A stretch of DNA of 64,000 nucleotides from an uncultured Pseudomonadales bacterium (GTDB taxonomy: Bacteria; Pseudomonadota; Gammaproteobacteria; Pseudomonadales; Cellvibrionaceae), in the NCBI GenBank assembly GCA_947494095.1, contig CANLTI010000023.1, forward strand, positions 123 to 64,122. The letters are read 5' to 3'. Position 1 is the stretch's first letter. Each line of letters begins with the position of its first letter. Below, piece after piece: positions 1 to 64,000 of this stretch. A model generated the notes under the pieces. The model searched no databases. It saw nothing but the letters and a program-made list of their open reading frames with translations, and was not told the DNA's origin. The position numbers and the translations under genes were made by a program.

Positions 1-409
1 TGCTTGTAGATGATTAGACTAATTCAACATGCGTGCCAACATACTTAAAAATAAAAAATAAAACCGTAACCCCCTACAAATAAAGGCTTTCAGAAGCAAT
101 AGATAACAAGGTAATATATTGCTATAAACACATAAAATATCGCTATTAATTTATTCATGTAAATATTACACGGGCTTTATTGCGGTATTGTAAAAATTAC
201 CAAAAGCGTTAAAGCGCTATAGCTGCGGTATATAAAAGAAAAGGCGAGATAACGCTAAAGCAATCAATAGGGCGTACCATAAAGTGCGCCCATTATAAGT
301 GTCTATATCGTGGAGATAGGCGCTATTAAAGCGCTCCAGCGATCTACGTTATCTTAGGCGTGCCTTACAAGTGCAATTAAATAATGACAATCAACATATA
401 AAATAAACA

Positions 410-426
410 TTGGCACGCATATAGCT
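410..426 (+). promoter_or_regulatory. Putative sigma54 (-24/-12) promoter of the DUF1328-mscS unit
   Basis: TGGCACGCATATAGC at 411-425: GG(412-413)-N10-GC(424-425), TGGCAC-N5-TAGC versus consensus TGGCAC-N5-TTGC; IHF-like AATCAACATATAA at 389-401. Confidence 0.55.
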
Positions 427-485
427 TATATCTTAATACCTACTAAAAATCACTTTAACTGGGTACAACCTAACGAGGAATAAAA

Positions 486-650
486 ATGCTTTATTACGCA
501 CTTGTTTTTTTAGTTGTTGCACTAATCGCTGGGGTTTTAGGCTTTGGTGGAATCGCCGGAACCGCGACGGGAATCGCTAAATTATTATTTTTTGTATTTA
601 TCATAATATTTGTTATCTCGCTCGTTATAGGGAGAAAGCCAAAACCTTAA
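486..650 (+). CDS. DUF1328 (YtjA/UPF0391) small membrane protein, 54 aa; absent from the ORF track
   Basis: Manual translation [54 protein letters not shown]; RBS GAGGA just upstream; family-typical [14 protein letters not shown]...AKLLF motif. Confidence 0.92.
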
Positions 651-719
651 ATGCTAAAAATCACACAAAACTCTAGCAGTCACCAAAACTTATAATTTTA
701 TTTTATTCATGGTTTATGT

Positions 720-2162
720 ATGATTTTTTTTAGAATACTACTGGTACTGTGTATTGCAACTTCACAAACAAATATTGCTTTCGCACAAGAACAGATAATA
801 ACATCTATATTTCAAACATCTGAAAAAGAGGATTCTTCAAAAAAACCTGAGAGCCGTGAAGAAAAAAACAAAGAAGATGAAAACATGCTAGAGCTGAGCG
901 AGGTCATTCCAATCGATGATCTCGCTCATAAGTGGACATCCTTAATCGATAACTACTTAAAAACAAATGACTACGAAAATAATGTCATTAAAAAATTAAT
1001 ATTATCAATATTTATATTACTAACTGGGTTAGGGCTTTTCTTTTTAAATAAATCGATGATATCAAAAACATCAAAAAAGACAAAAGAAAAATTATCTGCA
1101 GTTGGACTACCTACATCTAAATATAATTTTTATTTTAGCCTACTGCGCTGGGTAATTAATACCGTTATTGCCTTTTCCATAATATCTGTTATTGGGATAG
1201 CATGGGGGCTACCTGTTGACAGCTGGTTATCGACACCCTTTTTCACTTCTGTGGCAACATCCACAGCGACAATATTTATTATTATATTTATAGGCTCTGT
1301 GCTACTAGAGCTAACCTTGGCTTTAGCTGAAAGAGCTTTTCTAAAATGGGGCGGCGATAGTACCTCACGTGTCAATACGCTTCTACCCATCGCTAAAAAT
1401 GTTATTTATATTATCTTTTTTGTATTGTTTGTTCTTATGGCACTTTCTGAGCTAGGTATTAATGTTATGCCGCTATTAGCCGGTGCCGGAGTTGTTGGTT
1501 TTGCCATTGGCTTTGGGGCACAGACCATTATCAAGGATATTCTGACTGGCTTTATTATTATATTAGAAGACCTTATCCAAATTGGTGATATCGTATGTGT
1601 CGCTGGTAAAACAGGACTTATAGAAAAAATATCTATTAGAAAAGTGCAATTGCGCGATTTAGGTGGTGTTGTGTATACCGTACCTTTTAGCGAAATTGAT
1701 GTTGTTGAAAATTTAACTAAAGACTTTAGCTACTACTTATTTAAAATTGGTGTCGCCTACCGTGAAGATACCGATGAAGTCATTAAAATACTTAAATCGG
1801 TAGACGAGGATATTAGAGCTGACGAGGAATTTAAGAAAATAATCCTAGAGCCTCTAGAGGTTTTTGGTGTAGACCAATTTGCCGACAGCGCTGTAGTTAT
1901 TAAAGCAAGAATAAAAACCCCTCCGGTCAAGCAATGGAGCGTAGGACGAGAATATAACAGACGATTTAAATTAGCGTTTGATAAAAACAACATAGAAATT
2001 CCATTTCCGCATCAAACGATTTATTTTGGAGAAGATAAAAATGGCCATGCTCCGGCCATGCATCTAAAGAACGAAAAGTATCTAAAAAACGAAAAGCACC
2101 TGAAAAACGAAAAGTACCTAGAGCACGAAAAATATAATAAAACAGAAGATCGCACAGAATAA
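720..2162 (+). CDS. MscS-family mechanosensitive channel (YbiO-like) with signal peptide and extra TM helices
   Basis: LLAGAGVVGFAIGFGAQTIIKDILTG..IGDIV..G.IEKISIRKVQLRD..PFS..N; REYNRRFKLAFDKNNIEIPFP. Confidence 0.92.
   Translation: MIFFRILLVLCIATSQTNIAFAQEQIITSIFQTSEKEDSSKKPESREEKNKEDENMLELSEVIPIDDLAHKWTSLIDNYLKTNDYENNVIKKLILSIFILLTGLGLFFLNKSMISKTSKKTKEKLSAVGLPTSKYNFYFSLLRWVINTVIAFSIISVIGIAWGLPVDSWLSTPFFTSVATSTATIFIIIFIGSVLLELTLALAERAFLKWGGDSTSRVNTLLPIAKNVIYIIFFVLFVLMALSELGINVMPLLAGAGVVGFAIGFGAQTIIKDILTGFIIILEDLIQIGDIVCVAGKTGLIEKISIRKVQLRDLGGVVYTVPFSEIDVVENLTKDFSYYLFKIGVAYREDTDEVIKILKSVDEDIRADEEFKKIILEPLEVFGVDQFADSAVVIKARIKTPPVKQWSVGREYNRRFKLAFDKNNIEIPFPHQTIYFGEDKNGHAPAMHLKNEKYLKNEKHLKNEKYLEHEKYNKTEDRTE
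2061..2135 (+). repeat. Imperfect 18-bp in-frame tandem repeat (HLKNEK/YLKNEK/HLKNEK/YLEHEK) in the MscS tail
   Basis: catctaaagaacgaaaag tatctaaaaaacgaaaag cacctgaaaaacgaaaag tacctagagcacgaaaaa. Confidence 0.85.
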
Positions 2163-2169
2163 AAGCAAC

Positions 2170-2199
2170 AAAAAAGGGTGGCCAAGGCCACCCTTTTTT
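2170..2199. terminator. Bidirectional intrinsic terminator between convergent mscS and M4 protease
   Basis: AAAAAAGGGTGGCC-AA-GGCCACCCTTTTTT. Confidence 0.9.
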
Positions 2200-2247
2200 A
2201 CTTTACCGACGACACAGAGCTGGTCGCCAAAGCTAGGCGTGCAATCA

Positions 2248-4197
2248 CTATGGCTTTGCTTCCAATGATAAAGTCACGCCAGAGGCCGCTGAATAGCCAC
2301 GCAAATCAATGTGCCAAGTACCTGCCCGTGGAGAGTTGATAGTACACGTTTCATTATTGCCAGTTTTGTAAGGGCGACAATCGTAAGATGTGGTGGACGC
2401 TTGTGCACCTAATCGCACATACAAATCTAAATCACCTGAACCACCTGATGTACTAATGGTGAGGGTTTTATAACCTGCAGGTAAAACTTGGGTATAGCGA
2501 CCCCATGTATTAGCAGCAACACTGACATTGGTTAATCGTTCAGAAATGGTTTTTAGCGGACCCGATGGATCAGTAGGACCTGAACCACCTGTGGGGCAAC
2601 TACCTACACCTACGGCACACCATGCGGTTTCTACTGCAGTTTTTTCAGCGGCGCCATACAAATCTTGGGCAGCGCGTGCGGTACCTGTTCGCGCTGCCGC
2701 AAAACTGGTTGACTGAGTAAAATAGGTGGTTAATGCACGGTAAAATATTTTCTCAGCTTTTGCTAAACCAATTTTTGGTACCGTTACGTTGGTTTTATTA
2801 CGTGGATGCCTACCGCCGTCAACAAGTAATACATAGGCTAAGTTAGCAATACCTGAGTTTCCGTGTACGCCACCTTGATCATTTGAGGTATTAGGGTTAC
2901 TCACAAAAGGAATGCGGTCGGGATAGTAATCAGTTGAATATCCATCTTGAGTGGGGTTATTCATGTAACGCAAGCCATCACCAGCAATGCGTGGCGTATA
3001 AGAATTTGCGCCTATCTTCCAGACCGGTTGTCTTGAGTTGCGCTTGTACGCATCGGCAGAGGCACCTAAAATATCTGACATGGCTTCATTTAAAGCACCC
3101 GAGGCATTCTGGTAAATTAGATCTGCCGTAAACTGTGTAATACCGTGCGTCAATTCGTGACCAATAATATCAAACGATAATGTAAAATCAGTAAACTGCG
3201 TTCCATCACCTTCACCATAAAACATTTGATTATTAAACCAAACAGCGTTATTCCAATTGCTTCCAACATTAACGTTTGAATTCATTACTAAATCGCGACC
3301 ATTAATACCGTTACGGCTATGCTTATTTTTAAAGTAATCATAAACAATAGAGGCGCCATTATGGGCGCGCTGCGCTGCCGCATTTGAACCGCAACGGTTA
3401 CCGGTTGAACACACTAGAGAGCGTCGCGAACTATCATTGTAAGGGCGGTTATTATGGGTATATGTATTATACTGCTTAATAGGGTGTACTTGAGCGTGAC
3501 GAGCAATTTCTTCTAATGATTCATAATCAAAAAATACGCTATCGTATTCAAAACCATTATCACCTTGATATTGAACATCAATTTTCCAAGATAATTTAGT
3601 TTCTTGGCTAAAAGGTAAATAAACATAAGCTAGCTCGGGACTTGAGGCGACCTCACCCATGGCTTCCGCTAATTCAACAACATTAACATCGCTTTGCTCA
3701 CCACTTAAGCCCTGTAAAATAGTGCCGTCAGAAGCAGAAGGTGCTACAACAGCAAGTGTGCCGCTTAATGCATATAGCTGAGCATTACCGCCTACTGCGC
3801 CTGTAGTAGAATTAGACGATAAAGATGTAGCGCCACCTAATGTATTCGCAGACGCTGTATTAGCGTGTGCAATAAGGCTTGTACCATAGACTTTAATACC
3901 GTTAATTGTTTGGTTTAAATGTGTATGTTGCTTACCTAGCTCATCAATCCACTGCCTTTTAATTGAAAAATTTTCGTTGCCGTTTGCAGCATAACTTGCT
4001 TCGCTAGTAATAATTTTTTTGACTGCGGCAACTGTTTTTCCGGTATTCACCGAACCAAGCTCTCCAGCTATAAACGTTACCTGACCTTCATCATCCATTT
4101 GTTTATCAGTAACATTTATATCCTGAGCAAAACTTGCATAACTATGTCCTGCAAGAATTAACGATACTACTGCCGCTATTGTATTGACTTTAAGCAT
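2248..4197 (-). CDS. Secreted M4 (thermolysin/vibriolysin-like) zinc metalloprotease with propeptide and C-terminal PPC domain
   Basis: Signal peptide; HELTH zinc motif, ALNEAMSD third ligand, DQGGVHGNSGI; PPC-type GGSGDLDLYVRLGAQAS...YDCRPYKTGNNETC. Confidence 0.93.
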   Translation of the reverse strand: MLKVNTIAAVVSLILAGHSYASFAQDINVTDKQMDDEGQVTFIAGELGSVNTGKTVAAVKKIITSEASYAANGNENFSIKRQWIDELGKQHTHLNQTINGIKVYGTSLIAHANTASANTLGGATSLSSNSTTGAVGGNAQLYALSGTLAVVAPSASDGTILQGLSGEQSDVNVVELAEAMGEVASSPELAYVYLPFSQETKLSWKIDVQYQGDNGFEYDSVFFDYESLEEIARHAQVHPIKQYNTYTHNNRPYNDSSRRSLVCSTGNRCGSNAAAQRAHNGASIVYDYFKNKHSRNGINGRDLVMNSNVNVGSNWNNAVWFNNQMFYGEGDGTQFTDFTLSFDIIGHELTHGITQFTADLIYQNASGALNEAMSDILGASADAYKRNSRQPVWKIGANSYTPRIAGDGLRYMNNPTQDGYSTDYYPDRIPFVSNPNTSNDQGGVHGNSGIANLAYVLLVDGGRHPRNKTNVTVPKIGLAKAEKIFYRALTTYFTQSTSFAAARTGTARAAQDLYGAAEKTAVETAWCAVGVGSCPTGGSGPTDPSGPLKTISERLTNVSVAANTWGRYTQVLPAGYKTLTISTSGGSGDLDLYVRLGAQASTTSYDCRPYKTGNNETCTINSPRAGTWHIDLRGYSAASGVTLSLEAKP

Positions 4198-5190
4198 GAA
4201 TTTTTCCTGTGACTTAAATTACCATGAATGTGTTATTGAGTAGCCCCTCAACAAAGGGGGGGGGACAACTGTACACTTTGCATTAAAAATAAACAAATTC
4301 ATTAAATTTATGACTACAGAAAAAATCACAATAATTAATTCATAAAAATGCTTTAAATTGGGTTCGTTATTTAAAAAAGCGCACAATAAAAGTGCTATAT
4401 TTTTTTAAGCAATAAATGGTTAAAAAAATATACAATTATAGGAAGGCCAAGAAGGACACGCATGATAAAAACAATAATACGTTACAAACAAACAAAAAAA
4501 TAAAATATTCCACCATTTTGTATTAATTTTTATCCCAGTATTAGAATATAAAATAACGTATTAAAAGGTGAAAATCGAGCGCCCAAACCAGTGTCGTATT
4601 GATTCACTTTTAGTGACTTTTTGTTTCCTATAAAAAATACATCTATTATTTAAGAGTTGTAACCTAACTTTTTATTAAAAATATGTCGCATACATAATCT
4701 TCATGCCATTTAAACCAACACGCAATTTATTAACGCATTAGTAATTTGAAAATAATTTTAATGTCGTAAGGAAACAGCATGTAAAAAGTGGTTTATTTTT
4801 TAGCGGGGGAAAAATAAACCAGAACAACAATAAACCAATAAAAAGGATTATATGAAAAAAGGTAGGAACGATATGCACAGAAAAAAAGAATATTCACTCA
4901 ACAATAGGGGGAAATGTAAAACATTCCACCCTTCAATCAAACGGCCACTAAAAATATAAAAAAATCAACAACATTGCCAACCTCGTCACAAAATTAAACC
5001 TATAATCACAAGCGACTCTCTCATAACTACTGGCACGCAGCTAAAATTTTATTATTCCCTAAAGAGCATAATGATTAATATTGTGGTATTACGAGTCAAA
5101 AAAACACATCGATAGCTACCATAATACACAGGTTTTATTTATGGTTATTTTTTATATTCATTATATGCATGTATAAATTGAGATAATCTT

Positions 5191-5449
5191 TCACTACTCA
5201 GACAAAACCCAGCTGGCAGCGTATTGATAAATAGAGTTTCGGCAAGATGCTCGAACGGATGCAGTCTGGCCATGTAACGTTTTGAGCAACATATCGGAGC
5301 AGGAACCCCTTATTAGACATAGCACTTGCACCTGCATAAGGACATGCAAGATTAGACTTTGCAGGAGCATAAAGTCGAGCAGAGGAAGTAGAAAACAAGT
5401 ATTATTCAAAAATGTATTTTGGTAACTATTCAGAGGTACCGAAATTTTG
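5191..5449 (+). repeat. Dispersed modular repeat, chimeric copy (B module + one 33-bp hairpin cassette + D/E modules + IS66-type end)
   Basis: Shares TCGGCAAG..GCTCGAA..CATGTAAC..TTTGAGCAAC with 13690-13745; TGCACCTGCATAAGGACATGCAAGATTAGACTTTGCAGGAGCA..AAGTCGAG with 53697-53795; GTAACTATTCAGAGGTACC at 5422-5440 is the reverse complement of 53842-53860. Confidence 0.85.
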
Positions 5450-5452
5450 AAC

Positions 5453-5481
5453 AAAAAAAACCGGCTCATAGCCGGCTTTTT
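5453..5481 (-). terminator. Intrinsic terminator of aceEF
   Basis: Minus strand CCGGCT-ATG-AGCCGG followed by a T8 run. Confidence 0.8.
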
Positions 5482-5502
5482 GTACTTAATGTTATTTAAG
5501 CA

Positions 5503-7413
5503 TTAAAGTAATAAGCGCCTTACGTCGCCCATCACAGTGCTTAAGTAGGTTAAGAACTTACCGGCATCGCTACCGTTTACAGCACGGTGATCGTATGACA
5601 AGCTCAATGGCAGCATCATACGCGGCTCAAAGGCTGCGCCATCCCAAACCGGTTGCATACTGGCTTTAGAGACACCCAAAATTCCGGCTTCAGTGGTACT
5701 TACCATGGGTGTAAAACCCGTGCCGCCCATGGGGCCTAAGCTTGAAATAGTAAAGCAGCCGCCTTGCATTTCGGCAGGTTTTAATTTGCCATCACGGGCT
5801 TTACCCGCTAACTCGATGAGCTCTTTAGCAATTTGGTAAATACCTTTTTGGTCGACATTTTTAATAACTGGTACCATCAAACCACGCGGTGTATCTACGG
5901 CAACAGCAATGTGGATAAACTTTTTCTGAATGATGTGCTCACCATCATTGTGCATAGCCACATTAAAGCTAGGATGCATTTGCAAGGCCGTAGCTGCCGC
6001 TTTAATAATAAAGGGCATAGGCGTGAGCTTAACACCCGATTTTTCGGCTTCAGCTTTCATGCTTTTACGGAAGGCTTCTACATCGGTAATATCAGCGTCA
6101 TCAAACTGCGTAACACGTGGAATATTGAGCCAATTACGGGTCATGGCTTCGGCGGTGAGCTGTTTGATTTTGCTCATTTTAACAAGCTCAACCTCACCAA
6201 ACTTCGCGTAGTCTACCTCGGGCACAGCCGGAATACCCGAGCCACTGGTAACACCACCATTAGCCGCACGTGCATTCATCACTTTGTGCACAAAACCATG
6301 CACATCTTCAAACGATACGCGGCTACGCGTACCAGTCCCTTTTACCTCGGTAAGATCAACACCTAACTGGCGTGCCAACTTACGTACAGCAGGCCCAGCA
6401 TAAACATCACTTGATGAAACGACCACCTCGCTACCTACAACAGCAACCGGCGCCACCTTTGTAGAGGCCGGCACCGAAGAAGGGGCTTGCGCTTTAGGGG
6501 CGCTAGGCGCTGGTGCTGCTACGGGGGCAGAACCAGCGACTTCCATTTGACCAATCACATCACCTTGGCCGGCTTTATCGCCAACTTTAATGCTTAATGC
6601 AGTGATTGTACCGCTCGCAGGTGCGGGGATTTCCATGCTGGCTTTATCTGACTCTAACACGATAAGGCTATCGCCTTCAGCAACGGTATCACCTATGGCT
6701 ACACACACCTCGATAACGTCTACGCCTTCGGCACCGCCAATATCGGGAACCGGTATATCGCGAATACTAGGCGCCGACGCTGCTGTGCTAGGAGCTTGAG
6801 CTGCAGTAGCTGGCGCCGCCGAGGCTGATACTTCTGGGGCGCCGCCTTGGGTGGCCAAGACCAATACCGCAGTACCTTCGCTCGCTTTTTCGCCTTCTTT
6901 AAGGCTTATGCTCATCACCGTGCCATCGGCCGGGGATGGGATATCCATGCTGGCTTTATCGGACTCTAGCACGATAAGGCTATCGCCTTCGCTGACGGTA
7001 TCACCAACGGCAACACAAATTTCAATGACGTCAACACCTTCGGCACCACCAATATCCGGTACCGCTACGGCTAGCTCGTCACTTGAAGAGGCCGATGCAG
7101 CAGGCTCAGAACTAGCAGGCTCAGAACTAGCAGGCTCTGAAGCTGTAACAGGCGCCGCCTCGACAACCGCAGCACCTTCAACTTCTAGCTCAAGCATCGG
7201 TGTACCTTCGGCAACCTTGTCGCCTTCTTTTACCAAAATGGCTTTTACCACACCGCCTTTTGGCGAAGGGATATCCATACTGGCTTTATCCGACTCCAAT
7301 ACCATGACTTCTTGGTCGACGGTGATGGTATCGCCAACGGCAATGCTAATTTCAATCACATCAACGCCTTCTGCGCCGCCAATGTCGGGAACATTAATTG
7401 TTTCAATAGCCAC
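5503..7413 (-). CDS. aceF: Pyruvate dehydrogenase E2 dihydrolipoamide acetyltransferase, three lipoyl domains
   Basis: Three ESDKASM(D/E)IP lipoyl motifs, E3-binding AGPAVRKLAR, catalytic SYDHRAVNG. Confidence 0.97.
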   Translation of the reverse strand: MAIETINVPDIGGAEGVDVIEISIAVGDTITVDQEVMVLESDKASMDIPSPKGGVVKAILVKEGDKVAEGTPMLELEVEGAAVVEAAPVTASEPASSEPASSEPAASASSSDELAVAVPDIGGAEGVDVIEICVAVGDTVSEGDSLIVLESDKASMDIPSPADGTVMSISLKEGEKASEGTAVLVLATQGGAPEVSASAAPATAAQAPSTAASAPSIRDIPVPDIGGAEGVDVIEVCVAIGDTVAEGDSLIVLESDKASMEIPAPASGTITALSIKVGDKAGQGDVIGQMEVAGSAPVAAPAPSAPKAQAPSSVPASTKVAPVAVVGSEVVVSSSDVYAGPAVRKLARQLGVDLTEVKGTGTRSRVSFEDVHGFVHKVMNARAANGGVTSGSGIPAVPEVDYAKFGEVELVKMSKIKQLTAEAMTRNWLNIPRVTQFDDADITDVEAFRKSMKAEAEKSGVKLTPMPFIIKAAATALQMHPSFNVAMHNDGEHIIQKKFIHIAVAVDTPRGLMVPVIKNVDQKGIYQIAKELIELAGKARDGKLKPAEMQGGCFTISSLGPMGGTGFTPMVSTTEAGILGVSKASMQPVWDGAAFEPRMMLPLSLSYDHRAVNGSDAGKFLTYLSTVMGDVRRLLL

Positions 7414-7424
7414 GTGTGCTTCTC

Positions 7425-10088
7425 CTATACGGTTAAGGGCTCGGCTTTTTCTGCATCTATGCCGTATTTAGCCATGGCTTCTACAACCACTTTCGCATCA
7501 ATTTTACCTTGATCGGCCAACGCCTTAAGCGCAGTAATGGCCACGTAGCGACTATCGACTTCAAAAAACTCACGCAATTTGCTACGCGCATCACTGCGGC
7601 CAAAACCATCAGTACCTAATACGTAGTAATCACCAGGGATGTAGTTACGCAGTTGCTCTGAGTAGTTTTTGATGTAGTCGGTCGAAATAATAAACGGACC
7701 CTCTTGCTTTTCGAGCGCCTGAGTAACGTACGCCTTTTTGGCCGGCTGATCAGGGTGGAAGCGATTCCAGCGTTCAATCGTTTGCGCTTCGCGTGTTAAC
7801 TCGTTAGTACTGGTGACACTCCAAATATCTGATTCCACGCCGAAGTCATCACGCAATAGCTGCGCAGCGGCTTCTACTTCACGCAGAATAGAACCGGCAC
7901 CCATCAACTGCACGCGATGCTTGCCTTTAGCTGTTTTTTTGCCCTCTACAAGCTTGTAAATACCCTTAACAATGCCTTCTTCGGCACCTTCTGGCATGGC
8001 GTGATGCTTATAGTTTTCATTCATGGTGGTAATGTAATAAAAGACGTTTTCTTTATCACCGTACATGCGGCGCAAGCCATCGGTAATAATAACGGCTAAT
8101 TCAAAACCATAAGTGGGATCATAACTACGGCAGTTAGGAATGGTATTTGCCATAACATGGCTGTGACCATCTTGATGCTGTAAGCCTTCGCCGTTAAGAG
8201 TAGTACGACCAGCGGTAGCACCAATTAAAAAGCCGCGCGCTTGAGCATCACCGGCCAACCAAGCCAAGTCGCCTATGCGCTGAAAACCAAACATAGAGTA
8301 ATAAACATAAAACGGAACCATAGGCATTTTGTAGTTGCTGTATGCCGTTGCTGCCGCAATCCAAGCCGACATAGCACCCGCTTCGTTAATGCCTTCTTCT
8401 AAGATTTGGCCCTTTTTATCTTCTTTGTAATACATGATTTGTTCGTGATCATGCGGGGTGTACTGCTGCCCTGCCGAGCTATAAATACCCAGCTGGCGGA
8501 ACATACCCTCCATACCAAAAGTACGTGCTTCATCGGGTACAATAGGCACTAAATTTTTGCCTATTTTTTTGTCTTTTGCCAAGGTCGACAAATAACGAAC
8601 AAAAGCTTGTGTCGTTGAGATTTCACGATCGCCCGTCGACTTTAATAAAGACGAGAACTTCTCTAAAGGTGGTGTCTCTAAAGCCGTAAAATCACTCACT
8701 CGCGAAGGCACATAACCATTTAGCTCAGCGCGACGCGACTTGAGGTACATGATTTCAGGTGAGTCTTCGGCTGGGCGGTAAAACGGGACTTTTTTGACCT
8801 GCTCATCGGTAAGCGGAATACTAAAGCGATCACGAATACGCAATAAGTCTTCGGCACCTATCTTTTTAACGTTGTGTGAAATATTCACCGACTCGCCACC
8901 TGCCGCACCCAAACCATAACCTTTAACTGTTTGCGCTAAAATAACGGTTGGCTGGCCTTTATGGTGAGTGGCCGCGTGATACGCTGCGTACACTTTTTGC
9001 GGGTCGTGACCACCACGACTTAAGTGCATAATATCGTCATCGCTCATATCTTCTACAAGCGCAAGTAGCTCTGGATAGCGACCAAAGAAGTGCTTACGGG
9101 TATAAGCGCCACCGTTGGCTTTATAGTTTTGCAACTCGCCATCAACCACTTCGTTCATGCGCTGTAACAACAAGCCGGTGGTATCTTTGGCCAATAAGCG
9201 ATCCCAGCCTTTACCCCAAACAACTTTAAGGACATTCCAGCCTGCGCCACGGAACATGCCTTCTAGTTCTTGGATGATTTTACCGTTACCGCGCACAGGG
9301 CCGTCTAGGCGCTGGAGGTTACAGTTAATGACAAAAATAAGGTTGTCTAAGCCTTCGCGACCCGCGAGTGAGATAGCACCTAAGCTTTCTGGCTCATCAC
9401 ATTCGCCATCACCCAAAAAGGCCCACACTTTACGATCACCACGCGCCACAAGCTCACGTGAGCTCATGTAGCGCATAAAGTTAGCTTGATAAATTGCAGT
9501 AATCGGACCCAAACCCATCGATACAGTAGGGAACTGCCAATAATCAGGCATTAACCATGGATGCGGATAAGAAGAAAGCCCCTTGCCATCCACTTCACGG
9601 CGGAAATTATTCAGCTGATCTTCGTTAATACGACCTTCGAGGAACGAGCGCGCATAAATACCCGGCGCAATATGGCCTTGGAAGTACACACAGTCGCCTA
9701 ATTGATCACCATTATTACCACGGAAAAAATGGTTAAAGGCAACATCGTATAAAGTGGCAGATGAAGAGAAAGAAGAAATGTGACCGCCGAGGCCGTCATC
9801 ATTATTAGCATTAGCTCGCACAACCGTTGCGATCGCATTCCAGCGAATCAACGAGCGAATTTTACGCTCTAGTGCTAGGTCACCGGGTATTTGGGCTTCT
9901 GCCGATACCGAAATGGTATTACAGTAAGGTGTTCTAATCGCAGATGGCAGTTGAACGCCAGACTGAGTTGCCGCATTCGCTAGTTTTGCCAGCAAATTGG
10001 CCGCTCGCTCAGAACCACTGTGTTTAATCACAGATTCTAAAGCATCTAACCACTCTTGTGTTTCAAGAGTATCATTTTCCTCAAGCAT
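7425..10088 (-). CDS. aceE: Pyruvate dehydrogenase E1 (homodimeric AceE); start moved to ATG 10088 behind a GAGGAGG RBS
   Basis: ETQEWLDAL, QFPTVSMGLGP, GDGECDEPES TPP motif, TTLNGEGLQHQDGHS, LGTDGFGRSD. Confidence 0.97.
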   Translation of the reverse strand: MLEENDTLETQEWLDALESVIKHSGSERAANLLAKLANAATQSGVQLPSAIRTPYCNTISVSAEAQIPGDLALERKIRSLIRWNAIATVVRANANNDDGLGGHISSFSSSATLYDVAFNHFFRGNNGDQLGDCVYFQGHIAPGIYARSFLEGRINEDQLNNFRREVDGKGLSSYPHPWLMPDYWQFPTVSMGLGPITAIYQANFMRYMSSRELVARGDRKVWAFLGDGECDEPESLGAISLAGREGLDNLIFVINCNLQRLDGPVRGNGKIIQELEGMFRGAGWNVLKVVWGKGWDRLLAKDTTGLLLQRMNEVVDGELQNYKANGGAYTRKHFFGRYPELLALVEDMSDDDIMHLSRGGHDPQKVYAAYHAATHHKGQPTVILAQTVKGYGLGAAGGESVNISHNVKKIGAEDLLRIRDRFSIPLTDEQVKKVPFYRPAEDSPEIMYLKSRRAELNGYVPSRVSDFTALETPPLEKFSSLLKSTGDREISTTQAFVRYLSTLAKDKKIGKNLVPIVPDEARTFGMEGMFRQLGIYSSAGQQYTPHDHEQIMYYKEDKKGQILEEGINEAGAMSAWIAAATAYSNYKMPMVPFYVYYSMFGFQRIGDLAWLAGDAQARGFLIGATAGRTTLNGEGLQHQDGHSHVMANTIPNCRSYDPTYGFELAVIITDGLRRMYGDKENVFYYITTMNENYKHHAMPEGAEEGIVKGIYKLVEGKKTAKGKHRVQLMGAGSILREVEAAAQLLRDDFGVESDIWSVTSTNELTREAQTIERWNRFHPDQPAKKAYVTQALEKQEGPFIISTDYIKNYSEQLRNYIPGDYYVLGTDGFGRSDARSKLREFFEVDSRYVAITALKALADQGKIDAKVVVEAMAKYGIDAEKAEPLTV

Positions 10089-10416
10089 TAAAGCCTCCTC
10101 ATCCACTGCGCCAACGTTGTGGGCACGTTTCAGTTAAGTCAAAAACAAACCAAAATCGCTTTGGTTTATCGTTTAAATAAGGTATTGATGTGTCGTTCAA
10201 ATACGAACGATACAAACTCGAAAGCCACCAACTTTACGCCGATGGAGTAGCTCTGGTGCTGGGAGGGTAATAGGCCAATGGCCCGTCAAATAACCGCAAA
10301 ACCACCTTAACATCCATGAGCTACGGATTAAGGCGACACGATTCTACACAGATCAAATTCACATTTCTAGCTAAGCTGCATAAGCAGCTAGCGCAAAACA
10401 GAGGTACAGTGACTAA

Positions 10417-10448
10417 CAAAAACCGCCAAAACCTAGGGTTTTAGCGGT
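10417..10448 (-). terminator. Intrinsic terminator downstream of the M16 peptidase
   Basis: Minus strand ACCGCTAAAACC-CTA-GGTTTTGGCGGT followed by TTTTG. Confidence 0.75.
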
Positions 10449-10459
10449 CTACAGCCACG

Positions 10460-13400
10460 CTAAGGGTACGCTACCGCCGCACTTTTGGCTTTAAAAGCCG
10501 AATAGTCTGTAATATGGTTTACGGCCTCGAAAGCTTGGCTTGGTTGATTTTTGCCCTGTATTACCTCCTGCAGCGCTTGCTTTCGCGCGCTCAATGGCAC
10601 CTCATTTGAGAGGCTAGTTGCGCCATCTTCTAAGTGCAATGCCGCGCTCTTTTGAGCCAGCTGATGATTCACCGAGTACAGCAATAAACCCTCCTCGCTA
10701 GCCATAAAACGCTTATACCATTTTGCAAACACTTCCGGCTCTAATGACTCGACAGTTTTGATCATTTCGGCCTTGCGATTAAACTGCGGGTCATCATTAT
10801 TAATGCTCTGCCAATATTCACTGGCAAGCTGACCTAAATTTTTGGGCGCCTCACTGAGTTGACTCACAATCGCCAGCTGATGGACGTGAAACTGTGTCAT
10901 GAAATCGGGAGTATATTCGGCCAAAAATGTATCGATAGACGCCTTGATTTTTTCTACGCGGGTTTCGGGTGATTGCACCAAAAACACAATGCCCGGCATT
11001 TGTCGCACAGGATAATAACTGCCAAACACAATGTAACCTAATTGCTGCTGTGTACGCAGTTGATAATAAAATGGGGTACTTAGTGTTTGGGCCAGCATGC
11101 TCAGCCTTGCTTGTTCAAGCAATGAATTATTAGCACCTTGCTTATACAGCATTACCGTATTGTCTTTGTGGTCAGCCTTAATGTTAATGGCATGCATTCC
11201 TTGCGTTGTCACGACTTTGGCCTGTGTTTTGGGCTCAAAGTTACGTCCTTTAACCAGTACTTTTTTGACTTGCTTAGCCATCTTTTCGGCTTGCTTTTGC
11301 TCTAAATTACCGGTGGTCAGTAGCGTAACCTCGCTTTGCTTAAACAGCGCTTTGGTAAAAACAATGAGCTCTTCGGGAGTGATTGCCGCCAATTCCTCGG
11401 CTATTTGCTGTGATGGCCAGTAAGGCGCGTAAACCGCTGCGGCCAAATGCCCCATGATTTGACGGTAAGGTGTGGCCTTGAGTTGATTGCGATAGTTGCG
11501 CTCTAACTGGTTTTTGATAGAGAGCACGCCACTGGTTTCGGTTAATTTAGCGCGCCCTTTGCTAAAGAGCTTTAAGCGCTTAAGCGTATAATCTAACAAT
11601 TCATCCAGGCTATCGCTGTAACCACTTAAGCTAAAATCAAGGCCGCGGGCTGTGGCACTCACACCAAAATTAGCGCCCGCCATCGCTGCGGGATAGGTTA
11701 CGGGGTTTAAATCCGCCCGAATAACGTCTGCCAATAGCGCAGCAAGCGCGCCATAGCGCGCACTTTGCTCTACCAAGGCCGACTTTAAACGAATACGCAT
11801 AATCGCTTTGGGTACCTTAAAGTCGGTATTTGCCGCATGCCATGCATTAAAGCGCGCTTGCTTTAGGGTATGCACAGGCAGCGTATCGTGGCTTGTGGTA
11901 AGTTTTAAGCTTTTAGGCACAAACGCGTTTTTCTTTGGCAACGCGCGCTGAGAGAGTAACGCTTTAGCCACCTTTTGAGTTGCTGGTTGGTAATGGGGCT
12001 CTACTGTATAGGGCACCTGATACAAGCTTGTTTGGTTCAGCACCTGTGCTGGCACTTTTGGAGTAACACCTCGCTCCGTAACCGCCACTTCGGGTGCTGT
12101 AACAATGCGCAAAACATTATCGCGCGCCAAGTATCCGCCCAGGTGCTTAATGAGTTTTTCGTCAAAGTCACCAAAGCGGTAATCCACACCAAACAGCAAA
12201 GCGCTATCAATGGTATGCATTTTACCGGCTAAATGACTGGCCTCGGTCATAATGTCGCCGCGCTCTTTAAAGCGAAAATCAATTTCACCTAAATTTTTTA
12301 ATTCATCAAAACGCCACTGATCAATGCCTTGCTTTAGCGCGTCGTCAATGGTTTCAAAAACAAGCGTATCGATATAAGAAAGATTATTTAGGCCTTCGGG
12401 CGTTAAACTCATACTGACAGCAAAGGTATCGCCAGTGCGCCACCCTCCGCCAGTGCCAGCTGACAGCCTAGACGCCCACCCTTGCTGCTGTAGTAACCAC
12501 AGTAAACTCCCCTCTCCTTCATGCCCTAATAAAAAGCCCAAATAGCTCAGCGGTTTTTTCATCCACGCTGTATTTTTAGGGAGCACAAAGCGGTAGGTGA
12601 CTGATCGTACTTCAGTGTTCGGTACAATACTGACAGATGCAGGTAAAAAGCCTTCTGGGTAGACTTGCGCAGGCTCGCTCGGATGAAGTACGTCAAAATC
12701 TTTAATTTGACTAAATAGCGGTACCACTAACGCTTTTAATTGCTCAATAGACTGCTTGCCTGATACCACTAAACGCATATTACTCGCGGCATAATACTGC
12801 TGATAAAAATCAACCAACGCCTTGCGCAGCTCACCGTCTTTATTATGTAAAGAGTCTAGATTACCGGTTCTAAAGCGCGATAATGGATGCCCTTTAACCA
12901 CTAATTGCCTCAGTACATCTTCTTGTCGACGATATTCAGTACTGTATTTTGCCCTAAACTCTGAGTGCACAGCATTGCGTTCACGCTCGACATACTCTTC
13001 ATTAAATAAAGGGGCAATAAAAAACTGGGCAAATCGATCGAGGCCGCCAGCAAGCTGATTGGCTTTAATATCAAAGAAATAATTGGTGTGCTCAAGGCTA
13101 GTAAAGGCATTATGGCTGCCGCCATGCTGCTGGATAAACGCTTGATATTCTTTTGCATCTGGATATTTTTGGGTACCTAAAAACAGCATATGCTCTAAAA
13201 AATGCGCTAAACCAGCACGCTCTAAAGGGTCTTCGCCGCTACCAACATTGACATCTAGCGCGGCAGAAGCTTTATCGGCGTTTTCGTCACTGATTAATAA
13301 AACCGGTAGGTTGTTAGGCAATACAAAGTATTCGACCTGTCGCGTATCGTTAGGGCTTAGCTCTGGCTGCACAAACTGTATAGGGGTAGCCAAAGGCGTT

Positions 13401-13543
13401 TTTGCACTCACATTATCCATCGTATTTTGAGCACTAGCCTCATTTAAAAGTCCAGCCAACAATACAAAAAAAGTAGCATACCGCCTTATTTTTAGCGCTC
13501 TGAGTTTAAGTAATGTTGCTCTCATAAATTTTGCTATGCGCAT
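10460..13543 (-). CDS. ptrA: M16A insulinase-family peptidase (pitrilysin/protease III-like), probably periplasmic; likely start 13543 (GAGG RBS)
   Basis: Inverted zinc motif GLAHFLEHMLFLGT, GGSHNAFTS, ERERNAVHSEF, LRTQQQLGYIV. Confidence 0.88.
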   Translation of the reverse strand: MRIAKFMRATLLKLRALKIRRYATFFVLLAGLLNEASAQNTMDNVSAKTPLATPIQFVQPELSPNDTRQVEYFVLPNNLPVLLISDENADKASAALDVNVGSGEDPLERAGLAHFLEHMLFLGTQKYPDAKEYQAFIQQHGGSHNAFTSLEHTNYFFDIKANQLAGGLDRFAQFFIAPLFNEEYVERERNAVHSEFRAKYSTEYRRQEDVLRQLVVKGHPLSRFRTGNLDSLHNKDGELRKALVDFYQQYYAASNMRLVVSGKQSIEQLKALVVPLFSQIKDFDVLHPSEPAQVYPEGFLPASVSIVPNTEVRSVTYRFVLPKNTAWMKKPLSYLGFLLGHEGEGSLLWLLQQQGWASRLSAGTGGGWRTGDTFAVSMSLTPEGLNNLSYIDTLVFETIDDALKQGIDQWRFDELKNLGEIDFRFKERGDIMTEASHLAGKMHTIDSALLFGVDYRFGDFDEKLIKHLGGYLARDNVLRIVTAPEVAVTERGVTPKVPAQVLNQTSLYQVPYTVEPHYQPATQKVAKALLSQRALPKKNAFVPKSLKLTTSHDTLPVHTLKQARFNAWHAANTDFKVPKAIMRIRLKSALVEQSARYGALAALLADVIRADLNPVTYPAAMAGANFGVSATARGLDFSLSGYSDSLDELLDYTLKRLKLFSKGRAKLTETSGVLSIKNQLERNYRNQLKATPYRQIMGHLAAAVYAPYWPSQQIAEELAAITPEELIVFTKALFKQSEVTLLTTGNLEQKQAEKMAKQVKKVLVKGRNFEPKTQAKVVTTQGMHAINIKADHKDNTVMLYKQGANNSLLEQARLSMLAQTLSTPFYYQLRTQQQLGYIVFGSYYPVRQMPGIVFLVQSPETRVEKIKASIDTFLAEYTPDFMTQFHVHQLAIVSQLSEAPKNLGQLASEYWQSINNDDPQFNRKAEMIKTVESLEPEVFAKWYKRFMASEEGLLLYSVNHQLAQKSAALHLEDGATSLSNEVPLSARKQALQEVIQGKNQPSQAFEAVNHITDYSAFKAKSAAVAYP

Positions 13544-13648
13544 TGTTGCCTCAATGTATTGATTAAAGAATCTAGGTATTGAACATCGTGGGACACAATC
13601 TACCCCCAAGAGTTCTCAGTAATCAATACTACACGGGATAAGGGATGA

Positions 13649-13823
13649 GGCAATAATAGTTTGTCCAATGAGGCGTAGGTTTCTGTTTTCTCGGCAAGGC
13701 GCTCGAAGGGGCGTAGCCTGGGCATGTAACACTTTGAGCAACGCATCGGGGCAGGAGCATAATGTCGAGCAGAGGAAGTAGAGAGCACGCATTATTGGAT
13801 CATGTATTTTTCCTCGCCCCTAA
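13649..13823 (+). repeat. Dispersed modular repeat copy (B-D-E modules, no 33-bp cassette)
   Basis: GGCAATAATAGT..TTCTGTTTTCTCGGCAAGGCGCTCGAAGGG..GGGCATGTAAC..ATTATTGGATCATGTATTTTT matches the reverse complement of 38470-38622; GCAGGAGCATAATGTCGAGCAGAGGAAGTAGA matches 5361-5392. Confidence 0.88.
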
Positions 13824-13983
13824 AGTAAGACCTGCAAAGCGGTTAATGCAATACACCAAAATTTACGCATTTATAGGCCGTTTTGAGCACAACTTTTCTA
13901 TATAACCCTTTTACGCTAAAAACACGTATATCAAAAACATTTAAAAACTTATGGAAAAATGTTTTCAGCGCCAGCGTTTTGAG

Positions 13984-13992
13984 TGTTACAAT
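13984..13992 (+). promoter_or_regulatory. Extended -10 sigma70 promoter of ssrS
   Basis: TG-T-TACAAT immediately upstream of the 6S 5' end. Confidence 0.6.
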
Positions 13993-13994
13993 TT

Positions 13995-14158
13995 AAGTGA
14001 GAGCCGCTGAGGGTGATTCCCTGAGCCGATAAACTTAATCCAGGAGCTCGCTAGCTTATCTTGTGTGCATGTCCGCTTGACGGAAAGCCTAATGGATATC
14101 AGTGTTCTCCCACTTGAACCGTCGGGTTCAAGGCAAGATCCTTCAGTTGCTCTCACTT
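13995..14158 (+). ncRNA. ssrS: 6S RNA
   Basis: Conserved CCCTGAGCCGATA and CTTGAACC..GGGTTCAAGG segments; terminal helix AAGTGAGAGC/GCTCTCACTT; canonical position upstream of ygfA. Confidence 0.92.
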
Positions 14159-14208
14159 TTTACACACTCACACCGCTCAAATACTCCTCAGCTCATCACA
14201 GGCTACAC

Positions 14209-14811
14209 ATGCCTAACGCTTGCGCTACACGCACACTCATCCGCCAACAACGCCAAGCACTTTCTTGCACTCAGCAGCGCCTTGCCGCCCAACAGCTTTG
14301 CTTGCGCATTAGTCGTCACCCGAGTTTTCGCAAAGCCAATCGCATCACGGCTTATATTGCCTCTGAAGGCGAAATCAGCCTAGCCCCCTTAATAAAACTG
14401 GCTCACAAGCAAGGTAAAGCGTGCTATTTACCCGTTATAAAAAAAAGGCCTGTCATTGATCGCGCAGAAACAACAACGCTGATCATGCGCTTTAGCTTAT
14501 TTGCACCGCACAGCAAGCTGATCACCAGGCGATTTGGCCTACTCGAGCCGCAAAAAACATGCTTGATTACACTGAACAAAATTGATTTGATTTTATGCCC
14601 GCTCGTCGCCTTTGATCAGCAAGGCAACAGAATCGGTATGGGTGGAGGGTTTTATGATCGCGCACTCAGCCGTGTACCTAGGGTGCGTAAAAAACGTATC
14701 TGGGGTGTAGCTCATCGCTTACAGCAACACCCTATCACGCCAGCACCATGGGATATAACACTCGACGGTGTATTTACCGATAATGGCGTCTTTACCGCAC
14801 AAAAAGATTAA
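14209..14811 (+). CDS. ygfA: 5-formyltetrahydrofolate cyclo-ligase; start ATG 14209 (the track's start lies inside 6S RNA)
   Basis: IDLILCPLVAFDQQGNRIGMGGGFYDRAL and WDITLDGVFT motifs. Confidence 0.93.
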   Translation: MPNACATRTLIRQQRQALSCTQQRLAAQQLCLRISRHPSFRKANRITAYIASEGEISLAPLIKLAHKQGKACYLPVIKKRPVIDRAETTTLIMRFSLFAPHSKLITRRFGLLEPQKTCLITLNKIDLILCPLVAFDQQGNRIGMGGGFYDRALSRVPRVRKKRIWGVAHRLQQHPITPAPWDITLDGVFTDNGVFTAQKD

Positions 14812-14923
14812 CGCTCTTTTATTCGCCATCGCAACAAATGAGAGGCCCTAACTGTTTGCAACAACAATATTACAACAATTATTGCCGCTGACGACTCACA
14901 CTAACGCTGCTTAGTCGCGTGCA

Positions 14924-15067
14924 CTATTTATGATAAACAGCAAAACCGCGCTGGTGTGGTGCAGGCGGGGCTTCTGGCTCATCAAATACGCTAGATAAGC
15001 CTAAGCTACTGAGTAATAAACCCAGCACAAAAATAGTTATTGCAACGGTTAACACATCTACACGCAT
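14924..15067 (-). CDS. Small single-pass membrane protein, 47 aa (MRVDVLTVAITIFVLGLLLSSLG...)
   Basis: Hydrophobic N-terminal helix plus acidic/Pro tail; no homology check possible. Confidence 0.55.
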   Translation of the reverse strand: MRVDVLTVAITIFVLGLLLSSLGLSSVFDEPEAPPAPHQRGFAVYHK

Positions 15068-15600
15068 AGTGAATACAAACCAAGTGAATACACATTGATA
15101 AAACATAAAGAACTTTTTAATGACAAGCCTATAATAATGACAAGCATTAAAGTAGGTCTACTTTAACTCACTTATTGTGCCCTTAAAAGCCTCTAATGGC
15201 ACAATAAGTATCTAAATCGTTAAAGGCCATTTTATAGAATATCGCGCCACACTTTAGATAACCCCATCATGAATAACTAAACTAAATCATTAACCTCGTC
15301 CCATTTCTCAAAACTTCTTCTTGCTTAGACCGTTAAACCGTCAATTTCCTAGCACAGTAATTAGGTAACACCAAGGCTATTTTGGCGCCAGAAAGCGCTC
15401 GAAACACCCAAGGTTATGCACATTATCTATTTACTTTAAGATAACACCAAAAAAGTCAACCACTTCTATCGCTTCGTCATGCCGATGCACAAATAAAAAC
15501 ATAAAACACTGATTTATATGGCATTATTAATACAGGTTGTTTTTTGATCAATACGCTGAGAGCATTGGTACTACGGGGGTTTCACGCCAATAGGTGCATG

Positions 15601-15635
15601 CTATCCACCATGTTATCCACAGGTTTTGTGGAAAG
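15601..15635. promoter_or_regulatory. DnaA-box triplet (DARS-like core)
   Basis: CTATCCACC(15601-09)-3 nt-TTATCCACA(15613-21, perfect)-5 nt-TGTGGAAAG(15627-35, inverted, 1 mismatch to TTWTNCACA). Confidence 0.65.
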
Positions 15636-16057
15636 TAGCCACATTAGTGTCACCCGTTTGTCACAATGCTTAAGGAGTCAAGCGAAAAAAAACGTCATTT
15701 TTATACCGCTTAACGTTTACCACTATTGACTTAGTTTAAGTCAATATAACTATTCAAGGAAGTCAGTGTTTTTTTGCCCCATTTTGACGCTTAATGCCAC
15801 AAGTATGGTTTTACGACTATGACTGTCCGTGAAACATCAATACTTAACAAAGTCTTTATTTGAGAGGGAGCTGCGTTTACTGTAGAGTTAAGCGCAAGAA
15901 GACCCAATCAATAGCGTTCAATGCTCTACCCAAGTACACAGGAATTCGCATATTTTGACACTCAAGGTCAGTCAAGGTCAGTCAAGGTATGAGTACTATC
16001 AACGGCAAGACTTCACTCTATCGTTTGAGTGATCCTCGAGATCTTTAAGGACATATT

Positions 16058-17519
16058 ATGATGCACCGTTTTACCGCCAAACAAGACCGCGCCTTTTTAT
16101 ACAGTCCTCCATTACATCGCGGGAACCTATTTAAAGCCTTTTTTGCTATGACTCTTTGCGCTATCAGCCTAATGAGCTTTGCCAATAGTGATAAAAATGC
16201 TCTTTTTCGTGATGCCAAGCAGGCCTTAGCCGCTGCTAACTTAGCCAATGCCAACCTTCTTGCCCCTAAAGGCTATAGTAAGGGCTCTAAATCCTTTCAA
16301 AAAGCTGAGGTACTATTTGCCAAACAAAGACCACTCAGCAAAATACAAAAAGAGCGCGCAAGCGACACTAAATAAGGCCTCCAAGCATGCCGAGCTAGCC
16401 CAAATAACGTTTGCCGCCTCGCTAAAAGCACGCAATGATGCGAAAGGCGTGGATGCACAGCGCCTAGCGGGTGAAGCCTGGAGAGAAGCCGAAAAGGCAC
16501 TGTTAGATGCTGCTACGCGTTTAGAGGACGGTAATTTAAAACGCGCCAAACGCTTATCCAATGATGCCGAACAAAGCTATCGCACTGCTGAACTAAGCGC
16601 TATTAAGGCCAGCTACTTGAGTGATGCTCGCCAACTCATTCAAAAAGCCAATGACGAAAAAGTGGCACGCTACACCCCCAAAACACTCCTTAAAGCCAAA
16701 GAAATTTTAGCACTAGCCGAAAAAGAGTTGACCGAAAACCGCTATGATATCGACTACCCTCGCTCACTAGCCAAGCAAGCACACTATGAAGCAAAGCATG
16801 CCTTAGCACTCGCCGGGTTAGTCAAAAAGTTAGATCGCGGAAAGATCACCACGGAAGAGTTTTTACTCAAACTAGAGGCACCCTTAATTAATATTTCAAA
16901 TGCGCTTGATATGGTCGCAAGCTTTGACCAAGGCTTTGACGGTATGGCCGATGATTTAGTCTCTAACATCGAAAGCTTACGTGCTGATGCCTATGAACTA
17001 GGTGAGCGCCGTAAAGAGCTAGCAAGACTAGAAAATGAAATGGCCAGCTTAGAACGGCGCATGGGAGTACAATCTCAACGCTTAGCCGAGCAACAAGCGC
17101 AGAAAGAAAACCTGAGAAAAGTCGATGAGTTATTCAGCCGCGATGAAGCAGCTGTATTAACCGAAGGGCGCAATATTTTAATTAGAGCAGTAGGCTTAAA
17201 CTTTAGCCCAGGCAGCGCTCAAATTAACAGCCAAAATTTTGCGCTACTGCAAAAGCTCAAAACCGCTATTGCCCTGTATCCTCGCTACACCCTACTGATT
17301 GAGGGGCATACTGACTCATTTGGCAGCGATAGCGCCAATCTAAACTTATCATTTGCACGGGCCGAATCGGTTAAGGCCTACTTGCGCGCAAATATTGATA
17401 GCGCAAAAACAATAGAAGCCATTGGCTACGGTGAAACCCACCCCATTGCCAACAACGAAACCCAAGAAGGTCGCACGCGTAATCGCCGTATTGATTTTGT
17501 TTTACGCCCACCACTGTAA
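16058..17519 (+). pseudogene. OmpA/MotB C-terminal peptidoglycan-binding protein with helical N-terminal repeats, split by a frameshift near 16340-16355
   Basis: ORF 16058-16375 has an RBS (AAGGA), a signal peptide and the first helical repeat; ORF 16248-17519 continues in the +1 frame to IEGHTDSFGSDSANLNLSFARAESV..GYGETHPIANN..NRRIDF. Could be a sequencing error. Confidence 0.75.
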
Positions 17520-17623
17520 TCATTAATAGGTCCATTCACCTGTCACTGCAAGAGGGGCGCAGTGGGTCAATGACTCACAACTCCCCAACGGATACCCCTT
17601 AGAGTAGTGACCACTTAAGCGTA

Positions 17624-18322
17624 TTACATTACAGGCAATGAGCTAATATCTAAAGTCTTCGCAGCCTCGGCGATCTTCGCGTGATCATTGCCCTCGTGCA
17701 TAAAAGGCACCGCCCCCAAACAAGGCGCAGGTAACAAAGACTTCAAGGTATTAATATTATCCTCTAAGTGCGGCATATCGCTATCGAGCACATTGGCTAC
17801 CCAGCCAGCCAAAGGCAGGCCGTCACGTAACACAGCCTCAGCGGTAAGCAACGCATGATTCAAACATCCCAAGCGCATACCCACCACCAATATCACAGGG
17901 CTATTTAAATTTTTAGCCAGATCACTTAAACGCTCACGCTCATTTAATGGTACACGCCAACCTCCGGCGCCTTCAATGATGCACACATCTGATTTTTGCA
18001 TCATCACACCTCGGCAAATCCCCTCGATACGCGCCACCTGCAAACGACGCCCTTCAAGTGCGGCGGCAATATGTGGCGCACAAGCCTCGACTAAGGCAAT
18101 CGGGTTAACTTGACTATAAGGCAATGCCGTAGTGGCGCACGCTTGTAACAACAGCGCATCATTATTAGTTAGGCCTTGCTCGGTCGGCTCACAACCGGCA
18201 GCCACCGGCTTTAAAGCACAAGTTGTTTTACCGGCCGATGCCAGCGCCGTTAATAAGGCGCAAGCAATAAGGGTCTTACCGGCATCGGTATCGGTGCCGG
18301 TAATAAACAGGGGTTTTGCCAT
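17624..18322 (-). CDS. bioD: Dethiobiotin synthase
   Basis: FITGTDTDAGKT, LKPVAAG, IEGAGGWRVP, GMRLGCLNHALLT. Confidence 0.97.
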   Translation of the reverse strand: MAKPLFITGTDTDAGKTLIACALLTALASAGKTTCALKPVAAGCEPTEQGLTNNDALLLQACATTALPYSQVNPIALVEACAPHIAAALEGRRLQVARIEGICRGVMMQKSDVCIIEGAGGWRVPLNERERLSDLAKNLNSPVILVVGMRLGCLNHALLTAEAVLRDGLPLAGWVANVLDSDMPHLEDNINTLKSLLPAPCLGAVPFMHEGNDHAKIAEAAKTLDISSLPVM

Positions 18323-18545
18323 GGTGGTTGGTCTCTTATAAATAAAAGGTAGTGATTAAAGGGGTAATGCATGTCCAGCTAAGCCCTGTCCAGCTAAGCC
18401 CATCAATAGGCCCCGTTGTGTACAGATGGGCTCACTCGAGCTTACAGTCGCGCATACAAATATCTAAAAGCTATGGCTGATAGAGGCTATGATTAATAGA
18501 AACTATGATTAATAGAAACTATGACTGAGCCGTGATCAAAATAGG

Positions 18546-20120
18546 CTAAACAGGCTTGTGTAATGCTAAATAAAAGACATCGTAACTGGCTACTATAGGC
18601 GCTTTTTGATCGGCTTTTAGTGGGTAGCTTTGCTCTAGCTGCTGTAAACGTGCACGCGTCATCAAGCCTGCTGGCGCATTGGTATGGCTATTGTGCGCTC
18701 CAATAGCCTTAAGCTCTTTGAGTAAAGGCATTAAGCTTGGGTAATCACATAAGGCTGTTTGCTGAGTCAAGGTCGTTGTAAAACCTGCATCTAGGCACGC
18801 CTGCTCTAATAAAGCACGGCTAGTAAACGCGTTAACATGCACGCACTCATCAATGGCTTGCCAGGCGGTTTTTAGCTCGGCCAATGTGCCCGGCCCCAGT
18901 GTAGCAATCACGGCCCATCCGCCAGGCTTTAACACACGATAAAGCTCACGCATTAATAACGCAGGCATTTCACACCACTGTATCGCTAAGCTACTCATAA
19001 TGCCGTCAACACTCTGGCTGGCAATAGGGAGGTTTTCGGCATCAGCGGCAATAAAGCTAACCGTATTAGAGTCGTTGTGCGAGCGGGCAAAATGTAGCAT
19101 GCCTTGCGCAATATCAACGGCCAAAACGTGCGCAGGCTGCCAATCGTCAAACACACCTTGCGTCAAAGCACCTGTGCCGCAGCCAATATCTAAAACAACA
19201 GCCCTGTCTGCACAAGGCAATTGCTTCAGTACTTGCTTGGCCACTGTTTTTTGTACTCGAGCAAACGCATCATAACGGCTTGCGGCCAGACTAAAGGCCT
19301 CGGCCACTTTACGTTTATTGAGTGCCTGCTGCTGATGTGTTTTGATAAAAATAGTGATCGCGCGCGCTATTTTTTGAGGCGCCTCTAAGGGCAAGCAATG
19401 ACTGCTATGCTCAAGCGTGCAAACTTCGCCAAATTGCCCCAGCGGTATCTGTGCTGGCACCAAGGCATCATGCTGTGCCAATAAATGTAATTGCGGGGGT
19501 TGTAAGTGCTTAAGAATATCGCGAGTATCTTGTTGCAACCACCCTAAGACATCACCCCAAAGCGCATGCTGATGCGAGCCCTGTAATGGCGCGCTTGGCA
19601 GCAAGGCCTGCTGAGTGGCTCGCAGCTCACGCATACTGTGACACCCGGTCGCCTGCAATGCGTTAAAACGCTTAAGTATCAGCGCTGGCTGCGCCATAAA
19701 GCTTTGCTGAAACGGTATAAAATCAGCCTCTGGCATAGCACTTGGCCAATCGCTTTTTGCCACAAAACACGGATTACTAGCGATCGCAATCAACCCAGCA
19801 ATACTCAAGCCTTGGCTAGCGAGTTGCTGAGCCAGTAATGCCGCTACCTGCCCACCTAAAGACCAACCCACTAAATAGGTTTGGTGTATAGGTACATTAA
19901 GCGCTTTAAGTTCATCCGCTAGCTGTACGATAAAATCATCGCACGAGGGCATGCCCGCGCACTCATCACCAAAACCAGGCAAATCAACCACTAGCACACC
20001 CACACTGAGGCATTTAGCCAGCGGCCGCCACACTTGGCCGTTGGCGGCCCAGCCATGAATACACACGAGCACCGGCTGACCCTCTGTGGCCGGCTGCAAC
20101 CAGCGCGCACTATTCATCAT
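18546..20120 (-). CDS. bioHC: Fused pimeloyl-ACP methyl ester esterase (BioH) / malonyl-ACP O-methyltransferase (BioC)
   Basis: N half: CIHGWAAN, GWSLGG nucleophile elbow, HSSHCL. C half: VAEAFSLAASRYD, LDIGCGTG, SSLAIQW, HVNAF. Confidence 0.92.
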   Translation of the reverse strand: MMNSARWLQPATEGQPVLVCIHGWAANGQVWRPLAKCLSVGVLVVDLPGFGDECAGMPSCDDFIVQLADELKALNVPIHQTYLVGWSLGGQVAALLAQQLASQGLSIAGLIAIASNPCFVAKSDWPSAMPEADFIPFQQSFMAQPALILKRFNALQATGCHSMRELRATQQALLPSAPLQGSHQHALWGDVLGWLQQDTRDILKHLQPPQLHLLAQHDALVPAQIPLGQFGEVCTLEHSSHCLPLEAPQKIARAITIFIKTHQQQALNKRKVAEAFSLAASRYDAFARVQKTVAKQVLKQLPCADRAVVLDIGCGTGALTQGVFDDWQPAHVLAVDIAQGMLHFARSHNDSNTVSFIAADAENLPIASQSVDGIMSSLAIQWCEMPALLMRELYRVLKPGGWAVIATLGPGTLAELKTAWQAIDECVHVNAFTSRALLEQACLDAGFTTTLTQQTALCDYPSLMPLLKELKAIGAHNSHTNAPAGLMTRARLQQLEQSYPLKADQKAPIVASYDVFYLALHKPV

Positions 20121-21363
20121 TATTACTCGCTGGGTGGTTCAGAGCCTGTAGCAAGGCGTGATCAAGCGCAGCGATCAGCGCCTCTATTTGACTGGCACCA
20201 TGCTTAGCACTTAACGTGATACGTAAGCGTGCCGTGCCTTTTGGCACCGTGGGTGGGCGTATAGCTCCCACCCAAAACCCAGCGGCCATTAAAGTATCGG
20301 CCACCGCCATCGTCTTTTTTTCGCAGCCTAAAACGATTGGCTGAATGGCCGTCTGCGAGGGCAGTAACGTCACCTGCTGCCAATGCGCGCTTTGCTGGCA
20401 ATGCGCTGCAACTCTGGTCGTAAAAATCGCAATATTACTGTTAAGCGCTGCTCTTAAGGCTGTGCTGTGCGCTATAAGCTGTAAGCTTTGAAGATTGGCT
20501 GCCGCAACGGCAGGTGGTAATGCCGTGGTATAAATGTACGGCCGCGCAAATTGTATTAGCGTCTCAATAAGCGCCTCGCTACCTGCGACAAAAGCGCCAA
20601 AGCCCCCCACCGCCTTACCGAGTGTCGCCATATAAATAGGTACGTCTTGCTCAGTTAAACCAGCCGCTTGTACGCTACCTGCGCCCTTATCGCCCCTACA
20701 GCCAAAACCATGGGCGTCATCTACCACCAAAACGGCCTGATACTGTTTACACAGCGCAGCCATAGGCTCTAAAGGGGCGCAATTGCCATCCATACTAAAA
20801 ACGCCATCGCTTACCACTAATGAATGCGGTGGCGCTTTTTGCAGCAGCTGCTCTAAATGTGCTAAATCGCAATGGCGGTAGCGTATAAACTGCTTAACGC
20901 CGTTTTTAGCCGCCGCTAACTGACAAGCATCAATAATCGAAGCGTGATTAAGCTTATCGCACAAAATATGTTGCGCTTTACCCGCCAGCGCCGTGATGAG
21001 GCCAAGGTTAGCCATGTAGCCGTTCGAAAACAGCAAAGCCCGAGCACGACCGGTCATCTGAGCCAACGCTTGCTCGAGCGCATGATGATAATGACTGTGG
21101 CCACTCACTAAATGCGAAGCACCACTGCCTACCCCAAACTCATGCAGCGCTTGACCAGCAGCGGCTTTTACTTTGGGGTGCACACTTAAACCAAGGTAAT
21201 CATTACTGCAAAAATTAACCACCGGCATAGTACTGCCCGCTAATTGCTGCCCAAAAGACGTTTGATTGGCAATAGTTTTGCGTTGGCGATACCGATTAGC
21301 AGACTTTTGCTCAGCCAAGCGGTTTTGCAAATGTTGTTCAAACTTCACGTTTTTAGCGCTCAC
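20110..21363 (-). CDS. bioF: 8-amino-7-oxononanoate synthase
   Basis: NFCSNDYLGL, GSGASHLVSGH, DGVFSMDG, VDDAHGFG, TLGKAVG, IRPPTVP. Confidence 0.97.
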   Translation of the reverse strand: MSAKNVKFEQHLQNRLAEQKSANRYRQRKTIANQTSFGQQLAGSTMPVVNFCSNDYLGLSVHPKVKAAAGQALHEFGVGSGASHLVSGHSHYHHALEQALAQMTGRARALLFSNGYMANLGLITALAGKAQHILCDKLNHASIIDACQLAAAKNGVKQFIRYRHCDLAHLEQLLQKAPPHSLVVSDGVFSMDGNCAPLEPMAALCKQYQAVLVVDDAHGFGCRGDKGAGSVQAAGLTEQDVPIYMATLGKAVGGFGAFVAGSEALIETLIQFARPYIYTTALPPAVAAANLQSLQLIAHSTALRAALNSNIAIFTTRVAAHCQQSAHWQQVTLLPSQTAIQPIVLGCEKKTMAVADTLMAAGFWVGAIRPPTVPKGTARLRITLSAKHGASQIEALIAALDHALLQALNHPASNNDE

Positions 21364-21371
21364 AAAGGCAA

Positions 21372-22436
21372 TTAGTTCACTTCAAAAAAAGCCGCGTTGG
21401 CTTGTGCTTTTTGTGCTTGCGGCTCAAAGGTTTGCACAGCAGACGAGGCTGCCTGCTCAACACTTTTATTATCCACAAAAGCTTCTGGTTCTATCCCTAA
21501 GCGAGTAAATAATTGTCGGTCAGAGTGCGCTTCGGGGTTGGCTGTTGTTAACAGCTTTTCGCCATAAAAAATAGAGTTGGCACCGGCAAAAAAGGCCAGC
21601 GCTTGCATTTGATCATTCATGGTTTCGCGCCCTGCTGATAAGCGCACATGTGAAGCCGCCATCATAATGCGTGCTACAGCAATCGTACGAATAAACTCAA
21701 AAGGGTCTAAATCTTTTTCATTTTCCAACGGAGTACCCGCTACCTTCACCAGCATATTAATAGGGACTGACTCGGGGTGATCATCTAAATTGGCGAGTTC
21801 GACCAATAAACCGGCGCGATCTTTTTGCTCTTCGCCCATACCCACAATACCACCGCAGCACACTTTCATGCCCGCCTCTCGCACATTGGCTAAGGTATTG
21901 AGGCGGTCTTGATAGCTACGAGTCGTAATAATACAGCCGTAATATTCTGGCGAGGTATCGAGATTATGATTGTAATAATCAAGGCCGGCATCAGCGAGTT
22001 GCTTGGCTTGGCTTTTATCGATCATACCCAACGTCATACACGTTTCTAAGCCGAGGGATTTTACCTCTTTCACCATATCAGTGACGATCTCCATATCGCG
22101 GCCATTGGGTGAGCGCCAAGCTGCGCCCATACAAAAGCGTGTAGCGCCTTTTTCTTTAGCTTGCTTTGCCTCATCAATCACTTTTTGCACGGCCATCAAC
22201 TTTTCGCGCTCGAGCCCTGTGTTATAGCGTGACGCTTGTGGACAGTAGGCGCAATCTTCAGGGCAGGAGCCCGTTTTAATTGAGCAAAGCGTACTAACCT
22301 GAACCTGGTTAGGGTTAAAAAAGCGACGATGGATAGTGTGCGCCTGAAAAATCAGATCGTTAAAGGGCAAGTTAAACAAAGCAACCACTTCTTCGCGGTT
22401 CCAGTCGTGGCGGAGTAAATGAGCAGTCTCTGACAT
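21372..22436 (-). CDS. bioB: Biotin synthase
   Basis: [10 protein letters not shown] radical-SAM motif, [15 protein letters not shown]. Confidence 0.98.
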
Positions 22437-22587
22437 GGGTAAAGTCTCAAAAAAATCAAAAAAACGGGGCGAGTAGCGCTAAAAGCAGGCCTCTAAATAG
22501 CACTAAATGCAAATTAACGGCTTACTGAGCCCGCAAACGGCCTAAAACAGCTGAAATCATGCCGCCATATTAATTGGCTAGCAAGCG

Positions 22588-22620
22588 CTGTCAACTTTTG
22601 ACAAGGATTTAAGTTTACTA
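22588..22620. promoter_or_regulatory. BirA operator (bioO-like) in the bioB/comF divergent region
   Basis: TGTCAAC-N17-GTTTACT; the reverse complement TAGTAAACTTAAATCCTTGTCAAAAGTTGACAG resembles the E. coli operator (TTGTAAACCTAAATCTTTTCAATTTGGTTTACAA, recalled). Confidence 0.65.
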
Positions 22621-22623
22621 ATT

Positions 22624-23352
22624 ATGTTCAACTCAACGCTTAACCCTTTACTCAATAGCCTAGCGCTCATGCCACGATGCTATCTGTGTGGTCATACTTG
22701 CCAAAGCTATTGGGCGCTGTGCAATAACTGCCATCAAGCATTGCCGGCAGCGCCTAAAGGCTGCCCTACATGCGCTATGGCACTAGAGGCTAACAATACC
22801 TGCGGAGACTGCCTCAAAAACCCTAAACCTTATACCGCTAGCTATTGCTCGCTTAGCTACCAAAACCCTGTCAGCTATTTAATTCACGCATTCAAGCATC
22901 AAAATGCATGGGCCATTGGCCAGCATTTATGCCAGTACTGGCTCAACTGCAATTGGGCTGCCATTGAGCGTATTCACAGCCAAGCCAATACGCTGGTAGT
23001 TCCCGTACCCAGTCACAAAAAACCTATTATGGCGCGTGGCTACACACCAGCGAGTTATATCGCGCAATACTTAGCACGAGCCGCTCACTTACCCTATGCC
23101 TATTTATTGCGCAGCCACTTACACACGGCACAAAAAAGTCTGAATCGTGCCGAGCGCCTGCACAATTTAACCGGTATGTTTTTTACCGCCGACCACAGCA
23201 GTCAACAACCCTTATGCAAAGGGCAGAATGTTGTTTTAGTCGACGATGTTATCACCAGCTGTGCAACCGCCATCGCAGCCAGCCAGGTACTGCTGCACGC
23301 CGGTGCCCGCAGTGTTGAGGTCTGGGCAATTGCACGTACACCCATGCTTTAA
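22624..23352 (+). CDS. comF: ComF/GntX family phosphoribosyltransferase-like competence protein
   Basis: N-terminal CxxC..CxxC..CxxC..CxxC zinc-finger pattern, VPVP..RGY, VLVDDVITS..A PRTase motif; divergent from bioB as in Pseudomonas. Confidence 0.9.
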   Translation: MFNSTLNPLLNSLALMPRCYLCGHTCQSYWALCNNCHQALPAAPKGCPTCAMALEANNTCGDCLKNPKPYTASYCSLSYQNPVSYLIHAFKHQNAWAIGQHLCQYWLNCNWAAIERIHSQANTLVVPVPSHKKPIMARGYTPASYIAQYLARAAHLPYAYLLRSHLHTAQKSLNRAERLHNLTGMFFTADHSSQQPLCKGQNVVLVDDVITSCATAIAASQVLLHAGARSVEVWAIARTPML

Positions 23353-23705
23353 TATTATGTGCCACTGGACAGCCTTTCACCCTAAAGAATGAATGCGTTA
23401 AAATATTTTTTTAGCCAAAACAACTCAATTACAACCCAAAGGCTTGCGACAGCTTAATAATTCACGCGCCACACACTTATACTCGTGTAATAAATGAGCT
23501 GATAATTTAGATTCGACGTGATAGCCTTGCCACTTATGCCTGAATAAAAGCAATAAAACCTTTTTTAAAAGTTCAAAAAAGTATTGAATATTTAAAACTG
23601 TGTGCCTTTCATAGACAAAACCGTAGTTGTTTATACAATCGAATACTCAAATCAAGTACATGCTTTTGATAGCACCGCAGATAACAGCCTCGACAATTTA
23701 ACTCT

Positions 23706-25391
23706 ATGCCAATAATATCAATCACACTTGTGTTTATGCTCGGAGCAAGTCACTTACTCGGCATTGTTATGGGCGGGCAAGAGGCTATCGTTTTGTTTCC
23801 TTTTAGCCCACCCATTAGCCTCAACAGTAGCATTGCCTTTATTGCACTATCGGCCTCACTGGGTTTTAAAAAAAACAACCACATTAATCTTAGCCGTTTA
23901 TGCATTTGGTTAACATTTGCCAGCATCCCTATTGGCTTTTTACTCAATAGCGTAGGCCCATCGTCTCATTTTACGATTTTGCCTAGCGCAGCCATTTTAA
24001 ACAGCCTGTGCCTTGGGCTCATATGTTTTTTAATACTCAGTAACCGCACGCTCACTCGCACTCATATCCACCTATACGATGGTGCGCTTACGCTCTACAC
24101 CCTCATTCCACTACTGACATTATTTAGCTATATTTTTGACCCCAGTGCAATGTACAACAATTATGCCGAGTGGGTATTACCGGTACCCACAGCGCTGGGC
24201 TACCTTTTATTATTTTACGCACTGGTCAGTCAAACATACAGCAAGGGCGCAGCGGGCTTAATCACCAGTAAAAGTCACTATGCCAAAAACTTCCAACGAT
24301 TGTTTATCTTGGTACTGGTCATCCCGCTCAGCATTGGCTCAGGCTTAGCCTTAGCTGTTGACTTTGGTTATTTGCGCGCCGGTTTTGGTGCGGCTATATT
24401 TTGCTTATTATCGACCTTAATTATTGCTGCGGTGCTGGCTAACAATGCCATCGTACAATCGACCTGGCTTAAAAAGCTGCTGCGTGCGCAACAAAAAAAC
24501 GATGACTTACAACAGCATATCGGCGAAGTCTTAGAGCTCTCACCCGATGCCATCCTACTACTTAATAATACACTGGATGTTTTACATGCTAACAAAGGGG
24601 CCGTGCGCTTATTTGGCTGGGAGCAAAGCGCTTTACAACAGAGTAACTTTGGCACCCTTGTACCCAGTGATCACTACCTGCGCTTTGAGCGTTTATTTCA
24701 GCGATTTTTTCGTTCATCGCGCTTATCACTAACGCGCAATCGCCCTATCAACGTCACCATCACTAACCGCTTAGGTGATAAAATCCCAGTATCACTCAAC
24801 TTAAGCAAACGCCAGGCAAAAGGTGCTTCACATTTAGTCGCTGTACTGCGCAATAATAGTGATAACGCTAGCATCATCTCCAACTTGCAACAACAAATCA
24901 AAATTGATGCACTCACTGGGGCCGGTAGTCGTGTCGCCTTTAGTGAATACTGTCAAAAAATCACGCGTACTCAACGTAAAAGAGAAGACTTAATTGCTGT
25001 ACTGATTATCGATATTGATAACTTTAAAAGCATTAATGACACCTACGGACACCCAACGGGTGATCGAGTACTGCAAACGTTTAGCCACACCACACAGCAC
25101 TGCCTGCGCACAACCGATAAGTTATTTCGTATTGGCGGTGAAGAGTTTGCTGTAATCGCGACACACATTAATGCCGCGCAAGCACAATTGCTCGCCGACC
25201 GTATACGGACTATTATTAAGGCTAAACCCATGGTCGCAGGCCATAACAAGTTATATGCCACGTGCAGTATTGGCGTATGCTTATGCCAGCCGCGCAATAT
25301 TCAAAATGCTATAGCCGATGCCGATAAAGCACTTTACCAAGCAAAGCAAGAGGGTAAAGATCGCATCATAATTATCGATACTCAATCATGA
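23706..25391 (+). CDS. Membrane-bound diguanylate cyclase (multi-TM sensor, PAS, GGDEF)
   Basis: About 7 hydrophobic helices; PAS (SPDAILLL..ANKGAVRLFGW); DIDNFKSINDTYGHPTGD, RTTD I-site, GGEEF. Confidence 0.92.
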   Translation: MPIISITLVFMLGASHLLGIVMGGQEAIVLFPFSPPISLNSSIAFIALSASLGFKKNNHINLSRLCIWLTFASIPIGFLLNSVGPSSHFTILPSAAILNSLCLGLICFLILSNRTLTRTHIHLYDGALTLYTLIPLLTLFSYIFDPSAMYNNYAEWVLPVPTALGYLLLFYALVSQTYSKGAAGLITSKSHYAKNFQRLFILVLVIPLSIGSGLALAVDFGYLRAGFGAAIFCLLSTLIIAAVLANNAIVQSTWLKKLLRAQQKNDDLQQHIGEVLELSPDAILLLNNTLDVLHANKGAVRLFGWEQSALQQSNFGTLVPSDHYLRFERLFQRFFRSSRLSLTRNRPINVTITNRLGDKIPVSLNLSKRQAKGASHLVAVLRNNSDNASIISNLQQQIKIDALTGAGSRVAFSEYCQKITRTQRKREDLIAVLIIDIDNFKSINDTYGHPTGDRVLQTFSHTTQHCLRTTDKLFRIGGEEFAVIATHINAAQAQLLADRIRTIIKAKPMVAGHNKLYATCSIGVCLCQPRNIQNAIADADKALYQAKQEGKDRIIIIDTQS

Positions 25392-25672
25392 ACGACACCC
25401 AAAATAGCCATACTCATGAGCCAGCGTCCTGGTTTGTTTACCTTGTACGCTGCAGCGACAACTCACTGTATTGCGGTGTTACTACCGATGTAAAGCGCCG
25501 AGTACTAGAGCATAATAATTGTCATAAAAAGGCAGCAAAATATACCCGTGCGCGTAGGCCAGTACAGCTTGTTCATTACATATTATGCAATGATAAAGTT
25601 GCCGCCTACCAACAAGAGTACGCACTCAAACGCTTGAGTAAAAAAGAAAAAGAACGCTTAATAGCACTTTAG
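25388..25672 (+). CDS. GIY-YIG nuclease family protein (UPF0213/YhbQ-like)
   Basis: WFVYLVRCSDNSLYCGVTTDVKRRVLEHN..KYTRARRPV; 4-bp overlap with the GGDEF gene. Confidence 0.92.
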   Translation: MNDTQNSHTHEPASWFVYLVRCSDNSLYCGVTTDVKRRVLEHNNCHKKAAKYTRARRPVQLVHYILCNDKVAAYQQEYALKRLSKKEKERLIAL

Positions 25673-25695
25673 AAGTACATCGAATATATTAAGTG

Positions 25696-25764
25696 ACAAT
25701 CTAACAATCTAACAATCTAACAATCTAACAATCTAACAATCTAACAATCTAACAATCTAACAAT
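25696..25764 (+). repeat. Perfect octamer VNTR (ACAATCTA)x8.6
   Basis: Eight perfect units at 25696-25759 plus ACAAT, ending 10 nt before ATG 25775. Confidence 0.98.
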
Positions 25765-25774
25765 TGAGAATATT

Positions 25775-26503
25775 ATGGGGCGAATACATTTTGTAGGCGG
25801 TGAGAAAGGCGGTGTTGGAAAATCGTTGACCTCGCGTTTATTGGCGCAGTATATTATTGATAACAAAAAAGCATTTATTGGCTTCGATACAGACCGTTCA
25901 CACGGCACCTTTTCGCGCTTTTATAGTCAATTTACTAGCCCGATTTTTGTCGAAGATTACGATAGCTTAGATAATATCATTACGGCTGCCGAGCAAAACC
26001 CCGACGCTAATATTATTGTAGATCTTGCGGCACAAACAGCCCGACATTTACATAAATGGATAGAAGACAGTGATATTTTTGGGATTTTTGACAGCCTAGG
26101 GTTTGATGTCTTCATGTGGCATGTCATGGATGATGGTGCAGACTCTGCTCGATTACTTAACACGCTACTCAAAACCTTAACCCAAAGCAGTTTGCAGTTA
26201 GTGGTGGTTAAAAACCTTGGTCGCGGCGAGCATTTTGAATGCTTTGAAGAGTCTGCCATTTATGAAAACGCGATAAAGCTCGGGGCTCACATCATTGAGC
26301 TGCCAGCACTGCATGCTCGTCTCACCCAAAAAGTCGACTTTAATAACAGTAGCTTTTGGGCCGCTGCAAACAACATTAATATTATGACGCTCACAGAGCG
26401 CCATCGCGTTAAAGTGTGGCTTAAGACTATTTATCAAGAGCTCGATAGTGTACTCAGCCATAACGCCAACCTTGCCAGTAGTACTTTATTCACAACAGAA
26501 TAA
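25775..26503 (+). CDS. ParA/MinD-like P-loop ATPase (often labelled 'mobilization protein'), no adjacent partner
   Basis: Deviant Walker A GGEKGGVGKS, FDTDRSH, IIVDLAA Walker B. Confidence 0.8.
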   Translation: MGRIHFVGGEKGGVGKSLTSRLLAQYIIDNKKAFIGFDTDRSHGTFSRFYSQFTSPIFVEDYDSLDNIITAAEQNPDANIIVDLAAQTARHLHKWIEDSDIFGIFDSLGFDVFMWHVMDDGADSARLLNTLLKTLTQSSLQLVVVKNLGRGEHFECFEESAIYENAIKLGAHIIELPALHARLTQKVDFNNSSFWAAANNINIMTLTERHRVKVWLKTIYQELDSVLSHNANLASSTLFTTE

Positions 26504-26509
26504 ACAATA

Positions 26510-27595
26510 CTAACAGCCCAATATTTGGGGCTCCCTTTCGAGGGTGATCCCAAAGCGCTGCTGTATGATCTCGGTAATGCGAGAGCTAGCATTTAACACG
26601 GCATTTAAAGCTTTCTTTTGAGGGTTTGTTAATACCAAAGCTTGCCTGTCATGTACTTTTAAGCCCTCAATATCAGCGCCTTTTAGCCCTGCTTTATCAA
26701 TCAGCCAAGCGGCGGGAATTTTAACCGTGCCGTCGGGCTGTAAATAGTGTGGAACCTCGCAATCAAATTCACTGCTCACTAAAACGGTTAAGCGCTCAAA
26801 CGCACAGGCATCAATAATAGGGTTTTTAAAAAAGCTACCGCTATTGGGTATTTGCTGAGGGTTTGGCAGCTTGCTATTGCGCTGCATACACACCACATCA
26901 AATATCCGCTGTGCACTCACGGGGTTTAACTTAAAGTGATCAGCTAAAGGCTTATAGTCGATCACAGGGCAAGCCTGTGTACTAAGGCGCAGAGTAATTT
27001 GCGTAATCACAGCTCGGCCTTTAAGCGTCTGCTTAAAAATACTACCTCGGTAAGCCAACTCACATTCAGCGGCACTAAAGGTATGATAAATGCCTGTCTT
27101 GCAATCTAACCATTTAACCGTGACAAGAACATCAGCCAACTCAACCCCATAAGCACCAATATTTTGAATAGGCGCTGCGCCTACACTCCCTGGAATTAAA
27201 GCTAAATTTTCTAACCCAAAATAACCATTGGCTAAGCTCCAAATAACCAATTCATGCCAGTTTTCACCCGCATTTACAGTCACTAAAACCTCATCAGCGT
27301 CAGTTCTTTTTACCTCGCTTTTTACCTCAATGCCCTTTAAGGCAGGCATCAATACCAAACCGTGAATATAAGGCTGACATAACACATTACTACCGCCACC
27401 CAAAATATGGAGGGCTAAGCGATGCTGCTGAGCCGTCTTAATGGCGTTTTCGAGCTCAACTTCATCACTAACAGCGATAAAATATTCTGCAAGGCAAGGC
27501 ACGCCCATCGTATTTAAATGACTAATATCGAACTGGTGTTTAAATTGAGAAAGCAACATACAATTATTTAATGAATCCAAAGGCTGCGCGTCCAC
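26510..27595 (-). CDS. murB: UDP-N-acetylmuramate dehydrogenase
   Basis: LGGGSNVL, GLENLALIPGSVGAAPIQNIGAYG, PNSGSFFKNP, HDRQALVL, LEREP. Confidence 0.97.
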   Translation of the reverse strand: MDAQPLDSLNNCMLLSQFKHQFDISHLNTMGVPCLAEYFIAVSDEVELENAIKTAQQHRLALHILGGGSNVLCQPYIHGLVLMPALKGIEVKSEVKRTDADEVLVTVNAGENWHELVIWSLANGYFGLENLALIPGSVGAAPIQNIGAYGVELADVLVTVKWLDCKTGIYHTFSAAECELAYRGSIFKQTLKGRAVITQITLRLSTQACPVIDYKPLADHFKLNPVSAQRIFDVVCMQRNSKLPNPQQIPNSGSFFKNPIIDACAFERLTVLVSSEFDCEVPHYLQPDGTVKIPAAWLIDKAGLKGADIEGLKVHDRQALVLTNPQKKALNAVLNASSRITEIIQQRFGITLEREPQILGC

Positions 27596-27610
27596 TCATC
27601 GCGCTAGTGA

Positions 27611-28090
27611 TCACGACTGTTGATCCAGCAAAAACGCCAGTAAGCCTTCACTAGCATCTTCCACTAAATCTAATACGCGCTCAAAACCCTCTTCACCACC
27701 GTGATAAGGGTCGGGGACTTCCGTTTCACCGTCTTTAGCAAAATCTAAAAACAATCCCAAATGCCCCGTAAAGTGGCTAGGGCAGAGCTCACGTAAGTCT
27801 TGTAAATTATTATTATCCATCGCCAAAATCACATCAAACTCATCAAAGTCTTGCACTCTGGCTTGGCGAGCTCGCAAAGCATTAAGCTCATAACCCCGCT
27901 TGCGCGCCGCTTGCATACTGCGACTATCGGGCGCTTTACCGGCGTGCCAATTTGCAGTGCCAGCAGAGTCAACTGCAATGCGCTGCGCTAAAGCACGCTG
28001 CTCCACTAGCTGCTCAAAAACACCGTGCGCGGTTGGCGAGCGGCAAATATTCCCCAAACACACAAATAGTACTTTTTGTGATTTCATCAT
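27611..28090 (-). CDS. Low-molecular-weight protein-tyrosine phosphatase
   Basis: VCLGNICRSPTA P-loop, DSAGT, VPDPYHG. Confidence 0.95.
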   Translation of the reverse strand: MMKSQKVLFVCLGNICRSPTAHGVFEQLVEQRALAQRIAVDSAGTANWHAGKAPDSRSMQAARKRGYELNALRARQARVQDFDEFDVILAMDNNNLQDLRELCPSHFTGHLGLFLDFAKDGETEVPDPYHGGEEGFERVLDLVEDASEGLLAFLLDQQS

Positions 28091-28117
28091 AATCTCTTTG
28101 CTATCGCTTTAATGGCA

Positions 28118-28885
28118 TTAAGCCTTTAGTAGTGAATTCACGCGATCAACATCTTCTTGTGTGTCGACGCCGGCAGGTACTGCCTGACAAGCTTGCGCCA
28201 CATGAATGCGCTGCCCGTTCGCCAAAATACGCAATTGCTCTAACTTTTCAATGGCTTCAAGCTGCGCCATAGGCCACTCAATAAATTGATGTAGCAAGCC
28301 CACCCGATAACCATAAATACCAATATGACGCATAGCGCCGCTAACCACAGCATTTGCCTGTTGCGCGCCGCTCACCGAGGTGTATGAGTCACGCGCCCAA
28401 GGCATAGGGGCACGAGAAAAGTACAGGGCTAAACCCTTATTATCAGCCACCACTTTTACCGCGTTAGGATCAAAAAGCTGGTGAGTGCTGTCAATAGGCC
28501 AGCTTAGCGTTGATGCACTGGCTGCAGTATTAGCGGCTAAATTATTCGCGACTTGGTTAATCACTGCCGGGGGCATCAACGGCTCATCCCCTTGAACATT
28601 CACTACAATTTGATCTGATGACCATTGATGTATAGCGGCCACTTCTTGTAAGCGGTCTGTGCCCGACTCATGATCATTGCGTGTCATGCATACATTACCG
28701 CCAAAAGCCTTAACCGCCGCCGAAATGCGCTTATCATCCGTAGCCACCAGCACTTGGCTAGCCTCACTTTGACACGCAGCACGATACACATGCTCAATCA
28801 TAGGCCGTCCAGCAAATGTCATTAATGGCTTGCCTTCTAGGCGCGTTGACGCGTAACGCGCCGGAATAACAACAATAAAACCCAT
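28118..28885 (-). CDS. kdsB: 3-deoxy-manno-octulosonate cytidylyltransferase
   Basis: [42 protein letters not shown]. Confidence 0.97.
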
Positions 28886-28955
28886 AGCACTCTCACTTTT
28901 AGTACTTTAATTTTTAGTACTTTAACTTTTAGTACTCTCACTGTTAAAAGGCGTA

Positions 28956-29996
28956 TTAGCGACTTATTTTAGCGGGCTCAAATAAGTCGCAATGCTGAAT
29001 AATACGATGCAGTAAATCTTGTGGTAAATTGGCCTCTACACTGAGATACCACCAATTTTCTTCGGCAAAGCGCTGGCATTTAATCGCATCTTTCGCGGTC
29101 ATCACAACTGGCAGACCATTGGCCAAGGCAAAATCTTGCGTGCTAAAGGCATGGTGATCTGGAAAGCTTAGAGGCTCAAAAAAAACCCCTAACCGTTGCA
29201 ATGTACTAAAAAAACGCGCGGGATTGCCAATGCCTGCAACGGCTAATACGCGTTGTTTAGTACCGGTTTCACCCCGCCAAGGCAGTGCTGTTAGCGCTTG
29301 ACACAAACCCGTTTTAACATTGATCCAACCGGCCGGTTTTAAACGAAAGCTATGACTAAAATCTTTTGAATCAACATCTTCAGCGCAATTATGTAATACA
29401 TAGTCAACCGAGTTTAAGCGCTCTGGCAACTCGCGCAAAGGGCCGACAGGTAAACACCAACCATTACCCGTACCGCGACTAGCATCTTGCACTACTAGCT
29501 CAAAACTACGCCCCATTTTATAATGCTGTAAACCATCATCGGCCAAAATCACATTACAACCGGCATATTCAGCCGCTTTGACCGCCGCTACGCGATCAGT
29601 GGCTATCCATACGGGACAATCGCTTTTTTGAGCTATTAATGCAGGCTCATCGCCATACGTTTGAGCGTCTGCGCCAAAAGGTAGCGAGTGTACAAGACCA
29701 TCAGTGGTAATGCTCGCACCATAACCGCGCGAGACGATACCCGGCATAAAACCGGCATCTTTTAAGGCTTTAGCCAGCGCAATAATAACAGGGGTTTTAC
29801 CGGTACCGCCGAGTGCAATATTGCCCACAACTATCACGGGGCAAGAGGCCGTGTAAGCCTTGCGCTGTTGGCGTTTTTTGCGCAGCTGACTCAAGCCTAA
29901 AAACACACCACTCAATGGCGCCAAAGCATAGAGCCATGTTGGCTTGTTATACCATTGACGCTCGACAGATTGTTGAATTTTTTGCAGTGTACTCAA
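28956..29996 (-). CDS. lpxK: Tetraacyldisaccharide 4'-kinase
   Basis: VGNIALGGTGKTP, VSRGYG, GDEP, DDGLQHY, PVGPLRE, AGIGNPARF, FPDHH. Confidence 0.96.
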   Translation of the reverse strand: MSTLQKIQQSVERQWYNKPTWLYALAPLSGVFLGLSQLRKKRQQRKAYTASCPVIVVGNIALGGTGKTPVIIALAKALKDAGFMPGIVSRGYGASITTDGLVHSLPFGADAQTYGDEPALIAQKSDCPVWIATDRVAAVKAAEYAGCNVILADDGLQHYKMGRSFELVVQDASRGTGNGWCLPVGPLRELPERLNSVDYVLHNCAEDVDSKDFSHSFRLKPAGWINVKTGLCQALTALPWRGETGTKQRVLAVAGIGNPARFFSTLQRLGVFFEPLSFPDHHAFSTQDFALANGLPVVMTAKDAIKCQRFAEENWWYLSVEANLPQDLLHRIIQHCDLFEPAKISR

Positions 29997-30116
29997 TGTA
30001 AAAACCTAACGTTTATTGACCCATTTTGCATAATGAAAAACCAAAAAAATACGCCACATAAAGTGGCGTATTTAAGGTTGTTTATTCGATATTCACGAAC
30101 GACGATACGCCAAAAG

Positions 30117-30542
30117 TTATTCCCCTTCGGGCCTTTTTGTCGTCATGGTAATATTCACAAAACCTACACGCCCAGCAACATCCATAGCGGTAATAACCGC
30201 TTGGTAACTCACATTGGCATCGGCGGTAATCACAAAAGGCACTTTATCTTTTTGCAAACCCGTGCCAACCGCCTCGAGCCCAGCCATCAAAGTGTTTAAT
30301 TTTGAATTAACCAACGGTTTACCGTTAATCGAGTAGCCGCCTTGGGCGTCAATTAGCACCTCAATCTTGTCGACAAGTTCGGGTAGAGGTTCGCCCTCAG
30401 CTTGGGGGAGATCGAGCTTTAAGTGAGTCTCTTTGGTAAAAGTCGTCGATACCATAAAAAAGATCAGCAACAAAAACACGACATCGATCAACGGCGTTAA
30501 GTTGATATCTTCTTGATGGTTGGTTTGCCTTCTAAATTGCAT
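30117..30542 (-). CDS. exbD: ExbD/TolR biopolymer transport protein
   Basis: INLTPLIDVVFLLLIFFMVSTTF. Confidence 0.93.
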   Translation of the reverse strand: MQFRRQTNHQEDINLTPLIDVVFLLLIFFMVSTTFTKETHLKLDLPQAEGEPLPELVDKIEVLIDAQGGYSINGKPLVNSKLNTLMAGLEAVGTGLQKDKVPFVITADANVSYQAVITAMDVAGRVGFVNITMTTKRPEGE

Positions 30543-30553
30543 AGCGGCCTCGC

Positions 30554-31180
30554 TTAAGCTTGCTTTAAGTCTACGCGACGGTCGTTATGTAATACGTCCA
30601 CGAGTTTGACGGCATCTTGCTCCATCGCAACCACTAAAGCATCGAGACGGCGCAAAAAGAAGCGATGACTGATCATCGCAGGGATTGCCACACCTAGGCC
30701 TGCTGCCGTAGTCAATAGCGCTTGCGATATGCCGCCGGCTAACACGCCGGCATTACCCGTACCCTCTAGCATAATCGCGGCAAATACCTTAATCATGCCG
30801 AGCACTGTGCCTAATAAGCCCAGTAAAGGGGTCACAGCAGCAATTGTGCCTAAAATCGCTAAGTAACGCTCTAACTCGTGGATGACTTGGCTTGCCGCTT
30901 CTTGAATACTGTCTTTCATCACATCGCGTCCATGGCGTGAATTAGACAAACCTGCAGCCAAAATACGCCCCAATGGCGAAGAAGAGCGTAGCTCTTTAAG
31001 CTCATCGGCACTCATTTTATTTTTTTGGATTTTAGCCCATACATCGCCCAACTGGTTACGAGGTGCGATTTTTTTGGGGTTAAGCGTCCAAAAACGCTCT
31101 ACAGAAATAGCAATTACAGCAACAGAACACAATGCAAGCGGGAACATTAGCCAGCCGCCGGCAGCAAAGATATTTTCCAC
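30554..31180 (-). CDS. exbB: MotA/TolQ/ExbB proton channel
   Basis: LGTIAAVTPLLGLLGTVLGMI..GISQALLTTAAGL.VAIPA. Confidence 0.92.
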   Translation of the reverse strand: MENIFAAGGWLMFPLALCSVAVIAISVERFWTLNPKKIAPRNQLGDVWAKIQKNKMSADELKELRSSSPLGRILAAGLSNSRHGRDVMKDSIQEAASQVIHELERYLAILGTIAAVTPLLGLLGTVLGMIKVFAAIMLEGTGNAGVLAGGISQALLTTAAGLGVAIPAMISHRFFLRRLDALVVAMEQDAVKLVDVLHNDRRVDLKQA

Positions 31181-31298
31181 CAGACACTCCTAAGGGGTCA
31201 TTATTATTGGTCGCGTATCATACCCGATTTTTTTACTCGGGTTACTACCGAATACGTTTACGATCAAATAACCGCTAAACGAGGCCAATAAGCGCTGA

Positions 31299-33815
31299 TT
31301 AATGCCATATTTTAGGGTTAGCTAAGCGCTCAGCTTGCACCGTCATTTGACCGTCAGTGTTAACCATAAAGCTCACCGCGCCATGATCTGCGGTATTCCA
31401 CACTTTAGCACCCACTGTATTATAGCGCGCAACGACACTTGCGTGCGGGTGACCATAACGGCTTTTAAAGGCCGCACTCACCACAATATGGCGCGGCTTT
31501 ATGGCTTGCAAAAAGGCTTCGCTGGATGAGGTCTTGCTGCCATGGTGCGGTGCAATCAAGACATCGACTTTCGGCAATATCTGCTGCGCGAGCAGTGCCT
31601 TTTCTACGGTTTTATCAATGTCGCCTGGCAACAAAAACACCCAGCCGGCATATTCAATCAACAAAACACACGAAAGATTATTACTTGAAACGGGCTTAAC
31701 CCCAGTAGCATCCTTGGCAATACTGCGCTGAGCAAGCACTGCACTTTGGCTGAGCGGCCGCTTAAGCATGCGAGGCCGTTGTTGAGGCCATAATACTGTG
31801 TAGCGCGCATCACCCCACCGCCACTGCTGGCCGGCATAACAAGGCTCGGCATGCTGCGGTAAACCACTAAAGCGCTCGCCACTCCAAAGCGCTACAGGCT
31901 CAAACTGCTGAAGTAATGGCACAAGGCCACCTTTATGGTCGGCATCGCCGTGGCTCACCATAATGGCTATATTTTTGACCGCAGTGCGCCTCAAATAAGG
32001 CGCAATGATATGAGCACCCGTATTAAAGCGCTCACCGAATGCCGCGCCGGTATCAAATATTAATGCTGGCGCACGCGGCGTGCTCGTGACTATCGCTAAG
32101 CCTTGGCCGACATCTAAGGCCGTCATTTTAAAGCGCTTAGGCTTGTGCTCGCCACCAAAGGCCAATAGAGCCAGTATCGCCAACGCTCCGATGGGCAAAG
32201 CGTAACTGCGCGGCAAAACCATCAATACACAGGCAATTAAGAGCAAGGCAAACCCAATAACAGCCCATACCCCCTCAAAAGCAAGGCTTGGCCACAGCAG
32301 GCCTACTGGCGAGTGTGCTAACTGAGTGAGCCCCCACCAAAGGCCGTCAAATGCACCCCCAAGCAACTGCAACAAGGGTGCACCTAAAGGGGTGAAGCTC
32401 ACTGGAATCCACAATAACAAACCGGGTACAAAGACTAGCGCCACTAAAGGCACCGCTATCATATTGGCAAGCGGCGACAGCCCGCTCGCCGGAAAGCCCA
32501 ATAACCACAACGGCAAACACATTGCCAATGAGAGCAACCCTTGCATCGCCATGCCAAGACCCATACGCTGGCGCCAAAGTGCAAACTTTTGCCTGCTTGG
32601 GCTCAACTCATCATACGCTGCACTGCGCGCATATAAATAACCGTTGAATTTAAGCAGCAATAACGCCACTGCCGCAAACGATAACCAAAAGCCAGCTTGC
32701 AGCCAAGCAAAGGGCTCACTCCAAGCCACAAGCAATAATGCTAAAGCCAGTAAATGGCTGGGAGCAAATCGCACCCCCAAACTCCAAGCAATATTGAGCA
32801 GTACCACCGCTATTAATGCGCGGCGCGTAGGCACAGCAAAACCGGCCAGCAAGGCATAACCTGCGGCAAGGCTGATGGCCATCAACGCGGGCAACAACCG
32901 GTACCCCCACACGCTAGCTTTGCCATAACAGTAACGGCTAATACCCCACAACGCTAAGCGGTGTACAAACAGGCCCAAGCCAAAACCAATGGCTGCCACC
33001 AAGCCCACATGCAAACCCGAAATAGCCATTAAATGCACCGTACCTGTTGCCTGTAATACTTGCCAATCATCGGTACTGAGCTCGTCACGAGAGCCCATCA
33101 GTAGCGCCTTAAAAAAGCGCGTACTGTGCATAACAGGCCCTTCGCCACCCACGCCGCTCAATTGTGCAGATAGATGCTGGCGCAACCGCATCAGTAGGCT
33201 CAGCGGCTGCGTTGCCACCCACCGGGTTGTTGCGTGGGTACTCAAGTAGCCTGTTGCGCTATAACCTTGCGCCAATAGCCAAGCGGCATAATCAAAACCT
33301 CCGGGGTTGGACAGCCCGCGAGGCCGGCGCAAAGTCACTTCAGCTTGCCACTGCTGACCCACAGCCAAACGCGGCAGTGATGACGCGGCTGAGTCATACC
33401 AGCTGAGGCGCACTTTTTTACCGGCAAGACGATAGCCCGATACTACAGATTCAACTGGCTCGCCACCAAGCAACACAGCCTCAAACTGCTGGTAGCGCAC
33501 GCCTTGGGTTCCCATATGCGTGATAACGAACTGCACAGGTACACGCTGCTTATCGAGTGTATGAGGTAAAACATTCGCCATAATCGCCTGTAATTGCCAC
33601 ACCCCTACAGCCGCAGCAACGCTAAAAATACCACTATATAGCAGCATAGTTTTTATGGATCGATGCGCACAACACCAGCGGGCTAAGGCGGCCCCTAGCC
33701 CAAAAAGCAGTGCCAGTGCGCCCCAAAAACTGGGTAACTCTGAATAGAGTACGACATGACCTAAGCCGCAGGCTGCTGCGAGCACCTTTAACAAAAAAAC
33801 ACCTTCAACACCCAA
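31299..33815 (-). CDS. comEC: DNA internalization competence protein ComEC/Rec2 (start uncertain)
   Basis: NPGGFDY, HLMAISGLHVG, DVGQG, SHGDADH, PHHGSKTSS, YGHPH. Confidence 0.95.
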   Translation of the reverse strand: MGVEGVFLLKVLAAACGLGHVVLYSELPSFWGALALLFGLGAALARWCCAHRSIKTMLLYSGIFSVAAAVGVWQLQAIMANVLPHTLDKQRVPVQFVITHMGTQGVRYQQFEAVLLGGEPVESVVSGYRLAGKKVRLSWYDSAASSLPRLAVGQQWQAEVTLRRPRGLSNPGGFDYAAWLLAQGYSATGYLSTHATTRWVATQPLSLLMRLRQHLSAQLSGVGGEGPVMHSTRFFKALLMGSRDELSTDDWQVLQATGTVHLMAISGLHVGLVAAIGFGLGLFVHRLALWGISRYCYGKASVWGYRLLPALMAISLAAGYALLAGFAVPTRRALIAVVLLNIAWSLGVRFAPSHLLALALLLVAWSEPFAWLQAGFWLSFAAVALLLLKFNGYLYARSAAYDELSPSRQKFALWRQRMGLGMAMQGLLSLAMCLPLWLLGFPASGLSPLANMIAVPLVALVFVPGLLLWIPVSFTPLGAPLLQLLGGAFDGLWWGLTQLAHSPVGLLWPSLAFEGVWAVIGFALLLIACVLMVLPRSYALPIGALAILALLAFGGEHKPKRFKMTALDVGQGLAIVTSTPRAPALIFDTGAAFGERFNTGAHIIAPYLRRTAVKNIAIMVSHGDADHKGGLVPLLQQFEPVALWSGERFSGLPQHAEPCYAGQQWRWGDARYTVLWPQQRPRMLKRPLSQSAVLAQRSIAKDATGVKPVSSNNLSCVLLIEYAGWVFLLPGDIDKTVEKALLAQQILPKVDVLIAPHHGSKTSSSEAFLQAIKPRHIVVSAAFKSRYGHPHASVVARYNTVGAKVWNTADHGAVSFMVNTDGQMTVQAERLANPKIWH

Positions 33816-33971
33816 AAACCCTTAAACATCTAGCACTCCTTGTCTTATTTGTTTGATCATGGTTTTAATTGCCGCTAGGCGACTACAGCCTTTAGCGGCA
33901 TAATGGTGCACCTTTACGGAAGTTTTATTTAGCTTCTATACTTAAAGCTTGATGTTAATAGCGCGAAGCCC

Positions 33972-34499
33972 ATGCCACGGAAGTTATTCAAACGCTGGTC
34001 ACCCGACCCCGACACTTTAAAAACGAACCGTCGCCTGCGCTTTTTGGGCAAGCTTTTACACGACCCAAATCTATTCCATATGACGCGATTCTCAGTCTCT
34101 AACGCGTGCTTTTTTGGTTTATTCATTGGCTTCTTTCCTTTGCCTATAGGCCATATACCGGCGATTGCCATTTTGGCGCTGTGGCTGCGTTTTAACCTAC
34201 CGATTGCCCTAGCTTGCGTTATGGTGAGCAACCCACTGACCTTTCCTTTTATTTACTATAGCGCGTATGTAACCGGAAGCTGGATGTTACAAATACCTAT
34301 TGCCGATATCACTTTCCAAGCCAATTGGGCTTGGTTTAAAAGCTTTTTAGCTGAAGCTTGGCTACCCCTTGTAGTTGGTAGCTTTAGTTTTGGTATTGGC
34401 TTTGGGGGCCTAAGCTATTTAGCGGTGCAATGGTTATGGCGCTGGCAAGTCATTAGCCGCTGGCAAGCGCGCCGTAAAAACAAACCGCACCCCCTTTAA
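33972..34499 (+). CDS. DUF2062 family membrane protein
   Basis: MPRKLFKRW..LHDPNLFH..R.SV..A...GLF....P; SNPLT.PF; divergent from comEC as in many gammaproteobacteria. Confidence 0.88.
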   Translation: MPRKLFKRWSPDPDTLKTNRRLRFLGKLLHDPNLFHMTRFSVSNACFFGLFIGFFPLPIGHIPAIAILALWLRFNLPIALACVMVSNPLTFPFIYYSAYVTGSWMLQIPIADITFQANWAWFKSFLAEAWLPLVVGSFSFGIGFGGLSYLAVQWLWRWQVISRWQARRKNKPHPL

Positions 34500-34758
34500 T
34501 GTCGTTACATTAACCTCTGTGCATTAACCTATATGCATTAACCTCCGTGTATTCGCCTCGGTCATCAATGCATAGCTTATACACCTGTATACAAGCTTAT
34601 GTATTTTTATAACCGCTTGTATGTTTTTATAGCTCTTTATACTTCACATTATCATTTACCCCTTTAGCGATAGCTTATAAGTCCTCATCACTGCACCGTG
34701 CAATACTTGGGAGGCCTGTCGCTAAAGCAACCGACTCAAACCGTTTAAGGCGTCAGTT

Positions 34759-35382
34759 ATGCCCCAAAGCCCCATGATTATCTTCGATTTCGAAACCACC
34801 GGACTATCACCCAAGCAAGGCGACCGCGTTATAGAGGTTGGGGCTGTGCGTATAGAAGGCGACAAAATCACCGAGCGCTTTAGTGCACTCATGAACCCTC
34901 ACTTTGCCATTACCCCTTTTATCGAGCGCTACACCGGCATTACCAATGCTATGCTCGCCACCGCACAACCCATCTATCAACAAATGAGCCGTTTTCACAC
35001 GTTTATTAAAGACGCTCAATTAATTGCCCATAACGCCAGCTTTGATAAACGCTTTTTAGAGGCTGAACTGGCAGAGCTTGGCTTAACTTTTGATGGCAAG
35101 TTTGCTTGTTCGATGCTGCTAGCAAAACGCGTATTCCCTAAGGCCCCCAGTTATAAATTAGGCGAATTGGTCAAATACGCGGGTATTAAAAGTAGCGGTG
35201 ATTACCATCGCGCGCTTTACGATTGCGAAATGACCGCACAACTGTGGTTTGCCATGCAAAAGCAATTATGCGATGACTTTGGCCTAGAGCAGCTACCCTT
35301 TGAGTTAGCCTGCAAACTTGTAAAAACCCCCAAAAGCGGCGTCAAAGCAACCATCGAAAAATACCAAATGAGTAGGAGCTAA
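34759..35382 (+). CDS. DEDDh 3'-5' exonuclease (Pol III epsilon-like)
   Basis: IFDFETTG, AHNASFD, HRALYDC. Confidence 0.92.
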   Translation: MPQSPMIIFDFETTGLSPKQGDRVIEVGAVRIEGDKITERFSALMNPHFAITPFIERYTGITNAMLATAQPIYQQMSRFHTFIKDAQLIAHNASFDKRFLEAELAELGLTFDGKFACSMLLAKRVFPKAPSYKLGELVKYAGIKSSGDYHRALYDCEMTAQLWFAMQKQLCDDFGLEQLPFELACKLVKTPKSGVKATIEKYQMSRS

Positions 35383-35385
35383 CGC

Positions 35386-38300
35386 ATGAAATCACTCGTT
35401 GTTACACTAAAAAAACTCCCAAAACGCTATAAAATAACGCTATTGATCAGCGTAAGCTTAGTTGCCATCTACGGTATTGGTTTGGGTCTTGTCGCTCCGC
35501 GCGTTATTCAATCGCAAGCACAAAAAATCGTACAGCAAAGGCTAGACCTCAACCTTGCCATTGAAAAAATCAGCATAAACCCTTTCACTTTTAAAGTGCG
35601 CATTGATCAATTTGCACTCTTACACAAAAGTAACGAGCCGCTCATAGGCTTTGAATCTTTCTCAATTGACTTTGAGGCAGTCAGTTTATTCAATCAAGCG
35701 TGGACGCTAGATCACATTAGGCTCAGTGGTTTACATGGCCAGTTTGAACGCTTTAGCGAAATCGACAACACTTTGAGCCGCCTTGCTCAACAATGGGCAA
35801 CCACCGCCACCGAGCCCAGCACGCCACCGCCGCCGGCAGAGCCCTCGGCTTTACCACGCTTTTTGATTCGCAATATCGATTTACAGCTCAGCCAAGTGGA
35901 TATTACCGACCAGGTACCCGCCACACCCTTTAGTCAAACCATAGGGCCACTGGATATTCATATTGCTGCACTATCGACACTGCCCGAGCATTCGGGCCTA
36001 CATACTATCGCCCTTAAGAGTCAGTCGGGTATTGCCATTACTTGGCAAGGCAGTATTCACTTAAGCCCTATTACAAGCAAAGGCCATATCAATGTTCAAG
36101 GCCCCTATCCTGTCATTGCCTCTAACTACCTACAGGACTCTTTAATTGTCGACATTGACAGTGGTTTTTTTAATGCCGACCTAGACTATTCGCTCAGTCA
36201 ATCACCTAATAAAAACGACAACCCTTTTAGCGTTTTACTCAACAATATAAATGTATCACTCGATGACTTTAGCCTTATTGAGCGCAGCAGCCAAAAGCCC
36301 TTATATCGCCTGCAAAAACTTGCCCTCACCGATGCCAGTATTGCATGGCCACAACACATTATTCATATCCCTAAAATAGCACTCGATAGCGGCAAATTAT
36401 GGCTATCAAGAGATAAAGAGGGCAAAACCAATATCGAGCGATTGCTAATGGCTCAGCAATTAGCCTTTGCCCCAGCAAACGCTCAAGTATCAGCCACTCA
36501 AACAACTACCCGTCAATCACCAAATAATCCATCAGACAGTCAAACAGACACCCAAAACCCTAGCACTGCGCCTACCACAGCAAAAAAGACACCCGCAGAA
36601 GCCCAATGGGCCATTTCAAATGCTCGCTTTGAGCTTAACAATTGGGCCGTGCAAGTAGAAGATACTGCAACACCTTCGGCAGCTATTGAGCACATTAACA
36701 ATATTAATATCGCGGTTAATGACTTTCAGCTTAAAGATAATCACACCGTTCACTTTCAATACGGCCTCGAATTACTCAGCGGGCGTATTGACGGCGAAGG
36801 GCATGTTATTCCTATGCCATTTTCGGCACTGAATAACACCACTAAAATACAAAAGCTTATGCTGAAGCATTTACAGCCTTATGCCGCACAATTTGCCAAA
36901 ATTGCCATTACAGATGGCAGCCTCGACGCCACAATCAACATCAAAAGCGATGAAAGCCAAGCACAGCAAAATTTTATTATTGATAGCGAGCTGTCAATCA
37001 ATCAGCTCAAAATTTTAGAGGCCAAGAATAATAAAACACTACTACAATGGGAGCTACTTGCTTTACAAACGATCGAAACTTCGGCCACCGGTAATGCTCT
37101 AGCCATCCAAAAAGTTACCCTTAACAAGCCCTACATCGACTTCAAAATTAATCGAGATGGCACAACCTCCATCGAACATCTACTGGTTAATCAAGCAAAC
37201 GATACAACCGCTGAGCCTCAAGCGCCCAGCACTGAAGTCACTCATAAACCTCAAGAAGATAGCCAGCCTTATCATATTAAAATGGGCAGCTTTGCCATCA
37301 ATAACGGCAGTAGTGATTTTGCCGATGAATCCTTACCTCTTCCGTTTATCACAAAAATACACAACCTTAATGGTGGCATTTCTACGCTCGACAACCAAAG
37401 CAAAGCCAGTACCGATATAAAATTTGAAGGGCAGCTAGATGAATACGGCCTGCTCAATATAGAAGGTATATTGACGCCCTTCGCCCTCGAAGAAAACTCA
37501 AACATTAGCTTGAAGTTTGAAAACATTAACGTCCCAAACTTTACGCCTTACGCCATTAAATTTGCAGGCCGAAAAATTACCGATGGGCGACTCGATTTAA
37601 ATTTAAACTACACACTCAATAACGGCGCCCTACAAGGCAGTAACAGTATTATTTTAAGGACATTTAATTTAGGCGAGTCCGTCGAGCAACCTGGGGCTTT
37701 AGATTTACCCTTAGATTTAGCCATAGGCCTACTCAAAGATAATGACAAAAAAATCACCCTAGACCTACCGATCGCAGGAGACATTAACAACCCGTCATTT
37801 TCAGTCTCCAGCGTATTAGGGCAAGCCCTTAAAAAAATATTAAGCAGCGCCATTTCATCACCGTTTAGATTGCTTTCGGGGCTTGTCGGCGGTAACAGTG
37901 AAGAGTTTGGTAAGGTTAACTTTATACCGGGAAAAAGCCATATCACGCCTCCCGAACAAGAAAAACTACACAACCTCGCCAAGGCCATGAAAGCCAGGCC
38001 CAAGTTAATACTAAAGGTGCCCAAAACATCTGCCGAGCACCTCGATATGCCGGCACTGCAAGAGCAGCAATTTATACACAATGCCGAACTCGCACTGGGC
38101 TACCCCATTGCCAGCGAAGCATTAACCACTAAAAAAACAGTCAAATATTTAGAAAGTAACTTTTTAAAGCATAAATCATCGCAGGACCTAAAGTTATTTA
38201 AGCAACCCTTTATAACGCAAGAAGATAACAGATCACTCGATGTACTAGCATATACAAAAGCTTTAAAGCAACAGCTCATCACGCAAGAAAGTATTGCGGC

Positions 38301-38466
38301 CGAACAACTGGCCACACTTGCCCTGCACAGAGCAAAAGCGATTCAAAGCATTATTATAGAACAGGGTATTGACAGCCAAAGAGTGATGTTAGTGGACGCT
38401 AAAAAAGCAAAGCGCACTAAGGGAGAATACGTCATCACCAACCTTGGGCTAGGTACAAAAAAGTAA
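35386..38466 (+). CDS. DUF748 / AsmA-like envelope protein, 1026 aa
   Basis: N-terminal TM anchor, repeated beta-rich segments, C-terminal LPLDLAIGLLKD..I.LDLPIAGDINNPSFS..SSPFRLL..F.PG signature. Confidence 0.82.
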   Translation: MKSLVVTLKKLPKRYKITLLISVSLVAIYGIGLGLVAPRVIQSQAQKIVQQRLDLNLAIEKISINPFTFKVRIDQFALLHKSNEPLIGFESFSIDFEAVSLFNQAWTLDHIRLSGLHGQFERFSEIDNTLSRLAQQWATTATEPSTPPPPAEPSALPRFLIRNIDLQLSQVDITDQVPATPFSQTIGPLDIHIAALSTLPEHSGLHTIALKSQSGIAITWQGSIHLSPITSKGHINVQGPYPVIASNYLQDSLIVDIDSGFFNADLDYSLSQSPNKNDNPFSVLLNNINVSLDDFSLIERSSQKPLYRLQKLALTDASIAWPQHIIHIPKIALDSGKLWLSRDKEGKTNIERLLMAQQLAFAPANAQVSATQTTTRQSPNNPSDSQTDTQNPSTAPTTAKKTPAEAQWAISNARFELNNWAVQVEDTATPSAAIEHINNINIAVNDFQLKDNHTVHFQYGLELLSGRIDGEGHVIPMPFSALNNTTKIQKLMLKHLQPYAAQFAKIAITDGSLDATINIKSDESQAQQNFIIDSELSINQLKILEAKNNKTLLQWELLALQTIETSATGNALAIQKVTLNKPYIDFKINRDGTTSIEHLLVNQANDTTAEPQAPSTEVTHKPQEDSQPYHIKMGSFAINNGSSDFADESLPLPFITKIHNLNGGISTLDNQSKASTDIKFEGQLDEYGLLNIEGILTPFALEENSNISLKFENINVPNFTPYAIKFAGRKITDGRLDLNLNYTLNNGALQGSNSIILRTFNLGESVEQPGALDLPLDLAIGLLKDNDKKITLDLPIAGDINNPSFSVSSVLGQALKKILSSAISSPFRLLSGLVGGNSEEFGKVNFIPGKSHITPPEQEKLHNLAKAMKARPKLILKVPKTSAEHLDMPALQEQQFIHNAELALGYPIASEALTTKKTVKYLESNFLKHKSSQDLKLFKQPFITQEDNRSLDVLAYTKALKQQLITQESIAAEQLATLALHRAKAIQSIIIEQGIDSQRVMLVDAKKAKRTKGEYVITNLGLGTKK

Positions 38467-38469
38467 TGC

Positions 38470-38622
38470 TGAGGAACGAGAAAAAATACATGATCCAATA
38501 ACACGTGTTTTGTGCTTCATCGCCTGCGTTACTCAAAGCGTTACATGCCCGGCATGCGACCCTTCGAGCGCCTTGCCGAGAAAACAGAACCCCCACGTCT
38601 AATTGGATACACTATTATTGCC
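38470..38622 (-). repeat. Dispersed modular repeat copy (B-E modules)
   Basis: Reverse complement GGCAATAATAGTGTATCCAATTAGACGTGGGGGTTCTGTTTTCTCGGCAAGGCGCTCGAAGGG..GGGCATGTAACGCTTTGAG..TTATTGGATCATGTATTTTT matches 13649-13811. Confidence 0.88.
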
Positions 38623-38653
38623 TGGCTCTTAGCTGCTAGCCGCTTGCACCTTT

Positions 38654-38706
38654 AAGCTAACCCTTAGAAGCTAACCCTTAGAAGCTAACCCTTAGAAGCT
38701 AAGCCC
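38654..38706 (+). repeat. 14-bp tandem repeat (AAGCTAACCCTTAG)x3 plus a partial unit
   Basis: Read directly from the sequence. Confidence 0.95.
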
Positions 38707-38919
38707 CTAGCCGTGTATAACGCTCACAGCTATTGCACTCAGCAAGGGAGCTTCACGCAAGGGGTTTCACATTAGGCATTTCACATATAGTCAAATAAAC
38801 TGTTCTCTACCTAGACTTGCCGCTTATGGGTAGACGACTGCTATACTCGCTCTCCTCAAGCCAACAATTGTATAAAATGTGATCCACAAATCCCCATAAA
38901 ATAAGACGAGAGGACGCTT

Positions 38920-41529
38920 ATGACAAGCGCACAGCAATCGCTAAAAATCCCCCGTAAGAAACTGACTGCCAGCGCTAAGCTAGGCGCTGTGATCGCAACT
39001 GCGGCAGCCATACTGTTGACCGCTAGCTGCGGCAACGCCCCCGTAAAAAAAGAAGCCTCAGCAGCAGACAGTTCAACCACTCAAACCAACCCCGCACTGT
39101 GGCCCACCTTAAAGCTTCCTTTTGACCCTACACAAACCGCTATTATCAACAAAAAAGTGGCTGCAATTGTTAACCAAATGACTTTAGAGCAAAAGGTAGG
39201 GCAAATGACGCAAGCCGAAGTCGGCTTTGTCACCCCCGAAGATGTCAAAAAATATCATTTAGGTTCTGTACTAGAAGGCGGCGGAAGCTATCTAGACGGT
39301 AATAAATTTGCCACGATCGATGACTGGTTAGTTAAGCTTGATGCCTTTTACGAAGCGGCAATGGATACCAGTGACGGCGGCCTGCCCATCCCTTTAATTT
39401 GGGGTACCGACTCGGTACACGGCCATAACAAAGTTATTGGGGCCACTATTTTCCCTCATAACATTGGCCTAGGTGCAACAAGTAACCCCGAGTTAGTTCG
39501 CAAAATTGGTGAAGTGACCGCCCTTGAAACGATGGTACTTGGCAAAGATTGGACATTTGCCCCTGAAATCTCAGTCACACGCAACGACCGATGGGGTCGT
39601 ACCTATGAGGGCTACAGTGAAGACGCTGCATTAGTTGCCTCTTTGGGGCAAGCCGCTATCGAAGGCTTACAAGGTTCAGTCTCTGACGGCACTTTTATGG
39701 ATGGTCGTCGCTTACTGGCTACAGCCAAACATTATGTCGGTGACGGCGGTACCATTGACGGCGTTGATCGCGCAGACAATATAGCCACCGAACAAGAGCT
39801 TATAGACATTCATTCGCCTGGCTACTTTACTGCGATTGAATCAGGGGTATTGTCCATCATGGCATCACACAGTAGCTGGCAAGGTACTCGCATGCACGGC
39901 CATCAATACCTCCTTAAAGACATTCTTAAAAACAAACTAGGGTTTGACGGATTTGTAGTAGGCGACTGGAACAGTCATGCCTTAGTTGATGGCTGCGAAC
40001 CGGATAACTGCCCCGAAGCTATTGCTGCTGGTTTAGATATGTTTATGGTGCCCGAGCACTGGAAAAGCTTTATTAGTAATACTGTTCAGCAAGTGCGTGA
40101 CGGCATTGTGCCAGAGTCTCAGATCGATGAAGCCGTGAGTCGTATTTTACGCAGTAAATTTCGTGCAGGTATTATGAGTGCCCCTAAACCCTCCGCACGT
40201 AAACTTGCAGGCAATACCGCATTATTTGGTGCACCTGAGCACATTCAACTCGCTCGCCAAGCTGTCCGCGAATCAGCGGTATTAATTAAAAACAATAATG
40301 CCGCTTTACCGCTCAAGCCCAACAGCCGTGTATTAGTAGTTGGCAGTGCCGCAGATGATATTGGCCGCCAAAGTGGTGGCTGGACTATCTCTTGGCAAGG
40401 CACCGGCACAACAAACGAAGACTTCCCGCAGGGCAAGTCGATTTGGCAGGGCATCAAAACACACGTTGAAGCTGCTGGCGGTCACGCCGTATACCAAGCC
40501 AATGGTGAATATACACAAAAGCCCGATGTTGCCATTATGGTCTTTGGTGAAAAACCGTATGCCGAATGGCAAGGCGACATTAAAACCCTGGCCTGGCAGC
40601 CTGGCGACCACAGTAATGCACAAGTAATGGAAAAGCTTAAAGCTCAAGGCATTAAGGTCATTAGTGTATTTATTTCTGGCCGTCCGCTGTGGCTTAACCG
40701 TGAAATTAACGCGAGCGATGCCTTTGTAGCTGCTTGGTTACCCGGTAGCCAAGGCGCAGCTATTGCCGACGTATTATTTACCGATCAACAAGGCAATATT
40801 GTTTATGACTTCACCGGCACCTTACCCCTTAGTTGGCCAAAAATGCCCGACCAATACGAAGTGAATGTAGGTGATGACGACTACGATCCACTCTTCCCGT
40901 TTGGTTATGGGCTAAGCTACGCACATGCTCAAAAAAACACTCCTATGTTAAACACAGACCCCGGCAATGCGCTAGATGGCTTGGCTATGAGCACACCTTT
41001 ATTTCAGGGACGAGCACGCGAACCGTGGCAGCTTTTTGTAGGCTCTAAAGGTAAAAAGACCCTGTATGAAAACAACTTAATTAATGACACAAACATCATT
41101 ATCGTCAGCGAAGCCGATCAAGAGACTCAAGGCGATGCTATCGATGTCAAATGGAGCGGTAAAGGCAGTGCTAATATTAGCTTGCGAGCCAGCGATGTAC
41201 CGCTTAATTTTAACGAGTACATTGATAACAACTCTATTATCGCCTTTGATGTATATCGCTTAACAAAAGCACAAAAACCCATCTATTTACAAGCTAGCGA
41301 TACCAATAAAAGCCATAAAATAGATATCACACTCAAGTTTAATGCTGCACCCGTTAACGAATGGAATCGCTTATCTGTTGATGTCGCCTGCTTCAAAGAA
41401 GCCGGGCTAGATATTAACTACATAGTGGAAGCATTAGGTTTTGTCACCAACGGCAAGGTTAACGCACGCTTTGCCAACATTCAGATAGAGCCCGAAATGG
41501 CTGATAAGGCCGCTTTTAGGTGCCGCTAA
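38920..41529 (+). CDS. GH3 beta-glucosidase / exo-beta-glucanase lipoprotein with C-terminal carbohydrate-binding-like domain
   Basis: Lipobox LLTASC; WGTDSVHGH, FPHNIGLGA, TAKHYVGDGG, GFVVGDW nucleophile, VFGEKPYAE, PLFPFGYGL. Confidence 0.93.
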   Translation: MTSAQQSLKIPRKKLTASAKLGAVIATAAAILLTASCGNAPVKKEASAADSSTTQTNPALWPTLKLPFDPTQTAIINKKVAAIVNQMTLEQKVGQMTQAEVGFVTPEDVKKYHLGSVLEGGGSYLDGNKFATIDDWLVKLDAFYEAAMDTSDGGLPIPLIWGTDSVHGHNKVIGATIFPHNIGLGATSNPELVRKIGEVTALETMVLGKDWTFAPEISVTRNDRWGRTYEGYSEDAALVASLGQAAIEGLQGSVSDGTFMDGRRLLATAKHYVGDGGTIDGVDRADNIATEQELIDIHSPGYFTAIESGVLSIMASHSSWQGTRMHGHQYLLKDILKNKLGFDGFVVGDWNSHALVDGCEPDNCPEAIAAGLDMFMVPEHWKSFISNTVQQVRDGIVPESQIDEAVSRILRSKFRAGIMSAPKPSARKLAGNTALFGAPEHIQLARQAVRESAVLIKNNNAALPLKPNSRVLVVGSAADDIGRQSGGWTISWQGTGTTNEDFPQGKSIWQGIKTHVEAAGGHAVYQANGEYTQKPDVAIMVFGEKPYAEWQGDIKTLAWQPGDHSNAQVMEKLKAQGIKVISVFISGRPLWLNREINASDAFVAAWLPGSQGAAIADVLFTDQQGNIVYDFTGTLPLSWPKMPDQYEVNVGDDDYDPLFPFGYGLSYAHAQKNTPMLNTDPGNALDGLAMSTPLFQGRAREPWQLFVGSKGKKTLYENNLINDTNIIIVSEADQETQGDAIDVKWSGKGSANISLRASDVPLNFNEYIDNNSIIAFDVYRLTKAQKPIYLQASDTNKSHKIDITLKFNAAPVNEWNRLSVDVACFKEAGLDINYIVEALGFVTNGKVNARFANIQIEPEMADKAAFRCR

Positions 41530-41623
41530 GGGCGCATACCGGGGCATGTAGGCTTTGCGCAACGCAGCGGAGGACACACAAAATAAGTATTATTGGGTAA
41601 TGCATCTCCTCCTCGGCCCTAAA
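41530..41623 (+). repeat. Degenerate partial copy of the B-E repeat
   Basis: GGGCGCATACCGGGGCATGTAGGCTTTGCGCAACGCA..TATTATTGGGTAATGCATCTCCTCCTCGGCCCTAAA aligns with 13709-13746 and 13790-13823. Confidence 0.7.
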
Positions 41624-41649
41624 CATTAAATGGCCCTAAAAATATCAAT

Positions 41650-41679
41650 AAAAGGCGGTTTGTAAACAAACCGCCTTTT
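41650..41679 (+). terminator. Intrinsic terminator after the GH3 gene
   Basis: AAAAGGCGGTTTGT-AA-ACAAACCGCCTTTT. Confidence 0.88.
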
Positions 41680-41757
41680 CTTTATCGCAATTATGTAAAA
41701 TAGCCACCCTATTAAACATCACTCTCTACAAGAGCTGGGTAGACTCAGGAACCCCTT

Positions 41758-43050
41758 ATGACTGCACTCGCACAAACCGGTATTAACGCACTCAAAGAGC
41801 AGCTCGCTAGCGTCTTTATTGGCGATGATAACGTGTTAGATAACATTATTATCGCTTTATTGTGCCAAGGCCATGTGTTACTAGAAGATGCGCCCGGAAC
41901 CGGCAAAACAACACTGGCCAAAGCTTTATCCAAAAGCGTAGCGCTGAGCTTTAAGCGTATACAGTGCACACCCGATTTAATGCCCAGCGACATACTCGGT
42001 GGTAATATTTATCAGCCGCAATCACAAGACTTTAAATTTATTCCGGGGCCTATATTTACCAATTTGCTACTGGTGGATGAAATTAACCGCGCAGCACCAC
42101 GCACGCAATCAGCTTTTTTGGAGGCCATGGCTGAAGGCACCATTACGATTGATCGCAAAACGGCTCATTTGCCCAAGCCGTTTTTAGTCATTGCGACACA
42201 AAATCCGGTAGAATTTGCAGGCACCTTCGCTCTGCCAGAGGCTCAACTCGATCGCTTTTTTATGCGCCTCACGTTAGGCCGCCCCACTGTAGAGCAAGCA
42301 TTAGTCATTTTACAAAGCCACAGTCATAACCGACAATCACAACCCGTTGAGGCGCTAAAAACACTGATCACCAAAGAGCACTTGATTGAGTGGCAGCACA
42401 CGAGCCAAAAAACAACTATAGACACTCAGGTTCAAGAGTATATTGTGGCGCTCATAGAAGCTAGCCATCATCACAAAGGTATTCGCCTAGGCGCAAGCCC
42501 TCGTGCGGCTATAGCCCTGATGCATGCAGCCAAAGCTTATGCTTTTATTCACGGCGACGGCTTTGTAACACCTCACCATATTCAAAGTATCGCACCTGCC
42601 GTGTTAGCGCATCGCCTAATACTCAGTCATCAAAATACGGCCGACAACGCAGGCAAGATAATGCATCAGTTACTCCAACAAGTCCCCGTGCCCGGCGTTG
42701 CTCAAACTGCCAACACCCCTTCACAAACAGCATCAACACAACCGGCCGCACCTGCGCGGAGACACTCGACACCCACTGCATACACAGAGCCAACACCTCC
42801 GCCACATCAAGCGTCATCAACGTCAACTCATGTGCCGGCCCAAGCATCCCAAGTGCCGGTTCAAACATATCAAGCCGCTCCAGCACCACCGCACAATACG
42901 CAACCCCCAGCACATACAAGGCTCTCCGGACAACCGGCTGCCGAAACCGCGCCTCATGAAGGTAATGGCATAGAAGCCTTCTTTAGCAAACGCAAAGAAC
43001 CAAGCGGCGTCAAAAAACCACGCATACAAAAAAACACACCGAATGAGTAA
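41758..43050 (+). CDS. MoxR-family AAA+ ATPase with a long Pro/Ala/Thr/Gln-rich C-terminal tail
   Basis: HVLLEDAPGTGKT, RIQCTPDLMPSDILG, LVDEINRA, ATQNPVE..GTFALPEAQLDRF, GASPRA. Confidence 0.95.
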   Translation: MTALAQTGINALKEQLASVFIGDDNVLDNIIIALLCQGHVLLEDAPGTGKTTLAKALSKSVALSFKRIQCTPDLMPSDILGGNIYQPQSQDFKFIPGPIFTNLLLVDEINRAAPRTQSAFLEAMAEGTITIDRKTAHLPKPFLVIATQNPVEFAGTFALPEAQLDRFFMRLTLGRPTVEQALVILQSHSHNRQSQPVEALKTLITKEHLIEWQHTSQKTTIDTQVQEYIVALIEASHHHKGIRLGASPRAAIALMHAAKAYAFIHGDGFVTPHHIQSIAPAVLAHRLILSHQNTADNAGKIMHQLLQQVPVPGVAQTANTPSQTASTQPAAPARRHSTPTAYTEPTPPPHQASSTSTHVPAQASQVPVQTYQAAPAPPHNTQPPAHTRLSGQPAAETAPHEGNGIEAFFSKRKEPSGVKKPRIQKNTPNE

Positions 43051-44326
43051 CCTTAAAAAAGACCATCAGAGCACTGTAGCCACACCCGTAAAAAGCGCAC
43101 TAGAAATACCCAAATTATGGCAAAGTATTTTTTACCGCTTTTTTACGCTGCCGAATATTACGGGCCTTTTATTATGCGCTATGGCATTGATTGCTTGGAA
43201 TAGAGGCCTTGCATTACTTTATGGCATGGTGGCGGCATTGCTTGCATTTATACTGCTCTCGGCGATATTACCTTGGGTATACCTTCGCCGATTACACCTC
43301 GCGTTTGAGCAACCCATCTCCGTGCACGCAGGCCAGACGCAAGCTATTCACTTACATATCAATACGCAAAAAAACAAAAAAATTTATGGCATACAGCTCA
43401 CACCCGCGATGGCAAGTGTTGCAACATTTTATGACAGCCCTCAGCCAACACAATGCCTCACCTACGCTGCGGGCCAAGCACTTATCACATTTAACATTAC
43501 CCCTACACAACGCGGATGCTTTCACTTACAGCATGTAAAGCTGACCTGTGCATACCCTTTTGGCTTAATCACTATCCACAAAAATATCCTCGCCACGCCG
43601 TGCCTGCAAACGGTGTATCCTAAATTACTAAACATTAAGCACCTGCCACCAAGCTGGCTACATGGTGCGGTAAGTTTAGGCGAGCAAATGCATCGCAATC
43701 CACAAGGGTATGATTTATTTGTCGGTTTACGCCAATACCGTACCGGCGATAACTACCGCCACATAGACTGGCGCGCTACCGCTCGCAGTGGCGACATGAC
43801 TTTACGTGAATTTGAACAATTAGAACAACCGTGCGTATCACTTGTTATTAATGCCGATGACACGCTCAATATCGGCCACGGTCAAATCAACGCCCTAGAG
43901 CACAGCCTAAGCCTCGCGGCTTCTATCGCCAAGTACTGCCTGATGCAAGGCATAACCGTTAATGCAACAGGCGCTATTGACTGTCACATCAATAGCGTTG
44001 ATCACCTCGATGATTTCTATACGCTTTTAACACAGCTACCCGCTCAAACACAAAACCACTACTCAGAGTATTTAGCTCATACCTTGAGTAGCCATAATCA
44101 CTCGAGTATTGTGATTAGCTTTATTAATCAGGGCTCTTTAGAGGCCACACCACCCACTTATCACAGTCATGCACAAAAACACTGGCAATTTATTTTTAAC
44201 GATGAAAGTTATTTAAACCCCTTAAAAACCTTTAAACGACCGACAATTACCCATCACCACCAAACAATATCTATACCGGTTTACGCCAATCATAGCATCG
44301 CTGATACCATCAACAATAATGACTAA
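43043..44326 (+). CDS. DUF58 family protein (MoxR partner)
   Basis: PFGL, LRQYRTGDNYRHIDWRATAR..REFEQ; overlaps the moxR stop. Confidence 0.92.
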   Translation: MSNLKKDHQSTVATPVKSALEIPKLWQSIFYRFFTLPNITGLLLCAMALIAWNRGLALLYGMVAALLAFILLSAILPWVYLRRLHLAFEQPISVHAGQTQAIHLHINTQKNKKIYGIQLTPAMASVATFYDSPQPTQCLTYAAGQALITFNITPTQRGCFHLQHVKLTCAYPFGLITIHKNILATPCLQTVYPKLLNIKHLPPSWLHGAVSLGEQMHRNPQGYDLFVGLRQYRTGDNYRHIDWRATARSGDMTLREFEQLEQPCVSLVINADDTLNIGHGQINALEHSLSLAASIAKYCLMQGITVNATGAIDCHINSVDHLDDFYTLLTQLPAQTQNHYSEYLAHTLSSHNHSSIVISFINQGSLEATPPTYHSHAQKHWQFIFNDESYLNPLKTFKRPTITHHHQTISIPVYANHSIADTINNND

Positions 44327-44411
44327 ACCTCACAAAAAGCCATTATAAAATACTGCGCCCAATATCAAACACTACGCCAAATGGCCCCACACTTTTACAA
44401 GCTTACCTAAT

Positions 44412-46823
44412 TTGCCTTTATTTATGATCCTATTACAGCCTCACTTATTATTTAGCGCAGCCAGCTTAACCTTAGGCTTTGCCGGCTTTAACGCGGCTTA
44501 TCATTTAGGTTACACACTGATTATTAGCTTATGTATTATGAGTGGGCTATGGGTAACGCTCTTACCCAGCCTTGCCGCACGCAATAAGCTCCCCGAAGTC
44601 GCTGCTGGGATAGGCATTATTGTTTTTTTAATATTATTATTCAATAGCACACTTTTAAATGCACTCATTGCGCTTTTAATAGGTGCGCAGTACGCAATCA
44701 ACTTACAAGCTAATAATAACAACCGAATTTACAGTGCATTACTCATTGGCTTGGTATGCTTATTAGCCGGTGCCGCGCAGGCTAAAGATGGCAGTTTTTT
44801 AAGTTATATCGCAAGCTTCAGTGTCACCAGTTTGCTGGCATTGCGCAGTCTTTATTTGTATGACCAGCACCAATCAAGCAAAATGCCGTTAACTCAAAAT
44901 ATTCACAGTAACAACAGCATTAATAACAGCAGTAATAATAACAACAACAACAACAGCAGCAACAGCAACAACACGAACACTCAACCGCCAAACAGCACTT
45001 TGCATATATTCAAAATATGCGTCATTTTTTTAGGGTTAACATCCATTATTTATTTGCTGCTTCCGCGTTTACCGGCAGGTAATATAGGCGTTAGTACAAG
45101 CCCTTCTGCACATTCTTACAGCAACCACGAGTGGGAGGCACAAGCCGACCAAGCTATAAAAGAGCCCGCGCGCGCATCAGACAATACTCGTGACTCAGGG
45201 TCTTCAGACACTCAAAAAAGCAAAGACACAAACAACAATAAAACAAATAATACAACACAACACACATATCAATATTCAGGTTTTGATCAAAATTTTAGTA
45301 TTACCGATCCAAACCTTGACCCATCACGTTTTAGTAATATTATCATTGCTAAAGTTAAAGCCGATCAAGCACTCTATTTAAAAGCGCGTGTATTCGATAA
45401 TTTTGACGGCGTACACTGGTCTCAATCTCAGCATCAGCTGAATAAAAAACGCCTTTCCGGTGGTCATTTTCAGCAAGACACTAAGGCTAAAAACACCACG
45501 GTGGATATCACAACACAAGCTAGCCACTATCAAGTTTTTATAACGCACGATAATGCTAGCGCCAACATTCCATTTGCGGAAGCGTTAACCAAGCTTAACT
45601 TCCCAGCTAGCGTCATCGCACAAGATGCATTTGGCCAATGGTTTGCCCCGCAGCCACTCAAAAAAGGGACTACTTACAGCGCCAGTGTGAATCAGCATTT
45701 TTATCAAGCCCGTACCTTTAGCCAAATCACACATAAAACTCAAGGTGTTACAGCGGCAAATGCCGTAGCGCAAAAATTACTGGATAACGCAGCAAGTGAA
45801 CGTAAAGCTGCACGCTACCAAAGCCTTGCATGGTATTTAACACTACCGCCATCTTTGGATCCTCATATTGCAACCTTCACGCGCGAGCAATTACAGGCCC
45901 TAGACCATCAAGCAACAGATCTGGAAAAGGCCGTTTATCTCGAATCTTTTTTGCGCCGTGAATATCAGTATGACTTTGACTCAATTTTTACCTCACAAAA
46001 TACAACACCATTAAGCGCGTTTTTATTTGACACAAAAAAGGGGCATTGTGAATACTTTGCTAGCGCACTCGCGATTATGCTACGCACACAAAATATCCCA
46101 ACGCGTTTGGTCACTGGGTGGCTGGCTCACAACCAAAACCCTCTCACGGGCTATTACGAAGTGCGCACACTAGATGGGCACGCATGGGTAGAGGCTTATG
46201 TTGATGATTTAGGCTGGGTATTACTAGAACCTACTGCGTATTACCCTATGCCAAACAACCATCAAATAAAAAAACAACTAACAGCTCGTACTATTCAGCA
46301 ATATATTGATCACTTGAATCGCATAGATGAACAAAGTGGACACAGCACAACCTCAATAAAAAATATAGCGCGCAATAGCTGGTACAGCTTAACGCTGATT
46401 GTGACCGTAGGTTTAGCGGCGCTAAAATTGATTGTTATCGACTTTTGGTGGCTATGCATAGCACTTGGGTTAATAGCCGGCATTAGTTTAGGTTTATGGC
46501 GCCATTACCAAGGCGCCATAAAAAACAAATTTTTGCGGTACCGCTTAAAAAATAAAGCCACACTCAGCATTGCGCAAAGCCTGCAAATACTTCACACCGC
46601 ACTCATAAATAAAGGCCATACTTTAGCGGCAGGCCTAACGATTGAACAATTTAATCACACGGTTGCAAAAAGCTACCTGTCACAGGAGGAGCAACATCAG
46701 CTCATCGATTTATTCAACCAATATCAGTACCATTGCGGATCATTGAATGAACAGCAACAGTCAAGACTGAGCCACCTTTTGCATACCCTCATGCTGCAAC
46801 AACTCACTCATTCAGTAAGGTAA
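44412..46823 (+). CDS. Transglutaminase-like (TgpA/DUF3488-type) membrane protein; 5' end possibly damaged
   Basis: N-terminal TM bundle, KKGHCEYFASALAIMLR, GHAWVEAY, WVLLEPT catalytic triad motifs; upstream in-frame ATG 44319 is cut off by TAA 44346-44348. Confidence 0.88.
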   Translation: MPLFMILLQPHLLFSAASLTLGFAGFNAAYHLGYTLIISLCIMSGLWVTLLPSLAARNKLPEVAAGIGIIVFLILLFNSTLLNALIALLIGAQYAINLQANNNNRIYSALLIGLVCLLAGAAQAKDGSFLSYIASFSVTSLLALRSLYLYDQHQSSKMPLTQNIHSNNSINNSSNNNNNNNSSNSNNTNTQPPNSTLHIFKICVIFLGLTSIIYLLLPRLPAGNIGVSTSPSAHSYSNHEWEAQADQAIKEPARASDNTRDSGSSDTQKSKDTNNNKTNNTTQHTYQYSGFDQNFSITDPNLDPSRFSNIIIAKVKADQALYLKARVFDNFDGVHWSQSQHQLNKKRLSGGHFQQDTKAKNTTVDITTQASHYQVFITHDNASANIPFAEALTKLNFPASVIAQDAFGQWFAPQPLKKGTTYSASVNQHFYQARTFSQITHKTQGVTAANAVAQKLLDNAASERKAARYQSLAWYLTLPPSLDPHIATFTREQLQALDHQATDLEKAVYLESFLRREYQYDFDSIFTSQNTTPLSAFLFDTKKGHCEYFASALAIMLRTQNIPTRLVTGWLAHNQNPLTGYYEVRTLDGHAWVEAYVDDLGWVLLEPTAYYPMPNNHQIKKQLTARTIQQYIDHLNRIDEQSGHSTTSIKNIARNSWYSLTLIVTVGLAALKLIVIDFWWLCIALGLIAGISLGLWRHYQGAIKNKFLRYRLKNKATLSIAQSLQILHTALINKGHTLAAGLTIEQFNHTVAKSYLSQEEQHQLIDLFNQYQYHCGSLNEQQQSRLSHLLHTLMLQQLTHSVR
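44907..44980 (+). repeat. In-frame Asn/Ser-rich (AAC/AAT/AGC)n tract in the transglutaminase gene
   Basis: Encodes SNNSINNSSNNNNNNNSSNSNNTNT. Confidence 0.9.
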
Positions 46824-46827
46824 TTAC

Positions 46828-47009
46828 GTAACACACAGCTTTGTGCTCCTCGACTTTGCGCTCCTGCAAAGTCTAATCTTGCATATCCCTATGCAGGTGC
46901 GCTTTCTAACCCTTGCTTTCCCCTGCAACAAGGCCCGGCGCTTAAATGCCCAAAAAATAACCCACCATCACCCGTCAGGTGTTGTTTTTCAGCTTGGCTG
47001 AATAGTGAC
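46828..47009 (-). mobile_element. Truncated copy of the IS66-ended MITE (left end, one 33-bp cassette, D modules)
   Basis: Reverse complement GTCACTATTCAGCCAAGCTG..TTATTTTTTGGGCATTTAAGCGCC..GCAGGGGAAAGCAAGGG..GCACCTGCATAGGGATATGCAAGATTAGACTTTGCAGGAGCGCAAAGTCGAGGAGCACAAAG is colinear with 53560-53792; no matching TSD. Confidence 0.85.
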
Positions 47010-47057
47010 TTTTAATATTGCGACATAAAGTCAATATTGACACGAGCACATTATGAC

Positions 47058-47099
47058 AGACATAAAAAATGCAGCCCTAAGGCTGCATTTTTTATGTCT
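47058..47099. terminator. Terminator of di-heme cytochrome copy 1
   Basis: AGACATAAAAAATGCAGCC-CTAA-GGCTGCATTTTTTATGTCT. Confidence 0.9.
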
Positions 47100-47108
47100 T
47101 GTTTTTAA

Positions 47109-48785
47109 TTATAAGGTTTTCAAAAACTCAACCAAATCCCAGCGCTGTGAATAACTCAAACGCGTACCGTATTCATGGCCTGAGTTGAAGTTACCTTCAC
47201 GCGTAGCATCAAAGTAAAATAACCTAGTGCGTATGTTTTTATATCGCACTTGATGACGATCCGTTTTATAACCTACCGATACCGGGTCAAACTCATAACT
47301 GCCCACCCAGAACGATGACGGGCGCTCTGAAGGCGGCAATAATAGATCATGTAACGTAGGTACCGAGCCATTATGTAGGTAAGGCGATGTCGCCCAAATA
47401 CCTTCTAAGGGCCTCGCTTTGTAACCGGGTACATACGCAGGTGGAGTCACGCCAGGTGCGTAAACACGGAAGCCAGAGTAAACCGCCTGCTGCTGTGGCG
47501 TTAAAGCAGGAGTTGCTGTAAATAATTTACGCACCACACCACCGCCAATGTTAGTCAGTAACGTAGGCCCAAACATTTCTGTTTCGCCGCCCAATAAAGA
47601 AGCCAAACCACCGGTTTTAAAATCGCCCTGTGCATAGATAGTTAAAAACGCATTGGGATCAGTGCCTACTTCGGCTAGCGGTATATTCGTGGTTTTAACA
47701 AACTGCTTGCCAAATGCATTATCAGATGCCGGTGTTAAGGGGTACTGACCTTTTGCATTTTTTAACGCATGGCAGCTGGCACAACTGTAACCGCTCGCAT
47801 CCACTTTATTATAAATAGCACGCCCGCGCTCAGCCGATGCGTGATCGATACGCCCTAAAATATCCTCTGGCCACTGAGGGGCTTTAAGCTCACGTATCCA
47901 TTGTTCCATCAAAAAGACGTTATCTCGACGTACTGATGACTCAAACAAAGTCTCAGGATTTTGTAAGTCTAAACGACCCAATACACCCAATACTTGGCCT
48001 GCGTTACGGCCAAACGGGTTATCGGCATTACCTGTCCACTGCACAGCTTGTAAGTCAGGTGTTCCCCACAAAAACGGATAGCTCACAGGCGCAATAGAAG
48101 GGCGGAAATTCTCTTCGATACCTAAATCATGCTGAAAAACTTCGTTGCGGATACCACTAAAAGCATCAACACGACCAAAACCTGGCTCATGATCTTTAGA
48201 TACACCACGCGTAATTGTGCCATCTAATTCGGCAGCAATTTCTTGCATTTGCGCATACACGGCTTTGCTTTCAGAATAGCTCAGCCTTAAGCGCTTCGCG
48301 AAGCGGCTAAACTTATATCTACTCGCTAAAGTTGCATCTAAAGAGTCGCGCACGGTGCGATACAAGGCAATAAAGTTGCCCATACTGGGTGCGCCATCAA
48401 CACGAACAACACGGTTATTATAAACGAATTGGGCCGTATGACAGGCCGCGCAATTAACACCAATCCAATCGCCCGTTTTAGGGTCTTCATCTTTTACAAA
48501 ACCCACCGGTAAACCATCGGGGTTGGTCAACGGGTCGGGGGCATAGTCGGGCAAATAACCTAACAAGCTAATTTGCTCATTAGAAGATATAAGCTTGTAG
48601 CTTGTCGCCGCTTCCAATGCAAAAAACCACTCATAAGGAATTAACTGACTACCTTGTGAGGTGGTGTAAAATTTTTCACGAAGTTGATTTTCTTCTGTCC
48701 AATTTTGCTCTAAGTACTCGGGCTCTCCCGTACAGCCGGTCAAAAACCCAACAGTTATTACAGCAATAAGTGCTAATCTAGTCAT
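47109..48785 (-). CDS. RoxA-like / di-heme cytochrome c peroxidase-superfamily lipoprotein, copy 1 (start ATG 48785)
   Basis: Lipobox FLTGC; two heme motifs CAACH and CASCH; YKARPLEGIWATSPYLHNGSVPTL and NSGHEYG C-terminal motifs of the RoxA/MauG-like superfamily. Confidence 0.85.
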   Translation of the reverse strand: MTRLALIAVITVGFLTGCTGEPEYLEQNWTEENQLREKFYTTSQGSQLIPYEWFFALEAATSYKLISSNEQISLLGYLPDYAPDPLTNPDGLPVGFVKDEDPKTGDWIGVNCAACHTAQFVYNNRVVRVDGAPSMGNFIALYRTVRDSLDATLASRYKFSRFAKRLRLSYSESKAVYAQMQEIAAELDGTITRGVSKDHEPGFGRVDAFSGIRNEVFQHDLGIEENFRPSIAPVSYPFLWGTPDLQAVQWTGNADNPFGRNAGQVLGVLGRLDLQNPETLFESSVRRDNVFLMEQWIRELKAPQWPEDILGRIDHASAERGRAIYNKVDASGYSCASCHALKNAKGQYPLTPASDNAFGKQFVKTTNIPLAEVGTDPNAFLTIYAQGDFKTGGLASLLGGETEMFGPTLLTNIGGGVVRKLFTATPALTPQQQAVYSGFRVYAPGVTPPAYVPGYKARPLEGIWATSPYLHNGSVPTLHDLLLPPSERPSSFWVGSYEFDPVSVGYKTDRHQVRYKNIRTRLFYFDATREGNFNSGHEYGTRLSYSQRWDLVEFLKTL

Positions 48786-49003
48786 ATTACCTTCCATCCT
48801 TAACTCCCAAGAAATTCATTTAGTTCCTCATAATAAAAGCTGTTGACATAATAAATCATCATAATAAGATGTTTTTTGCGACATACGACCCAAAAAGAAT
48901 ACAAATAAGGCGGCCTTTAGCATTAGCGCTCTTTATAGCCGTGTGTTAAATATAAAAACTCATACTTTAGAAGTGGAACTAAGAAGCGCCTCACTGAGTG
49001 ATC

Positions 49004-49036
49004 AAAAAAAAATGCAGCCCTAAGGCTGCATTTTTT
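49004..49036. terminator. Terminator of di-heme cytochrome copy 2, same hairpin as copy 1
   Basis: AAAAAAAAATGCAGCC-CTAA-GGCTGCATTTTTT. Confidence 0.9.
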
Positions 49037-49061
49037 ACAGATCGTTTTTAATAACCTTTTA

Positions 49062-50750
49062 TTACAAGGTTTTCAAAAACTCAACCAAATCCCAACGCTG
49101 TGAGTAGCTCAAACGCGTACCATATTCATGGCCCGAGTTGTAGTTACCTTCACGCGTGGTATCAAAGCGGAACAGTCTCGCACCAACACCTTTGTATTTG
49201 ATGTAACTACTGCCTGTTTTGTAACCTACCGAAACCGGATCAAACTCTTGACTACCCATCCAGAATATTGAAGGGCGCTCTGAAGGCGGTAATAATAAAT
49301 CGTGCAACGTAGGTACCGATCCATTATGCAAGTAAGGTGATGTCGCCCAAATACCTTCTAAGGGTCTCGCTTTGTAGCCAGGCACATACTTAGGCGGAGT
49401 CACGCCAGGAGCATAAACACGGAAGCCAGAGTAAACCGCTTGCTGTTGAGGCGTTAACGGCTTGTCAGCCGCAAATAATTTTTTAACCGTACCGCCAACA
49501 AGCTGGGTTAACAAGGTAGGTCCTGCCATCTCTGTCTCGCCGCCCAGTAAAGGCGCTAAGTGACCGGTTTTAAACGAGCCTTGATTAAAGATAGTCACAA
49601 TAGCATTGCGGTCTGTACCCACTTCGCTCAAAGGGATGTTCTTTGTTTTAACAAACTGCTTACCAAAAGCGTTATCAGAAGCAGGGGTTAACGGGTACTG
49701 GCCTTTAGCATTCTTTAATGCATGGCAGCTAGCGCAGCTATAACCACTCGCATCAACCTTATTATACAACGCGCGACCACGCGTAGCGGCTGATTGATCA
49801 ATGCGACCTAAAATATTAGCAGGCCATTTAGGTGCCTTAAGCTCACGCACCCACTGCTCCATTAAAAAGACATTTTCTCGACGAACAGACGAGTCAAATA
49901 ATGTCGCTGGGTTTTTAAGATCCAAGCGACCTAACACACCCAGTACTTGGCCAGCATTACGACCGAAGGGGTTGTCGGCATTACCGGTCCACTGAACCGC
50001 CTGCAAATCAGGTGTGCCCCACAAGAACGGGTAGCTCACGGGTGCAATAGAAGGACGGAAGTTATCTTTAACGCCTAAATCATGCTGAAAAATTTCGTTA
50101 CGAATACCACTAAAGGCATCAACACGACCATAACCTGGCTCATGATCTTTAGACACACCACGCGCAATTGTACCGTCTAGCTCTTGGGCTATCGCGGTCA
50201 TTTCAGTGCGTACTTTATTGCTCTGTGACGTATTAAGCCCTAAGCGCCGAGTAAAACGCTTAAATTTGTTTCTATCGGCTAAAGTCGCATCTAATGAATC
50301 GCGAACAGTACGGTATAACTGAATAAAGTTACCCATACTTGGCGCACCATCAATGCGCACAACACGATTATTATAAACAAACTGAGCGGTATGGCAGGCG
50401 GCGCAGTTAACACCAATCCAATCACCTGTTTTGGGGTCTTCGTCTTTAACAAAACCCACCGGTAAACCATCGGGGTTACTCAAAGGGTCTGGAGCATAAT
50501 CAGGCAAGTAACCCAACAGGCTAATTTCTTCATGCGAAGAGATCAGCTTGTGGCTTTTTGCGTTTTCTAATGCAAAGAACCAGTCATAAGGAATTAACTG
50601 GCTACCTTGTGATGTGGTGTAAAACTTTTCGCGAAGTTGATTTTCTTCGGTCCAGTTTTGATCCAAATATTCGGGCTCTCCCGTACACCCAGCTAGAACC
50701 CCAGTGGCCGCTAGAGCGATTAGCGCCAACTTACCCAATCTAATACTCAT
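49062..50750 (-). CDS. RoxA-like / di-heme cytochrome c peroxidase-superfamily lipoprotein, copy 2 (start ATG 50750)
   Basis: Lipobox VLAGC; CAACH and CASCH; colinear with copy 1 over its whole length. Confidence 0.85.
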   Translation of the reverse strand: MSIRLGKLALIALAATGVLAGCTGEPEYLDQNWTEENQLREKFYTTSQGSQLIPYDWFFALENAKSHKLISSHEEISLLGYLPDYAPDPLSNPDGLPVGFVKDEDPKTGDWIGVNCAACHTAQFVYNNRVVRIDGAPSMGNFIQLYRTVRDSLDATLADRNKFKRFTRRLGLNTSQSNKVRTEMTAIAQELDGTIARGVSKDHEPGYGRVDAFSGIRNEIFQHDLGVKDNFRPSIAPVSYPFLWGTPDLQAVQWTGNADNPFGRNAGQVLGVLGRLDLKNPATLFDSSVRRENVFLMEQWVRELKAPKWPANILGRIDQSAATRGRALYNKVDASGYSCASCHALKNAKGQYPLTPASDNAFGKQFVKTKNIPLSEVGTDRNAIVTIFNQGSFKTGHLAPLLGGETEMAGPTLLTQLVGGTVKKLFAADKPLTPQQQAVYSGFRVYAPGVTPPKYVPGYKARPLEGIWATSPYLHNGSVPTLHDLLLPPSERPSIFWMGSQEFDPVSVGYKTGSSYIKYKGVGARLFRFDTTREGNYNSGHEYGTRLSYSQRWDLVEFLKTL

Positions 50751-51108
50751 TTTTCTTATCCTAAGAAACTTATTTTGAATCATTAGGGTAAAAGTTATAA
50801 AGATTAAAAACCATTGCAAAAGGGTGATACTTTCGACAAAAATCTTAAAAGCCATCATATAAGATAGCATATGATATATCAGGCAGGGGTATCCGTGCGG
50901 CCACTACGCCGCCATCAACTCAATATAATTTGTAAGAGCTCCTAACACCGCTAAAACTTAGCGCGCTTGCAGTCAATGTTAAATATATAATTCACCCACT
51001 TTATGCATGCCGCCATAAAAAACCGGCTAGCTTCCAATAATGTGACCGCAGCCACCGTCAAAGTTCACCCAAAACACAATAAAAAGCCTTCCACCGTCAA
51101 AAGCTTGT

Positions 51109-51744
51109 CTAAGGTGTCCTGAAACTCACTTCAGGGACAGAAGAGTTAAAAGGCTCTCTTACAATGCACAGTGATGTGTCACTACACAAAAAGTGATTGG
51201 CAAAGTCAACCAGTAACCGGGCTGTGAAGCCCCATATTTTATAACCTCCATAGCAATACACCGGAGCCCAATACTCTAACTGGTTCACAGTAAATACATC
51301 GGTTTGCACCCTCTCATCATTCAAAACAATATTGAGAGGTAGCCAAAAGAGTGATTCCAATTCGTACGCGCAAGGCTCTAACGACAAAATTGGTGGGACC
51401 CGCCCAAAAAAAGGCGTTACCTTAGTGCCTTGACGAGTAAAGCGCGCAGCCATAGGTTGAATATCTGAGACAACTTGTGGTTGTAGCCCCACCTCTTCTT
51501 CTGCTTCGCGCAGCGCTGTTGCTGTCAGGTTTTTATCACCTAACTCCCACTTACCGCCAGGCAATGCCACCTCGCCACTATGAGTATTCATGCGCTTAGA
51601 GCGCCGCGTCAATAAAACTTGTCGTTCACCGCCGCATTCACGCATCGCCAATAGCACTGCGGCCTCACCGTAATAGGGCTTTTTATCAATATCACACTGC
51701 CCCTTATCGACACTTTTTTGCAGGACACATTTCTCTTTAGACAC
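51109..51744 (-). CDS. nudL: CoA pyrophosphatase (Nudix, NudL/PCD1 type)
   Basis: AAVLL..LLTRRS..HSGEVALPGGK..ALREAEEEVGL; IWGFTARLL. Confidence 0.9.
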   Translation of the reverse strand: MSKEKCVLQKSVDKGQCDIDKKPYYGEAAVLLAMRECGGERQVLLTRRSKRMNTHSGEVALPGGKWELGDKNLTATALREAEEEVGLQPQVVSDIQPMAARFTRQGTKVTPFFGRVPPILSLEPCAYELESLFWLPLNIVLNDERVQTDVFTVNQLEYWAPVYCYGGYKIWGFTARLLVDFANHFLCSDTSLCIVREPFNSSVPEVSFRTP

Positions 51745-52027
51745 TGACCTACTCCCTTTTTATATGCCAAAAAATCGTCATTTAATTGTATATATTTTAC
51801 ATCAATCTCGGATTAGTCGTTTTCCCCACGAGAAAGTGATCACACTTTGCCACGCAGACCTCTGTCGTCACCATCAGCAAAAGCCCGTCGCTACTACTTA
51901 TGTATATTCGGTATATAAAACCACATACACATAGCAACCCTTAGCTGATAGCATGTTTTTTAATCAAAAAGAGCAATAAATGCCAACAAGTGGCTTTATA
52001 AACCACCCAAACACGATTTAACGAGGT

Positions 52028-52381
52028 ATGACCATGGATTTCCAGTGGCCAACAACCAATGAGCTTTTTAGACTCGCCAAAGAAGACCCCAGTGCGCTCG
52101 AAGCGCTTCGCCAACGTGAGGTCGAGGCTTTAATTGCATCGGCACCTAGCGATATGCAGCGTCGCCTTCGCGGCTTACAGTTTCAAATAGATGCGAAGCG
52201 CCGTGCCAGCAAAACACCAATGGCCGCTTGTGTTGCCATATCCCAGATGATGTTTGATTCTGTTTATGAACTCAATGATGTACTCAATAAGCCATCAGAC
52301 CCACAAAAAACTCAACAGATACGAGATAGCAAACCAACTGCAGTCAGTGTTTTACGCTTTCCTCACACCGCCAGCACTTAA
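52028..52381 (+). CDS. DUF3135 family protein
   Basis: P...L..LAKEDP.ALEALRQ.....LI......Q.RLRGLQFQID pattern. Confidence 0.82.
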   Translation: MTMDFQWPTTNELFRLAKEDPSALEALRQREVEALIASAPSDMQRRLRGLQFQIDAKRRASKTPMAACVAISQMMFDSVYELNDVLNKPSDPQKTQQIRDSKPTAVSVLRFPHTAST

Positions 52382-52559
52382 CGTTAAAGCCTCGGGCGCT
52401 CACCAATCTACGGCACACATAGGCTTAAGCCTCTCTTTTGCATAAACAATAAAGCTCAAAATATCAAAATTCAGCCATCCACACCATGAAGTAAGGTAAA
52501 ATGCTCGCCCAATTCTTTACAAGCTGTAGCTCACTACTGCTTTCAACCAAGAGTACTCC

Positions 52560-53396
52560 ATGCGCCTGTTTGTCGATAACCTTACAAATGTAGATTTTAG
52601 TTATTTATGTCCTGCGCGCGGGCTATTGGGTGAAACATGGCTCGCCCATATTGAGCTTACTGGCGCTTTGGATGAGCAAGGTATGGTTTGCGATTTTGGT
52701 ATCGTAAAAAAACACCTGCGAGACTGGCTCGATACCGAACTTGATCATCGCCTACTAATCCCAACCGATTACTCAGGCTATAGCGCACTCGCTGGTACAA
52801 GTGAAGCCAATATCGCCTTCAGCTTAAATAACGGCGACAGCATTCAAATGCACTCTCCAGCCCAAGCGGTCACCTTAATAGAAACCCAGACAATCAACCC
52901 TGATACCGTTGCACGCTGGTGCGAGGCACAGTTAGCGGACACTTTTGGCAAAACAGTTGCCAATGTCAAGCTGAGCTTCACACCCGAGCCTATTAATACA
53001 CCGAACTACCATTACAGTCATGGGCTTAAAAAGCATCTAGGCAACTGCCAGCGTATTGCTCATGGTCACCGCTCTAAACTTTTAATCTGGCAAAATGACG
53101 AACTTAGCCCGCAACTTATGCAGCGCTGGGCTAATACATTTAAAGATATTTACATTGGCACCCAAGAAGATATTTGTGGCGAAACACAACACAACTGGGA
53201 GTTTAAGTATCAATCTCAACAAGGCCACTTTGCTCTCAGTTTACCCAAAACTCAGTGCTATATGATGCAAACCGATACTACTGTAGAGCTTATCGCAGAG
53301 CACATAGCCCACACGCTCAAGCAAGAGATGCCTAGTCAACGCTTTACCGTTAAGGCCTTTGAAGGGATTGGCAAGGGCGCTATTATCGAGCTTTGA
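52560..53396 (+). CDS. Double-domain 6-pyruvoyl-tetrahydropterin synthase / QueD-like T-fold protein
   Basis: DFGIVKKHL..WLD..LDHRLL in the first half; HYSHGLKKHLGNCQRIAHGHRS and DTTVELIA in the second. Confidence 0.8.
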   Translation: MRLFVDNLTNVDFSYLCPARGLLGETWLAHIELTGALDEQGMVCDFGIVKKHLRDWLDTELDHRLLIPTDYSGYSALAGTSEANIAFSLNNGDSIQMHSPAQAVTLIETQTINPDTVARWCEAQLADTFGKTVANVKLSFTPEPINTPNYHYSHGLKKHLGNCQRIAHGHRSKLLIWQNDELSPQLMQRWANTFKDIYIGTQEDICGETQHNWEFKYQSQQGHFALSLPKTQCYMMQTDTTVELIAEHIAHTLKQEMPSQRFTVKAFEGIGKGAIIEL

Positions 53397-53559
53397 TACG
53401 ACTGTAAATTAAGAGTGCTGAGGATTAACAGCCTCAGTCAACTCTCACCCTCTCTCAAAAAAGCGTGTCGCAAGCAATGAGCCCATAGAAGCTCGATCCA
53501 TCACAAACAAGAATAGGACCGGTCAATCACGTCGTGTACTCCATTTAGCTTGATTTAGG

Positions 53560-53860
53560 GTAACTATTCAGCTCAACTGACAAGCCTCACCTGATAGAGT
53601 GCTGATGGATTATTTTCTGGGCATTTACGCGCCGACCTTGCAGGGAAAGCAGAGGGTCGACAGTGCACTTGCATGGGGGTATGCAAGATTAGACTTTGCA
53701 CCTGCATAGGGATATGCAAGATTAGACTTTGCACCTGCATAGGGATATGCAAGATTAGACCTTGCAGGAGCACAAAGTCGAGGAGCACAAAGTCGCAGAT
53801 CGCTGAGCGGCCCAGTCAATGAGTCATTAGCGCCCAATTTTGGTACCTCTGAATAGTTAC
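53560..53860 (+). mobile_element. Complete 301-bp non-autonomous MITE with IS66-type ends and 8-bp target-site duplication
   Basis: 12-bp perfect TIR GTAACTATTCAG (53560-71) / CTGAATAGTTAC (53849-60); flanking direct repeat GATTTAGG (53552-59, 53861-68); internal 3x33-bp and 2x15-bp tandem units. Confidence 0.88.
53664..53762 (+). repeat. Three tandem 33-bp hairpin units (consensus TGCACCTGCATAGGGATATGCAAGATTAGACTT)
   Basis: Units at 53664-96, 53697-729 and 53730-62. Confidence 0.95.
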
Positions 53861-54012
53861 GATTTAGGGTTGTTTACCTTAAATGAAACAAAAGCATCGA
53901 GCTTCACCTCCCACTATCTTTGCTACACTTTAAAAACCACATCACAAATATGTGAATTTATTACCTCATAAGCTAACGCAATGAACAATAACGGCCGTTG
54001 AGAAGAGGTAAA

Positions 54013-54306
54013 GTGATAGATACACAGCCACACAAAAATTTAGTAGTCTCGATAGAGGCCATCACTATGCGTACTGGCCAGTGTTTTTATAAGATATATG
54101 GACATCTGAATTCTATGGAACTTGAAGCCCGCAACTCAAATTACCGAAAAGCATTTACTCTAGGTAGCCTTATTAGCCAAAAAATGCCGATAGTAGGGCG
54201 ACTAGATTCAAACAACCGTTTGTTTGTACACATTTTTTGTTATAGTGGTTCCCATATCAATGAGCGTAATCACTTGTTCGCAAAACCCCAGCTATCGCCT
54301 AACTAA
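54013..54306 (+). CDS. Hypothetical protein, about 97 aa (GTG start behind GAGG)
   Basis: Open frame with a plausible RBS; stop abuts the next ORF; no motif recognised. Confidence 0.4.
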   Translation: MIDTQPHKNLVVSIEAITMRTGQCFYKIYGHLNSMELEARNSNYRKAFTLGSLISQKMPIVGRLDSNNRLFVHIFCYSGSHINERNHLFAKPQLSPN

Positions 54307-54354
54307 ATGTTAATTAATATGATGCACCTATTGCTCAAACCACAGAAAATAAGC

Positions 54355-56046
54355 ATGAAGCGGATTCTCAGTCTTCTGGCGATATTCTCGATTCACTCTA
54401 TCCGCACACGTACTCTGTATATGGCTATCCTGAGTGGCATAATATCCATAAGCGCTCATGCCGAAGCCAACATGCCATTAAATGGCATAGGTACCTATAA
54501 TCATATGGGCAAAGATTATTATATGGTCGCCCATTACAGTACCCTCAGTTGTAATGAGGCAACGTTGTGTGAAGAACAAAATAGTCCTGCGCTTTACAGT
54601 TTAAAGGTTGTAACCTCACGCTGGACATCGCACAGCTTTAGCCTTGTATGGCAGCGAGAGTTGGCCACTAACAACGCGAAAGCCACTTTACCCAAAGAGG
54701 TTATGCCCGCCCTTATCAAGTTCACCCAGCTCGCCGAGACTCAATTAACCAAAGGCGATAATATTGATATTCTTTTTGATGGCAAAAACACACAAGTCAG
54801 CATTAATAGTGCGCATGCACTAACGGCGCCAGGCAAAAGCTTATTTAATTACCTTGCGCGCGTATGGGTTGGTCCAATCCCCCCATCACGGAAATTTAAA
54901 GCTGGCATGCTGACAGGCCATAATAGTGAACACAACGTAGCGCTAGTCGATAAATTTGAAGCATTAAACCCTGCCTCTGATCGCATGGCATTACTCGCCA
55001 CCTGGCAAAAACAAAAAGACAACAAACAATCAACCGCAGAGCTCGCCGAAGAAGGTACCGAAACTATTATAGCTGCAAGTAAGCCTGCCGCTCCCAGTAA
55101 AAAAATACCGGCGGTGGAGAACCCCGTAGTTGTCCTCAAGGCACCTAGCGTTAATGTCGCCGCAACACCTGCTGCTACCATTGCTGCCGCTACACTTAAA
55201 CCAAAAGCTGAAACCCGCGCAACAGTGGCCAGCACTAGAGATCAAGTGGCATTAGAGGGTAATGCGCCCAAAATAGAAGACACGATCGAACAGCCCGAGG
55301 CTGAAAAAGTTATCGTGCAAGAGCCTGCTCCAGCCAAACCTGTCGCCAGCAAACCCAAGCGCGCACCTACGCTCAGTACACAACAAAAAAACGCTTTATT
55401 AGAGTGGCAGGTCAATACAGCTATCTTTAAAAATGTGCAGTACCCCTCTTGGGCCAAGCAGTTTGGTCAAGAAGGCTCTGTGAGTGTATCATTCACACTC
55501 AACTCGACATTAGAAGCCGCAAATATAATTAGTATTACGCCAAAACAAGCCGGCTTATTGGGTGATGCAATTATAGAGGCCATACAAAAAAGTTTGCCGC
55601 TTAGTGCAAAACTACAGCCTTTATTACAAGATCAATCAAAAGTATTTACTTATCAACATACCTTCTCCTTATCAAAAAAATCAATAAGCCCGTCCGCACC
55701 AGCTTTATTACAAGATAATAGCTTGGTCAATTCTGCACGGGTACGCGCCTATTTCCCCAAACAAGGCGATCAATCGATTACCTCTTTGGATGATTTACGT
55801 AACTATTTAAAAGGAAATATTAAATACCCCTATTGGGCAAAAAGCCTAAACCTACGTGGCAAAGTAACCGCCGAGATTACTTTAGATGCGCAAGGTCTTA
55901 TTAAAAATATAAAAATAGTAAAAAGCTCTCGTCATGTAGAGTTCAACCAAGCCATTATTGATGGCGCGAAAGCCGCTGCACCATTTCCTATAATTTCAAC
56001 GGATGATAATGTAGTGTTTGAATACCAGCATACCTTTAAACCTTAA
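54355..56046 (+). CDS. Chalcone-isomerase-like domain + Ala/Pro/Lys linker + two TonB C-terminal domains (start uncertain, 54307-54355)
   Basis: LNGIGTY..YY..W....F......L..GD.I.I....G..LF......WVGPIPPSRKFKAGML (CHI-like fold); two YP.WAK..G.V motifs typical of TonB_C; AHA signal-peptidase site. Confidence 0.8.
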   Translation: MKRILSLLAIFSIHSIRTRTLYMAILSGIISISAHAEANMPLNGIGTYNHMGKDYYMVAHYSTLSCNEATLCEEQNSPALYSLKVVTSRWTSHSFSLVWQRELATNNAKATLPKEVMPALIKFTQLAETQLTKGDNIDILFDGKNTQVSINSAHALTAPGKSLFNYLARVWVGPIPPSRKFKAGMLTGHNSEHNVALVDKFEALNPASDRMALLATWQKQKDNKQSTAELAEEGTETIIAASKPAAPSKKIPAVENPVVVLKAPSVNVAATPAATIAAATLKPKAETRATVASTRDQVALEGNAPKIEDTIEQPEAEKVIVQEPAPAKPVASKPKRAPTLSTQQKNALLEWQVNTAIFKNVQYPSWAKQFGQEGSVSVSFTLNSTLEAANIISITPKQAGLLGDAIIEAIQKSLPLSAKLQPLLQDQSKVFTYQHTFSLSKKSISPSAPALLQDNSLVNSARVRAYFPKQGDQSITSLDDLRNYLKGNIKYPYWAKSLNLRGKVTAEITLDAQGLIKNIKIVKSSRHVEFNQAIIDGAKAAAPFPIISTDDNVVFEYQHTFKP

Positions 56047-56084
56047 ATAAAGCCCTTACCTTACCTTTACTCATAGGAGTTTCC

Positions 56085-57299
56085 ATGCGTTATCCTCCAC
56101 TATTACTGAGCGTTGCCTTATTGGCACCTGCCAGTTATGCAGACATTCAATTCAATGGCTTCTTAAGCGCCATTGGCGGTGTAGCCACTGACGAACCTAT
56201 CCGTGGCTACGAAAAAGATGCTACTTTCAAAAATGACACGCTATTTGGCCTTCAAGCCAGCGCCGATATTAGTGACAAGCTAAGTATGACTGGCCAGCTT
56301 GTAAGCCGAGGCGAAAACGATTACGCCACCGACCTTTCTTGGGGTTACATTGCGTATGAAGTCACAAGCAGCTTTCGTGTAAGAATGGGTAGATTCCGTA
56401 CCCCGTTTTACTTCTCTTCTGACTTTCTGGAAGTAGGTTATGCTTACCCAGGCATAGCGCCAGCTGATGAGGTTTACTCCATTCAGTTTAATAACATTGA
56501 AGGTATTGATATATTTTACAGTACTACATTGTTTGATACTGTAAATTTTGATGCGCAAGCTTACTATGGCTCAGTCAGTACTGACTTCACTCTATCTGAT
56601 ACAGGTCAAACTATTGATACAGAAACTCGAAACCATGTAGGTTTAGTAACCACCTTTGGCCTAGGCGACTTTGCGCTACGCTTAAGCGCTCACAATGCAA
56701 CGCTTGCGGTAAAAGACTTCTTGGATATAGCAATACCTGCACTTAAAGGGGGTACCATTAACCAATTTTTTGATGCCGCTCTTGACGCAACCCGAGGTCA
56801 AGGTTTTGATACTATTGTTGAGGGCATCAGAACTGAGATTTCAGCCATCGAAGAGACACGCGCAACATTTGTCTCTGCAGGCTTAAAGTATGATGGTGAG
56901 TATGTTTTTGGTGTATTAGAAGGTACCAACCTTACCTATGACGAAGGCCCTTCGGCCGAGCAACGACGTTACCTAGCAACCGCCGGTGTTAACATTGGTA
57001 GTGCGACTATTTTTACCACTTTTGCTAAAGCCGATGATGTCTATGTCGATCTCGCTGCGCCTATTAACTTGGCATCTACTCCACAGTTTGCAGACCAAGT
57101 TAAGACACTTAATGCTCTCAGTGAGCTACTAGGTGTAACCAGTGATACCATTTCATTTGGTATTCGATACGACTTTGAGCCTGGCGCAGCTTTAAAAATC
57201 CAATACGATTCGGTTACGACTCCCGACCCAGACCCAGCTAACCCTAATGATGACATCACCAATGGCCTGTTGCGCTTTGGTGTAGATCTTGTATTTTAA
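56085..57299 (+). CDS. Putative outer-membrane porin / beta-barrel
   Basis: Signal peptide ASYA, FNGFLS, FGLQ..LSMTGQL..LSWGYIAY..GRFRTPFY.SSDFLEVGYAYP, C-terminal Phe (VDLVF). Confidence 0.8.
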   Translation: MRYPPLLLSVALLAPASYADIQFNGFLSAIGGVATDEPIRGYEKDATFKNDTLFGLQASADISDKLSMTGQLVSRGENDYATDLSWGYIAYEVTSSFRVRMGRFRTPFYFSSDFLEVGYAYPGIAPADEVYSIQFNNIEGIDIFYSTTLFDTVNFDAQAYYGSVSTDFTLSDTGQTIDTETRNHVGLVTTFGLGDFALRLSAHNATLAVKDFLDIAIPALKGGTINQFFDAALDATRGQGFDTIVEGIRTEISAIEETRATFVSAGLKYDGEYVFGVLEGTNLTYDEGPSAEQRRYLATAGVNIGSATIFTTFAKADDVYVDLAAPINLASTPQFADQVKTLNALSELLGVTSDTISFGIRYDFEPGAALKIQYDSVTTPDPDPANPNDDITNGLLRFGVDLVF

Positions 57300-57308
57300 G
57301 GAGTTACA

Positions 57309-57776
57309 ATGAAACCGTTATTTCGTAAAGCCATCACAGGCTTAATACTCGCTAGCAGTTTTGCTGTAAGCCTCTGCTATGCAGACATTGTTGTTATTAG
57401 CCATCCGAGCATTACCGCTCAGAACCTAACCTCAGATGATATCCGTGAAATTTTCTTGGATAAATCAACTAAGTTTAGTAAGAAAAAAAAGTCAGAGCTC
57501 GTATTACTAGAACTAGATAGCAAAGCCGCTACGACCTTTTTCAAACAAGTGATGCGCATGACGCCCAGTAAATTTAAATCGCACTGGGCCAAGCAAATTT
57601 TCACAGGTAAAGGTAAAGCGCCAACTTACATCGCTAACCCACAAGAACTTATCGATCATGTCGCCAGCACCCCTTACGCTGTTGGCTTAGTCGATACCGG
57701 TAACGATAGTATTGATGGTGGTAACCAGCAAATACTTTTAGATGGCGTACGTACGCTGTATACCGTTAAAAAGTAA
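57309..57776 (+). CDS. Small periplasmic binding-protein-like protein (often labelled 'phosphate ABC substrate-binding')
   Basis: Signal peptide; IVVISHP..LT...IREIFL..FF......W....FTGKG..P...V..TP.AVG. Confidence 0.78.
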   Translation: MKPLFRKAITGLILASSFAVSLCYADIVVISHPSITAQNLTSDDIREIFLDKSTKFSKKKKSELVLLELDSKAATTFFKQVMRMTPSKFKSHWAKQIFTGKGKAPTYIANPQELIDHVASTPYAVGLVDTGNDSIDGGNQQILLDGVRTLYTVKK

Positions 57777-57810
57777 TACTGTTAAAAAGTAATACTGTTA
57801 ATATATAAAA

Positions 57811-57852
57811 CACTAAAAAGGCGCTAATGTTAATATTAGCGCCTTTTTAGTG
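57811..57852. terminator. Bidirectional intrinsic terminator
   Basis: CACTAAAAAGGCGCTAAT-GTTAAT-ATTAGCGCCTTTTTAGTG. Confidence 0.9.
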
Positions 57853-57967
57853 ATTCTAGCTTTTAGCTTTCAAAAACAATCGTTTACTCAAAGCGAGTAC
57901 CACAGTTATCAGTGATCCATCAGCTGCCTCTAAAACTCAACGTCCTCTAAACTCTACTACTTAACAT

Positions 57968-58414
57968 TTAAACTTGCTGCGCTTTTAACGCTTTAGCCTT
58001 AAGCCTTGCCGCTTTGATTTTAGCTCCTTTGGCCTTATTATCGCTTGACTCTGGTATTGACTCGGAACTGTCATTGCGAGCACCTCTTATTAACAGCCAC
58101 AATATTTGTAATATAACAGCAATAAAAGCACCCATAGCCATAGCTATTAACATTGGTATTCCTGCACGTGCAAAAGCCTCAGCCCCGTCAAATACACCTT
58201 CAGCCCCAGCAATAATCCAAGCAGGCGCTAAAAAAGCACTGCCATCGGCCGTTGGCCAAGGCATTGCCAGCATTGCTAGCATTGCCCCAAATAGAGCGGG
58301 CCTTAAATATTTTAACGGCAGCTTATAAATCAAGTACCACCAGCACCAAAGGCCAATAATGGCTCCGGCGCCATACGCTAACCAGCCATTAATATATTCA
58401 GATTCCGAAAACAT
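57968..58414 (-). CDS. Conserved hypothetical inner-membrane protein
   Basis: Three to four hydrophobic helices, PW...LAPAWII motif, basic tail; downstream of slyX. Confidence 0.75.
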   Translation of the reverse strand: MFSESEYINGWLAYGAGAIIGLWCWWYLIYKLPLKYLRPALFGAMLAMLAMPWPTADGSAFLAPAWIIAGAEGVFDGAEAFARAGIPMLIAMAMGAFIAVILQILWLLIRGARNDSSESIPESSDNKAKGAKIKAARLKAKALKAQQV

Positions 58415-58432
58415 AGTGATGTCCTCTCTCGA

Positions 58433-58648
58433 TTAATAATGTGGAGGTCTTTCATTTTTTTGAGTTGGAGAGACTTGATCTATTTCATGAGATAGATCCA
58501 TCAGCTTTTCACGCAATAATTTAATTTGCAATTTAGCCTCCCTTAACTCTCTATCATGCAATGCAATCTGATCACTTAATTTAGTCATCGCATCATCCTG
58601 AAAGCTCACTCGCAATTGCAAATCTGCAATATCATCGTTCATACCCAT
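58433..58648 (-). CDS. slyX: SlyX family protein
   Basis: IADLQLRVSFQDDAM.KL...; C-terminal NERPPHY. Confidence 0.93.
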   Translation of the reverse strand: MGMNDDIADLQLRVSFQDDAMTKLSDQIALHDRELREAKLQIKLLREKLMDLSHEIDQVSPTQKNERPPHY

Positions 58649-58656
58649 ACTCCTGG

Positions 58657-59172
58657 CTAGTTTTCGCCATCAACCCATTGCAATACATATTCTTGATAAT
58701 CATCTTCGGCAATGCCTTTTGCATGCTGAACCCTATCGGTGACCGACATGCCATGCTTATGCATTAAAGCTTTGTTACCAGCGCGCAAATGATGCCAGCG
58801 CGGTAAATCTTGCCCATTAGCCACGCGCTTATAAGAGCAGCTATTAGGCAGCCAAGGTAATGCATCGCGATAATTTCGCTTTGTAAGCTTTAAACACTCA
58901 GGGACTTTTGCAAATCGGTTAGCATAATCAGTGCATTCACATGTTTTAGTATTCAGCAAATTACACGACAAACTTGTGTAATAAAACTCATCGGTTTCAT
59001 CATCTTGAAGTTTATGTAAACAACACAATCCACAACCATCACATAAAGCCTCCCACTGTTCCTCATTTAAAGATTCAAGGCCATCATGCCACCATTGTTT
59101 ATCTTTGGTTTGTTGGTTAACGATGCTATTGGTTGATTTTTTTTTGATGGTTGCGCGCTTAGGTTTTATCAT
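58657..59172 (-). CDS. ycgN: YcgN (UPF0260) cysteine-cluster protein
   Basis: WEALCDGCGLCCLHKL, C.LL....C.C.DY.NRF..VPEC, WLP.SCSY. Confidence 0.93.
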   Translation of the reverse strand: MIKPKRATIKKKSTNSIVNQQTKDKQWWHDGLESLNEEQWEALCDGCGLCCLHKLQDDETDEFYYTSLSCNLLNTKTCECTDYANRFAKVPECLKLTKRNYRDALPWLPNSCSYKRVANGQDLPRWHHLRAGNKALMHKHGMSVTDRVQHAKGIAEDDYQEYVLQWVDGEN

Positions 59173-59471
59173 TGGTTAGCCATTTTATGGTTATGGCGGT
59201 TAATCTCTTGCATATAATCATCTTGCTTAGCCGGTGGTAATTGTAAATGAAAGCCTTTTTCATCTAATGATTCAAACACTTTTTGAATATCTTCTTTTGC
59301 GAGCTTACGCTCGGGTGTCAGCAATAAAGAAAATGCTAATTCAGGCACGCCAAACATTGTCAGTAAGGCTTCAGGCACATCACTCAAGCCTTTTGCTTTA
59401 GGCACATAAAGATATAACTCTTCTTTTTTTGTACTGCGATACACACTGCAGATTATTTTTTTATTTTGCAT
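59169..59471 (-). CDS. ycgL: YcgL domain protein
   Basis: CSVYRSTKKEELYLYV..VPEALL.MFG..KGFHLQLPP. Confidence 0.93.
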   Translation of the reverse strand: MQNKKIICSVYRSTKKEELYLYVPKAKGLSDVPEALLTMFGVPELAFSLLLTPERKLAKEDIQKVFESLDEKGFHLQLPPAKQDDYMQEINRHNHKMANQ

Positions 59472-59510
59472 ACATTCATTACTCAGAATATGAAAGCGGT
59501 ATTCAGCAAA

Positions 59511-60677
59511 CTAAACAGGAAGGTGTATGGACTTAAAAAACACCTGCCGCCACCCTTTAGTGCATTGCTGTAAAGCCTCTAAATATGTAACATCAGCGCT
59601 GAGGTTGCGAACAATGTCTTGATACACCATTTTTTTAACTAGTACTTCAGGCGCTATAGCATGCTGTAGTGCAAGTTCAGCAACCCACTCTCGTATTTTT
59701 TTGACTCTTTCGCGCTCAGGCTTTGTTAAAGGCGAATTAGAAGCAGTTACAGCCAACTGCATGTCTTCGGTTACCTCACTATTAACAATATCAAGAATAC
59801 TTTTACCAAATTTTCGAATTGCACTATCATGTAAACCAATAACCTTAAACTCTGAAAGCGTGGTAGGCATTCGCGACAAAGCCTCAAAGACTTGCGCATC
59901 TTTTATAATACGTGTCTTAGGGATATTTTTTTCTCTGGCTGTATTTTCTCGCCATTCAAATAGTTGCTTAGCCAGCACCAAGCCTTTAGCATCGAGGCGC
60001 CAAGTATTACTCGACTTATAAAAGCTACTGGCAGGATCTAAATTGGCTTGATAATTTGAAATGGCCGCATCACACTCTTCATACAGCCAACTTTCTCGAC
60101 CCAAATCTTGTAGTTTTTGTTCAAGTAATATTGCAAGCTCAAATAAGTAGTCTACATCGAGTGCCGCATAGTGCACCTGGCCATCACTTAACGGTCTTGC
60201 CAGCCAATTAGAGCGTGTTTCACCTTTGGGTAAAAGCGTGCCTAAGTATTCGTTCACTAAATTGCCATACCCAACACTGGCTCCAACACCTAATAACGCT
60301 GCTGCAATTTGAGTGTCAAATAATTTAACAGGCAGAGCACCCAGCAAATTATTAAAAACATCTAAATCTTCTGAGCAGGCATGGAAAGCTTTAATCACAT
60401 CAAGGCACGTCATGACACGCGTCAGCGGGCTCCAATCGGTAATGCAAAGGGGGTCAATCAAATAATTCGCTTGCCCATCATTCACTTGGATGACAGCAGC
60501 AATAGGGTAATAAGTATCGACCCGCATAAACTCGGTGTCGATAGCGAGAAGGCGGCATTCTAACCATTGTTCACAATAATGACTTAAGGCACCATTATCA
60601 GAGATATGTATTATAGGTTGTCGCAATAAGGACTCTGCACTTGACATTGTTTGCTCTCTTTTTGGCTTTATAGCCAT
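59511..60677 (-). CDS. rnd: Ribonuclease D
   Basis: AIDTEFMR..TYYP, HACSEDL, LFDTQIAA, SNW.ARPLS..Q.HYAALDV. Confidence 0.95.
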   Translation of the reverse strand: MAIKPKREQTMSSAESLLRQPIIHISDNGALSHYCEQWLECRLLAIDTEFMRVDTYYPIAAVIQVNDGQANYLIDPLCITDWSPLTRVMTCLDVIKAFHACSEDLDVFNNLLGALPVKLFDTQIAAALLGVGASVGYGNLVNEYLGTLLPKGETRSNWLARPLSDGQVHYAALDVDYLFELAILLEQKLQDLGRESWLYEECDAAISNYQANLDPASSFYKSSNTWRLDAKGLVLAKQLFEWRENTAREKNIPKTRIIKDAQVFEALSRMPTTLSEFKVIGLHDSAIRKFGKSILDIVNSEVTEDMQLAVTASNSPLTKPERERVKKIREWVAELALQHAIAPEVLVKKMVYQDIVRNLSADVTYLEALQQCTKGWRQVFFKSIHLPV

Positions 60678-60690
60678 ACATTTTTACTTT

Positions 60691-61284
60691 TTACAGTTCT
60701 CTTCGGCTGGCCAGTGCATGGGCTAAAGTGCCGCCATCGATATATTCTAATTCGCCACCTAAGGGTACACCGTGAGCAATTCTCGAGACTTTAATTTTAT
60801 TCTTTTTTGCCATTTCAGCAATGTAATGCGCCGTGGCTTCACCTTCCATTGTTGGGTTTGTTGCGACGATAATTTCTTGTAGTTCAGGCTCGAGCATTTT
60901 TTGTGCTAGTAGGTCTAATCCTAGCTCTTTAGGGCCAACACCATCAATAGGTGATAATTTACCCATTAAAACAAAATATTTACCCGAGTATGTGCCCGAC
61001 TGCTCTAAAGCAAAAACATCCGCTGGCATTTCTACCACGCAGATTATTGAGCTATCACGCTTTTGACTTTTACATAAACTGCATTGGCTTTCTTCTGTAA
61101 GGGTGCGGCACGTTGTGCATCGCCCTACCTTTTCGCACGCAAGCGTAAGGGCATCAGCAAGGCGTTTAGCGCCTGCTTGGTTGCGTTCTAATAGCTGCAA
61201 GGCCATACGCTGAGCAGATTTGGGGCCTACGCCGGGCAATATACGAAGTGACTCGATAAGCTGACTGATTAATGGGCTATACAC
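60691..61284 (-). CDS. recR: Recombination mediator RecR
   Basis: [15 protein letters not shown] zinc finger, [26 protein letters not shown]. Confidence 0.98.
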
Positions 61285-61304
61285 AAAACATCCTATTTGA
61301 GTGG

Positions 61305-61637
61305 CTAAAATGGCATTTTAAAACCAGGCGGCATTTGCATTCCACCGGTTAAATTACCCATTATTTTTTTATTCTCCTCTTCTACCTTACGCACACAATC
61401 ATTAACCGCAGCCGCTAACAAGTCCTCTAACATTTCTTTATCTTCAGCCATTAAGGAGTCATCAATCGCAACAGTTTTAACGTCGTGACGGCCATTCATA
61501 ATAACTTTAACCAAGCCCGCGCCTGCACTGCCTTCGATTTCGAGCTGGTTCAGTGCTTGTTGATTTTTTTCCATATTCTCTTGCATTTGCGATTGCATAT
61601 CTTGCAATTGCTTCATCATATCGCCAAGGCCATTCAT
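61305..61637 (-). CDS. ybaB: YbaB/EbfC nucleoid-associated protein
   Basis: [40 protein letters not shown]. Confidence 0.96.
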
Positions 61638-61664
61638 GTTTATTCTCCTCAGAAAGTAAAATTT

Positions 61665-63788
61665 TTACGTACAGTGGGTATTGTTTTTATCGACCTCTAC
61701 AGAGCTTAGATCGAGCACTGCATTAAAATGTTGTTGTAAATCCTGCACTAACGGTTCTTCTTGCATTTTTTCAATCGCATTCGCTAGCGCCTGCTGCCGC
61801 AGCGTATCTGCATATATTGCCGGTGTCATCGCGCTAGAGTCTAAAGCCGCTAAGTCAATGTGCACTTTGACCGGCTCATCAAAATAATCATTGAGTAAAT
61901 CATTAAAACGCTGCCTGTGCGAATCATCAAACAATGCACCTTTGTCTTGGTCTAATAAAAAATAAAGCTGATTCCCCGCAACATTAACCAACAAACAATT
62001 GGCCACAGTGCTTTGCAATACACCTTTAACTCCCAGCGCTTCATAAATCGCCAACCAATGCACGGGTTCTATCTTAGCCACTTGTGTTGGAGCGCTAGCT
62101 AAGGGCTGAGCCCTAGTTTGTATTTGCGCTATTTTTTTATCTTTAGCCACAACAGGTGCTGATATTTGAGAAGCCGGCTTAAGCCCCTCTAAACCTGGCG
62201 CATTAAATAGCGCCTCAAGGGACTTTTTTGCCGCATCACCCGCCCCGCTACTGGCGCTTTGCTCGGTGTTATTGCTGTTAAGCGTTGAGTCTTCGGTAGT
62301 AGGCGCTTCACTAGGCAGCTCCCATGGAGGAGCAGAGCTTGATTTGAGTACATCATGACTCGCCTCACGATTAATGACCGCCGCAGTATTATTTTGCGCA
62401 ACATCGTCAATCTGGTCAGACGATTTTTTTGGCTCAATAATATTAGCCGGCACCGATGGGGTGACCGTTTTGGCGTTAACCTCTGGAGATACCGAACGAT
62501 GAGCCTCAGAACGATGAACCTCAGAATCAGAAACTTCAGCGCTGATAGCTTGTGAGCTGTGAGCTTCAGAGTTTTTCATTTCAGCGTTTGGCCGCTCCGA
62601 ACTGAGTGCTGTCTCACTGCCGCTCGAATTTTCTGCTGAGACCGCTATTTCAGGTAGCGCAGGCGCCTCTGAACGCAATGAAGTTGTTGGCACATCCGCA
62701 ATGCCCTGTGGCTTAAAGGCTAACATTCGTAACAATGTCATCTCTAGCCCCGAACGTGGGTCAGGTGATAAATGTAAGTCGCGACGACCAATTAATGCCG
62801 TTTGATAAAACAACTGGACATCTTCAGGCGGCAGCATTTGGCAGAGCTCTAAAATGGTCGTGCGATCACCATAGCTATTATCAAGCGCCTCAGGCATCGC
62901 TTGTGCGATGGCAATACGATGCAGGAATGTAGTTAAATCGCCTAATGCGCCAAAGTAATCAGGGGCATGTTCAGAAAAGGCGGCAACCGCTTTAAGCACA
63001 GCAGGACCATCATTGGCAATTAGAGCTCTCACAAGTTGCTCAATCAGTTTATGGTCAATAGTGCCTAGCATCGTCACAACATCAGTATCGGCGACTTTAC
63101 CGGCACCAAACGCAATCGCTTGATCGGTTAAACTAAGCGCATCTCGCATACTGCCATCAGCAGAGCGCGCCAGCTGCCAAAGCGCTGACTCCTCAAAAGG
63201 AATAGCCTCTTCACCTAATACAAACTGAAGATGACCTACAATGCGCTCGGGCGACATATTTTTTAAATTAAACTGTAAGCAACGCGAAAGAATTGTGACA
63301 GGAAGCTTTTGCGGATCGGTTGTTGCCAATAAAAATTTTACATGCTCTGGTGGCTCTTCTAGTGTTTTTAACAACGCATTAAAACTATGCGTTGATAGCA
63401 TGTGCACTTCATCGATTAAATAAATCTTATAGCGACCACGGGTTGGCGCGTATTGAACATTGTCGAGTAATTCACGCGTATCTTCAACGCGTGTTCGCGA
63501 AGCTGCATCCACCTCAATTAAATCAACAAAACGCCCTTGCGCGATTTCTAGGCATGATGAACATTCACCACAAGGCTCAGAGCTAACACCCACTTCGCAA
63601 TTAAGGCACTTAGCTAAAATACGGGCAATCGTTGTTTTACCCACCCCACGAGTGCCCGTAAATAAATAGGCATGGTGGAGGCGATTATTATCGAGCGCAT
63701 TGATTAGCGCCCTAAGCACATGCTCTTGGCCAACCATTTCACGAAATATGCGCGGGCGCCATTTACGCGCCAAAACTTGATAGCTCAC
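61665..63788 (-). CDS. dnaX: DNA polymerase III subunit tau/gamma
   Basis: MSYQVLARKWRP, GTRGVGKT, DLIEVDAASR, DEVHMLS, SRCLQF, GSMRDALSL. Confidence 0.98.
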   Translation of the reverse strand: MSYQVLARKWRPRIFREMVGQEHVLRALINALDNNRLHHAYLFTGTRGVGKTTIARILAKCLNCEVGVSSEPCGECSSCLEIAQGRFVDLIEVDAASRTRVEDTRELLDNVQYAPTRGRYKIYLIDEVHMLSTHSFNALLKTLEEPPEHVKFLLATTDPQKLPVTILSRCLQFNLKNMSPERIVGHLQFVLGEEAIPFEESALWQLARSADGSMRDALSLTDQAIAFGAGKVADTDVVTMLGTIDHKLIEQLVRALIANDGPAVLKAVAAFSEHAPDYFGALGDLTTFLHRIAIAQAMPEALDNSYGDRTTILELCQMLPPEDVQLFYQTALIGRRDLHLSPDPRSGLEMTLLRMLAFKPQGIADVPTTSLRSEAPALPEIAVSAENSSGSETALSSERPNAEMKNSEAHSSQAISAEVSDSEVHRSEAHRSVSPEVNAKTVTPSVPANIIEPKKSSDQIDDVAQNNTAAVINREASHDVLKSSSAPPWELPSEAPTTEDSTLNSNNTEQSASSGAGDAAKKSLEALFNAPGLEGLKPASQISAPVVAKDKKIAQIQTRAQPLASAPTQVAKIEPVHWLAIYEALGVKGVLQSTVANCLLVNVAGNQLYFLLDQDKGALFDDSHRQRFNDLLNDYFDEPVKVHIDLAALDSSAMTPAIYADTLRQQALANAIEKMQEEPLVQDLQQHFNAVLDLSSVEVDKNNTHCT
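62193..62240 (-). other. Putative programmed -1 ribosomal frameshift cassette in dnaX
   Basis: In-frame A_AAA_AAG (62229-62223), -1-frame TGA (62217-62215), downstream hairpin CCT-TGA-GGCGC-TATTTAAT-GCGCC-AGG. Confidence 0.7.
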
Positions 63789-63968
63789 TTACCTTACCTT
63801 GCATCAATGCGCAGAGCGCCGTTAAATTGAGTCGCTTATTATAGCGAACTTACTCTCATTAAACTGACTAAATGATATGACAGCCCAAGTAACGCAGATC
63901 GTATCTATCCAGAGGCTCTGGTACACGAGCTAAAAACGGGGCTCAAATACTCACGCGCTTAAGATAGG

Positions 63969-63995
63969 CTAACTTACTTCAGAGGTACCACAATT
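63969..63995 (+). repeat. Degenerate right-end fragment of the IS66-type MITE at the window edge
   Basis: CTAACTTACTTCAGAGGTACCACAATT versus GTAACTATTCAGAGGTACCAAAATT. Confidence 0.55.
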
Positions 63996-64000
63996 CGGAG

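Follow-up and report, generated by a model that had tools for sequence, protein, structure and literature searches.

A recently inserted MITE with a variable array of hairpin cassettes in a Marinagarivorans species, with plausible IS66 parentage

The window, that is, the whole stretch of 64,000 nucleotides analyzed here, carries at positions 53560 to 53860 a MITE copy of 301 bp, which has no gene inside and contains three tandem 33-bp hairpin units. Its left end is formed by the TIR GTAACTATTCAG (53560 to 53571, + strand) and its right end by a TIR at 53849 to 53860 on the − strand (CTGAATAGTTAC when read on the + strand); the two are 100% complementary (12/12), and the boundaries seen across multiple copies fall exactly at 53560 and 53860. 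The element is bordered by an 8-bp target-site duplication, GATTTAGG, whose left copy (53552 to 53559) is matched exactly by the right copy (53861 to 53868), and relatives without the element have a single copy, GACTTAGG, at this place. A gene for a PTPS-like protein flanks the element. According to the original prediction, the locus holds a complete MITE without transposase, with a TIR, an 8-bp duplication, and three 33-bp units; all three features are present where they had been placed, and the absence of a transposase was borne out, the longest open reading frames being of 71 aa and without homologues apart from two short open reading frames.

Modules that occur in all copies lie at the two ends of the element. 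The left-end module of about 75 bp (53560 to 53634, + strand) was detected in every copy with an nhmmer model of eight left ends at E values of 1e-15 to 1e-23, and the right-end module of about 57 bp (53804 to 53860, + strand) at nhmmer E values of 1e-13 to 1e-19. A subterminal inverted repeat at 53599 to 53622 (+ strand) pairs with 53811 to 53834 in both RNA and DNA folds, and the right-end profile matches left ends in reverse (nhmmer E value of 1.4e-3 for the window copy and 1.4e-4 for L003), from which it follows that the ends of the MITE are gapped imperfect inverted repeats of about 55 to 60 bp, extending beyond the perfect 12-bp TIR. Between the end modules, positions 53634 to 53663 (+ strand) hold a degenerate first hairpin unit of the CCTTGC-AGGGAAA-GCAAGG type followed by GTTAGACAGTGCA, which was recognized by folding and by comparison with 46895 to 46935 (− strand), L003, and L005, and whose stem is damaged in the window copy. 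The three tandem hairpin cassettes, of the form TGCA-CYTGCAT-loop-ATGCAAG-ATTAGACTT, occupy 53664 to 53762 (+ strand) and were delimited by Tandem Repeats Finder (period 33, 3.1 copies, 94% matches, 53664 to 53766), by a table of the units, and by folds. Units 2 and 3 have a single difference, at position 53761, which points to a very recent 33-bp duplication. The cassettes are followed at 53766 to 53795 (+ strand) by two tandem 15-bp units, AGGAGCACAAAGTCG, which were identified by Tandem Repeats Finder and which represent, by depth, the most abundant block of the element and also occur in a second repeat family described below. Over the window, the hairpin motif CYTGCAT-N6-ATGCAAG gives 14 strand matches versus 1.45 expected.

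For a depth profile, the contigs of eight public sequencing runs were aligned to the locus. In all eight runs, the flanks have a depth of about 4 to 36x, and a step at precisely 53560 and 53860 brings it to hundreds or thousands; past these boundaries, the sequences are diverse and AT-rich. In run X11, the depth is about 9,570 at the left end and 8,890 at the right end versus 36 in the flank (8.2-kb contig), corresponding to about 245 to 265 copy equivalents, while the 15-mer block reaches about 11,050, or about 305 flank equivalents; run X15, a lower-coverage run from the same organism, gives about 466/5.7 at the left and 556/5.7 at the right, corresponding to about 80 to 100. By these depth ratios, the MITE family is present at roughly 100 to 250 copies per genome, and the abundance originally claimed is confirmed by element-to-flank ratios of about 80 to 265 (X15 and X11). 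Marinagarivorans algicola Z1 contributes another three complete copies (235, 160, and 196 bp), each with an 8-bp duplication (GATGTTAT, 8/8; GAAGTATT/GAAGTCTT, 7/8; ACCGCGTT/ACCGCGCT, 7/8), and these supply the other duplication-flanked copies that had been proposed as a check. The length of the duplication is constant in the four complete copies (8/8, 8/8, 7/8, and 7/8), whereas the older copies L005 and L007 have no recognizable target duplication. The lengths of the other copies of the family range from 160 to 286 bp.

The empty site, which had likewise been set as a check, is present in relatives that are about 93% identical to the window. In the Logan contig L006, ...CTGACTTAGG is joined directly to ATTCTTACC... 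(ATTCTTACCTTAAT...), so that the target occurs once and the element is missing; the empty-site joint from 53559 to 53882 is found in the five runs X5, X6, X11, X13, and X15. The filled left junction is found in X1 and X2, which represent the closest population. Since relatives at this distance retain the unoccupied site, the insertion of the window copy is recent. Presence and absence also differ at other loci, as the window lacks a counterpart of a degraded Z1 copy (L007, 8124 to 8386) and L008 lacks one of the window copy at 46839 to 47009. The region from 53560 to 53860 is a recently inserted copy of a non-autonomous mobile element, a MITE. One could instead read it as not mobile at all, either as a conserved intergenic regulatory or structural repeat or as a chance association of inverted and direct repeats, and it is true that about three 12-bp inverted repeats per window are expected by chance; such perfect repeats, taken alone and within 60 to 600 bp, are not above chance in number (2 observed versus 3.4 expected per window). 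However, 0 of 200 shuffles produced such an inverted repeat with an exact 8-bp duplication on its flanks, the site in relatives is precisely empty, hundreds of copies with unrelated flanks share sharp boundaries, and three other copies have duplications of their own. The non-mobile reading, to which we assign a negligible probability, is effectively refuted by the empty site together with the other duplication-flanked copies.

The proteins encoded in the window cluster at identities of at least 90% with those of M. algicola, and on this sequence basis the host is a Marinagarivorans species. Of 185,579 species genomes (GTDB), only that of M. algicola Z1 contains the right-end 19-mer, at three loci. 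In the JGI metagenomes, the same 19-mer gave one match, in an AT-rich coding region and attributable to chance; the whole element and the left-end consensus, compared with 72,556 plasmids, returned nothing or chance matches of 20 to 24 nt (in fanC and similar genes), and a cassette 20-mer had no match among viral contigs. Across the species genomes, JGI metagenomes, plasmids, and viral contigs searched, the MITE family thus appears to be confined to the Marinagarivorans lineage. Our literature search found no paper that describes repeats of this genus, and Rfam holds no corresponding family, in line with the earlier description of the family as probably undescribed. We conclude that it is an undescribed and lineage-restricted family but an ordinary kind of element.

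Seven related pieces had been counted in the window. The pieces exist, but they belong to two distinct repeat families which have only the cassette/15-mer block in common. Family 1, the GTAAC-ended MITE, accounts for four of them: the copy at 53560 to 53860, a truncated copy at 46839 to 47009, a fragment at 5422 to 5446, and a decayed copy at the end of the window. The truncated copy (− strand) consists of a left end (GTCACTATTCAG...), the degenerate unit, one cassette, and two 15-mers, has no right end, and begins 15 nt past the stop codon of a TgpA-like gene. An alteration of the C terminus of the TgpA-like protein by this copy was considered and rejected, since both the length and the sequence match those of the M. 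algicola orthologue. The piece at 5422 to 5446 (− strand) is a 25-bp right-end fragment which abuts and truncates a family-2 element, and at positions 63973 to 64000 (− strand) begins a decayed copy, about 100 bp long, which runs off the end of the window and continues in the Logan contig L009.

Family 2 comprises the pieces at 5239 to 5420, 13642 to 13820, and 38477 to 38623. The first of these contains one hairpin cassette and a 15-mer (5326 to 5382, + strand; 15-mer at 5367 to 5382), and the 15-mer block is also found at 13751 to 13767, so that the three copies in the window have 15-mer counts of 0, 1, or 1 and cassette counts of 0, 0, or 1. Compared with the orthologous Z1 sequence, a family-2 insertion reads GGGA-TAA-GGGATGAGGCAAT...CCTCGCCCC-TAA-AGTAAG and the empty site GGGA-TAA-AGTCAG, and the consensus termini from metagenome loose ends read ...TTA-GGGGCGAGGCAATAATAG...CCTCGTCCC-TTA. 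Because of this clean insertion and these consensus termini, family 2 is an independent MITE with GGGG-type GGGGCGAGG ends and a 3-bp TAA (TWA) duplication; its depth ratio in X11 corresponds to about 120 to 340 copies. Families 1 and 2 have no sequence in common except ATTAGACTTTGCAGGAGCAYAAAGTCG and, in the copy at 5326 to 5359, one cassette. Homology between the families outside the block was considered on account of two weak local matches, whose p of about 0.02 is uncorrected for the 20 tests made, and was rejected. The modules had been called interchangeable, which is correct as a description, since the same block occurs in two MITE families. The simplest cause would be recombination between elements at a common motif, by which the cassette/15-mer block may have been moved into an unrelated MITE family. 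All copies are intergenic, as had been claimed, while their placement mostly after stop codons holds in part: two pieces start 11 to 15 nt past a stop codon and one 164 nt past, but one lies beyond a terminator and two lie upstream of gene starts.

The copies of family 1 share the two end modules and differ in the middle. Long forms (the copies at 53560 and 46839 to 47009, L003a, and L005) have the degenerate first hairpin unit, one to three cassettes, and 15-mers, whereas the short forms of Z1 have neither hairpin units, cassettes, nor 15-mers and instead contain GGAGTGCTTAT and ATAGCGCCCAT, each twice in tandem. The variation in cassette number described originally, from 0 to 3 among copies, was recovered, with one cassette at 46869 to 46901 and, inside family-2 copies, one at 5327 to 5359 and none at about 13750. 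The metagenome contigs contain numerous alternative joints between 53627 to 53635 and 53685 to 53828. Such differences are what one would expect from slipped-strand duplication or unequal recombination acting on sequence that is dispensable for transposition. An interior that is not needed for transposition would evolve freely, and tandem duplications of 11, 15, and 33 bp, arising through slipped-strand replication or unequal recombination, would produce the 0 to 3 hairpin cassettes observed per copy.

A 7-bp stem had been attributed to each cassette unit. The stem is perfect in unit 1, but in units 2 and 3 a C.A mismatch interrupts it at position 2 on the + strand. The hairpin units fold weakly, at −6.1 to −9.3 kcal/mol, and the majority unit, represented by units 2 and 3, has a z score of −0.9 on the + strand, where it carries the C.A mismatch, and of −2.1 on the − strand, where it carries a G.U wobble. 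Among 10 units, substitutions affect 7 of 140 stem positions (5%), 5 of 130 positions of the non-pairing spacers (3.8%), and 8 of 60 loop positions. The stem changes either break pairs or form wobbles on one strand or the other, inconsistently, and no compensatory change was found in the stems of these 10 units, which are a small sample. Population variants include a loop G>A at 53742 (15 to 40%) and a stem A>G at 53751 (2 to 15%). The loops are hypervariable, and the stems are no better kept than the unpaired spacer, with no covariation support for a selected structure. For the proposed check on stem conservation, this means that the loops do vary more than the stems, but that the spacers of these 10 units are at least as well kept as the stems. 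At the gathering score, Rfam gave no match to the element (one noise match had an E value of 3.5), and no terminator or promoter pattern was found within it. A search of RNA sequencing runs for the locus returned none that contains it.

The 33-nt unit keeps an open reading frame, in which repeats of AKSNLAYPYAG had been read. When the 70- to 71-aa open reading frames across the element were compared with 5.8 billion proteins, only two short open reading frames matched, one of which, P0001, belongs to a different copy of the element. AKSNLAYPYAG as a protein insertion or family was rejected, as these two were the only matches and one was confirmed on an element copy; the reading frame corresponds to no protein family among the 5.8 billion proteins. 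On this result, the in-frame repeat is a by-product of the 33-nt period. For annotation, it follows that the 70- to 71-aa open reading frames spanning the element are not to be called as genes.

The original prediction further considered the element as possibly domesticated for RNA processing or protein binding, which is unsupported here, given stems that vary about as much as the spacers, no compensatory change, and weak hairpins. Most simply, the 33-nt hairpins are a passenger structure whose effect on neighboring transcripts, if any, is a by-product. The rival reading is that a MITE with a hairpin array and a 15-mer block has been co-opted by the host, as for REP/BIME, BOX, and Correia elements, to serve as an RNA stabilizer or processing site in 3'-UTRs or as a protein-binding site. 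Such co-option would explain why the block is retained and has spread over two repeat families, and it can draw on the block being the most abundant part of the element (the X11 value given above) and occurring in two unrelated families, on the loops varying more than the stems, with the loop site 53742 at 15 to 40% G>A, on the intergenic position of all copies, two of which begin just past stop codons, and on the majority unit keeping a G.U pair rather than a mismatch on the − strand. However, the stems are no better conserved than the spacers (5% versus 3.8%), not one compensatory double change occurs in the 10 units, where stem changes break pairs or wobble inconsistently, the hairpins are weak (z of −0.9 for the majority unit on the + strand), no Rfam match and no terminator or promoter signal were obtained, copies sit both upstream and downstream of genes, and the cassettes are absent altogether from many members of the family. 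We therefore consider co-option improbable. A more far-reaching proposal, which we hold to be very improbable, is that the cassette and the ATTAGACTTTGCAGGAGCAYAAAGTCG block form a portable functional module which two or more unrelated MITE families, one with GTAAC ends and an 8-bp duplication and one with GGGGCGAGG ends and a 3-bp TAA duplication, carry and have amplified, to about 300 copies per genome. Its role could be RNA 3'-end protection or processing or the binding of a host protein, and, if the proposal were true, this would be a MITE-borne regulatory cassette system with an expandable copy number.

Concerning the mobilizing enzyme, GTAAC is found at both ends of the window copy and in most copies, in agreement with the GTAA termini of IS66, and the 8-bp direct repeats agree with those of IS66 as well. 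No other bacterial IS family in the ISfinder family table is known to combine GTAA ends with 8-bp duplications, and other IS families with 8-bp duplications end in GG.., CC.., or CAGGG... Since no other family is known to pair the two features, IS66/ISBst12 is the best candidate, and an IS66-family enzyme is deemed the most likely mobilizing partner of the MITE, with a chance that we put at about even. The hallmarks of IS66 are inverted repeats of 20 to 30 bp beginning GTAAGCG and 8-bp direct repeats (PMC11946415); published examples of its inverted repeats are GTAAGCGTCCGGCGAACTCACCTT and GTAACCGTCCGGGCA (PMC12888890), so that in the literature the repeats begin GTAAGCG... or GTAACCGTCC... 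(PMC11946415, PMC12888890). Against these, the ends of the MITE have only GTAAC in common with GTAACCGTCCGGGCA, and GTAAGCG is unmatched. The description of the element as IS66-derived is plausible from the GTAA ends and the 8-bp duplications, but the likeness to the quoted inverted repeats does not extend beyond GTAAC, and we count these termini against the IS66 link.

No transposase Pfam match, no IS66 tnpA/tnpB/tnpC partner, and no autonomous element with the ends of the MITE was found in about 237 kb of window and lineage loci, where the called genes were searched with Pfam and the large open reading frames of L001 to L003 were inspected by eye only, and the IS ends had no match in 72,556 plasmids. 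A transposase of a non-IS66 family that makes 8-bp duplications (IS1595, ISL3, IS256-type, or undescribed) could be responsible, with GTAA being coincidental. This is suggested by the mere 5 nt, GTAAC, in common with any published IS66 inverted repeat (PMC12888890), by the missing canonical GTAAGCG (PMC11946415), by long imperfect inverted repeats of about 55 to 60 bp versus the 20 to 30 bp typical of IS66, and by the lack of an IS66 element in the same 237 kb, searched as described. Set against it is the pairing of GTAA with 8-bp duplications, which is not known outside IS66/ISBst12, the other 8-bp families having different ends, and we regard a non-IS66 enzyme as possible but doubtful. If the IS66 link were confirmed, the family would stand as a well-documented IS66-type MITE that reaches hundreds of copies.

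Taking these results together, we think it probable that the region from 53560 to 53860 is a copy of a lineage-specific MITE of Marinagarivorans, a non-autonomous cut-and-paste DNA transposon with passenger hairpins. According to this explanation, a DDE transposase acting in trans would bind the GTAAC termini and make 8-bp staggered cuts. Counted against it are the failure to find an autonomous element with these ends, the right-end 19-mer occurring only in M. algicola Z1 among the species genomes searched; the higher variation of loops than of stems (8/60 versus 7/140), which could reflect constraint on the stems; and the block being the most abundant part and occurring in two families, which is not obviously predicted by neutral drift.

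The family matters as an undescribed MITE that is active now or was so very recently, as judged from a site filled or empty in close relatives, and its host genus, one of marine polysaccharide degraders, is understudied. Together with the second abundant MITE, family 1 fragments short-read assemblies, and Logan contigs end at its copies. That two MITE families which differ in their transposition signatures contain one and the same internal block is a natural example of modules being exchanged among non-autonomous elements; it can serve to test whether passengers of this kind are under selection and is the one feature here that goes beyond the ordinary. Overall, we describe a MITE family with a BOX-like variable tandem module, for which IS66 parentage is plausible.

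Among known systems, IS66 insertion sequences and their deletion derivatives resemble the family in the GTAA termini and in the 8-bp duplication seen in four MITE copies, and the small size of the MITE and its lack of a gene imply that transposase is needed in trans. Unlike IS66, the element ends in GTAACTATTCAG, of which only 12 bp are perfect before the gapped imperfect inverted repeat of about 55 to 60 bp begins. The BOX elements of Streptococcus pneumoniae have the structure boxA-(boxB)n-boxC and are intergenic, highly repeated, and predicted to form stem-loops. They combine fixed end modules with a short internal tandem module in variable number, as in the present family; however, there is no sequence relationship, the MITE family has TIRs, 8-bp duplications, and an empty site, and its repeat unit is of 33 bp and forms its own hairpin. 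The Correia/NEMIS elements of Neisseria and the RUP elements, classical bacterial MITEs, are comparable in their length of 100 to 300 bp, TIRs, target duplications, hundreds of intergenic copies, insertion polymorphism between strains, and size variants due to internal insertions and deletions. In both Correia and RUP elements, the duplicated target is TA and the transposases of origin are of other types, and an internal tandem hairpin array is not known as a feature of these families. For Correia elements, RNase III processing and promoter effects are documented, whereas the Marinagarivorans MITE gave no evidence of either. Finally, REP/BIME sequences resemble the cassettes in being palindromic units of about 33 to 35 nt which are sometimes arrayed and lie in intergenic regions or 3'-UTRs. 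REPs, however, have neither TIRs nor target duplications, and the transposases associated with them are IS200/IS605-like RAYTs, whereas the hairpins described here are internal passengers of an element with TIRs and target-site duplications and are arranged as direct tandem repeats.

Copies of two MITE families, the 301-bp element (window 53560-53860) and a second family with three copies in the window, repeatedly form the end points of the short-read contigs of the Marinagarivorans lineage (Logan contigs L006 and L009 to L011, and other contig pieces), which makes the two MITEs a main reason why Marinagarivorans metagenome bins assemble into fragments. In the M. algicola Z1 locus L002, the right end of a copy of the 301-bp family contains an internal duplication of subterminal sequence (6088-6132; CGGTACCTCTTAT CGGTACCTCTGAATAGTTAC), which is a further case of short tandem duplication within this family.

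The window also harbors a 6S RNA gene, ssrS (13998-14156, plus strand; Rfam RF00013, 55.4 bits), immediately followed downstream by a 5-formyltetrahydrofolate cyclo-ligase gene, whose mechanically called ORF start at 14065 falls within ssrS and is probably placed too far upstream. Two neighboring paralogous genes on the minus strand (47064-48750 and 49007-50703) encode RoxA-like cytochrome c proteins and share 78.5% DNA identity over 1.7 kb; similar palindromic terminators lie downstream of them, one after each gene (47058-47099 and 49007-49036). A perfect 8-bp microsatellite, ACAATCTA x 8.6, occupies the intergenic tract 25696-25764 upstream of the gene at 25775 and could be slippage-prone. 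At 38654-38710, 3.5 tandem copies of the 14-bp unit AAGCTAACCCTTAG directly adjoin one copy of the second MITE family.

That copy lies at 38477-38623 (minus strand), and the other two are located at 5239-5420 and 13642-13820. This family is separate from and unrelated to the 301-bp MITE, the block of the 33-bp hairpin cassette and 15-bp unit being the sole part common to both. According to the ratio of element to flank depth in the public sequencing run X11, its copy number is ~120-340, and M. algicola Z1 carries an orthologous site that is empty of the insertion. With consensus termini GGGGCGAGG...CCTCGYCCC and a 3-bp target duplication (TAA/TTA), its signature looks IS5-superfamily-like.
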